In this document: positions 1-12,846 of the stretch, piece after piece
How the letters are laid out: each line of letters opens with the position of its first letter
How positions within the stretch are numbered: the stretch's first letter is position 1
DNA from: a virus
Reading direction: 5' to 3' (one strand)
Length of the DNA: 12,846 bases
UHGV virus genome: UHGV-0072830
Made by a program: the position numbers and the translations under genes
Notes under the pieces: model-generated
Databases searched by the model: none
Seen by the model: the letters and a program-made list of their open reading frames with translations, nothing else
Told to the model about the DNA's origin: nothing

Positions 1-6
1 AAACTT

Positions 7-525
7 TTACTGGCGAAGGTCATCCGCCCCCCTGATATTCCAGATAGCCATTTCCACTTCGCGACGGTTCATCAGTCCTTTCCATTTATGGCCTGCGGCA
101 AACACCCAGCGGGCCATCTGGTCACGCGCTCCGGCGTAATCACCGGCATTGAGTTTTTTCAGCAGCGTTGATTTACTGAATGCGGTAACACCGGTGTTGA
201 AAATAAACGTTGCCAGCGCCGTTTTCTGATATGGCGTCAGCGGCACCCTGACAAGACGATCGATTGCCGCATAAACCGGTTTTAAATCACTGTCGAGGAG
301 AGCCATACACTCCGCATGGCTGTAACGGCGCATTTCGATATCCGGCCCGGTATGCCCCACACAGACCGAAAGCACACCGCCAATATCGCGGTAAGGCATA
401 TAAGCGATATTTTCCAGGTGGATCAGAGACTGACGGGTCATTTCCTGATAACCACCCACACCGCCACCGGCAATCGTTACAGCCAGCAGTGTGGCTTTCA
501 GTTTTTTTGGTATCCCCGCCATCAT
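7..525 (-). CDS. lys: Endolysin with N-terminal signal-arrest-release (SAR) hydrophobic segment (KKLKATLLAVTIAGGGVGGYQ); phage lysozyme
   Basis: 172-aa ORF, ATG at 525. Gly/Ala-rich hydrophobic N-terminus typical of SAR endolysins. Position immediately after C as in Mu. Weak SD (GGAAG). Confidence 0.8.
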   Translation of the reverse strand: MMAGIPKKLKATLLAVTIAGGGVGGYQEMTRQSLIHLENIAYMPYRDIGGVLSVCVGHTGPDIEMRRYSHAECMALLDSDLKPVYAAIDRLVRVPLTPYQKTALATFIFNTGVTAFSKSTLLKKLNAGDYAGARDQMARWVFAAGHKWKGLMNRREVEMAIWNIRGADDLRQ

Positions 526-596
526 GCTTCCCTGAAAAAATGCTCTGATGGCAGTCTAAAAAATCAGGTGGCAGGTGCGGGATTATGGTGACAGGA

Positions 597-621
597 AATA
601 ACCGGCAGGATGCCGGTTATT
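597..621. terminator. Perfect hairpin (aataaccggca-gga-tgccggttatt) overlapping the C stop codon; possible middle-transcript terminator, T-rich tail on both strands
   Basis: 11-bp perfect inverted repeat with 3-nt loop read directly from sequence. Followed by TATTT on the phage strand and TTTTGGGCTTT on the plus strand. Confidence 0.45.
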
Positions 622-1039
622 TTGGGCTTTCAGGTGAGAACAGATCAGGCTGATGACGTCGTGTATGCAGCTTTCTCTGGCGGGCAATAATCTGGTAGAT
701 CTGCGGCTGGGACAGGCGGTACTGGCGACGCAGTTCTTCCATGTTACGACCATTAAACTGGCAGTAAAGCAAATCGTCGCGTAACGCGGTCAGGATCGTA
801 TCGCCGCAGGGGATGTAAAACTGCCGTCCACCCAGAAAACAGGACAGGGCAACGGCCTGTTTACGGGCAAGTTCACGGGGATTGCTGACGTTCTGGCGTT
901 TCAGTTCGTTTTCCAGAACATCAATCAGATCAACCACCGAACGGGGCCAGCGTGATTCCAGTTCCGGGGCCGGGATGTTATCAATATGTCCGATTAACTG
1001 GCGAATTGCCGGATCGTGTTCAAATAAATCATGCTGCAT
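617..1039 (-). CDS. C: Late transcription activator C (Mor/C family)
   Basis: 140-aa ORF with SD GGGGGA upstream of ATG. C-terminal half shares motifs with the Mor ORF in this window (GG.Q.YIP.G, FNGRN..EL). Position upstream of lys. Confidence 0.8.
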   Translation of the reverse strand: MQHDLFEHDPAIRQLIGHIDNIPAPELESRWPRSVVDLIDVLENELKRQNVSNPRELARKQAVALSCFLGGRQFYIPCGDTILTALRDDLLYCQFNGRNMEELRRQYRLSQPQIYQIIARQRKLHTRRHQPDLFSPESPK

Positions 1040-1151
1040 ATTTTCCCCCGGTTAACAGACAAAAAGATACACCACGGCACTGATGGTTATCAAAACCACA
1101 AGGGCAATCACTTTTATCGCATTAATCAGCGTGGACGGCCCGAAACATTCA

Positions 1152-1436
1152 TCACTGAATTTTCTGTACACAATATTTTTCCTTATAACGTTGACAGTGG
1201 TGAAGAATTTCCGGCATATCAACTGACTGCCAGCCTTTCATGTAATAACTGCCGTGGGTGCCATCGTGCCCTGTGTAATCCATTGGCTTTGGTGGTGGGC
1301 CTCCGGCCTCCCGATGTAATACCTCCTGTCGTAAACGTTCACGCCTGCCGAACTGAAAGGACGCATCCCACCCTTTACCCATGCAGAACCTCCCGACAGG
1401 CGCTGGCGAGCAGATCCAGACGGTTAAACCAGCCAT
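1152..1436 (-). CDS. Hypothetical small ORF in middle operon; real start and reality uncertain (possible internal ATG at 1283)
   Basis: 94-aa ORF from the track overlaps the 3' end of the upstream gene by 62 nt and has no convincing SD. It fills an otherwise unexplained 335-bp gap between the GH108-like gene and C. Confidence 0.25.
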   Translation of the reverse strand: MAGLTVWICSPAPVGRFCMGKGWDASFQFGRRERLRQEVLHREAGGPPPKPMDYTGHDGTHGSYYMKGWQSVDMPEILHHCQRYKEKYCVQKIQ

Positions 1437-1935
1437 TCAGATATTTCCCCTGCGAGGCACTGGATTTGATAATCCCTGCGTAATAGCGGGAACGACGCAG
1501 GAAGCACTGCAACAGCAGCCAGTCAGTATCGGCACGCAGAACGGCTGCGCGTGTGTTTTTACCGACGATGCCATCATCATCAACACCTGCTGCCGCCTGG
1601 AGGATCTGAATCGCGCGTTTAACACCGTGCTGAACGGCAGCATCAAAAACGAATAAGGAAACGCCATCAGGCCATTCGTTACACTTTGCCGCCAGCCAGT
1701 AATCACGCCAGTAGATCTGCGCCGCCTGCTCGCGGGTTAAATCCTTAATGCGGGTATCAGGTTTTCCGTCACCGTTAACATCGGTTTTGCCATCAATAAC
1801 GCCGTCGCGACGGTCAGAAATACCGTATTTCGTTTCGCCGCCACGGTCGGCAGGATCATTAACATAGCCACCTTCAACATCAGGGCGTATAACGAAATTC
1901 AGCGAATGAAGGAATGCAGGGGAAAACTCAGGCAT
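1375..1935 (-). CDS. GH108-family-like muramidase with C-terminal peptidoglycan-binding-like domain
   Basis: 186-aa ORF, ATG at 1935 preceded by a perfect AGGAGG SD. N-terminal EGGYVNDPADRGGETKYGI motif is characteristic of GH108 lysozymes. C-terminal GWFNR-type motif resembles the associated PG-binding domain. Family assignment from memory, not searched. Confidence 0.7.
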   Translation of the reverse strand: MPEFSPAFLHSLNFVIRPDVEGGYVNDPADRGGETKYGISDRRDGVIDGKTDVNGDGKPDTRIKDLTREQAAQIYWRDYWLAAKCNEWPDGVSLFVFDAAVQHGVKRAIQILQAAAGVDDDGIVGKNTRAAVLRADTDWLLLQCFLRRSRYYAGIIKSSASQGKYLNGWFNRLDLLASACREVLHG

Positions 1936-1987
1936 GTTGCCCTCCTGTCATGAACGTTTTATCGTCACAACAGAATATTGAGGGCGT

Positions 1988-2010
1988 AAAAAAAGCCGGA
2001 TTAACCGGCT
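1988..2010 (-). terminator. Rho-independent terminator directly after mor (early-operon terminator)
   Basis: On the phage strand: AGCCGG-UUAAU-CCGGCU followed by UUUUUUA, preceded by an A-tract. Starts 8 nt after the mor stop codon. Confidence 0.7.
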
Positions 2011-2017
2011 TTACTGT

Positions 2018-2407
2018 TTAAAACAAAGGGGGGGAATACTGACGATACTTTATACGCCGCATTCGTCGGATGGCTTTATAGACTGTGTTAAATGTCACAC
2101 CATGACGGATTGCCAGTTCGTGAACATTGCGACCGTTGAAATCATTCCAGATACGCAAATCCCGAATAAGCGAATCCAGAACCTGACCGCGTGGAATGTA
2201 GACCTGACCGCCGCCCAGATGCTTACAGATAGCCACAACAATCTCCAGTGAATGGGCCGGGTCAACACCTAACCGGGACAATTCCCCGCGCAGTAAATCG
2301 TTCAGCTCCGCCAGCAGTGCCGGAAAGCGTGACGTATCCTCTGCGGGATTGTCAAGATGTGCCAGGATGGTGTCATCCTGCAAATCACCAAATAAATCTT
2401 CCGTCAT
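2018..2407 (-). CDS. mor: Middle operon regulator Mor (Mor/C family transcription activator)
   Basis: 129-aa ORF. ATG overlaps the gemA stop (ATGA). C-terminal HTH region is paralogous to the C ORF. Size and position match Mu mor (recollection). Confidence 0.85.
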   Translation of the reverse strand: MTEDLFGDLQDDTILAHLDNPAEDTSRFPALLAELNDLLRGELSRLGVDPAHSLEIVVAICKHLGGGQVYIPRGQVLDSLIRDLRIWNDFNGRNVHELAIRHGVTFNTVYKAIRRMRRIKYRQYSPPLF

Positions 2408-2955
2408 TGTGCCATCCTCCGTGTCTTTCTGGCACGGGCATAAGCCGCCGTCATGGCATCATAGCCGCGCAGTTCACGCCCGGACGGACTGACTGGCAAC
2501 GGAAGCCCGTGACGGGAAAAGGCTTCACGAATACAGCGGATATGCCACTGCTTGAGAGTTTCGAGAACAATCAACAGGGTGTCGCCATGACACCACGCCA
2601 GCGTGGAAACACCCTGTCCGCCATTACGTTTCGCCGTCAGGCGCTGAACATATTTATCCAGCGCCACATCACCGCCATCGGTAATAAAACCGTCTTCTGC
2701 CATCTGCTGCCAGACTTTGTATACCTTCTCGCGGGGCGTGACATGCCCCTTAAAGCGGCGACGTGGATGTTTATTCAGCTTCTTAAAGCCGCGTTCTTTC
2801 ATGGCATCGAGCACCTGTTCCAGTTGCGTAACCGTCAGCTCGCGGCAACTGATTTTGCCCGTTTTCTGCATCAGAAAAGCGCGGTAAGTGTCGTCGTCGA
2901 GTTGTAGCTCCCGACGGGCGACATGGATTAATTTAATCAGGGATGTGCGATTCAT
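2404..2955 (-). CDS. gemA: GemA-like early regulatory protein
   Basis: 183-aa ORF immediately upstream of and translationally coupled to mor. SD GGAGGT. Position and size as Mu gemA (recollection). Confidence 0.75.
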   Translation of the reverse strand: MNRTSLIKLIHVARRELQLDDDTYRAFLMQKTGKISCRELTVTQLEQVLDAMKERGFKKLNKHPRRRFKGHVTPREKVYKVWQQMAEDGFITDGGDVALDKYVQRLTAKRNGGQGVSTLAWCHGDTLLIVLETLKQWHIRCIREAFSRHGLPLPVSPSGRELRGYDAMTAAYARARKTRRMAQ

Positions 2956-3024
2956 GATCGTACCTCCGGAAAGAGGCGGTGCTGCAACACCGCCTGAATT
3001 TACACATCAATCAGAGAGGATTTT

Positions 3025-3291
3025 ATGGAAAATAATGTACAACCTTATGATGTTGCAGGTTATGCGATTGCATCAGCACTGGTGCGCCTTCTGGTGAAGA
3101 AGGCGATCATCACCGCAGAAGAGGGCCAGGCCATTTTCAGCTCTTCAGCAGAGATTTTAAAAGATGCGCCTGCAATAAGAACAAGCCGCCGCGAAAACAT
3201 GCAACTGTCAAAGATCATGGAAGACATTATCAGTTCGTTAGACCCAGATGCTGACGGATCTCAAAAGCCTCAAACACATGAGCGTCAGTAA
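3025..3291 (+). CDS. Candidate opposite-strand small protein (88 aa) in the early-operon gap; uncertain
   Basis: ORF with SD-like AGAGAGGA 4-5 nt before the ATG. Sits in a 274-bp gap between early genes and overlaps the convergent 3230..3532 ORF by 62 nt. No promoter identified. Confidence 0.3.
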   Translation: MENNVQPYDVAGYAIASALVRLLVKKAIITAEEGQAIFSSSAEILKDAPAIRTSRRENMQLSKIMEDIISSLDPDADGSQKPQTHERQ

Positions 3292-3532
3292 CAATATCCT
3301 GGTCTGATAACCCCAGCCTGCGGCGGATGTACTCCTCGCGGGCTGTTTCATTTTGCAGTGCCACTACTGTTTCCAGACGATTCATTTCGCGGTTGATAAT
3401 GTCACGGACTTCTCTGGCGGTGAGATTATGCTTAATACCATATTCAACGATAGCGCGAACACGTTCCAGCATCCCTTTTTCAGCCATGACGTTATCAATA
3501 TTAAGGGGAGTAAATTTATCTTCATTGTTCAT
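3230..3532 (-). CDS. Hypothetical early protein (100 aa)
   Basis: ATG at 3532 overlaps the stop of the upstream ORF (ATGA coupling). Colinear with the early operon. Confidence 0.7.
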   Translation of the reverse strand: MNNEDKFTPLNIDNVMAEKGMLERVRAIVEYGIKHNLTAREVRDIINREMNRLETVVALQNETAREEYIRRRLGLSDQDIVTDAHVFEAFEIRQHLGLTN

Positions 3533-3837
3533 TTTGCGGCCCTCAGAATAAATTCAGGATAAAATTTCAGACTCATTTGCCGTAACACATCCAGTGCAGC
3601 AACGGCTGCTGATTTATCGTTGCCATCAGCAATAGCGCGGAGATTTTCAATAATCCAGTGAGGACTCAGTGACTCAGCAATAATGCCAAACCGGTACGCC
3701 ATGACCTCATCAATAGCTTTTTCATGAGACGGCTCATATACAAAATTCACAAAGTCATGCACTTCTTTTTTCGGCAAACCACCGGCAATCAGCAGGGCGG
3801 CAAGCTCTTCTGATTTTGAAAATACACCATTATTCAT
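3529..3837 (-). CDS. Hypothetical early protein (102 aa from ATG at 3837; track ORF extends to GTG at 3852)
   Basis: ATG at 3837 preceded by AAGGTGA SD and lying 1 nt after the upstream gene stop. Confidence 0.7.
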   Translation of the reverse strand: MNNGVFSKSEELAALLIAGGLPKKEVHDFVNFVYEPSHEKAIDEVMAYRFGIIAESLSPHWIIENLRAIADGNDKSAAVAALDVLRQMSLKFYPEFILRAAK

Positions 3838-3838
3838 G

Positions 3839-4021
3839 TCACTCACCTTCACAATTCATGCACGCCGTGTCATCGCCCATATCGCAGTGGTTACATTTCT
3901 GCCCGCCACAATGAGGGCACTCTTTCAGATATTCAGGGGATTCATTACCGCAGGTCGGGCATTCCTGTTTCACCGTGGTAAATTTCCCCAGCCACGAATA
4001 CGATGTTTCATTGTTTTCCAT
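3839..4021 (-). CDS. Small Cys-rich protein with four CxxC(x)G repeats (DnaJ-like zinc-finger pattern)
   Basis: 60-aa ORF with GGAGGT SD. Motifs CPTCG, CPHCGG, CNHCDMG, CMNCEG give 8 Cys in four CxxC pairs. Confidence 0.7.
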   Translation of the reverse strand: MENNETSYSWLGKFTTVKQECPTCGNESPEYLKECPHCGGQKCNHCDMGDDTACMNCEGE

Positions 4022-4538
4022 TGTTTACCTCCGCCTGTTTTTGCGCCCGGATAAATTCGTCAGAAAGGATTTCAGTCATGCGGCCCTGTGCGGGAGTCAT
4101 CCCTGTCATGACGTAAATCACATCACCAACACGGAACCACCGGAGCGGGCCGAATATTGTTGCGCTGAAATCCAGTCCCAGTGCGGGTAAGAGAGCGTCA
4201 GTACGGGCATAAGTGACCGGAATATTCTCCTGCCATATTTTCGCCAGCTCTTTTGACTGCTCCCGCAGATGTGCAGGAATGCGCGATGTTCTTGGCCTGC
4301 AACTGTTACCTGATGCGGAGCGTTGTACAGTCCACAACTCCGGCGAGAAAGGTCGCTCATTCCCCGGAAAATTCACGCCATGAAAATGACGCCCACCAAT
4401 ACCTGTGCTGAATACTGACCGGCAACCACAACCCAGAACCTTATCAAGATGGCGGGCTTCTTCGCGTAGTTTCAGGCAGTCCGCCATAAACTGGTCCCAT
4501 GCCAGCAGTGCTGCGGGATTTGACGTTTTAAAAAACAT
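4008..4538 (-). CDS. Hypothetical early protein (176 aa from ATG at 4538; track ORF starts at TTG 4577)
   Basis: ATG at 4538 overlaps the upstream stop (ATGA) and is preceded by an AGGAGG SD. Confidence 0.7.
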   Translation of the reverse strand: MFFKTSNPAALLAWDQFMADCLKLREEARHLDKVLGCGCRSVFSTGIGGRHFHGVNFPGNERPFSPELWTVQRSASGNSCRPRTSRIPAHLREQSKELAKIWQENIPVTYARTDALLPALGLDFSATIFGPLRWFRVGDVIYVMTGMTPAQGRMTEILSDEFIRAQKQAEVNNGKQ

Positions 4539-5068
4539 CACGCCACCTCCTGCACCGCTGCGGGAGCCGGAGAACAATCAAGAATGAGATAACGCAGTAC
4601 ATGGTCGGTGATATTCCAGGCGCTGGAACTGCAAATAAAACGCCCCAGCCGGATATCGATATAAGCCATCACAAAACGGGGCATTCCCTGTTCGCACATT
4701 CTGTTATCCACCTCAGCAACAATGTGAACTGACTCACAGGTCAGCACGCCCGTCGCAAACTCTTTTGCCAGCGCGGGGATGGTATTACCTTCCACCCAGG
4801 GTAATGAGCGACGCCAGTTGCACCACACCGCATCATCAACAGCAGGCTGCTCAGTTGCGTTTCGTCTTACAGGCGGCGTCGGACGCGGGCGCGGAACGTC
4901 ATAAAATCCGTTGCATTCGGTGAGCACTCCGGCATCAACCGCATCACGCAGGAAATACACCATTGACGAGGGCAGCATATTCATTTTTTCAGCCAGAACT
5001 CCGCAGGTCAGGCGTCCGTAAGCCCGTAATAATGTGCTGACACCATTCAGAATTTTTGCATCAACCAT
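4538..5068 (-). CDS. Hypothetical early protein (176 aa), Pro-rich linker between two domains
   Basis: ATG at 5068 with GAGGA SD. Internal PRPRPTPPVRR linker. Confidence 0.7.
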   Translation of the reverse strand: MVDAKILNGVSTLLRAYGRLTCGVLAEKMNMLPSSMVYFLRDAVDAGVLTECNGFYDVPRPRPTPPVRRNATEQPAVDDAVWCNWRRSLPWVEGNTIPALAKEFATGVLTCESVHIVAEVDNRMCEQGMPRFVMAYIDIRLGRFICSSSAWNITDHVLRYLILDCSPAPAAVQEVA

Positions 5069-5166
5069 GTTTTATTCCTCAGTAATCTGTTTCAGGCGCG
5101 AGCAATCCCCTGACGTATCGCGCCATAATTAAAAGAATGTGAATTAATTAAATATTAATGGTGGTA

Positions 5167-5691
5167 TTAAATACCGGCTTCCTGTTCAAATGGAATAATA
5201 GAAAAATCCTCAATGCCTGATTTAACTGTAATTCCGGCAACGCCTGCGACCGCTTTCGGTTCCAGTAAAATCGCTTCCTTGTTGATTTCCTGCTTCGTGC
5301 GAATAAAGCGTTGCAGGCCAAGACGCTCCAGCGTTTCCATCACTGCATCCATACCACGAATACTTACTGATGGCGGACGGACCCGCCACGATACATCACC
5401 GGTGACAAGATTCGCCGTCTTCACTTTGCCGCCGTTCGTCAGTTCGTCGCGGTTCGCTTCACACCATCCCTGAACGCCTTTTGAAAGGGTTTCAATATCG
5501 GTTTTAATCGGTGCAATCCGGGCTGCAAATTTCTCCGTAATTTCCGCGATGGCATCATTCATTTCCGTTTCCAGACGTGATGCTTCGCGCTGTAAATCCC
5601 CGATGCGTTTAATATCGGTAATCACCGCATCGCGGTTTTGTGGCACATAAGCCGCTGCGGCACTTTTGATACGTTTTGCTGGTTTAGCCAT
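5167..5691 (-). CDS. gam: Host-nuclease inhibitor Gam (Ku-like DNA-end-binding protein)
   Basis: 174-aa ORF with AGGAG SD. Sequence (MAKPAKRIKSAAAAYVPQNRDAV...) matches my recollection of Mu Gam. Not verified by search. Confidence 0.88.
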   Translation of the reverse strand: MAKPAKRIKSAAAAYVPQNRDAVITDIKRIGDLQREASRLETEMNDAIAEITEKFAARIAPIKTDIETLSKGVQGWCEANRDELTNGGKVKTANLVTGDVSWRVRPPSVSIRGMDAVMETLERLGLQRFIRTKQEINKEAILLEPKAVAGVAGITVKSGIEDFSIIPFEQEAGI

Positions 5692-5710
5692 AAATTAAAG
5701 CTCCTGTTAA

Positions 5711-5998
5711 TTAATATCCGCTGTATACAATGCTGGATACAGCTCGATTGCTTAATTCCATCTTTCGGGCAATGACATGAATATCCAGTCCTTCTTTATA
5801 AAGTTCACGACATAAATATTTGTCGTGTTCACTGATTCGGTATACACACAATGATATTCCGTGCCTTCTGGCATGTGCCCGGAGGGCGGTTGTGGCGACT
5901 TTCAGTTTTTCCGCCATTTCTTCAATGGTCATTTTCCCGACGTTGGCTTCGATAAATTCCCGGTCTTCGCGTGACCAGCGCTTACGATTACACTTCAT
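5711..5998 (-). CDS. Putative DNA-binding early protein with two HTH-like segments (95 aa from ATG at 5998; track start 6010)
   Basis: GGTGA SD before ATG 5998. Segments TIEEMAEKLKVATTALRAHARRHGIS and a LuxR/GerE-like pattern near the C-terminus. Confidence 0.65.
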   Translation of the reverse strand: MKCNRKRWSREDREFIEANVGKMTIEEMAEKLKVATTALRAHARRHGISLCVYRISEHDKYLCRELYKEGLDIHVIARKMELSNRAVSSIVYSGY

Positions 5999-6010
5999 GT
6001 CAGTCACCAT

Positions 6011-6430
6011 TCAGTACAGCAGAGGCTCGCGCAGTGATGCCGGAATATGCCGCAGCGATAACTGAACCGCTTTCAGGGCAAGCGAGGAATAACAGCAGCG
6101 CGCCCAGCCTTTTGCCATTAACCGGTAATCGCGCCAGATACGCTGCCACATTTCACGGGCTTCAGGGTCTGATGCGCAGATGTATTCCCGGTCCATGACG
6201 TACTCCCATAAATCCACGTTGAACGCACCGCCAAATGCAATGGCGCGGGATATGCTTTCGCCGCAATAACGTGCACAGATGCTGTAATGGTCGAAAGCAA
6301 TCAGGTAAGTCTTTTCACCACAATCATCAACTTTCCGGGCGCAAATAAACTCGCGTAATTCACCACCGTTGTTATTGCGTTCCTGAATTCGGATTAATGC
6401 CTGAATTTCATTTCGGATTTTGACGTTCAT
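6011..6430 (-). CDS. Hypothetical early protein (139 aa)
   Basis: ATG at 6430 with AAGGAA SD. Stop abuts the next gene's start. Confidence 0.7.
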   Translation of the reverse strand: MNVKIRNEIQALIRIQERNNNGGELREFICARKVDDCGEKTYLIAFDHYSICARYCGESISRAIAFGGAFNVDLWEYVMDREYICASDPEAREMWQRIWRDYRLMAKGWARCCYSSLALKAVQLSLRHIPASLREPLLY

Positions 6431-6450
6431 TGTCAGCGTTCCTTTGCGAA

Positions 6451-6720
6451 TTAATGTTTAACCGCATTCACCGGATGTGGTACTAAATCACATTCAGCTT
6501 CCATACCCACTTTCTTCATAGTGGTCAGCATCTCATCTTTGGCCTTTTTAATAATTTCAGGAGCCATAGTCAGGACGATATTTGCCAGTAAATCATGAGG
6601 CCCGATATTTTCCGTTGGCGAGATATCTGCAAGACATGCTTTTGCATCCAGAACTTCTCTGCGCCCATTGCAACCGTCACTACTTTCCAGCCATGTAAAC
6701 TCAAAGATAACTTTTGCCAT
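6451..6720 (-). CDS. Hypothetical early protein (89 aa)
   Basis: ATG at 6720 with AAGGAG SD. Confidence 0.7.
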   Translation of the reverse strand: MAKVIFEFTWLESSDGCNGRREVLDAKACLADISPTENIGPHDLLANIVLTMAPEIIKKAKDEMLTTMKKVGMEAECDLVPHPVNAVKH

Positions 6721-6731
6721 TTTGCGTCTCC

Positions 6732-6962
6732 TTATTGATTCTGAATAACTGCGCTGGCTTTTACCTTCGCGCCTTTTACCTGCTTAAAGAAAACCGCGCT
6801 GCACCACGGACAACATGCAAAGGAGTCCCATACTTCATTTTCTGGTGAGCATTGCGTCATAATTTGCTCTTTGCATTTGGGGCAATTAAATGCAGTCAGA
6901 GCCACATTGTTATTCTGTACCCGTTTAACCCATTCAATATATTTTTCAGCTTTAGTACACAT
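6732..6962 (-). CDS. Small Cys-rich zinc-ribbon-like early protein (76 aa from ATG at 6962; track start TTG 6986)
   Basis: ATG at 6962 with GGAGA SD, 2 nt after the kil stop. Motifs CPKC ... CCPWC. Confidence 0.65.
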   Translation of the reverse strand: MCTKAEKYIEWVKRVQNNNVALTAFNCPKCKEQIMTQCSPENEVWDSFACCPWCSAVFFKQVKGAKVKASAVIQNQ

Positions 6963-6964
6963 CG

Positions 6965-7192
6965 TTATCTCCAGATAATCTGGCAACCATTAAGACGGGC
7001 CGTCCATACAGAACGGGCCACCCCGGACTTATGCTCCATAATTCTGACCGCGTTTTTTACCAGTTCCACCGGTGGGTAAGTGATTTCAAGAATCGGACGC
7101 GCCACGCCGAGATATGATTCATTTACATGACTCCCGCGCGCCTGTAACCAGTTCTGCGCATCCGTTGCCATTTTTATATTTCGGGCCATCAT
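6965..7192 (-). CDS. kil: Kil-like protein (first gene after B)
   Basis: 75-aa ORF with AAGGAG SD overlapping the end of B. Assignment is by position and size only (Mu kil directly follows B). Confidence 0.6.
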
Positions 7193-7207
7193 AATTTCTT
7201 CTCCTTC

Positions 7208-8146
7208 TTAATTACGCAGCAGCGTTGAAATATCAACGTCCAGGTCTAATTCACGGAAAGCCTGACGCAGATAATCTTCGTTAACACGCTCACCTTTACC
7301 GTGAGCCGTCATGGCGGCAAGGCGAAGTGAATGATTCAGAATGCGAAGCGCACCTGGTTTCTGCGCAATCTGCTGTAATAACTCCAGTTCTTTTTCGCCG
7401 TTAATCTGCCAGGCATCCGCAATAGCTTTTACATCGGCTTTTTTTGTTTTATTAATTGCAGTGCGCTTTGCAATACGGGAAAACAGACGGGCAAATTCAA
7501 CCGTTCTGTTACCCCCCGTCATATTTGAATAAACCCGGTGATTTCCCATCAGCACAAGGCCAATACGGGTTGATTCCTGTAACAGGCGGAGTTCTTCCAG
7601 AACTTCGGCACCAAGATGATCAGCTTCGTCGATGATAACCAGCCCCTGTGTACCTTCAAGGCGACGTCGCAGGGCGCGGGAGAGCGGCCCTTTACGGCGT
7701 GGTGCGTCATTCATTCCCAGCTCAAACGCCAGTTCAGTAAGACATTCCAGAACGCTGGCACAGGATGGCGTAATGGTGATCATCCAGACATTGTTATTGG
7801 TGCGGCGATATTCACGGGCCGCTTCGGTTTTGCCCACACCAGGATTGCCACATACAACAGCAATACTTTCAGTCAGGCTGGCAAAACGCATACTTGTCCA
7901 GATTTGTTTTACCGTCTGCGTTTCCACAAAGCGGGGCGGTTCAGGTAGTTCTGCAACTGCATGATATTTTTCCAGCCAGCGTTGCAGAATTTGTGAAACA
8001 CGCTCGTTATCCCCGTTGTACTTATCATTGATAAAACTACTGATAGTTCCGGTAGAAAGTCCGCTCTCAAGAGCAATTTGTTTAAAGGTGGTTTCTTCAT
8101 TTTCTACAAGCGTGCGCAGTCCTGCGCGAATATCGGAAATATTCAT
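7208..8146 (-). CDS. B: Transposition protein B (AAA+ ATPase target DNA activator)
   Basis: 312-aa ORF with Walker A GNPGVGKTE and Walker B LVIIDEADHL. Sequence matches my recollection of MuB. Confidence 0.93.
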   Translation of the reverse strand: MNISDIRAGLRTLVENEETTFKQIALESGLSTGTISSFINDKYNGDNERVSQILQRWLEKYHAVAELPEPPRFVETQTVKQIWTSMRFASLTESIAVVCGNPGVGKTEAAREYRRTNNNVWMITITPSCASVLECLTELAFELGMNDAPRRKGPLSRALRRRLEGTQGLVIIDEADHLGAEVLEELRLLQESTRIGLVLMGNHRVYSNMTGGNRTVEFARLFSRIAKRTAINKTKKADVKAIADAWQINGEKELELLQQIAQKPGALRILNHSLRLAAMTAHGKGERVNEDYLRQAFRELDLDVDISTLLRN

Positions 8147-8184
8147 CTGAATAACCTCGTAATTAAATTTTGTTTAAACGTTAA

Positions 8185-10185
8185 TTAAATGGCTTTTTTA
8201 CGTCTGTTCTGTTCCAGAATATCCAGCGAATGATTCAGATATTCATCACGCTCAGTTTCGTATTCATCATCACGCTCCTGATTCTTCACCCGTTCCATAT
8301 TACCGGAAGGCCGGAAAATGCCGACAATTCGTGATTCTGGTGCTTCAGGTTCGGCTATCTGCGGCAGCAGCTCTGCCACTTCCAGTGCATCCATTTGTTT
8401 CTGTGCCTTAATCGCTGCTTTCGTCGCAGATTTCAGTTGTTTCTGGCGGCGGCGATATTCACGGCCTGCCGCAGCATCATTAAACGCAACAGGTGACAGA
8501 CATTCCGCTTCACAGATAAACCGACCGTCCAGGGTGTAGCAATAAACCGTGCTGTGTAACTGCTGTGGATCAAATCTGACCACAACTTTTTTCACTCCGG
8601 CATTCATTAACGCCATGTTGTAATAAACGTTTTTCGCACCTTTAAGGGAGCCGCCAACTTTAAGCGCGAACTCGCCTTTACGTGAAACGTTCACCGCCTC
8701 GGCAGGCAGTAACAGCATCCGTTTTTGCTCTTCGGTAGGCTTACGCACAATCGTTCTGGCGTATTCACGCTCAAAAACGTCATCAAACGAAAGTTTGCCT
8801 CCGCACATTTCTGTTTCACGGCCTGTTCTGGCATTGAACATCGCCACACCTTCGGCAAGGGTTTTCAGAAACAGCTCTGCATCAACAGCGCGGTCGCCAT
8901 AGTTATCAGGTTTTGCCTGCGGATTAGGCCCCGTATATGCGCCAGCCAGTGCCGGATGCTTATCAACGTATTCCTCAAGCCCACCAACACCGAAAGCACG
9001 TTCAACAGGTTTTGCCTGGCCCCAGCCTTTACCGGCAACAACGCTTGTCCAGTGCATTTTCGCCCCCATCAGTAAAAACAGTCCTTTTGGATCGTCCTCT
9101 TTTACCTTAAAGCGGTAGCGATTGGGCGCGCCTCCCGTCAGCCATTTATTCGCAGCACCACGGGTGTTATCAATGGTGATGTGAAAATCCTCCGGGATAC
9201 CGTAGCGAGTCACAACATCCATGAACGAGAGGCGAATTGAATCAATGTTCTCGCTCACATCGCAGCGCCAGCCCAGAATTTTTCGGGTTTTCACATCCTG
9301 CCAGAACCATGTTTTCGGGCGGATCACATCACCGTTAAACCAGCGTACAAAGACGTTATGCAGATAACCGTCGCCGTTGATCCACTGCATGGCGTCCAGG
9401 TGTTCCACAGTTCGTTGTTGTGCCGGTATCAGATGCATCAGTGCATGTTCACCTTCACGGCAGGCAACAACCATTGCCTCGTTCAGTTGCTGAATCCGGC
9501 GAAAGGCCGTGGCACGGGAGGGAATACTCCAGCCATGCTCGCGGGCTGCCAGTTCCAGACGCTCATAACATTTGCGGAAGGCGGGTTTTTCCGGTCGCAG
9601 ATAATCTGCAATCAGAAACTGCCAGGCATCCTCGTCAAATTCACTTTTGTGAACATTGCGACGGGATGCACCACGTCCATCAACAAGAGCAGCCGCCCAG
9701 TCAGGCTTCGCAAACTTCTGTACCTGGTAATACTTGTCACGCAAAGTGGATGCGCTGACCTGGTAATGTCCTGCAACGGTCGCAAAAGCCGTTTTTGTTG
9801 AAATCCCCTGGTTCAGCATTTCGTCTGCGGCCTGAACCGCAGGCAACCATTTTTCAGCAAGTCTGCGCTGGGAATCGCTGGCGTTATCCCATTTGCTCCA
9901 CAGCGCCTCGCGATCATAATCGTGGGCTTCCAGCGTGGGGCGGGCGATTTCAAAACGGCCCATGCTTGTTTCAATCTCTCCTTGTCTAAGCAATAACGCA
10001 GCTTGCGTTTCCTTTGGTAAAGATGAGATATGAAACTCATAGGCTACTCCTCTTACCCCGTGTATCTGTCGAAACACCCACTGTTCTAACCTTGCTTTAC
10101 GAGAGATCGCGCTAGAGGATTTTGGAAGACCTATCAGCCCTTCTAATTTCTTTGCAGAAAACCAATCATTACATTGTGGTTGCAT
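8185..10185 (-). CDS. A: DDE transposase A (Mu/D108 family); likely start ATG 10185 (track ORF starts at TTG 10191)
   Basis: About 666 aa. The body matches my recollection of MuA (from [11 protein letters not shown] onward). N-terminal ~60 aa differ from Mu and resemble the repressor N-terminus in this window. GAGGT SD 7 nt before ATG 10185. Confidence 0.95.
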
Positions 10186-10187
10186 TT

Positions 10188-10406
10188 TCAATACCTCGAA
10201 GGCCAGAGGTCTCGTGGCTCAACTCCCAATGCATCGGCAATAATTCTTTCACCCCGAGGGTAAGGTTTATCCAAGGCATTTTTTACCGTAGAGATAGAGA
10301 GACCGTTCTCACGACCAAGAGCTGCTAGGCTTTTTCCTCTTTTGCGCAGATCAGCAACAATGTCGTATCTGCTTTTGTCTTCACATTTACTTTTCTTTAT
10401 CGCCAT
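10188..10406 (-). CDS. ner: Ner-like DNA-binding regulator (negative regulator of early and repressor transcription)
   Basis: 72 aa from ATG 10406. C-terminal ...[13 protein letters not shown] resembles the Ner family. Stop is 2 nt before the A start. First gene of the early operon. Confidence 0.8.
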
Positions 10407-10415
10407 AAAATGCAA

Positions 10416-10605
10416 TCCTCACAAGCTACGCCATCAGCTACGCCGCAAGGTAGCTGACAAGGTATGCAGCAATGTTAGTGTGAATACATTGTCAATGCAA
10501 TGATGTATTCAAATATTTCGTTTGAATTTCATCTATCTTGATGATTTTAAAATGAATATATTTTTGTTTCTTTGAATACACAGTGTATTTAAAGCGAGGT
10601 TTGTG
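10416..10605. promoter_or_regulatory. Immunity/operator region between ner and c; expected to hold divergent early and repressor promoters and the operators (transposition enhancer in Mu-type phages)
   Basis: 190-bp AT-rich divergent intergenic region. Contains palindromes built on TGAATACA half-sites at 10481-10511 and 10570-10594, and a GC-rich dyad at 10434-10457. Confidence 0.75.
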
Positions 10606-11121
10606 ATGACACAAGAATGGTTTTCAGCTAAAGAGCTACAAGGGGTTGCTGGTCTTCCGTCTTCAGCAAGTAGTATTAGCCGCAAAGCAACTAATGAGGG
10701 ATGGAAAAAGAGACAGATCAAAGGAGTAAAGGGAGTTGCTTATGAATACCATATCAGCTCATTACCTGATGCCACTCAGGCAGAATTAGGAGGGGCGCAG
10801 TTATTAGATAGCGATAAGCCAGCTTATAAGTTAGCTTCTGTGTTAATGGCTTTGGTCGCAGAGTTAGAACCAGAGGAAATCCAGAGGGCATTAAAGCTAC
10901 TTAGTAAAGGCGGACTTGGAGCACTAATGCCAAGTATCTTTGATCAGACTCAAATCCAATCTCTGCACGGCGTATCGCGTGAGTGCATACAACTAGCCCA
11001 AATGCTAGAAACTTTACCAGCAGATGCGCGCAAAGAGATTTTGTCAGAGTATGGTATTCATGAACAGGAAGGTTTTGTAGCTCCTTCACAAGAACCACAA
11101 GATGTAAAAAAAGCCGTATAA
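10606..11121 (+). CDS. c: Lysogenic repressor c (D108 type)
   Basis: 171 aa from ATG 10606 with GAGGT SD. N-terminal domain is homologous to the N-terminus of transposase A in this window. C-terminal LKLLSKGGL...[13 protein letters not shown]...[12 protein letters not shown] matches my recollection of the Mu repressor C-terminus. Confidence 0.85.
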
Positions 11122-11287
11122 CAACCATGAACCAGCTAAAACATACTTCACCTCACATAATCACACATGTAACATACCTAAACGGCATGAGCTGATTTGT
11201 GATATGAGTCATTTGGTTACAGCCTGGTTGTTATCGGTTTTGAACGTTTTTTGAAGCTGTTATTGAAATGATTTGCTGTGTTTTTGT

Positions 11288-11309
11288 TTTTCGTATTTTC
11301 AATGAAACA
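11288..11309 (-). repeat. Transposase end-binding site L3
   Basis: ttttcgtattttcaatgaaaca shares the TTTCGYRYTTCA..GAA core with the two other sites. Lies about 151-172 bp from the terminus. Confidence 0.7.
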
Positions 11310-11327
11310 AAAGCAATTTTTTACTAT

Positions 11328-11349
11328 CTTTCGCGTTTCATTGATTAAC
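11328..11349 (-). repeat. Transposase end-binding site L2
   Basis: ctttcgcgtttcattgattaac. Lies about 111-132 bp from the terminus. Confidence 0.7.
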
Positions 11350-11432
11350 GACTAAAATTTGCGCTACAGGCTTGCAAGCCCCACCAAATCTAATCCCATC
11401 AGATCCCGAATAATCCAATGTCCTCCCGGTTT

Positions 11433-11455
11433 TTTTCGTACTTCAAGTGAATCAA
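11433..11455 (-). repeat. Transposase end-binding site L1 at the phage left terminus
   Basis: ttttcgtacttcaagtgaatcaa, followed by the terminal ...taca at 11459. Confidence 0.8.
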
Positions 11456-11459
11456 TACA

Positions 11460-12846
11460 ACGGGGGATTACTCAATTGGTTTGCTAAGTCAAACGAGTGG
11501 AAACCTGAATACTGACACCATAATAAGAGTCAACTCTGACGGTTCGGTTACCCCCTCTTTTTCTGACGGAGATGATACATTTATTGTTACTGCGGGTAAT
11601 CACGCAGTCGGCGTTCTTGCGTGTGCATCTCCCGGAAGCGCGCGTGCGTGTGTATCTTCTCTTGATGAAGAAAGTACTACCGATACAGGAAGTAATGAAA
11701 ATAATGCCATAGCAAAACTGGATATGGCAAAAGGGGAGATCACAACCCACGGAACAGAAAGTTATGCCGCGTACGCTAATGGCACTGTCGTCAAGGCTGG
11801 TGACACGCTTGATTATACCAATGCCAGCGTTACATTAACCGATGTTGATATCACCACGCATGGGGACAATGCTCATGCCATCGCTGCCCGCCAGGGGACA
11901 GTTTCATTTAACCAGGGAGAAATTTATACAACGGGTCCTGACGCCGCGACTGCTAAAATTTATAATGGCGGCACGGTGACGCTGAAAAATACATCTGCAG
12001 TCGCGCATCAGGGGTCTGGAATTGTGCTGGAGTCTTCCATAAATGGTCAGGAAGCAACGGTAGATATTTTATCTGGTAGCTCACTACGGTCAGCAAATGA
12101 AATCCTCTACCATAAAAATGAGACGAGTAACGTGACCATTACGGATAGTGAGGTATCATCGGCTGCAGATGTTTTTATCAATAATATTAAAGGTCATTTG
12201 ACCGTCGATGCAACTAATTCAAAAATAACGGGTTCAGCTAATATTTCAACAGATGTTAACACTCATACCTATCTGTCGCTTTCAGATAATAGTACCTGGG
12301 ATATTAAAGCTGACTCAACGGTGAGCAACCTCACGGTTGATAATAGTACGGTCTATATTTCCCGGGCAGATGGACGGGATGTCGAACCAACAAGATTAAC
12401 AATAACTGAAAATTACGTTGGTAATAATGGCGTATTGCATCTCAGAACTGAATTGGGTGATGATAATTCAGCTACGGATAAAGTCGTTATTAATGGAAAT
12501 ACCTCTGGAACAACCCGAGTTAAAGTTACCAATGCAGGAGGCAGCGGAGCTTACACGTTAAATGGGATAGAGATTATCAGCGTTGAGGGGGAATCAAATG
12601 GGGAATTTATTAAGGATTCGAGGATTTTCGCCGGTGCCTACGAATATTCATTAACCCGAGGTAATACCGAAGCGACCAATAAAAACTGGTATCTGACTAA
12701 CTTCCAGGCAACGAGCGGCGGTGAAACAAACTCCGGAGGAAGTTCAGCGCCTACTGTTGCGCCTACCCCCGTCCTGCGCCTCGAAGCTGGAAGTTACGTC
12801 GCCAACCTGGCAGCCGCTAACACTCTTTTTGTTATGCGTCTGAACG
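11460..12846 (+). pseudogene. Host autotransporter (type Va) passenger-domain gene fragment, 5'-truncated by the prophage insertion; runs off the window end
   Basis: 462 stop-free codons verified in frame from the base after the phage terminus to the window end. Nearest upstream in-frame stop (11448-11450) is inside the phage end. No signal peptide or plausible start. Ser/Thr/Asn/Gly-rich beta-helix-like sequence ends with the autotransporter junction motif PVLRLEAGSYVANLAAANTLFVMRLN. Confidence 0.75.

Follow-up and report, generated by a model that had tools for sequence, protein, structure and literature searches.

The DNA analysed here (hereafter the window, 12,846 nt of UHGV virus genome UHGV-0072830) belongs to a Mu-like E. 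coli prophage that encodes a normal lysis enzyme together with an intact second muramidase, which is the customary lysis enzyme among its Mu-like relatives but is lacking in Mu. The second enzyme is of the GH108 type, and we consider it probable, at roughly two chances in three, that it is an accessory cytoplasmic endolysin acting after the pathway of the signal-arrest-release (SAR) endolysin has breached the envelope. The GH108 gene is of an ordinary kind and implies no new mechanism.

Identity and fold of the second muramidase

The sequence-only reading that we followed up had proposed a GH108-like murein hydrolase with a peptidoglycan-binding-like C-terminus on the minus strand at 1375-1935, and the 186-residue open reading frame lies exactly there (Table 1). 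Both Pfam profiles matched far above their cut-offs, namely Glyco_hydro_108 (PF05838) with an E-value of 9.3e-25 (87.4 bits, cut-off 21.2) and, C-terminal to it, PG_binding_3 (PF09374) with 6.8e-14 (52.3 bits, cut-off 24.6), and PHROG 315 ('endolysin') matched the same frame at 1.4e-51. The muramidase motif claimed earlier, VEGGYVNDPADRGGETKYGIS, is present and is followed by DRRDGVIDGKTDVNGDGKPD. The triad E21/D30/T35 is intact: E21 sits inside the VEGGY motif, all three residues are invariant across a 136-sequence alignment, as are W169 and R172 of PG_binding_3, and they align with E17/D26/T31 of SagA, the catalytic triad of that enzyme (PMC8334348).

The AF2 model (pLDDT 96.4, pTM 0.91) has a two-domain helical fold, consisting of a catalytic flap domain and a helical-bundle substrate-binding domain. 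Its best Foldseek matches are 7DNP (SagA), 2IKB (NMB1012), 6V3Z (Sen1395), 2NR7 and 6V40 (TtsA), each of which, like 2IS5, scores a probability of 1.00. SagA of Brucella abortus (7DNP) and NMB1012 of Neisseria meningitidis (2IKB, 2IS5) are closest in sequence and fold (Foldseek TM 0.64-0.76; PDB sequence matches of 2.1e-17 for SagA and 1.4e-20 for NMB1012) and share the E-D-T triad and the helical peptidoglycan-binding domain, although SagA is encoded in the chromosome and acts as an autolysin for a type IV secretion system. TtsA of Salmonella Typhi (6V40) and Sen1395 of S. Enteritidis (6V3Z) have the same fold and triad and likewise no signal peptide, but they are only 21-24% identical to the GH108 protein, and TtsA, unlike phage lysins, serves toxin secretion. 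Domain matches, invariant triad and fold concur in supporting a second murein hydrolase of the GH108 type with a peptidoglycan-binding C-terminus, which we predict to be a soluble N-acetylmuramidase with a PG_binding_3 substrate-binding domain and presumed enzymatic activity. Neither of the outcomes named beforehand as refuting this reading, a lack of profile matches or a dead active site, was observed. A 19-residue Kyte-Doolittle scan found no N-terminal hydrophobic or SAR segment; the peak value of 0.93 is internal (residues 94-112, inside the fold), and residues 6-15 form helix 1 of the GH108 fold in the AF2 model. Because it has neither a signal nor a membrane segment, the protein is predicted to be cytoplasmic.

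The two-domain fold held in common with TtsA and SagA brings up a different role, that of a non-lytic peptidoglycan remodeller like these Salmonella and Brucella enzymes. It would then make local openings in the wall so that proteins can be exported or machinery assembled, or would work for the lysogen instead of for lysis. Expression earlier than that of the late lysis genes, as predicted here, would suit such a function. We nevertheless regard it as very improbable: the protein is related to, but not a member of, the TtsA-type holin-associated N-acetylmuramidase equivalog of NCBIfam (NF040573; 71.2 bits, with 240 required), neither a secretion system nor a cargo for one is encoded nearby, the gene lies in a Mor-controlled lytic-cycle operon and not in a lysogenic one, and in relatives the cassette that separates mor from the packaging genes yielded no other lysozyme-type gene.

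Genomic context and middle promoter

Table 1. Features of the window around the GH108 gene (dyad, Shine-Dalgarno site and genes listed by position)
Feature	Window position	Strand	Residues or size	Basis and remarks
Late endolysin, Mu gp22 homologue (SAR endolysin)	7..525	minus		Pfam Phage_lysozyme 3.8e-36
Late activator C, last middle-operon gene	617..1039	minus		Pfam Mor family 9.4e-34; = Mu_21
gp20 homologue	1052..1171	minus	39 aa	GTG start; one predicted transmembrane segment; sequence comparison
gp18 homologue (Mu E18)	1152..1382	minus	76 aa	phrog_2121; 83% identity to Mu gp18
GH108 + PG_binding_3 muramidase gene	1375..1935	minus	186 aa	ATG start; Pfam
PG_binding_3 domain	1417..1617	minus	107-173	Pfam
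GH108 domain	1624..1878	minus	20-104	Pfam
Asp/Gly-rich loop, DRRDGVIDGKTDVNGDGKPD	1756..1815	minus	41-60	Alignment, AF2
Catalytic codon T35	1831..1833	minus	35
Catalytic codon D30	1846..1848	minus	30
Catalytic codon E21	1873..1875	minus	21
Core promoter region and 5' UTR	1936..1984	minus		Alignment with Mu
Shine-Dalgarno AGGAGGG	1940..1946	minus		5 nt 5' of the ATG; sequence
Dyad AAAGCCGGTTAATCCGGCTTT and T-run	1985..2012	minus		= upstream dyad of Mu Pm (Mor-binding element)
Mor, middle-promoter activator	2018..2407	minus		Pfam Mor 5.9e-30; = Mu_17

The SAR endolysin that had been read at 7-525 was borne out: the frame matches Phage_lysozyme (3.8e-36), its most hydrophobic 19-residue stretch is N-terminal (residues 1-19), and its Mu counterpart is annotated as SAR endolysin gp22. 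Mu gp22 and, by prediction, the GH108 protein are muramidases with an E-D-T triad. Mu gp22, however, is a T4-lysozyme-like Phage_lysozyme protein with an N-terminal signal-arrest-release anchor, expressed from the late promoter Plys and released by gp25, whereas no membrane segment was found in the GH108 protein, whose gene lies in the Pm operon.

Placement of the GH108 gene in the middle operon holds by homology. It is the first gene after the Mor-binding dyad, lies 5' of the gp18, gp20 and C homologues and is co-oriented with C, and the terminator scan found no convincing terminator between GH108 and C, only one weak terminator-like site within the coding region. The dyad is identical to that of Mu. 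In the Mu record (AF083977) Pm occupies 9163-9233 and a terminator 9179-9200, the element being annotated as the terminator after mor as well. A simple terminator scan missed this known hairpin, which folding recovered (-12.2 kcal/mol, z -3.3). The exact 24-mer of the dyad recurs in 43 of the 80 phage loci surveyed and in five reference loci, where it precedes GH108 or gp18. Downstream of the dyad, the core promoter and 5' UTR, assigned from the GenBank feature and sequence identity, are Mu-like up to ...CCTCAATATTCTG (window ~1971) and beyond that point specific to the GH108-carrying lineage; the extra sequence relative to Mu, about 590 bp, begins in the core promoter and ends at the gp18 ATG. 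By homology with Mu, we infer that transcription of GH108 from Pm would depend on Mor. The Shine-Dalgarno site of the gene, described earlier as the strongest in the window, forms a duplex of -10.8 kcal/mol with the anti-Shine-Dalgarno sequence; it is indeed among the strongest, but not uniquely so, being tied with gemA and a 60-aa open reading frame (both -10.8) and slightly exceeded by gp18 (-11.0).

The gp18 homologue, whose frame overlaps the GH108 stop by 8 nt, is a conserved downstream partner of GH108. It shares 71% identity with its counterpart in Klebsiella Kp4866-3 and 37-40% with the Vibrio and Shewanella phage proteins encoded behind GH108, and its dN/dS is 0.05-0.16. The AF2 model (pLDDT 84) is a three-helix protein for which Foldseek returned nothing significant in the PDB (best E 0.9; ribosome modulation factor at E 4.4), and our local Pfam copy gave no match. 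The PHROG 2121 profile spans both gp18 (positions 3-75) and a ~200-aa membrane protein (positions 88-272), and for this reason we had suspected a gp18-holin fusion by a Rosetta-stone argument; the idea was dropped after a profile search of 5.8 billion proteins, in which all 60 gp18 clusters were 51-96 aa long and none was fused. The gp20 homologue (maximum hydropathy 2.96) is 100% identical to SfMu gp20 and 95% to Mu gp20.

Distribution among Mu-like phages

Our IMG/VR survey comprised 80 gp18 loci (8 kb each), of which 57 have a single Mor-type activator (one-activator loci) and 23 are Mu-type. GH108 lies just upstream of gp18 in all 57 one-activator loci, which are arranged as mor, GH108, gp18, membrane proteins, TraR and DUF2730, with DUF2730 about 1.4 kb downstream of GH108 in every case, and no other lysozyme was detected within these 8-kb loci. 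Among the Mu-type loci, 10 of 23 carry GH108 and 13 lack it, as Mu does; DUF2730 is found in the GH108-bearing ones as well. Expression from the middle operon, rather than from the lysis cassette, had been thought odd for an endolysin. This does not hold, since the mor-adjacent position is the GH108 site in 57/57 one-activator loci.

Individual relatives show the same arrangement. In Klebsiella Kp4866-3, Vibrio 1.028.O and Shewanella MuM16-2, the gene order is mor, GH108 and a gp18-like gene, and in a Mannheimia Mu-like phage a GH108 + PG_binding_3 'lys' is annotated directly after mor (PMC4553209). The GH108 endolysins of these phages (Kp4866-3; vB_SspM_MuM16-2 p20; 1.028.O gene 20; Mannheimia 3927AP2 'lys') are two-domain proteins like the one in the window, which is 72% identical to the Klebsiella Kp4866-3 protein and 43-44% to the Vibrio and Shewanella proteins. 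As in the window, the relatives have GH108 3' of mor with a gp18-like gene next to it, and the enteric phages have the same dyad element; they differ in having a single Mor-type activator, no other lysozyme match in the surveyed region, and a 135-aa protein with four transmembrane segments (4-TM) and/or a ~200-aa protein, TraR and DUF2730 after GH108. The 135-aa 4-TM and 200-aa membrane proteins, which follow GH108-gp18 in one-activator phages, are absent from the window phage, in which gp20, C and the SAR endolysin cassette take the place of the membrane partners and GH108 becomes a second lysin. Weak GTA_holin_3TM matches of the ~200-aa protein (E 8e-4 to 5e-3, below cut-off) give only a hint of its nature. 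In most Mu-like phages of Enterobacterales, Vibrio and Shewanella, GH108 is the sole detected lysozyme-type gene of the mor-proximal cassette.

Domains of the GH108 type also occur within very large proteins of 728-1217 aa, possible components of virions or secretion systems, which would agree with a virion-associated lysin that digests the wall at DNA injection. For the protein studied here such a role is hardly credible, given that it is small and free-standing, has its gene beside regulators in the middle operon and not among the head and tail genes, and in relatives belongs to the cassette between mor and the packaging genes.

Complete E. coli genomes seldom carry the gene: the GH108 region is present at >=80% coverage in 8 of 5426, and most of the other 40 matching genomes have the gp18 region only. 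The prophage of E. coli SE11, like prophages of other strains, has two muramidases. In the corresponding region Mu has only gp18, gp19 and gp20, and SfMu only gp18 and gp20; GH108 is lost or absent in D108 too.

Selection and evolutionary history

The GH108 gene is under purifying selection, as its copies in the window and in the SE11 prophage differ by 23 synonymous and 2 non-synonymous changes (dN/dS 0.024). This bears on whether the gene is a functionless relic of an ancestral lysis cassette, in the course of being lost as in Mu, D108 and SfMu. Its absence from 13/23 Mu-type loci and from most Mu-like prophages of complete E. coli genomes, as well as the normal lysis of Mu without it, would agree with a relic. 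We rejected the relic or pseudogene reading on dN/dS, a value of 0.024 over 23 synonymous changes between two Mu-type copies, and it is rendered highly unlikely also by the intact reading frame, the invariant catalytic triad, the strong Shine-Dalgarno site and the near-identical copies in the plaque-forming Yersinia phages vB_YpM_5 and vB_YpM_6.

Between Mu-type and one-activator phages, amino acid identity is 72% for GH108, 63% for mor and 71% for gp18, which fits co-divergence of GH108 with mor and gp18 rather than recent capture. A recombination junction inside gp18, near window 1272, shows that the module has been shuffled between lineages, so that in single Mu-type lineages the presence or absence of GH108 may reflect gain as well as loss. 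In one-activator phages a Mor-dependent promoter would drive the whole cassette, from GH108 and gp18 through the membrane proteins and TraR to DUF2730. In the Mu lineage a second activator (C), the SAR endolysin and the spanins lie between the front of this cassette and its DUF2730 end; the front part would have become the 'middle operon' of Mu, and the window prophage, like about 4 in 10 of the Mu-type loci surveyed, still keeps GH108 in it. Seen in this light, the long-unexplained, non-essential middle genes gp18 and, probably, gp19 of Mu look like what remains of the front of an ancestral Mor-driven, GH108-led lysis cassette.

Proposed role in lysis

Mu has no holin, and its gp19, gp20 and gp25 are not holin-like (PMC9239132). 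An accessory cytoplasmic endolysin, the role we favour, would be produced and used as follows. GH108 would be transcribed from Pm with gp18, gp20 and C at middle times, and the enzyme, with no export signal and in a phage without a holin, would build up harmlessly in the cytoplasm. It would meet peptidoglycan only once the pathway of SAR endolysin, releasin and spanin has breached the envelope, and the second muramidase activity would then speed or complete the breakdown of the wall. We call the enzyme accessory because Mu lyses without GH108, and no route to the wall before the breach is evident because the usual 4-TM and 200-aa membrane partners are missing. Both the route to the wall and the contribution to lysis are what we infer for this phage. 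Purifying selection this strong points, however, to more of a benefit than mere 'clean-up'.

DUF2730 proteins pair with cytoplasmic endolysins in other Mu-like phages (PMC9239132), and a more prominent part for GH108 has to be weighed on this account, that of a self-sufficient or back-up endolysin let out by the DUF2730 releasin gp25, encoded downstream of the window, or by gp20, in which case lysis could proceed without the SAR endolysin. DUF2730 is described as a conserved partner of non-SAR endolysins in many Mu-like phages (PMC9239132) and was present in all one-activator loci and in the GH108-bearing Mu-type loci surveyed, and the strong purifying selection suits a role of importance. We think this unlikely, however: Mu gp25, gp19 and gp20 show no holin-like lethality, there is no known mechanism by which a releasin would export a folded 21-kDa protein, and the 4-TM and 200-aa membrane proteins are missing from the window phage.

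Mu-type phages with two muramidases exist naturally, as Yersinia phages vB_YpM_5 and vB_YpM_6 and as prophages in E. coli SE11 and other strains. They could reveal by what means a cytoplasmic endolysin acts when the phage has no holin, and they bear on whether DUF2730 'releasins' serve non-SAR endolysins, a question from Chamblee et al. 2022.

A conserved Asp/Gly-rich loop

The sequence-only reading had described a loop after KYGI as unusually rich in Asp and Gly and as resembling DxDxDG-type calcium-binding motifs. Composition and resemblance both stood, but the loop is not unusual: of 120 GH108 clusters whose 50%-identity representative had a locatable catalytic motif, 33 carry a DxDxDG-like motif in the equivalent place. 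The core, D52-V-N54-G-D56-G57-K-P-D60, forms the tip of a predicted beta-hairpin (strands 50-51 and 61-62) that AF2 models with a pLDDT of about 94-95. Among 27 sequences with the same loop form (26 representatives of 50%-identity clusters and the query), D41, D44, G45, D48, D52 and G57 are invariant, and D56 is kept in 25, D/N54 in 24 and D60 in 24. The loop is a conserved feature of a GH108 subfamily, and calcium binding by this candidate site is plausible. We found no paper on calcium and GH108 endolysins, the paper on the GH108 endolysin UE-M6 reports no metal tests, and a PDB search with the 33-residue loop peptide returned only a designed coiled coil (E 0.6).

With seven near-invariant acidic residues within 20, the loop could conceivably be a calcium switch that gates the muramidase, an idea we hold to be rather doubtful. 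In the cytoplasm, where free Ca2+ is sub-micromolar, the enzyme would lack activity or be loosely folded, and only contact with periplasmic or external Ca2+ would switch it on. If true, this would explain how a signal-less lysin can be produced safely from the middle promoter of a holin-less phage, and about one in four GH108 clusters would belong to a Ca2+-gated subfamily. The acidic loop, conserved in a sizeable subfamily of GH108, is a candidate metal site that is also relevant for the engineering of GH108 antibacterial endolysins. SagA and NMB1012 have a shorter segment in place of this 28-residue Asp/Gly loop. In the GH108-fold protein PG_0293 of Porphyromonas gingivalis (2NR7), in contrast, the G-[IV]-[ST] motif is likewise followed by an acidic loop, DKDGDGDIDVED, with DKDGDGDID in the matching place. 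The spacing of that loop is the complete EF-hand/dockerin-like one of 12 residues, the last of them acidic, where the window loop has Ile, and the window loop has an additional upstream D-x-x-D-G-x-x-D-G repeat.

A predicted second muramidase gene at the head of the middle operon

The window includes ~11.5 kb from the left side of a Mu-type prophage, oriented right to left (see table). The Mu left end (attL sequence, ...TTCGTACTTCAAGTGAATCAATACA) ends at 11459, and the flank beyond it is an E. coli gene split by the insertion, so the prophage sits in an E. coli chromosome. Over its first 3 kb the window is 99.4% identical to the Yersinia phages vB_YpM_5 and vB_YpM_6. Although it stems from an E. 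coli lysogen, the phage records nearest to it are of isolates from Yersinia pestis. Mu, D108 and SfMu show 94-96% identity over only ~80% of these 3 kb, because they lack the segment with the gene under study, hereafter the GH108 gene. Among the early genes, an 88-aa ORF lies on the strand opposite to all those around it; a CDS is annotated at the matching place in SfMu (SfMu_16) and vB_YpM_5, and a DUF2513 gene occupies this place in E. coli SE11.

Features of the Mu-type prophage and its flank, listed leftward from the host junction
Feature	Position	Strand	Remark
Flanking host gene	11460-12846		E. coli autotransporter adhesin gene
Repressor	10603-11121	+	first gene from prophage end, reading leftward
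ner, A, B			leftward of repressor
Run of small early genes, gam			between B and gemA
88-aa ORF	3025-3291	+	
gemA	2404-2955		
mor	2018-2407		
Terminator dyad	1985-2012		AAAGCCGGTTAATCCGGCTTT and T-run
GH108 gene	1375-1935	-	186 aa
gp18 homologue	1152-1382	-	76 aa
gp20 homologue	1052-1171		39-aa membrane ORF, GTG start at 1171
C	617-1039		
Late endolysin gene	7-525		

The Mu GenBank record places the Mor-dependent middle promoter Pm at 9163-9233, where it overlaps the terminator hairpin that closely follows the activator gene mor; Pm drives genes 18, 19, 20 and the late activator gene C. The dyad and T-run of the window are identical to those of Mu, and the sequence beside them follows Mu up to ...CCTCAATAT(T/C)CTG. 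Where this match ends, the window and the related prophage of E. coli strain SE11 both carry ~590 extra bases, which comprise a short leader, a Shine-Dalgarno site and the GH108 gene, and which run precisely up to the start codon (ATG) of the gp18 homologue; this homologue overlaps the GH108 stop by 8 nt. A terminator scan found no convincing terminator from the GH108 gene to C. The sequence-only reading had assigned the gene to the middle operon, and the Mu-identical dyad upstream and the lack of a convincing terminator before C bear this out: homology gives good support to the prediction that the Pm transcript has GH108 as its first gene. The same reading had called its Shine-Dalgarno site the strongest in the window; AGGAGGG is indeed strong (-10.8 kcal/mol), but the sites of gemA and a 60-aa ORF equal it, and the next gene has a marginally stronger one.

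Identity, active site and localisation

As claimed, the ORF is present at 1375-1935, on the minus strand, and encodes VEGGYVNDPADRGGETKYGIS followed by DRRDGVIDGKTDVNGDGKPD, and its assignment to the GH108 type with a peptidoglycan-binding C-terminus holds in Pfam, where Glyco_hydro_108 (E 9.3e-25) and PG_binding_3 (E 6.8e-14) both score far beyond the curated cut-offs. It also matches an endolysin family in PHROGs (1.4e-51). The gene is a GH108 endolysin of Mu-like phages, an already known kind of gene. Members of GH108 are N-acetylmuramidases in which a flap bearing a lysozyme-like E-D-T triad closes over a helical peptidoglycan-binding domain (SagA, PMC8334348; TtsA). By sequence, the closest proteins of solved structure are NMB1012 (1.4e-20), Brucella SagA (2.1e-17), P. 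gingivalis PG_0293, Sen1395 and TtsA, and the same five are the top PDB matches of a very confident AlphaFold model (pLDDT 96.4, pTM 0.91) whose input was an alignment of 136 diverse family members. E21, D30 and T35 align with the catalytic triad of SagA (E17, D26 and T31; PMC8334348), described for TtsA too, and are invariant throughout this alignment. The Pfam matches, the invariant triad and the confident model with its GH108-fold matches indicate that the predicted active site is intact and the enzyme not catalytically dead. The observation of a second murein hydrolase is confirmed, and its interpretation supported.

The protein has no signal sequence, and a 19-residue hydropathy scan found no hydrophobic segment (maximum 0.93, inside the fold), so it is predicted to be cytoplasmic. 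The late endolysin differs in having its most hydrophobic stretch at the N-terminus; its Mu counterpart is annotated as a SAR endolysin, the name that the sequence-only reading gave it.

Distribution and selection

Among the Mu-type phages of the GenBank phage collection, the GH108 gene occurs only in vB_YpM_5 and vB_YpM_6, where it is annotated as hypothetical; the paper describing both phages does not mention it. The GH108 region reaches at least 80% coverage in 8 of 5426 complete E. coli genomes, while 40 further genomes match the query partly, most in the gp18 region only. In SE11 (NC_011415; L007 2041-4259), GH108, gp18, gp19', gp20' and C' come before a different Phage_lysozyme protein of 142 aa and then DUF2730, which is a second, independent two-lysin arrangement.

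The GH108 genes of the window and SE11 differ by 23 synonymous and 2 non-synonymous substitutions (dN/dS 0.024), which is strong purifying selection in lineages that also have a late endolysin. That the gene is a relic is unlikely, and a decaying one is ruled out by this ratio between the two copies. The gp18 gene is strongly constrained too (dN/dS 0.05-0.16), and this holds even for Mu, which lacks GH108. In Mu-like phages of Enterobacterales, Vibrio and Shewanella, the gp18 homologue (E18) invariably follows GH108. This protein matches PF26867 in a precomputed Pfam table, with no such match from the local Pfam copy; AF2 models it as a three-helix protein, and no fold in the PDB matched.

Proposed origin of the middle operon

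The 76-aa ORF downstream of GH108 is 83% identical to Mu gp18, and a gp18-like gene also directly follows GH108 in Klebsiella phage Kp4866-3 (71%), Vibrio phage 1.028.O and Shewanella phage MuM16-2 (37-40%). We surveyed 8-kb loci from 80 viral contigs encoding a gp18 relative and typed the neighbouring genes. Of these, 57 have a single Mor-type activator. After mor, and in some after a small membrane protein as well, they carry GH108 and gp18, then in most a 135-aa 4-TM protein, followed by a ~200-aa protein, TraR and DUF2730; GH108 is immediately upstream of gp18 in all 57, and the search of the 8 kb found no second lysozyme in any of them. The other 23 are of the Mu type, with gp20, C and a late endolysin, and GH108 is present in 10 and absent from 13. 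All four combinations of GH108 and gp19 presence and absence occur among the surveyed loci, including a Mu-like locus with both (L022). Twenty-one one-activator loci have the exact 24-nt dyad upstream of GH108, and 22 of the 23 Mu-type loci have it too. Mu gp19 is probably a diverged counterpart of the 135-aa protein, which has the same position (hhalign probability 87%, E 4e-6, although membrane-protein profile matches need caution). Between the two architectures, GH108 is 72% identical at the amino acid level, similar to mor (63%) and gp18 (71%).

Given this survey and the similar divergence of GH108 and its neighbours, the Mu middle operon appears to be the leading part of an ancestral lysis cassette under Mor control, with C, the SAR endolysin and the spanins occupying, in the Mu type, the place that the ~200-aa protein and TraR have in one-activator phages. 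GH108 would then be the original endolysin, which Mu, D108 and SfMu have lost and some lineages have kept. A middle-operon position had seemed unexpected for an endolysin; the constant GH108-gp18 order of the one-activator loci accounts for it. The evolutionary interest lies in the origin of the orphan middle genes of Mu and in the existence of natural two-lysin Mu relatives.

The gp18 homologue contains a recombination junction at ~1272. On the upstream side, which spans Pm, GH108 and ~37 initial gp18 codons, the window is 95-98% identical to the SE11 prophage, and beyond the junction (remaining gp18 and gp20) it is 100% identical to SfMu. The module has therefore also been swapped between lineages, so that gain and loss of GH108 are not assignable lineage by lineage. 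Set against Mu (L002 2181-2543), the window at 1040-1171 lacks the 4-TM gene 19, as does SfMu.

Proposed role in lysis

Mu has no holin, and gp19, gp20 and gp25 are not holins (Chamblee et al., PMC9239132); the Mu lysis pathway uses the SAR endolysin gp22 with the releasin gp25 and spanins, and inactivation of genes 19 and 20 has little effect on lysis (PMC9239132). Since the GH108 protein lacks a signal sequence and Mu lysis takes this holin-less route, the most economical model, at a probability of roughly 0.65, is an accessory cytoplasmic endolysin. The protein would be made from Pm alongside C and build up in the cytoplasm like canonical endolysins. After the SAR-endolysin pathway had compromised the envelope, it would reach the wall and serve there as a second muramidase that brings a binding domain of its own.

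The main rival, which we consider improbable, has the DUF2730 protein release GH108 as well, so that GH108 would be a true back-up lysin. DUF2730 proteins are paired with cytoplasmic endolysins in other Mu-like phages (PMC9239132). The membrane proteins that follow GH108-gp18 in one-activator phages are missing here, a difficulty for this rival and the accessory model alike. They include the ~200-aa protein (phrog_1544; L004 5176-5781, L005 4264-4854, L006 4280-4888, L008 3009-3617), whose similarity to the GTA holin family is weak and sub-threshold (Pfam GTA_holin_3TM, 3 of 4 members). This protein is a candidate holin for the GH108 endolysin; both the Vibrio and the Shewanella phage show a 16-nt overlap between its gene and the gp18-like gene. 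A non-lytic role of the kind played by TtsA or SagA, both among the closest structures, is unlikely, as is a virion lysin.

A candidate metal site in the Asp/Gly loop

The segment after G-I-S is acidic, and longer than in SagA and NMB1012. The sequence-only reading had called the loop unusually Asp/Gly-rich; it is rather a subfamily trait, since a DxDxDG-like motif occurs at this place in 33 of the 120 cluster representatives whose catalytic motif could be located. In the 27 sequences of the exact loop form (26 representatives and the query), D41, D44, G45, D48, D52 and G57 are invariant, and D/N54 (24/27), D56 (25/27) and D60 (24/27) nearly so. The proposed likeness to DxDxDG-type motifs stands for the near-constant D52-D60 core, which the predicted structure puts at the tip of a hairpin modelled with confidence. 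At the corresponding position, PG_0293 (2NR7) carries DKDGDGDIDVED, a textbook EF-hand/dockerin-like sequence. A literature search found no paper on calcium binding by such a GH108 loop; the conserved core, its position at the hairpin tip and the likeness to PG_0293 make calcium binding a reasonable hypothesis and the loop a candidate metal site.

Follow-up and report, generated by a model that had tools for sequence, protein, structure and literature searches.

A small gene set against the early operon and an invariant hairpin between gp14 and gemA of a Mu-like phage

Introduction

A moron is an autonomous promoter-gene-terminator unit inserted into a phage operon, between two of its genes. 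For Mu, a reference phage, the two main public records conflict over the DNA between gene 14 and gemA. In NC_000929, the gene Mup15 (NP_050619) occupies complement 7896..8162, on the reverse strand, between Mup14 and Mup16, whereas the curated record AF083977 omits gp15 and enters instead an antisense 55-aa ORF, Mu_54, on the forward strand. The gene had been entered as the putative ORF 'F-134' in the 1991 record of the Mu left end (GenBank M64097). It is listed in UniProt as GP15_BPMU and in SfMu as gp16, is also annotated in phage vB_YpM_5, and in prophages of E. coli and Salmonella it is labelled a 'hypothetical protein' by PGAP. The papers describing SfMu and the Yersinia phages do not discuss the gp15-gemA locus.

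The AF083977 record also places an experimentally derived 'Semi-early promoter' (Pgem) at 8151..8217, citing PMID 9454718, and the gem operon is expressed constitutively in lysogens according to the work cited as reference 71 in PMC3820752. In the Pseudomonas transposable phage Fc02, the antisense/overlapping early-region genes olg1 and olg2 are transcribed in the lysogen and have been linked to superinfection exclusion (PMC9936078).

Gene content around the gap

The DNA analysed here (the window) is a 12,846-nt stretch of the virus genome UHGV-0072830. It was assigned to a Mu-like phage with the early operon on the minus strand, including transposase A (8185-10191), B (7208-8146), gam (5167-5691) and mor (2018-2407). 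Over positions 2700-3600, the window was 100% identical to the Yersinia phages vB_YpM_5 and vB_YpM_6, 99.9% identical to the Shigella phage SfMu and 97% identical to Mu. The first gene of the gemA-mor pair, gemA (gp16; 2404-2955, minus strand), is a 183-aa ORF that aligned with Mu_16/GemA in AF083977 and in SfMu, and its homologs in related loci possessed the Pfam GemA domain. Its Shine-Dalgarno (SD) sequence GGAGG (2964-2968, minus strand), 8 nt ahead of the ATG, matches the RBS annotated at Mu 8221..8226 and was unchanged in 11 of 12 lineages. The upstream early gene (3230-3532, minus strand) was identified as the homolog of Mu gp14 (E15) from the ORF list, the annotations of Mu and SfMu, and PHROG 6075.

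The gene ends at 2955 and 3230 bear out the 274-bp gap (2956-3229) that the initial annotation had described between gemA and the gp14 homolog, and no conserved phage-strand gene was found within it. The hairpin, the 88-aa plus-strand ORF and the 55-aa phage-strand ORF reported from this gap were all recovered at the same positions. The gap is very probably the Mu gp15 locus, a small accessory cassette inserted backwards between gp14 and gemA.

Identity of the plus-strand ORF

The 88-aa ORF (3025-3291, plus strand) lies on the strand opposite the early operon and converges with gp14, sharing 62 nt with that gene at its 3' end. It is preceded by the SD sequence AGAGAGG (3013-3019), 5 nt ahead of the ATG at 3025. 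The protein was 95.5% identical to Mu gp15 over 88 aa, with four conservative substitutions, fell with GP15_BPMU into one 90% cluster, and spanned the whole profile of phrog_8747 (E 1.3e-60). The arrangement of the window equals that of NC_000929, with the same position, orientation and overlap with the 3' end of gp14 as Mu gene 15, and nothing of substance separates the two apart from the four conservative substitutions. The description of this ORF as unannotated was consequently mistaken, as it is Mu gp15, already present in RefSeq, SfMu, UniProt and PGAP annotations. Overall, the finding is largely already known, consisting mostly of Mu gp15 and the annotated gem promoter region.

Conservation and extent of the gp15 family

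A word-indexed protein search returned near-identical clusters only, and an exhaustive search was therefore needed. HMMER searches with the 88-aa protein recovered homologs of 86-90 aa at 45-51% identity, while genome contigs scanned with the family alignment yielded no confirmed relative. The homologs in Mu-like prophages of E. coli and Salmonella diverge from GemA across a 69-73-bp intergenic space, face the early operon from the opposite strand and reach into the 3' end of the convergent early gene. The whole family shares this placement in enterobacterial Mu-like phages, its members always diverging from gemA at a distance of 63-73 bp. The leaders are otherwise unalignable, with about ten of them keeping an AGG/GGA core 6-10 nt ahead of the ATG. 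In four lineages, the 88-aa frame remained intact at 86-90 aa with dS > 1 and dN/dS of 0.2-0.4, and gp15 substitutions were most frequent at the third codon position, followed by the first and then the second.

In D108, the slot is occupied by a different-looking 119-aa plus-strand ORF, also preceded by an SD. Pairwise BLASTP detected no similarity between this ORF and the 88-aa ORF. At the profile level, both matched phrog_32893 over the same columns (E 2e-4 for the 88-aa ORF and E 5e-7 for the D108 ORF), further family members matched it with E-values from 1e-10 to 1e-23, and hhalign aligned gp15 with the D108 type at a probability of 94.6% (E 6.7e-8). A scan of IMG/VR for the hairpin beside a CCTCC motif added more cassette variants of 76-91 aa, all sharing the motif [FY]D[IV]A[AG][FY]..A[GS].L...LV.KG[IV]I and starting about 24-33 nt past the hairpin, behind an SD. 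PHROGs 8747, 38610 and 32893 are one fast-diverging gemA-linked family with a shared N-terminal helical-hairpin domain, and over a thousand contigs of E. coli, Salmonella and E. albertii carry a member. The recognition of the three PHROGs as a single gemA-linked family is an incremental addition to what was known.

These comparisons show the plus-strand 88-aa ORF to be, in comparative terms, a genuine protein-coding gene of a position-locked family. The earlier suggestion of an antisense gene was in this respect well founded, given the conserved homologs, the fixed synteny, the conserved SD and a covarying terminator of its own (described below).

The 55-aa phage-strand ORF

The 55-aa ORF (3060-3227, minus strand) corresponds to Mu_54 of AF083977. 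No SD precedes it, and 2 nt separate the gp14 stop codon from its ATG (TGAtaATG). Its third codon positions are those of gp15, a layout in which a true gene most readily casts a long antisense shadow. As the third positions coincide, dN/dS cannot separate the 88-aa and 55-aa frames, and frame integrity was used instead. In-frame stops cut the 55-aa frame in the Salmonella loci L014, L016 and L018, all with intact gp15. Of the conservation and dN/dS of each ORF, which the initial annotation had put forward as a check, it was conservation of the frame that favoured the 88-aa ORF, the 55-aa frame being lost to stops in these three loci. Searches of profile libraries (PHROG, Pfam/NCBIfam-type searches) returned no family match for the 55-aa ORF. 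Based on the coincidence of its third positions with those of gp15 and on the stops that break its frame in the Salmonella homologs, the 55-aa ORF was interpreted as a non-coding antisense shadow of gp15.

The converse, in which Mu_54 would be a real gene translated by coupling to gp14 and the 88-aa ORF its shadow, is highly improbable. A start codon 2 nt past the gp14 stop does suit the packed style of the operon, Mu_54 is present in a curated record, and its frame is open in L010 too. Moreover, the five substitutions separating Mu from the window amount to two amino-acid and two synonymous changes in Mu_54 against four amino-acid changes in gp15; this comparison is uninformative, however, and the apparent dN/dS of Mu_54 is accounted for by the third positions that it shares with gp15. 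The Salmonella loci with stops also lack a conserved start for this frame, D108 has no equivalent of Mu_54 on the phage strand, and it is on the plus strand that the SD, the terminator and the family are found. The comparative evidence settles the annotation conflict for gp15, an incremental advance.

A predicted terminator overprinted on gp14

An intrinsic terminator of the gp15 unit was predicted on the plus strand at 3314-3354, beginning 23 nt past the gp15 stop codon, inside the gp14 coding sequence. It consists of a 13-pair stem (3314-3345) followed by the U-tract UUUCAUUUU (3346-3354), and coincides with a TransTermHP feature at Mu 7839..7873 in AF083977. The fold was more stable than expected on the plus strand (z -2.75) compared to the minus strand (z -0.7), where the version is weak and has no U-tract. 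In an alignment of eight lineages, 91% of cells were paired and compensatory changes were found at 5 of the 13 pairs, compared to a pairing of only 37-53% in slid-register controls. The G-U and U-G pairs are valid on the plus strand only, and are mismatched on the other strand.

An equivalent hairpin and U-tract followed the gp15 homolog in L010, L014, L033 and L045, and a weaker one in L037 and L042. In D108, an unlike sequence folds into a corresponding terminator, again on the plus strand and in the matching position; the gp14 peptide encoded over the terminator is AREEYIRRRLG in the window phage and KKAHNNIVCRELG in D108. These comparisons show a predicted plus-strand intrinsic terminator of the gp15 unit overprinted on the 3' coding part of gp14. 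The covarying terminator is new in an incremental sense, and provides a clear example of a transcription signal overprinted on a protein-coding region.

Dispensability of gp15 and states of the slot

A natural 223-bp deletion has removed the gp15 SD and codons 1-69 while retaining gp14 with its stop codon, the hairpin and gemA. In the window, the deletable span (3006-3232) is bounded by ATCA direct repeats (3006-3009 and 3229-3232). The deletion was carried by the plaque-forming phages vB_YpM_3 (L004) and vB_YpM_23 and by several prophages; its junction was read in vB_YpM_3 and in E. coli JCKP02 (L008), and an identical junction was found in L061 and L091. As these natural deletions occur in plaque-forming phages, gp15 is dispensable. 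In a second deletion type, codon 5 of gp15 is fused to gp13, and in L018 the gp15 homolog is truncated by an IS element. Elsewhere, the slot holds an alternative gene with an inverted repeat of its own, whose 134-138-aa product (phrog_585) weakly resembles DUF2513. Overall, these loci show that the cassette is polymorphic: some have it, some have lost it by deletion, some carry an unrelated divergent gene in its place, and some lack it.

In several respects gp15 resembles a moron: the unit consists of one small accessory gene and a predicted terminator, is polymorphic for presence or absence among close relatives, and is dispensable. Unlike a moron, however, it runs against the host operon, no promoter was found for it by scans, and the terminator sits within the coding sequence of a neighbour and not in intergenic DNA. 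In practical terms, the locus gains a corrected annotation and a defined dispensable accessory slot beside gemA-mor.

Promoter annotation between gp15 and gemA

According to the Mu annotation, the stretch between the gp15 and gemA starts carries the 'semi-early' gem promoter. Through a 99%-identical alignment, the annotated Pgem span maps to positions 2971-3036 of the window (minus strand), a homologous 66 bp in the same place ahead of the gemA SD. This span includes the hairpin and lies directly upstream of the gemA SD. Although the promoter is annotated in Mu, neither a consensus scan nor a position weight matrix (PWM) scan detected a consensus sigma-70 site, with -35 and -10 hexamers 16-18 bp apart, in 2971-3036, the best -10-like hexamer being TAAAAT (3025-3020) without a -35. 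On the plus strand upstream of 3025, the same two types of scan, which would miss weak or activator-dependent promoters, detected no sigma-70-like site for gp15. The 69-bp gp15-gemA intergenic space leaves barely room for two promoters.

The hairpin upstream of gemA

The perfect 8-bp hairpin AGGCGGTG-CTGCAA-CACCGCCT (2974-2995) can be read on either strand, with the core GGCGGTG-N6-CACCGCC at 2975-2994. On the early strand, its 3' end lies 19 nt ahead of the gemA ATG (2955) and 5 nt ahead of the gemA SD. Its folding energy was -16.0 kcal/mol on the early strand (z -3.6), which none of 200 shuffles equalled, and -15.2 kcal/mol on the plus strand (z about -3.5). Perfect 8-bp stems are expected about 1.3 times per 12.8 kb and five distinct ones were found in the window, two of them being the canonical-looking terminators past mor and C; an 8-bp stem alone is not beyond chance, and it is conservation that raises this hairpin above it.

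The 7-bp arms GGCGGTG and CACCGCC (14 positions) were invariant in 12 lineages, the exception being the outermost pair in L105. The 6-nt loop had a fixed length and five sequence variants, the hairpin-to-SD linker and the SD-to-ATG spacer varied among the 12 lineages, and the distance from the hairpin to the gemA SD stayed at 4-9 nt in all of them. In the Salmonella locus L014, the gemA 5' coding sequence was only about 74% identical, compared to 14 of 14 identical positions in the arms. No compensatory change was found in the arms, whereas the gp15 terminator varied at 9 of its 13 pairs in the same lineages, which leans towards sequence-specific recognition over pairing alone. A strand assignment of the hairpin by G-U pairs failed, as outer-pair wobbles fell on either strand depending on the lineage, and an Rfam search returned chance-level matches only. 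A proposed clamping of the complement of the gp15 SD onto the gemA SD by the hairpin was rejected, as the predicted pairing of the gemA SD in the wild type (0.58-0.99) did not exceed that with shuffled upstream sequence (0.63-0.91).

Among GemA-anchored loci, all those with a gp15-family gene had the hairpin, as did their deletion derivatives. Loci in which gemA directly adjoins the upstream early gene, and those with another divergent gene in the slot, had none. As it occurs only beside the gp15 cassette and many close gemA loci are without it, the hairpin, together with the gemA SD, travels with the cassette and is not a property of gemA. The resulting invariant 20-bp element is newly defined here, and could be a leaky two-way terminator/insulator, a protein site or an mRNA stabiliser. 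It offers a sharply defined mutation target for the entry of early transcription into mor, whose product Mor is the middle-phase activator.

The hairpin is tentatively read, at somewhat less than even confidence, as a leaky two-way terminator or insulator that would act at the RNA level between the backwards cassette and gemA-mor. The initial annotation had proposed a partial terminator or attenuator of gemA-mor; such a role is possible given the scan of L014, where the hairpin was terminator-like on both strands (tails UCUUUUUC and AUAUUUAU), but not as a general gate, since many close gemA loci have no hairpin. In the window, the tail UCUUUCCG contains four U in eight positions, the threshold being at least five in eight, and the terminator scan made no call; the TransTermHP annotation of Mu (AF083977) does not call the hairpin either. 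It shares a GC-rich stem followed by a pyrimidine-rich tail with the phage's own terminators past mor (1992-2012, with a U7 run) and past C (a terminator-like hairpin with a 12-bp stem, 596-622). Unlike them, it has a stem of 7-8 bp and a tail that is only UCUUUCC. Early transcripts must still read through to mor, which speaks against termination at the hairpin.

Invariance of all 14 arm positions in 12 lineages, around a spacer that keeps its length and not its sequence and between flanks that vary, would also be expected of a DNA operator at which a dimeric phage or host protein, bound to GGCGGTG-N6-CACCGCC, controls divergent gem and gp15 promoters. The hairpin lies centrally between the divergent starts and inside the annotated promoter region, and its arms, unlike the gp15 terminator in the same lineages, have no compensatory changes, although a short GC stem may simply tolerate no wobble intermediates. 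No candidate binding protein has been identified, the gp15-family proteins are acidic with only hydrophobic positions conserved, making DNA binding by them unlikely, and gemA loci without the hairpin exist; an operator was accordingly considered somewhat unlikely. The position of the hairpin, in every lineage 4-9 nt ahead of the gemA SD, its retention in deletion derivatives and its restriction to loci where part of the early transcript could pair with another mRNA are also compatible with a stabiliser or processing barrier in the gemA-mor 5'-UTR, shielding the message after cleavage of the stretch that pairs with the gp15 mRNA. This was judged unlikely, being entirely inferential: such stem-loops are normally needed at the very 5' end, and the related idea of gemA-SD pairing performed no better than shuffled controls.

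It is more doubtful still that the hairpin has no function of its own and is conserved by hitch-hiking, at the edge of a gemA-proximal recombination module that spread recently. The similarity of Mu to D108 does stop exactly at the 3' arm of the hairpin, and the adjoining 5' end of gemA is highly conserved too. However, the arms stay constant among lineages that differ in the loop, in the linker to the SD and in the spacer ahead of the ATG, and the divergence of the L014 gemA 5' coding sequence, set against its unchanged arms, also runs counter to this reading.

Proposed function of the gp15 cassette

No assignment was obtained for gp15 with Pfam, NCBIfam or PADLOC. In AlphaFold models (confidence 66-70, with or without a small alignment), a helical hairpin was predicted with confidence at about residues 8-25 and 31-46. 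The third helix that follows is less certain, and the part overlapping gp14 forms a disordered tail. Foldseek returned nothing at E < 1 against the PDB, and only Mu's own old ORF F-134 in BFVD. A resemblance to the N-terminal domain of T4 MotA was set aside, as a PDB-sequence profile search gave only E 0.11-0.34 and Foldseek gave no support; these sub-threshold matches are a lead, not evidence. The conserved positions of the family are hydrophobic and small residues, with no conserved basic ones, and several members are strongly acidic, making protein binding more plausible than DNA binding as the probable activity of gp15.

Within the accessory-cassette interpretation of the locus, gp15 would be transcribed independently of the early promoter Pe. 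It would most likely be inactive while strong early transcription opposes it, and so would probably act in the lysogen or very early. Its product, an acidic-to-neutral helical hairpin, probably works by binding another protein. A broader and unlikely proposal is that the cassette is a regulatory or conflict module, in which the prophage gp15 transcript, its terminator and the hairpin would set how much early transcription enters gemA-mor and so time the middle switch, the protein would hit a host or competing-phage factor (in exclusion or anti-defence, for example), and the arms would form a shared protein-binding site. The olg1 and olg2 genes of Fc02 differ from gp15 in lying beside the repressor rather than gemA and in having no sequence relation to it. 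Like gp15, they are small genes of a Mu-like phage, encoded against its early lytic operon.

Occupants of the slot upstream of gemA

In the window, gp15 (3025-3291, plus strand) occupies the slot immediately upstream of gemA. Other close gemA relatives (L077, L080, L083, L092, L093, L097, L102, L104 and L115; gemA at 1201) carried in its place an unrelated gene, 134-138 aa long and likewise divergent. This gene belonged to phrog_585, with a weak DUF2513 match, and its start lay only 30 nt away from the gemA ATG, with an inverted repeat (TCTCAT-N8-ATGAGA) between the two starts that covered the SDs of both genes. The place upstream of gemA is thus a site that backwards-facing accessory genes occupy recurrently.

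The two Mu reference records annotate opposite strands of the same stretch, with AF083977 listing Mu_54 (7960..8127), the ORF antisense to gp15, and NC_000929 listing Mup15 (7896..8162), the Mu gp15. Mup15, the gene favoured by the comparative data, appears to have been lost from the re-annotated Mu record. In a Salmonella prophage (L018), the gp15 homolog carried an IS element (Transposase_mut/MULE; 4236-5444) inserted at its 3' end, where the element takes the place of the gene's own C-terminus and terminator.

Hairpins and terminators

A second perfect 8-bp hairpin was found within gp15 (3085-3105; CGCCTTCT-GGTGA-AGAAGGCG), on the codons for VRLLVKKA. It was kept in Mu and SfMu, and is probably incidental, as it was weaker in L010, a related locus, and missing from the Salmonella homologs. 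Concerning the hairpin just upstream of gemA (2974-2995), its loop in the related locus L105 read CTGCAA on the gemA-sense strand, the reverse complement of the TTGCAG found in Mu, and its outer pair was G-U (gemA-anchored locus, upstream of 1201); the loop appears to have been inverted in L105 with the arms retained.

A canonical-looking intrinsic terminator was located on the minus strand a few nt downstream of the mor stop (1992-2012; AAAGCCGG-TTAAT-CCGGCTTT, followed by U7), in agreement with the annotated post-mor terminator features of Mu and D108. Its U7 tail offers an instructive contrast with the hairpin upstream of gemA, whose tail is weak. A perfect 12-bp hairpin (596-622; AAATAACCGGCA-GGA-TGCCGGTTATTT) at the 3' end of a 140-aa ORF (617-1039), presumably C, is presumably the middle-operon terminator. 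A further perfect 8-bp inverted repeat with an 8-nt loop (10434-10457; TCAGCTAC) was present upstream of a ner-sized ORF (10188-10415), which would place it in the putative ner/repressor control region.

Follow-up and report, generated by a model that had tools for sequence, protein, structure and literature searches.

The window, that is, the whole stretch of 12,846 bp analysed here, contains the control region at the left end of an E. coli prophage of the Mu-like (Muvirus) kind, in reverse orientation. The prophage portion inside the window is its left 11.4 kb, and the rest is host DNA. The genes and end features are as follows.

7208-8146, minus strand: transposition ATPase B, 312 aa (ORF list, Pfam)
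8185-10185/10191, minus strand: transposase A, 666 aa from the ATG at 10185; the ORF list has a TTG at 10191 (ORF list, Pfam)
10188-10406/10415, minus strand: ner, 72 aa, HTH_35 PF13693 (ORF list, Pfam)
10603/10606-11121, plus strand: repressor c, 171 aa from the ATG at 10606, ORF from 10603 (ORF list, PF02316)
11288-11459, minus strand: attL, with the Mu left terminus TGTATTGATTCAC... starting at 11459; 96-100% identical to Mu and 62-86% to D108
11433-11449: transposase end-binding site L1, 0 mismatches to the consensus YMYNWRAARYRCGAAAR
11328-11344 and 11288-11304: end-binding sites L2 and L3, 1 mismatch each to the same consensus
11460-12846: E. coli DNA of the host, from a gene for an autotransporter adhesin that the prophage splits

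The family assignment was based on Pfam, PDB sequence matches and 80 genomic loci. The repressor gene, leftward when read in phage orientation, and the rightward ner-A-B operon are divergent, and the c-ner spacer between them (10407-10605) is 199 bp long. The likely starts are the ATG codons at 10606 (c), 10406 (ner) and 10185 (A), each preceded by a GAGG Shine-Dalgarno sequence, and they agree with the annotation of phage PhiR68_1 and of RefSeq. In Pfam, transposase A showed the domains PF02316 (I-alpha/I-beta), PF09039 (I-gamma), PF02914 (DDE core) and PF09299 (C-terminal), B matched PF09077 and PF13401 (MuB AAA+ ATPase), and the ner product matched PF13693 with E=4e-25. The gene order and sizes are those of Mu, D108 and SfMu (c, operator/enhancer, ner-A-B), and this layout, together with the attL lying about 1 kb away, bears out the initial assignment of the locus to the Mu-family immunity and early control regions. 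For most of its length, the window has a backbone with 96-100% identity to Mu.

The closest relative of the region is Escherichia phage PhiR68_1 (PV340575.1), whose c-operator-ner-A segment matches at 99.9% identity across 3,216 nt and whose c, Ner and A proteins are identical to those of the window. It is the sole phage record with this module, its host is E. coli C, and the record labels the genes 'repressor' and 'Ner'. PhiR68_1 covers 80% of window positions 1-8184 at 96.7% identity, and so the semi-essential early region differs; the same positions are 99.7% identical to the Yersinia phages vB_YpM_5/6. We found no published analysis of PhiR68_1 immunity, and in the literature searched the name 'PhiR68' occurred only as PhiR68.2, in a defence-system screen. 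Likewise, our search of the literature on D108 heteroimmunity gave nothing on the present immunity type. Among 5,426 complete E. coli genomes, 15 carry the module, while 45 carry a D108-type and 25 a Mu-type region. The three carrier genomes that we examined have three different insertion sites, and the DNA-binding domains of c and A are invariant in them. Considering the 99.9% identity to PhiR68_1 and the presence in 15 E. coli genomes at varied insertion sites, we consider that the module is probably functional. It could be argued that the prophage is a remnant in decay that has lost a working control region, since the window shows the left end only and a host gene is disrupted. In addition, the host flank has matches in thousands of E. 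coli genomes, and none among the top matches listed spans the prophage junction, so that no complete genome with this junction is among them. However, the ORFs from c through lys are intact, as are the attL terminus and L1-L3, and the near-identity to PhiR68_1 and to vB_YpM_5/6 also speaks against decay. We therefore regard a remnant as highly unlikely.

The N-terminal domains of the repressor and the transposase occupy the following segments.

9994-10173, minus strand: coding DNA of the A winged-helix domain (I-alpha), from BLASTP paralogy with c and a match to 1TNS (E=9.5e-16)
10609-10788, plus strand: coding DNA of the c winged-helix DNA-binding domain, from BLASTP paralogy with A I-alpha and PDB matches

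In BLASTP, c residues 3-62 aligned with A residues 7-66 without gaps, with 39 of 60 residues identical (65%), 78% positives and E=3e-23. Both N-termini matched PF02316, the 'Mu DNA-binding domain' (c, 2.2e-22; A, 1e-44), and both matched the solved domains of MuA I-alpha (1TNS) and of the Mu repressor (1G4D/1QPM). The sequence-only reading had proposed that the two N-termini are homologous, and this paralogy survives a proper alignment. The c and A N-termini of D108 are paralogous too (58% in a 50-column core). In Mu, the shared domains let repressor and transposase both bind the operator/enhancer (PMC3145075; also the title of Mizuuchi et al., 1986, cited in PMC3820752).

To what does the window owe its high c/A similarity? 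The c/A pair of the window, at 66-70%, has the highest own-pair identity among 30 elements compared, in which the other pairs range from 41 to 62%. This value, and the inverted-repeat arrangement of the two segments, in which recombination is conceivable, would fit a recent gene conversion or duplication of the N-termini rather than selection for a shared target. On the DNA level, however, the relation has left only a weak inverted repeat (10124-10167 / 10615-10658), and this longest repeat of 44 nt is 70% complementary. The third-codon-position identity is 0.33, which is near random, and different codons are used at 23 of the 39 identical residues. These values indicate that synonymous sites are saturated and that the likeness is maintained in the protein sequence. 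Recent conversion between c and A is thus largely refuted by the third-position identity, and we consider it extremely improbable as the source of the similarity.

The matching of c with A was compared across Mu-like elements. In a sample of 28 non-redundant ones, taken from many Gammaproteobacteria, the identity of the c domain to the A domain was 53% within the same element and 38.6% between different elements (0 of 10000 permutations). In the recognition-helix columns, the identity was 58% within elements and 32% across elements. Equal values would be expected after a single ancient duplication followed by independent divergence, and the same-element excess therefore counts against such a history. 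In the window, the recognition-helix segments of c and A are alike (SSSAISRKA in A). They differ from those of D108, which are LATNITRKA in c and QATNITRKA in A, and from those of Mu, which are SVAGVHYRA and TSAGVIYVA, respectively. The closest domain pair outside E. coli was found in a prophage of a Sodalis sp. metagenome-assembled genome (NZ_JBLKSS010000061.1), with identities of 60% for c and 63% for A over 59 columns. Its recognition helices (SSPNSVSRKA / SSPSAISRKA) and its spacer sites (TGTATTTA and GGTATTCA) are similar to those of the window, but identity in the A core drops to about 60%, the A ORF of that prophage is disrupted, and it is another element in another host.

The nucleotide alignment of the whole region located the breakpoints of a mosaic, one in c and one in A, so that both are intragenic. 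Between them lies one block.

~10010-11028: private block of about 1.0 kb, diverged from Mu and D108 (nucleotide alignment)

This block contains the first ~141 codons of c, the operators, ner and the first ~58 codons of A. The nucleotide identity is 96-100% to Mu at 11459-11112, and at most 68% to Mu or D108 at ~11011-10021; below 9970, it reaches at least 96% with either phage. From ~11012 to attL, the identity to Mu is 82-100%, and c is of the Mu type in its last 30-36 codons. On the other side of the block, the A/B core is common to all these phages at 99%.

The protein comparison follows the same boundaries. B is 99.7% identical to Mu B, and over residues 81-666 the identity of A is 99.1% with Mu and 99.5% with D108, which confirms the earlier impression that A and B otherwise match Mu. 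A residues 1-58 are only 39% identical to Mu, and in this respect too the first reading, that the N-termini differ from Mu, was right; their identity to D108 is 52%. The Ner protein shares 65% of its residues with D108 Ner and 48% with Mu Ner. The repressor itself is composite. Over its full length, the identity is 40% with D108 c and 47% with Mu c. Its DNA-binding domain shows 56-57% identity to D108 (62% over the 50-column core) and 33-40% to Mu, with 57% and 33% for residues 1-60, whereas residues 81-171 show 49-75% to Mu and 24-50% to D108, and the stretch 136-171 reaches 75% with Mu. All three types share the C-terminal ...VKKAV tail, which has a role with ClpXP. The likeness to Mu also lies in the architecture, in A from residue 59 on, and in the use of 1TNS and 1G4D as structural templates. 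The likeness to D108 and SfMu lies in gene order and spacing, and in the DNA-binding parts no characterised relative comes closer than D108 (52-65% identity), but the C-terminal half of c and the attL of the window are Mu-like and not D108-like. Immunity of the Mu type was rejected on the values for c (47%), c residues 1-60 (33%), ner (48%) and A residues 1-58 (39%), and on the operator motif in the spacer, which is not that of Mu.

The c-ner spacer holds the following candidate sites.

10424-10457: candidate Ner operator, proposed from the sequence, with Ner binding presumed
10472-10500, minus strand: candidate early promoter Pe, TTGCAT-17-TAACAT, found by eye and aligned with D108 TTGATT-17-TACATT
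10481-10591: candidate operator/enhancer region with five TGTATTCA-type sites at no more than 1 mismatch, a sequence-based assignment
10481-10488 (minus), 10504-10511 (plus) and 10573-10580 (minus): exact TGTATTCA sites
10553-10560 (minus) and 10584-10591 (plus): one-mismatch TGTATTCA sites
10489-10517, plus strand: candidate repressor promoter Pc, TTGTCA-17-AATATT, directed toward c; the only sigma-70-like match in 10100-11460

All three exact copies of the 8-mer TGTATTCA in the 12,846-bp window fall in the c-ner spacer, within 100 bp, and two TGTATTCA-type sites make up a palindrome at 10570-10594. Every immunity type is marked by an enriched 8-mer of its own, and the 8-mers of the other types are lacking. 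At up to one mismatch, TGTATTCA has 0 copies in the spacers of D108, SfMu and Mu. The D108 motif TGATTTCA has 5 sites in the D108 spacer and 4 in that of SfMu, but the window spacer has 0 exact copies and 1 at no more than one mismatch. The motif CTTTTCAG has 4 sites in the Mu spacer (CTTTT-type repeats), and the window spacer has 0 exact copies and 1 one-mismatch copy. The candidate operator motif is put forward on the basis of repetition and alignment, and we infer that c and A bind there. A comparison of four natural variants showed the spacer to be the segment that varies most (87.5-93.5% identity). Of the 32 positions that vary in it, 5 lie inside the five candidate sites, which is about the background rate, so that conservation does not single these sites out.

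The candidate promoters are interleaved with these sites, since the Pe spacer contains one TGTATTCA site and Pc is overlapped by two operator sites. The candidate Pe is weak (8/12), and it accordingly fell under the threshold of the promoter scan and was not reported; as the scan gave the Pc-like site only, the assignment of Pe rests on the D108 alignment. No terminators were found in a scan of 10100-11460. In the orientation of Mu, the candidate Ner operator, downstream of the candidate Pe, reads TCAGCTAC-8 bp-GTAGCTGA at 10434-10457, with a third element GCGTAGCT; D108 has an inverted repeat, GTGAGCTAC-8 bp-GTAGCTCAC, of the same architecture and position. In Mu, O1-O3 overlap with the enhancer, which is built of two MuA-site clusters around an IHF site (PMC3145075), and an IHF-type sequence, TATCAACGCGTTA, can be read in the Mu spacer. 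In contrast, the IHF consensus WATCAANNNNTTR at up to one mismatch had no match in 10407-10605 of the window, including the stretch between the site clusters. A window sequence, AATCATCAAGATA, aligns with the candidate IHF site of D108, AATCATGCTGTTA, and has 2 mismatches to the IHF consensus by hand count.

These results bear on whether the region may still be D108-type in function, with the operator specificity and immunity of D108/SfMu, and be merely a diverged allele. D108 is indeed nearer than Mu in c residues 1-60 (57% vs 33%), in ner and in A residues 1-58, the TGTATTCA sites align column-for-column with the TGATTTCA-type sites of D108 in a syntenic arrangement, and the Ner operator core GCTAC...GTAGC is common to both. 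The cores TGTATTCA and TGATTTCA differ at only two of eight positions, and partial cross-recognition with D108 is therefore possible. On the other hand, SfMu, a recognised D108-type phage, is 89% (c) and 98% (Ner) identical to D108 (PMC4406740), against 40% and 65% here. The recognition-helix segment differs from that of D108 at most positions, neither the window spacer nor that of D108 or SfMu holds an exact copy of the other's 8-mer, and the oligomerisation/C-terminal part of c as well as attL are Mu-like. We rejected membership in the D108 type and keep D108 as the nearest relative; that the module works as a D108-type region is unlikely. The sequence-only reading had called the element a D108-type or mosaic relative. 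The mosaic part of this description holds, but the D108-type part does not, in view of c, ner, A residues 1-58 and the private 8-mer; c, ner and the A N-terminus align at high identity with neither phage, and the outcome that would have refuted the first reading, high identity to Mu rather than D108, did not arise.

Going by these alignments, the immunity module is a third, uncharacterised variant that is neither Mu-type nor D108-type and is already present in databases as PhiR68_1. Its specificity is predicted to differ from those of Mu and D108, which would make it a third immunity class, and we infer heteroimmunity to both phages. In our proposal, the winged-helix domains of c and A, which share a common ancestry, would both read the repeated spacer sites with the core TGTATTCA, and the operators in the ~200 bp spacer would probably double as the transpositional enhancer. 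When the repressor occupies these sites, the early promoter would be turned off and the transposase would be denied its enhancer. When the repressor is lost, A I-alpha could use the same sites and help transpososome assembly. The predicted binding of both proteins to the operators, and their enhancer role, gain indirect support from the c/A co-variation in the 28 elements. This mechanism is the one established for Mu (PMC3145075). The DNA-reading parts (the c domain, the operators, ner and A residues 1-58) would form a 1-kb cassette that was inserted by intragenic recombination, with the Mu-type attL and c-tail as its neighbour on one side and the common transposition core on the other. Alongside the observed homology of c and A, their domain family, the mosaic boundaries, the private motif, the genome distribution and the c/A co-variation, we consider it probable that the locus is a module of Mu/D108 architecture in which c and A share the predicted spacer sites, that it belongs to a third class, and that it arose by intragenic recombination. 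We incline, with less assurance, to the stricter view that c, the operator-enhancer and A I-alpha constitute a third orthogonal set with a TGTATTCA code, heteroimmune to Mu and D108, which, taken with the co-variation in the 28 elements, would mean that protein-level selection and not gene conversion keeps c and A matched.

In summary, the module is an ordinary further member of the Mu-family immunity regions, and it neither opens nor settles a long-standing question. The sharing of a DNA-binding domain by repressor and transposase has been known in Mu and D108 since 1985-86, and the principle is therefore not new. What the window adds is a third version of the entire specificity cassette, set in a near-Mu backbone and fairly common in E. 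coli (15 genomes vs 25 Mu-type and 45 D108-type). If the module is heteroimmune, it would allow better typing of Mu-like prophages, whose regulators are now labelled only 'DNA-binding protein' by annotation pipelines. The paired changes in helix and DNA site could then be used to study how winged-helix specificity evolves, and genome engineering with Mu may gain an orthogonal pair of enhancer and transposase. If our reading is true, Mu, D108, the present type and a Shigella type (L010) would form a natural series for winged-helix decoding and for orthogonal mini-Mu elements.

The ORF table and a comparison with phage records identified window 1-11459 as the left 11.4 kb of a Mu-like (Muvirus) prophage in reverse orientation, with the following layout.

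Left end of the prophage
11459 (start), minus strand: Mu left terminus TGTATTGATTCACTTGAAGTACGAAAA
11433-11449, 11328-11344, 11288-11304: three transposase end-binding sites, consensus YMYNWRAARYRCGAAAR
10606-11121, plus strand: c (repressor), first gene inward from the left end
10407-10605: c-ner spacer, 199 bp
10188-10406, minus strand: ner
8185-10185, minus strand: A (transposase)
7208-8146, minus strand: B (transposition ATPase)

Inward of B, early and middle genes continue on the minus strand as far as lys; in the semi-essential early region, a 60-aa ORF (3839-4021, minus strand) carries four CxxC pairs (…CPTCG…CPHCG…CNHCD…CMNCE…) in a zinc-ribbon-like pattern. Beyond the prophage, at 11460-12846, lies the E. 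coli gene that it interrupts, which encodes an autotransporter adhesin (ECIAI39_1904 family); the intact gene is found at 100% identity in many E. coli genomes. The right end of the prophage lies outside the window.

The sequence-only reading had proposed that the N-termini of c and A are paralogous and that the rest of A and B matches Mu, and both proposals were borne out. BLASTP aligned the N-termini without gaps at 39/60 identities (65%, E=3e-23), both fall into Pfam PF02316 ('Mu DNA-binding domain'), and each has matches to the winged-helix structures of MuA I-alpha (1TNS/1TNT) and the Mu repressor (1G4D/1QPM). Over A residues 81-666, identity is 99.1% with Mu and 99.5% with D108; for B it is 99.7% with Mu. 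Recent gene conversion between the two N-termini was rejected as the source of their similarity: third-codon-position identity between the segments is 0.33, and different codons encode 23 of the 39 identical residues.

The same reading had assigned the region to the D108 type. Its views on architecture and on mosaicism stood, but the assignment itself did not.

Protein identity of the window to D108 and to Mu
c, whole protein: D108 40%, Mu 47%
c residues 1-60 (DNA-binding domain): D108 57%, Mu 33%
c residues 81-135: D108 24%, Mu 49%
c residues 136-171: D108 50%, Mu 75%
Ner: D108 65%, Mu 48%
A residues 1-58: D108 52%, Mu 39%
A residues 59-80: D108 59%, Mu 82%

The benchmark is SfMu, an accepted D108-type phage whose c is 89% and whose Ner is 98% identical to those of D108 (PMC4406740). 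Against these values, the 40% and 65% of the window led us to reject the D108 type. The Mu type was likewise rejected, on c (47%, and 33% in residues 1-60), Ner (48%) and A 1-58 (39%). The last five c residues, VKKAV (about 11107-11121), are the same in the window, Mu, D108 and SfMu, although the window and D108 repressors are only 24-50% identical over residues 81-171; we take this tail to be the ClpXP recognition determinant of the Mu repressor.

Nucleotide alignment anchored at attL located the mosaic borders. From 11459 to 11112, identity is 96-100% to Mu and 62-86% to D108, except for the last 50 nt at the terminus, common to all three. Identity to Mu is 82-86% at 11111-11012, and from about 11011 to 10021 it is at most 68% to Mu and D108 alike. 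Resemblance to Mu is regained at about 10010 and to D108 at about 9975; at lower coordinates nearly all 50-nt windows are at least 96% identical to both. The private cassette thus spans about 10010-11028. Both borders are intragenic, falling near codon 141 of c and codon 58 of A, and the cassette holds the predicted operator-reading parts together with the candidate operators themselves.

Within the spacer, the 8-mer TGTATTCA occurs in three exact copies, at 10481-10488 (minus), 10504-10511 (plus) and 10573-10580 (minus), and nowhere else in the 12,846-bp window. Two more sites, at 10553-10560 and 10584-10591, deviate from it by one base, and the second of them forms a palindrome (10570-10594) with the site at 10573-10580. 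When the D108 and SfMu spacers were aligned, these sites shared columns with the TGATTTCA/TGATTCCA repeats of D108.

8-mer sites per spacer, at most one mismatch
TGTATTCA: window 5, D108 0, SfMu 0, Mu 0
TGATTTCA: window 1, D108 5, SfMu 4, Mu 0
CTTTTCAG: window 1, D108 1, SfMu 3, Mu 4

Each immunity type has its own enriched 8-mer, with those of the others essentially absent.

Candidate control elements in the spacer
10500-10472, minus strand: candidate early promoter Pe, TTGCAT-17-TAACAT, aligning with D108 TTGATT-17-TACATT
10489-10517, toward c: candidate repressor promoter Pc, TTGTCA-17-AATATT, from the promoter scan
10424-10457, downstream of candidate Pe: candidate Ner operator, TCAGCTAC-8-GTAGCTGA plus a third GCGTAGCT

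The 17-bp spacer of candidate Pe holds one TGTATTCA-type site, and candidate Pc, the sole sigma-70-like match of the scan, overlaps two. The candidate Ner operator is built like the D108 inverted repeat GTGAGCTAC-8-GTAGCTCAC, presumably the Ner site of that phage. The IHF consensus was not found in the c-ner spacer at up to one mismatch. At the extreme left terminus, TGTATTGA (11452-11459) is one base off TGTATTCA, and both the terminus and the Pe-spacer site TGTATTCACAC run on as ...ATTCAC; this resemblance is probably chance, since the window holds 22 one-mismatch matches where 11.5 would be expected.

Scanning one genome per species gave 80 loci encoding MuA relatives. Thirty compared loci, including the window and the Mu, D108 and SfMu references, had a divergent repressor of the same domain, and 28 elements were left once near-duplicates were removed. 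Among these 28, c and A domains average 53% identity within an element versus 38.6% between elements (58% versus 32% in recognition-helix columns), and none of 10,000 partner permutations reached the observed mean. For 11/28 elements the own A was best or co-best for its c across the full domain; across the helix columns this held for 14/28. If the two domains had simply diverged independently after a single ancient duplication, own and foreign values should be equal; the domains are thus kept matched within each element. No other pair in the sample is as closely matched as that of the window (66% over 59 columns, 70% over a 50-column core). The closest foreign pair to it, from a Sodalis prophage, resembles it in its helix and in its TGTATTTA/GGTATTCA sites. 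Avibacterium paragallinarum NCTC11296 carries at least six Mu-like transposase loci (L072, L074, L076, L077, L083, L086), three with different c/A DNA-binding-domain pairs, possibly a natural coexistence of several heteroimmune transposable prophages. Two 1.5-1.6 kb scaffolds of Streptomyces sp. E11-3 (L013, L066) encode MuA 99% and 85% identical to the E. coli phage protein, most likely enterobacterial or Mu DNA contaminating the assembly.

In Mu, the enhancer overlaps operators O1-O3, with two clusters of MuA sites around an IHF site, and the repressor silences Pe from that region (PMC3145075). Homology between repressor and transposase is stated in PMC3820752, with Harshey 1985 and Mizuuchi 1986 as its sources. 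By homology, c and the I-alpha domain of A would both read TGTATTCA-type sites, and c bound there would block early transcription and also enhancer use.

Escherichia phage PhiR68_1 (PV340575.1) is the sole phage record carrying the module, at 99.9% identity in c-ner-A, yet it covers only 80% of window 1-8184. That part, which runs from B to lys, matches Yersinia phages vB_YpM_5/6 along its entire length at 99.7% identity; their left module is unrelated (XRE-type repressor, Ner 42% and A only 28% identical). The window is itself a mosaic of deposited phages, with 1-8184 and 8185-11459 matching different records, so c-ner-A is exchanged as a whole; the breakpoint lies close to where A and B meet. 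At 80% or more of the query covered, the module occurs in 15 of 5,426 complete E. coli genomes, against 45 for D108 and 25 for Mu, many of the latter laboratory or E. coli W lineages. In three carriers examined, the insertions truncate different host genes at different sites; c (residues 1-55) and A I-alpha are protein-identical, and the c-ner spacer is the most variable segment.

Shigella flexneri SFBU1023 (L010) and E. coli ECMA0423 (L011), both at about 2100-4626, encode an A 91% identical to that of the window with yet another c/A pair (helix ...QGVHKRA / ...MGVHKRA, own-pair identity 46%), and so represent one more winged-helix immunity class among E. coli and Shigella. Together with vB_YpM_5/6, they indicate that the type of the window is not the sole further class. 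Our literature search found no published analysis of this immunity type. We consider the control region a new, uncharacterised case of a well-known sort, already represented among deposited sequences and of modest interest.

Follow-up and report, generated by a model that had tools for sequence, protein, structure and literature searches.

A predicted bipartite operator and transpositional enhancer in the immunity cassette of a PhiR68_1-type Mu-like prophage

The closest described counterparts of the DNA region studied here are the operator and enhancer regions of the phages Mu and D108. The Mu enhancer sits some 1 kb away from the L end, overlaps operators O1–O3, and is made up of two MuA-binding clusters with an IHF site between them; its sites are bound by the repressor and, as the enhancer, by the N-terminal domain of the transposase (PMC3145075). 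The lambdoid OR and OL regions resemble the present region in that palindromic repressor sites overlap divergent lytic and lysogenic control elements. However, the lambdoid repressors have a lambda-type helix-turn-helix instead of a winged helix, their second regulator is Cro instead of Ner, and their operators have neither a role as a transposition enhancer nor a bipartite layout centred on an IHF site. In D108, two operators flanking an IHF site have reportedly been footprinted by Kukolj and DuBow (1991-92). The GenBank records of Mu and D108 contain no operator annotation, the early promoter and ribosome-binding sites of Mu being the only such elements annotated, and the PhiR68 preprint makes no mention of the c–ner region. 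The correspondence with the mapped D108 operators proposed below is drawn from sequence homology and from this reported work. Here we describe the c–ner region of a Mu-like prophage contained in a stretch of DNA of 12,846 bp, referred to as the window.

The prophage and its immunity cassette

A Mu-like prophage makes up most of the window, which contains its left 11.46 kb in reversed orientation. The c/ner/A region of the prophage is 99.8% identical to that of Escherichia phage PhiR68_1, in which c, ner, A and B are annotated (for coordinates in the window, see Table 1). A Mu-type left end was found at 11459. The DNA past this end (11459–12846) contains an E. coli autotransporter adhesin gene that is common to most E. 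coli genomes, and this wide occurrence suggests insertion of the prophage within or beside the adhesin gene. The Mu terminal sequence TGTATTGA, which reads TCAATACA here (11452–11459), is one mismatch away from the operator half-site described below; this likeness is probably a coincidence, because Mu and D108 have the same ends but differing operators.

The sequence of 10024–11001 matches neither Mu nor D108, whereas both of its flanks are 95–98% identical to these two phages. The boundaries of this mosaic are sharp, and the cassette between them has at most a distant relationship to its counterparts in Mu and D108. The span of heterology with Mu establishes that the DNA-binding domains, ner and the operators have been swapped jointly, as a single cassette. 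The N-terminal winged-helix DNA-binding domain of the c repressor (around residues 1–62) is encoded within this cassette, which includes c codons 1–132. Overall, the repressor is 46% identical to that of Mu and 40% identical to that of D108, the identity residing almost entirely in the C-terminal part. Based on the heterology of the cassette, the low identity of the repressors and the alignment of D108 DNA at only 68%, the window is predicted to carry a third immunity type among the Mu-like phages of E. coli. Of 5426 complete E. coli genomes, 15 were found to carry this PhiR68_1 immunity type, which is also that of phage PhiR68_1 itself.

Table 1. Features of the window and, for the half-site arms, the number of alignment columns that vary among nine prophages of the PhiR68_1 type
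Feature	Position	Strand	Variable columns	Remarks
B gene	7208–8146	-		
Transposase A gene	8185–10185	-		
N-terminal DNA-binding domain of transposase A (I-alpha equivalent)	9976–10185	-		PF02316, E = 4e-26
Heterologous immunity cassette, compared with Mu	10024–11001			A codons 1 to ~54, ner, operators, c codons 1–132
ner gene, 72 aa	10188–10406	-		PF13693, E = 4e-25
Ner-type operator (predicted)	10434–10457			TCAGCTAC-N8-GTAGCTGA; between putative Pe and ner
Early promoter Pe for ner-A-B (putative)	10472–10500	-		TTGCAT (10500–10495)-17-TAACAT (10477–10472)
Distal operator cluster, O2-like (predicted)	10480–10513			three phased half-sites
Distal half-site	10480–10488	+	0/9	GTGAATACA
Distal half-site, degenerate	10492–10499	+	1/8	TCAATGCA
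Distal half-site	10504–10513	-	1/10	TTTGAATACA
Spacer between operator clusters	10512–10569			58 bp, 83% A+T; homologous to the D108 spacer
IHF-core homologue	10534–10546	-		AATCATCAAGATA; 7/9 specified positions of WATCAANNNNTTR
c-proximal operator, O1-like (predicted)	10570–10594			two inverted half-sites around 3-bp centre 10581–10583
Proximal half-site	10570–10580	+	3/11	CTTTGAATACA
Proximal half-site	10584–10594	-	0/11	CTTTAAATACA
c repressor gene, 171 aa	10606–11121	+		PF02316, E = 2e-22; matches to PDB 1g4d and 1tns

Palindromes, half-sites and promoters between c and ner

The intergenic region between c and ner is 199 bp long, with an A+T content of 66%, and a preliminary description had noted two long palindromes in it. 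Both are present, 866–979 bp from the left end at 11459 and between c and the ner-A-B operon. In the first, TGAATACAT-N13-ATGTATTCA, the 9-bp arms (10481–10489 and 10503–10511) form a perfect inverted repeat, as described. The second, CTTTGAATACAC-a-GTGTATTTAAAG (10570–10594), likewise has the form described, with 12-nt arms and one mismatch pair (G10574/T10590); it stops one base short of GAGG (10596–10599), the Shine-Dalgarno sequence of c, which is situated 6 nt upstream of the c start codon, ATG, at 10606. The stretch between the two palindromes is indeed AT-rich (Table 1). The exact sequence TGAATACA occurs three times on the two strands of the window, all within 10481–10580, compared with around 0.4 copies expected from length alone.

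We evaluated these repeats against 1000 dinucleotide-preserving shuffles of the 199-bp region. Perfect inverted repeats with arms of 9 bp or longer and a spacer not exceeding 30 appeared in 3.9% of the shuffles (p ~0.04 for the first repeat), repeats with 12-nt arms, one mismatch or none and a spacer no longer than 3 in 0.2% (p ~0.002 for the second palindrome), and three exact copies of any 8-mer in 2.3% (p ~0.02). A looser statistic, which counted 8-mer families with at most one mismatch, was not significant in the shuffles (p = 0.22). From the sequence of the window alone, the significance of the repeats is moderate, and suggestive rather than conclusive. It could be supposed that they are functionless chance features of AT-rich intergenic DNA, and the first repeat taken by itself, as well as the loose 8-mer-family statistic, would agree with this; the second palindrome and the three exact 8-mer copies argue against it, as do the comparative data given in the next section.

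The arrangement in the window is close to that in D108. The two phages have the same gene order, the c–ner intergenic region of D108 being 185 bp long, and their DNA is 68% identical over 10410–10653. Next to the start of c, D108 has the palindrome TTTAAAATCC-tag-TGATTTCAAT, with 10-bp arms and a 3-bp centre, and the proximal sites can be aligned as CTTTGAATACA-cag-TGTATTTAAAG here and ATTGAAATCA-cta-GGATTTTAAA in D108 (Mu orientation reversed). The distal sites can be aligned as TGAATACA / TCAATGCA-atga-TGTATTCA here and TGGAATCA / TAAATCA-atag-TGATTTGA in D108, in which the half-sites are phased and follow one another in the same order and orientation as in the window. Because of this site-for-site alignment, the repeat with the 13-bp interval is regarded as the outer pair of a phased cluster of three half-sites, spaced 11 and 12 bp from centre to centre; the inverted repeat reported previously stands, but its interpretation as a simple palindrome does not. 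Further similarities to D108 are the homologous spacer, which carries ATGATT in D108, the 17-bp spacing of the early-promoter hexamers, and the layout of the Ner repeat, AGCTAC-N8-GTAGCT. The two phages differ in that D108 has five phased distal sites whereas only three are conserved in the window, and in that the proximal palindrome of D108 covers the ribosome-binding site of c whereas that of the window stops just before it.

In Mu, too, the operator/enhancer, also known as the internal activation sequence, is situated between c and ner at a distance of about 0.9–1.0 kb from the left end, and the repressor and the transposase both have PF02316 domains; the Mu early promoter lies under the distal cluster, where the window has the putative Pe. 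In contrast, the Mu sites are 11-bp repeats of the CTTTT type that have no resemblance to GAATACA, and Mu has the perfect IHF core TATCAACGCGTTA where the core in the window matches at 7 of 9 positions. The comparison with the operators of D108 and Mu, which had been proposed as a check on the palindromes, supports them by sequence homology in the case of D108, and yields dissimilar sites in the case of Mu. Mu has a third operator, O3. No third operator cluster was found in the window on the ner side (10407–10479); besides the Ner-type repeat, this side has just one core, at 10408, which carries one mismatch. The layout is a two-cluster, D108-like one, and differs from the O1-O2-O3 arrangement that is specific to Mu.

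The putative early promoter Pe, with a start predicted near 10465 on the - strand, overlaps the distal half-sites at 10480–10488 and 10492–10499. Its hexamers match at only 7 of 12 positions, and none of the -35 bases varies among the prophages of the type. A simple hexamer scan detected homologously placed - strand hexamers in all the other immunity types examined (8–9 of 12), and the hexamers that it detected in Mu (TTTACA-17-TATCTT) fall inside the annotated early promoter at 991–1028 of AF083977.1. With repressor on the distal cluster, the early promoter would be covered.

The second palindrome had been thought to overlap the repressor promoter, which would imply autoregulation. A sigma-70 scan detected no match overlapping the second palindrome, and the proposal is taken here as no more than a possibility. 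Only one + strand match, TTGTCA-17-AATATT, reaches at least 9/12. It falls within the first palindrome, and it was rejected as the repressor promoter because it lacks conservation in the type, both of its hexamers being variable. An extended -10 candidate, CTGACA-16-TAGTGT (10454–10481), is confounded with other elements. In other types, namely L039 (the best, 10/12), L031, L043 and D108, there are + strand hexamers with a -10 ending 37–53 nt before the c ATG, and their counterpart in the window, ATTTCA-16-TAAAAT (10526–10553, + strand), matches at 8 of 12 positions and is not conserved within the type. Promoter-like + strand hexamers are present at equivalent positions in L019 as well, and all of these are candidate repressor promoters facing the proximal palindrome. 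Since the hexamers of the other types are found just upstream of their proximal palindromes, a repressor promoter with its +1 at or just before the proximal palindrome is possible.

Variation within and between immunity types

The conservation of the region within the type was examined in an alignment of nine prophages of the PhiR68_1 type (93–100% identity). Nowhere in the region is variation higher than in the zone of 10480–10594, where 29% of columns are variable compared with 4–5% in ner, the Ner repeat and the DNA-binding domain of c. Within this zone the five half-site arms have 5 variable columns out of 49, compared with 29 out of 67 in the rest (Fisher p = 7e-5, for arms defined after the alignment was seen); the four arms as originally described have 8 out of 42 compared with 26 out of 74 (p = 0.05). 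All three positions of the centre of the proximal palindrome (10581–10583) vary, and so does much of the spacer. The conservation of the middle distal half-site is confounded with that of the -35 hexamer. As a separate observation, the non-contact positions of the operator zone are variable in 43% of columns among the nine prophages, around twice the silent-site expectation based on the rate of variable columns in the neighboring ner and c codons.

A scan of IMG/VR yielded 59 loci, including Mu, D108/SfMu and several uncharacterized c/ner/A modules. The types that have a c–ner spacer of 185–211 bp share one scaffold (alignment A3), in which a palindrome ends approximately 10 nt before the c ATG and a cluster of distal half-sites, phased at 10–12 bp, is found around -125 to -70. 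Between the two clusters a match to YAANNNNTTGATW, the IHF core, is present, a - strand promoter lies under the distal cluster, and an inverted repeat adjoins ner. Six other immunity types have a palindrome 10–36 nt upstream of c, each with its own core sequence; it was located at -36 to -10 from the c ATG in L014, L031 and L043 and, by inspection, in L039 and D108. The depletion of variation in the arms, within a zone that otherwise varies more than any other, and the recurrence of the architecture in these six types largely refute the view that the repeats are chance features of AT-rich DNA, which we regard as hardly credible. It is from these comparative data, within the type and across types, that the palindromes emerge clearly above chance.

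The core of the half-site goes together with a recognition segment that is common to c and A within each type. The core in the window is GAATACA, and the segments are SISRKA in c and AISRKA in A; the same pair of segments accompanies the core CAATACA in L014. In D108 and L022 the core is GAAATCA, with NITRKA in both c and A. The remaining types have GAATTCA with NITRRA in c and NVTRKA in A (L039), TTAATCA with NITRKA and NVTRQA (L031), and [TC]AGAAAC with GINKKA and GVNKKA (L043). The cores of the proximal palindromes recur mainly in the distal region of their own type: there were 8 exact matches in 7 matched comparisons, and 9 in 42 comparisons between mismatched types. It may be that the recognition segment (SISRKA, NITRKA, GINKKA and so on) predicts the core (AATACA, AAATCA/TAATCA, AGAAAC), so that c and A have a readable specificity code, a suggestion that we put forward as tentative and rather doubtful. 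The L014 locus (1360–1500) is a separate immunity module with an AATAC core, in which the recognition segments of c and A are identical to those in the window; its distal cluster has one extra phased site and is about 11 bp longer. This module may be co-immune with the type in the window. A scan of genome contigs with the repressor alignment yielded a single distant locus (L009, 1501–1683), which has 52% identity to repressor residues 1–62 and is located on a contig of a Leptolyngbyaceae cyanobacterial metagenome-assembled genome; this domain may reflect an unexpected host, or contamination.

The cross-type alignment also bears on the spacer, which the preliminary description had considered a plausible IHF or bending site. 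A scan with the IHF consensus is uninformative by itself, as a 7/9 match is no better than chance in the AT-rich spacer, and the assignment made here is by homology, not by the consensus match. The sequence TATCTTGATGATT (10534–10546) occupies the same alignment columns as the perfect YAANNNNTTGATW cores of L039 and L031 and the one-mismatch cores of D108, L014 and L022. Within the PhiR68_1 type, none of the 9 consensus positions of the core is variable, compared with 2 of the 4 N positions. The positional homology and the invariant consensus positions favor the earlier proposal of a putative IHF site.

Palindromes at a constant position but with different sequences are also what a conserved RNA hairpin would predict, and the palindromes might act mainly in the RNA instead of as protein-binding DNA: the proximal one, folded within the leader at the 5' end of the c mRNA just before the ribosome-binding site, would affect the stability or translation of the message. 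The + strand RNA of 10570–10594 folds with 11 bp; in this RNA the mismatch G10574/T10590 would become a G-U pair, and the A to G changes seen within the type at 10575 and 10578 keep G-U pairing too. However, two transitions that preserve G-U pairing are expected by chance in about one case in four, and the fold (-12.9 kcal/mol, z = -1.4) is equaled by 18 of 200 shuffles. Moreover, a hairpin would explain neither the presence of the same core ~70–100 bp away in the distal cluster of each type nor the way in which the core tracks the recognition segment of the repressor and transposase. We therefore consider a role mainly at the RNA level very improbable.

The repeats might alternatively be the sites of another regulator, either Ner, which also acts in the c–ner intergenic region, or a host factor such as CRP or Fis; the sequence TGTGA-N6-TGTCA (10479–10494) is, by inspection, loosely similar to a CRP site. 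Ner, however, is accounted for by a separate conserved repeat adjoining ner, TCAGCTAC-N8-GTAGCTGA, which has a D108-like layout and is preceded by tandem AGCTACGCC repeats from 10424. The layout AGCTAC-N8-GTAGCT was found not only in D108 (L002, 996–1025) but also in L014 and L022, and only 2 of the 54 columns of 10407–10460 vary within the type. D108 Ner binds 11-bp inverted repeats with 8 bp between them. As for host factors, their sites would not change core with the immunity type, in step with the phage DNA-binding domain. Occupation of the repeats by a regulator other than the repressor and transposase is in our estimate very improbable.

A predicted operator and enhancer

The N-terminal parts of c and A have 65% identity across 60 residues (E = 3e-23) and both match PF02316, the Mu DNA-binding domain of Pfam. 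Among known structures, the c domain matches the I-alpha domain of MuA (PDB 1tns) and the DNA-binding domain of the Mu repressor (1g4d). Because the repressor and the transposase have this homologous N-terminal winged-helix domain, the two proteins would be able to read the same sites. We infer that 10480–10594 is the bipartite operator and transpositional enhancer of the PhiR68_1-type Mu-like prophage, a reading that we hold to be likely. That the palindromes are repressor operators, as had been suggested from the first, is supported by their location between c and ner, by the conserved arms and by type-specific cores that track the recognition segment of the repressor; the half-site of the repressor is predicted to be roughly TTTGAATACA. 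That they also form the enhancer bound by the N-terminal domain of the transposase is favored by the identity between c and A, by the PF02316 domain in both and by their distance from the left end.

A scheme consistent with these features would be as follows. The c repressor would bind through its N-terminal winged-helix domain at both clusters, that is, at the proximal site, an inverted pair just upstream of the ribosome-binding site of c, and at the distal cluster, which would overlie the early promoter reading on the - strand into ner-A-B. A bend at the IHF-core homologue in the spacer, presumably through binding of IHF, would bring the two clusters together in one looped repressor–DNA complex, and this complex would shut off early transcription. 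In lytic growth, the N-terminal domain of transposase A, with nearly the same recognition segment, would bind the same half-sites, and the region bound by the transposase would act as an enhancer that helps to pair the prophage ends. By competing for the half-sites, the repressor would be able to block transposition directly too.

These results leave the understanding of the Mu-type switch unchanged, as the switch would be an ordinary, well-understood one in an uncharacterized variant. They provide, from sequence, a predicted operator/enhancer for a third immunity specificity of Mu-like phages in E. coli, with a concrete candidate half-site, TTTGAATACA, and a map of sites for work on binding, immunity and enhancer swaps, and the cross-type set offers natural specificity variants of the winged-helix domain of the Mu repressor and transposase. 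If the specificity code were true, the high variability of non-contact operator positions within the type might reflect selection instead of drift, and the PhiR68_1 and L014 types would be co-immune and enhancer-compatible despite their differing number and spacing of sites. Mu-like prophages could then be sorted, from sequence alone, into groups of compatible immunity and enhancer.

Follow-up and report, generated by a model that had tools for sequence, protein, structure and literature searches.

Background

Mu-type phages insert almost randomly in the host chromosome, often splitting genes, and gene disruption by Mu is a textbook phenomenon. Their target pentamers follow the consensus N-Y-(G/C)-R-N (that is, N-Y-S-R-N), and rearranged Mu junctions do occur. 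Packaged Mu DNA carries host DNA at both ends, of which only about 50-150 bp lie at the left end of the phage.

The host gene considered here belongs to a family that is already known. Genes of the ECIAI39_1904 family, a group of type Va autotransporters, are used in the literature as a presence/absence marker only (PMC5654935), and the K-12 gene ycgH is listed as a 'pseudogene- autotransporter' (PMC4447067). Intact alleles of 882 aa are carried by strains IAI39, 88-3493 and an O169:H41 strain.

The window, i.e. the whole analysed stretch of 12,846 nucleotides of UHGV virus genome UHGV-0072830, joins the left part of a Mu-like prophage to a fragment of such an autotransporter gene. In all likelihood, this prophage was inserted by MuA/MuB transposition into an M8-type autotransporter gene that was already non-functional.

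Phage part of the window

The following features were recognised in the phage part (window coordinates, strand, description):

1..11459, minus: left ~11.4 kb of a Mu-like prophage (Muvirus, PhiR68_1 immunity type), assigned by nucleotide identity and gene content
7208..8146, minus: MuB-type transposition ATPase, 312 aa (identical sibling products match PF13401 and PF09077 Phage-MuB_C)
8185..10185, minus: MuA-type DDE transposase, 666 aa (Pfam HTH_Tnp_Mu_1, HTH_Tnp_Mu_2, DDE_2 and Mu-transpos_C)
10188..10406, minus: Ner-like early regulator, 72 aa (a 72-aa call with PF13693 HTH_35 stands at the equivalent position in all siblings)
10606..11121, plus: phage repressor c, 171 aa (PF02316), reading towards the phage left end and the host flank beyond it
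11122..11459, strand not applicable: phage left end (attL region), terminating in …CGTACTTCAAGTGAATCAATACA, with the same terminus in 10 sibling insertions

The early region contained in the window comprises genes for lysozyme, Mor/C-like, GemA, Gam, Kil, B, A, ner and c, and the c, ner, A and B ORFs are all intact; MuA and MuB genes adjoining a left end, together with a repressor and ner, identify a Mu-like prophage. Nucleotide comparison gave 97.8% identity with Escherichia phage PhiR68_1 over 85% of the query, 96.7% with Mu over 81% (in reversed orientation, beginning at base 1 of the Mu record) and 98.9% with the sibling locus L011 over 10.9 kb. At the protein level the repressor is 100% identical to its PhiR68_1 counterpart, against 46% identity with Mu c and 40% with D108 c. 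The repressor and the transposase N-terminus together form an immunity module distinct from those of Mu and D108, and the phage type, its repressor being that of PhiR68_1, is one already known. The module is very common in public assemblies: the exact repressor is listed in 4520 blocks of the collection and the exact 666-aa transposase in 3223, while the rarest protein of the window (89 aa) is found in 511. Searched by exact sequence, these three proteins led only to other insertion sites, and an exact-protein look-up of the 172-aa repressor ORF that would start at a GTG returned no record.

Three further observations concern gene content. The repressor (10606-11121, plus) resembles the N-terminal ~70 residues of the transposase (9990-10185, minus), both matching PF02316. 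An ORF of 186 aa (window 1375-1935, minus) lies between two Mor-family genes; the usual lysozyme gene is present as well, at 7-525. In sibling loci the counterpart of this ORF has Glyco_hydro_108 and PG_binding_3 domains. The exact 186-aa protein was found in only one (L011) of 20 sibling loci compared, and a 186-aa gene call with these two domains occurs in L011, L014 and L031-L036, but in none of the other siblings listed. Finally, the loci L032-L036 (e.g. CP035836.1, CP066032.1) are Mu-like prophages that share the exact 89-aa early protein of the window and most of its semi-essential region; they differ from it by a CI-like repressor of 181-211 aa, a 697-aa transposase and a left end without TGTATTGATTCAC. 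Mu-like prophages such as these exchange their immunity and end modules in mosaic fashion.

Phage terminus and target site

The limit between phage and host DNA was established by comparing the terminus across 10 sibling prophages, defined as those returned by an exact-protein look-up with the repressor and located in ten different chromosomal contexts. At 11459 the phage terminus reads …GAATCAATACA, which is of the 5'-TG…CA-3' form and matches the Mu left end; its last bases, …CGTACTTCAAGTGAATCAATACA, are the reverse complement of the Mu L-end 5'-TGTATTGATTCACTTGAAGTACG. The junction in the window is …cgtacttcaagtgaatcaataca|acggggg…, the part before the bar being the reverse complement of the Mu left end. 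Taken alone, the window and the host sequence leave the limit ambiguous by 3 bp, because the ACA at 11457-11459 is also present before ACGGG in the uninterrupted host (GTCACA|ACGGG); a host-only alignment accordingly extends 3 bp into the phage end. The sequence …CAAGTGAATCAATACA is common to all 10 independent prophages with the same repressor and is followed by 10 different host flanks. Since the siblings diverge directly after …ATACA, the last phage base is fixed at 11459 and the first host base at 11460, the position that the earlier note had given for it. More broadly, the left end was matched in 44 of 5426 complete E. coli genomes, in 41 of these over at least 80% of its length.

The pentamer that follows the terminus, ACGGG, fits N-Y-S-R-N, as do 16 of 18 distinct sibling pentamers, against a chance expectation of 12.5%. 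The sibling flanks examined all differ, which is the pattern of random insertion sites with a target preference. Perfect 5-bp duplications were found in three of four siblings (PhiR68_1, TTGAA; SE11, ATCGG; E148, CAGAT); the SE11 prophage splits an Rpn-family gene and the E148 prophage a GntR/UTRA regulator gene. The fourth, 21KM1392, has no duplication, with GTGGG at the right end versus CTGGC at the left, and its left junction is common to Z0117EC0036. In this strain (NZ_CP151067.1; L037 position 2287, L021 position 8727) the prophage of ~36.5 kb is bordered by lptG on one side and by two-component and fimbrial genes on the other. The mismatch between its junctions is probably due to a later Mu-associated rearrangement or to an adjoining deletion.

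Identity of the interrupted host gene

The host part of the window contains the following features:

11460..12846, plus: host DNA, codons 119-580 of an ECIAI39_1904-family type Va autotransporter (passenger, autochaperone and start of the linker)
11460..11464, strand not applicable: ACGGG, predicted copy of the 5-bp target-site duplication, the second copy presumably standing outside the window
12315..12653, plus: autochaperone domain (Pfam AC_1, PF18883, E 4.4e-30, fragment residues 286-398)
12768..12830, plus: junction/linker motif PVLRLEAGSYVANLAAANTLF (in translation), inside the TIGR01414 match and between the autochaperone and the beta-barrel

The 1387 host bases (11460-12846) are 100% identical to many E. 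coli chromosomes, and 1414 complete genomes are at least 99% identical to this flank. On the chromosome of strain M8 the matching segment is part of an autotransporter gene flanked by ymgF and ymgD, at the ycgH locus; other annotations call the gene 'ECIAI39_1904 family autotransporter adhesin'. Orthology with this family is established at the ymgF-ymgD locus, where PGAP gives the same name to intact alleles and to IS-interrupted pseudogenes; among the NCBIfam families returned for the fragment and for the full allele, no model is named ECIAI39_1904.

A frame of 462 stop-free codons covers 11460-12845 on the plus strand. For random codons the chance of such a run is ~1e-10, and homology shows that the gene is real: the fragment is matched by residues 119-580 of the IAI39 protein, which is intact and 882 aa long, with 432 of 462 residues identical (93.5%). 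Besides AC_1, Pfam detected Pertactin (E 1.7e-9), and positions 7-149 of the TIGR01414 'autotrans_barl' profile match fragment residues 312-462. The autochaperone has homologues of known structure in the AIDA-I transport unit (4MEE) and the IcsA autochaperone (3ML3); 4MEE is also the closest solved structure, matching the intact allele over residues 431-882 (E 3.8e-82). Type Va autotransporters characteristically have a pertactin-like region in the passenger and an autochaperone at its C-terminal end. The beta-barrel itself is beyond the window, which includes no more than the initial ~150 positions of TIGR01414. In M8, whose allele is 100% identical, PF03797 covers residues 492-751 (E 9e-38), the Pfam beta-domain of the full allele beginning ~21 residues past the end of the window, and the protein terminates in …LKYKF. 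At its other end the fragment lacks an N-terminal Sec signal peptide, as it begins at residue 119; in the intact and M8 alleles a signal peptide, judged by inspection, occupies residues 1-23 (MKLKKLPGFSLGLIALAVGNAYA|EQ).

The reading from sequence alone had described a 462-codon stop-free frame running to the window end, without signal peptide, and ending in the junction motif typical of type Va autotransporter passenger domains. All of this agrees with the present data, notably the AC_1, Pertactin and TIGR01414 matches and the position of PVLRLEAGSYVANLAAANTLF, with the correction that the frame is in fact open from 11451, directly after the TGA of the phage end (11448-11450).

Position of the insertion within the gene

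The phage is located after nucleotide 354 of a gene of 2649 nt. As the fragment starts at residue 119, the signal peptide (residues 1-23) must be sought on the far side of the prophage. Phage-free relatives such as M8 read …GTCACAACGGGGGATTAC… straight across the insertion point, and the claim that a Mu-type prophage has its left end inside an autotransporter gene is upheld.

The first in-frame start candidates of the fragment are TTG at 11481 and ATG at 11724. The ORF created by the junction comprises 757 codons from TTG 11481 and is on record as P0002, in 3 Logan/ENA contigs, the longest of 25 kb; the exact-protein look-up returned no record of a 42-aa ORF spanning the junction. No complete E. 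coli genome contains the observed left junction, and searches of GTDB species genomes, JGI metagenomes and IMG/VR with the observed left and the predicted right junction (GATTGTCACAACGGG+TGAAGCGGCG) gave no match.

Another mobile element is present at nearly the same place in E. coli 55989 (L002, NC_011748.1): an IS1 at ~2742-3510 (window 11459-11467), at most 1 bp from the Mu site, with a 9-bp duplication AACGGGGGA and the junctions …CACAACGGGGGA|IS1|AACGGGGGATTAC…. Mu and IS1 are unrelated elements, and their meeting on the same few bases may be a coincidence or reflect a local hot spot. It is decidedly unlikely that ACAACGGGGGA, at codons 117-120, is a recurrent target of mobile elements, or that the host had a reverted intact allele; were the latter true, Mu would have genuinely knocked out an adhesin, and its insertion would mark a small clone (P0002, 3 contigs).

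State of the host gene before the insertion

Alignment of the M8 and IAI39 alleles revealed that M8 lacks 1 nt at codon 60 (GGG instead of GGGG), a position upstream of the insertion. In M8 this frameshift leaves a 69-aa ORF with the signal peptide MKLKKLPGFSLGLIALAVGNAYA… and a separate 773-aa ORF without one, annotated by PGAP in different frames as a 'hypothetical protein' and as an 'autotransporter outer membrane beta-barrel domain-containing protein'. The Mu site is 27 nt after the start of the 773-aa ORF, of which the phage removed only 9 codons as annotated. The 773-codon remainder is uninterrupted in M8 (gene at L001 5648-8295, frameshift at ~L001 5824), and its exact product is present on at least 1000 contigs. 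Rescue of the frame by programmed frameshifting or transcriptional slippage at the GGG was considered and rejected by inspection, there being no slippery heptamer and the run being too short.

The lesion was counted in complete genomes with this gene type using two 81-nt probes, corresponding to the frameshifted and to the G-restored M8-type sequence. The exact frameshifted 81-mer was found in 1400 of 1782 genomes, and the G-restored 81-mer had no full-length exact match in any complete genome (one record at 99% or more of the G-restored probe was not among the full-length matches, and was read as a partial match). Only 7 genomes match the G-restored probe ungapped with one mismatch; of the three that were fetched, two have intact 882-codon genes and one is frameshifted elsewhere, and all three alleles are 96.9% identical to the window flank (43 mismatches). 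Identity to the flank is 100% for M8, 99.9% for strain 503025 and 99.8% for 55989, versus 96.0-96.9% for the intact alleles examined. The other listed matches at 100% are H3-H30, and alleles at least 99% identical to the flank are all of the M8 type.

As the flank is 100% of the M8 type, which carries the frameshift, Mu most likely landed in an existing pseudogene. The presence of the frameshift in this particular host is deduced from allele identity, the 5' part of the gene being expected beyond the prophage; on this basis the host gene was very probably dead before the phage arrived. The shared G4-to-G3 lesion suggests that the gene became a pseudogene recently and that this state spread with a successful lineage. 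The earlier note had seen here a phage that split a surface adhesin gene, and had named as evidence against this a natural fragment existing without a phage in related genomes. The insertion is indeed inside a coding sequence, but the knockout of a working gene is not upheld, the alleles that match the flank (at least 99%) being already frameshifted at codon 60; the natural fragment was found in part, in the form of the 773-aa ORF, phage-free in ~1400 complete genomes.

Decay is a well-known feature of this autotransporter locus in E. coli, as illustrated by K-12 ycgH, by the ~1400 frameshifted genomes and by IS insertions (IS1 in 55989, IS2 in 503025 and IS903B in FAHZZU6014). Two allele classes are found at the ycgH locus, with the first 76 nt in common (L001 5648-5723) and different passengers: ~5000 genomes match these 76 nt, of which only ~1780 have the ECIAI39_1904-type passenger.

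Alternative explanations

It might be argued that the adhesin gene was intact and functional in this host and that the insertion of Mu was the knockout event. Intact 882-aa alleles do exist in the three strains named above, the 773-aa ORF of the M8 type bears no further lesions, the 462 codons of the window are clean, and reversion of the host to G4 is conceivable. The flank is nevertheless identical to the frameshifted type and several percent away from every intact allele examined, and a full-length M8-type GGGG is found in none of the complete genomes against 1400 with GGG, which makes a knockout very unlikely.

The other two alternatives concern the junction rather than the gene. A Mu-mediated deletion or inversion, or recombination between two prophages, would place the right end against unrelated DNA, without the ACGGG duplication. 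One sibling in four (21KM1392, its junction shared with Z0117EC0036) has indeed different loci on each side and no duplication; the three others are clean 5-bp insertions, two of which (SE11 and E148) each split a single annotated host gene, and ACGGG fits the Mu consensus as expected of a primary insertion junction. Such a non-simple junction is therefore unlikely. That the window is not chromosomal at all, and represents either host sequence attached to packaged virion DNA or a chimeric assembly, is exceedingly improbable. Host DNA at both ends of Mu virions and the absence of the exact junction from all complete E. coli genomes would be compatible with it; against it, the join is exactly at the canonical terminal CA and on a consensus target pentamer, and the 757-aa ORF created by the junction was recorded from 3 independent contigs. 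Packaged DNA in particular was rejected, as the host DNA at the left end (at least 1387 bp) is far too long compared with ~50-150 bp in virions, and the phage was therefore considered as an integrated prophage.

Proposed insertion and its consequences

Insertion of the prophage into a pre-existing pseudogene would have proceeded as follows. The deletion at codon 60 would have put the signal peptide out of frame with the remainder of the protein before the arrival of the phage. MuA/MuB transposition would then have placed the phage at the target pentamer ACGGG, after nt 354 of the gene, so that the 3' seven-eighths of the gene begin at its left end, while the 5' 354 nt should border its right end, ~37 kb away. 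The far junction is presumed to be that of a simple insertion with duplication of ACGGG; in this case the far flank would end in …GTCACAACGGG beside TGAAGCGGCG, i.e. …GTCACAACGGG|TGAAGCGGCGCACG…, and the right-end junction would read …AAAAACACGATTGTCACAACGGG|TGAAGCGGCGCACGAAAA…. If the gene was already a pseudogene, …GGAAGTTACGGGTATCC… (with GGG) should be found ~180 nt upstream of the right-end junction. Because rearranged Mu junctions occur, the far flank need not be the 5' end of the gene.

No convincing intrinsic terminator was predicted between the repressor gene and the junction; as this gene points at the flank, read-through into the truncated ORF is possible. Lacking a signal peptide, the product of the 757-codon ORF should be unable to reach the outer membrane, and no phenotype is expected. 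In itself the event is commonplace and of little importance, being a random phage insertion that is unlikely to have had any consequence. Its value lies in annotation, the 462-codon frame being the 3' part of a prophage-interrupted pseudogene and not an adhesin, and in the use of the junction as a clonal marker for the strain.

Comparison with known systems

The phage part resembles the members of Muvirus (Mu, D108, SfMu, PhiR68_1) in its terminus, 5'-TGTATTGATTCACTTGAAGTACG…, in its early gene order (c, ner, A and B, through Gam, GemA and Mor to lysozyme) and in its nucleotide sequence (96-98% identity over 81-85% of the window). As in these phages, the prophage site differs from one genome to another, with 5-bp duplications in siblings. 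It differs from Mu and D108 by its immunity module, the repressor being of the PhiR68_1 type, and from Muvirus phages by the additional 186-aa ORF.

On the host side, the autotransporter of IAI39 (WP_000768537.1) is encoded, like the gene of the window, at the ymgF-ymgD locus, and is identical to it at 432 of 462 positions over residues 119-580; the allele of the window is however of the M8 type, elsewhere frameshifted at codon 60, and is here interrupted by a prophage as well. E. coli K-12 ycgH occupies the same locus, is also a decayed autotransporter and shares the first 76 nt (signal peptide region), but its passenger allele is not of the ECIAI39_1904 type. AIDA-I has the same architecture, in which an autochaperone and a linker precede a 12-stranded barrel, and its NCBIfam model is matched with E 5e-27; the score of 94 bits versus a model cutoff of 1200 bits designates the protein as a relative and not as AIDA-I itself, and the family of the window has a shorter passenger, with a putative adhesin function.
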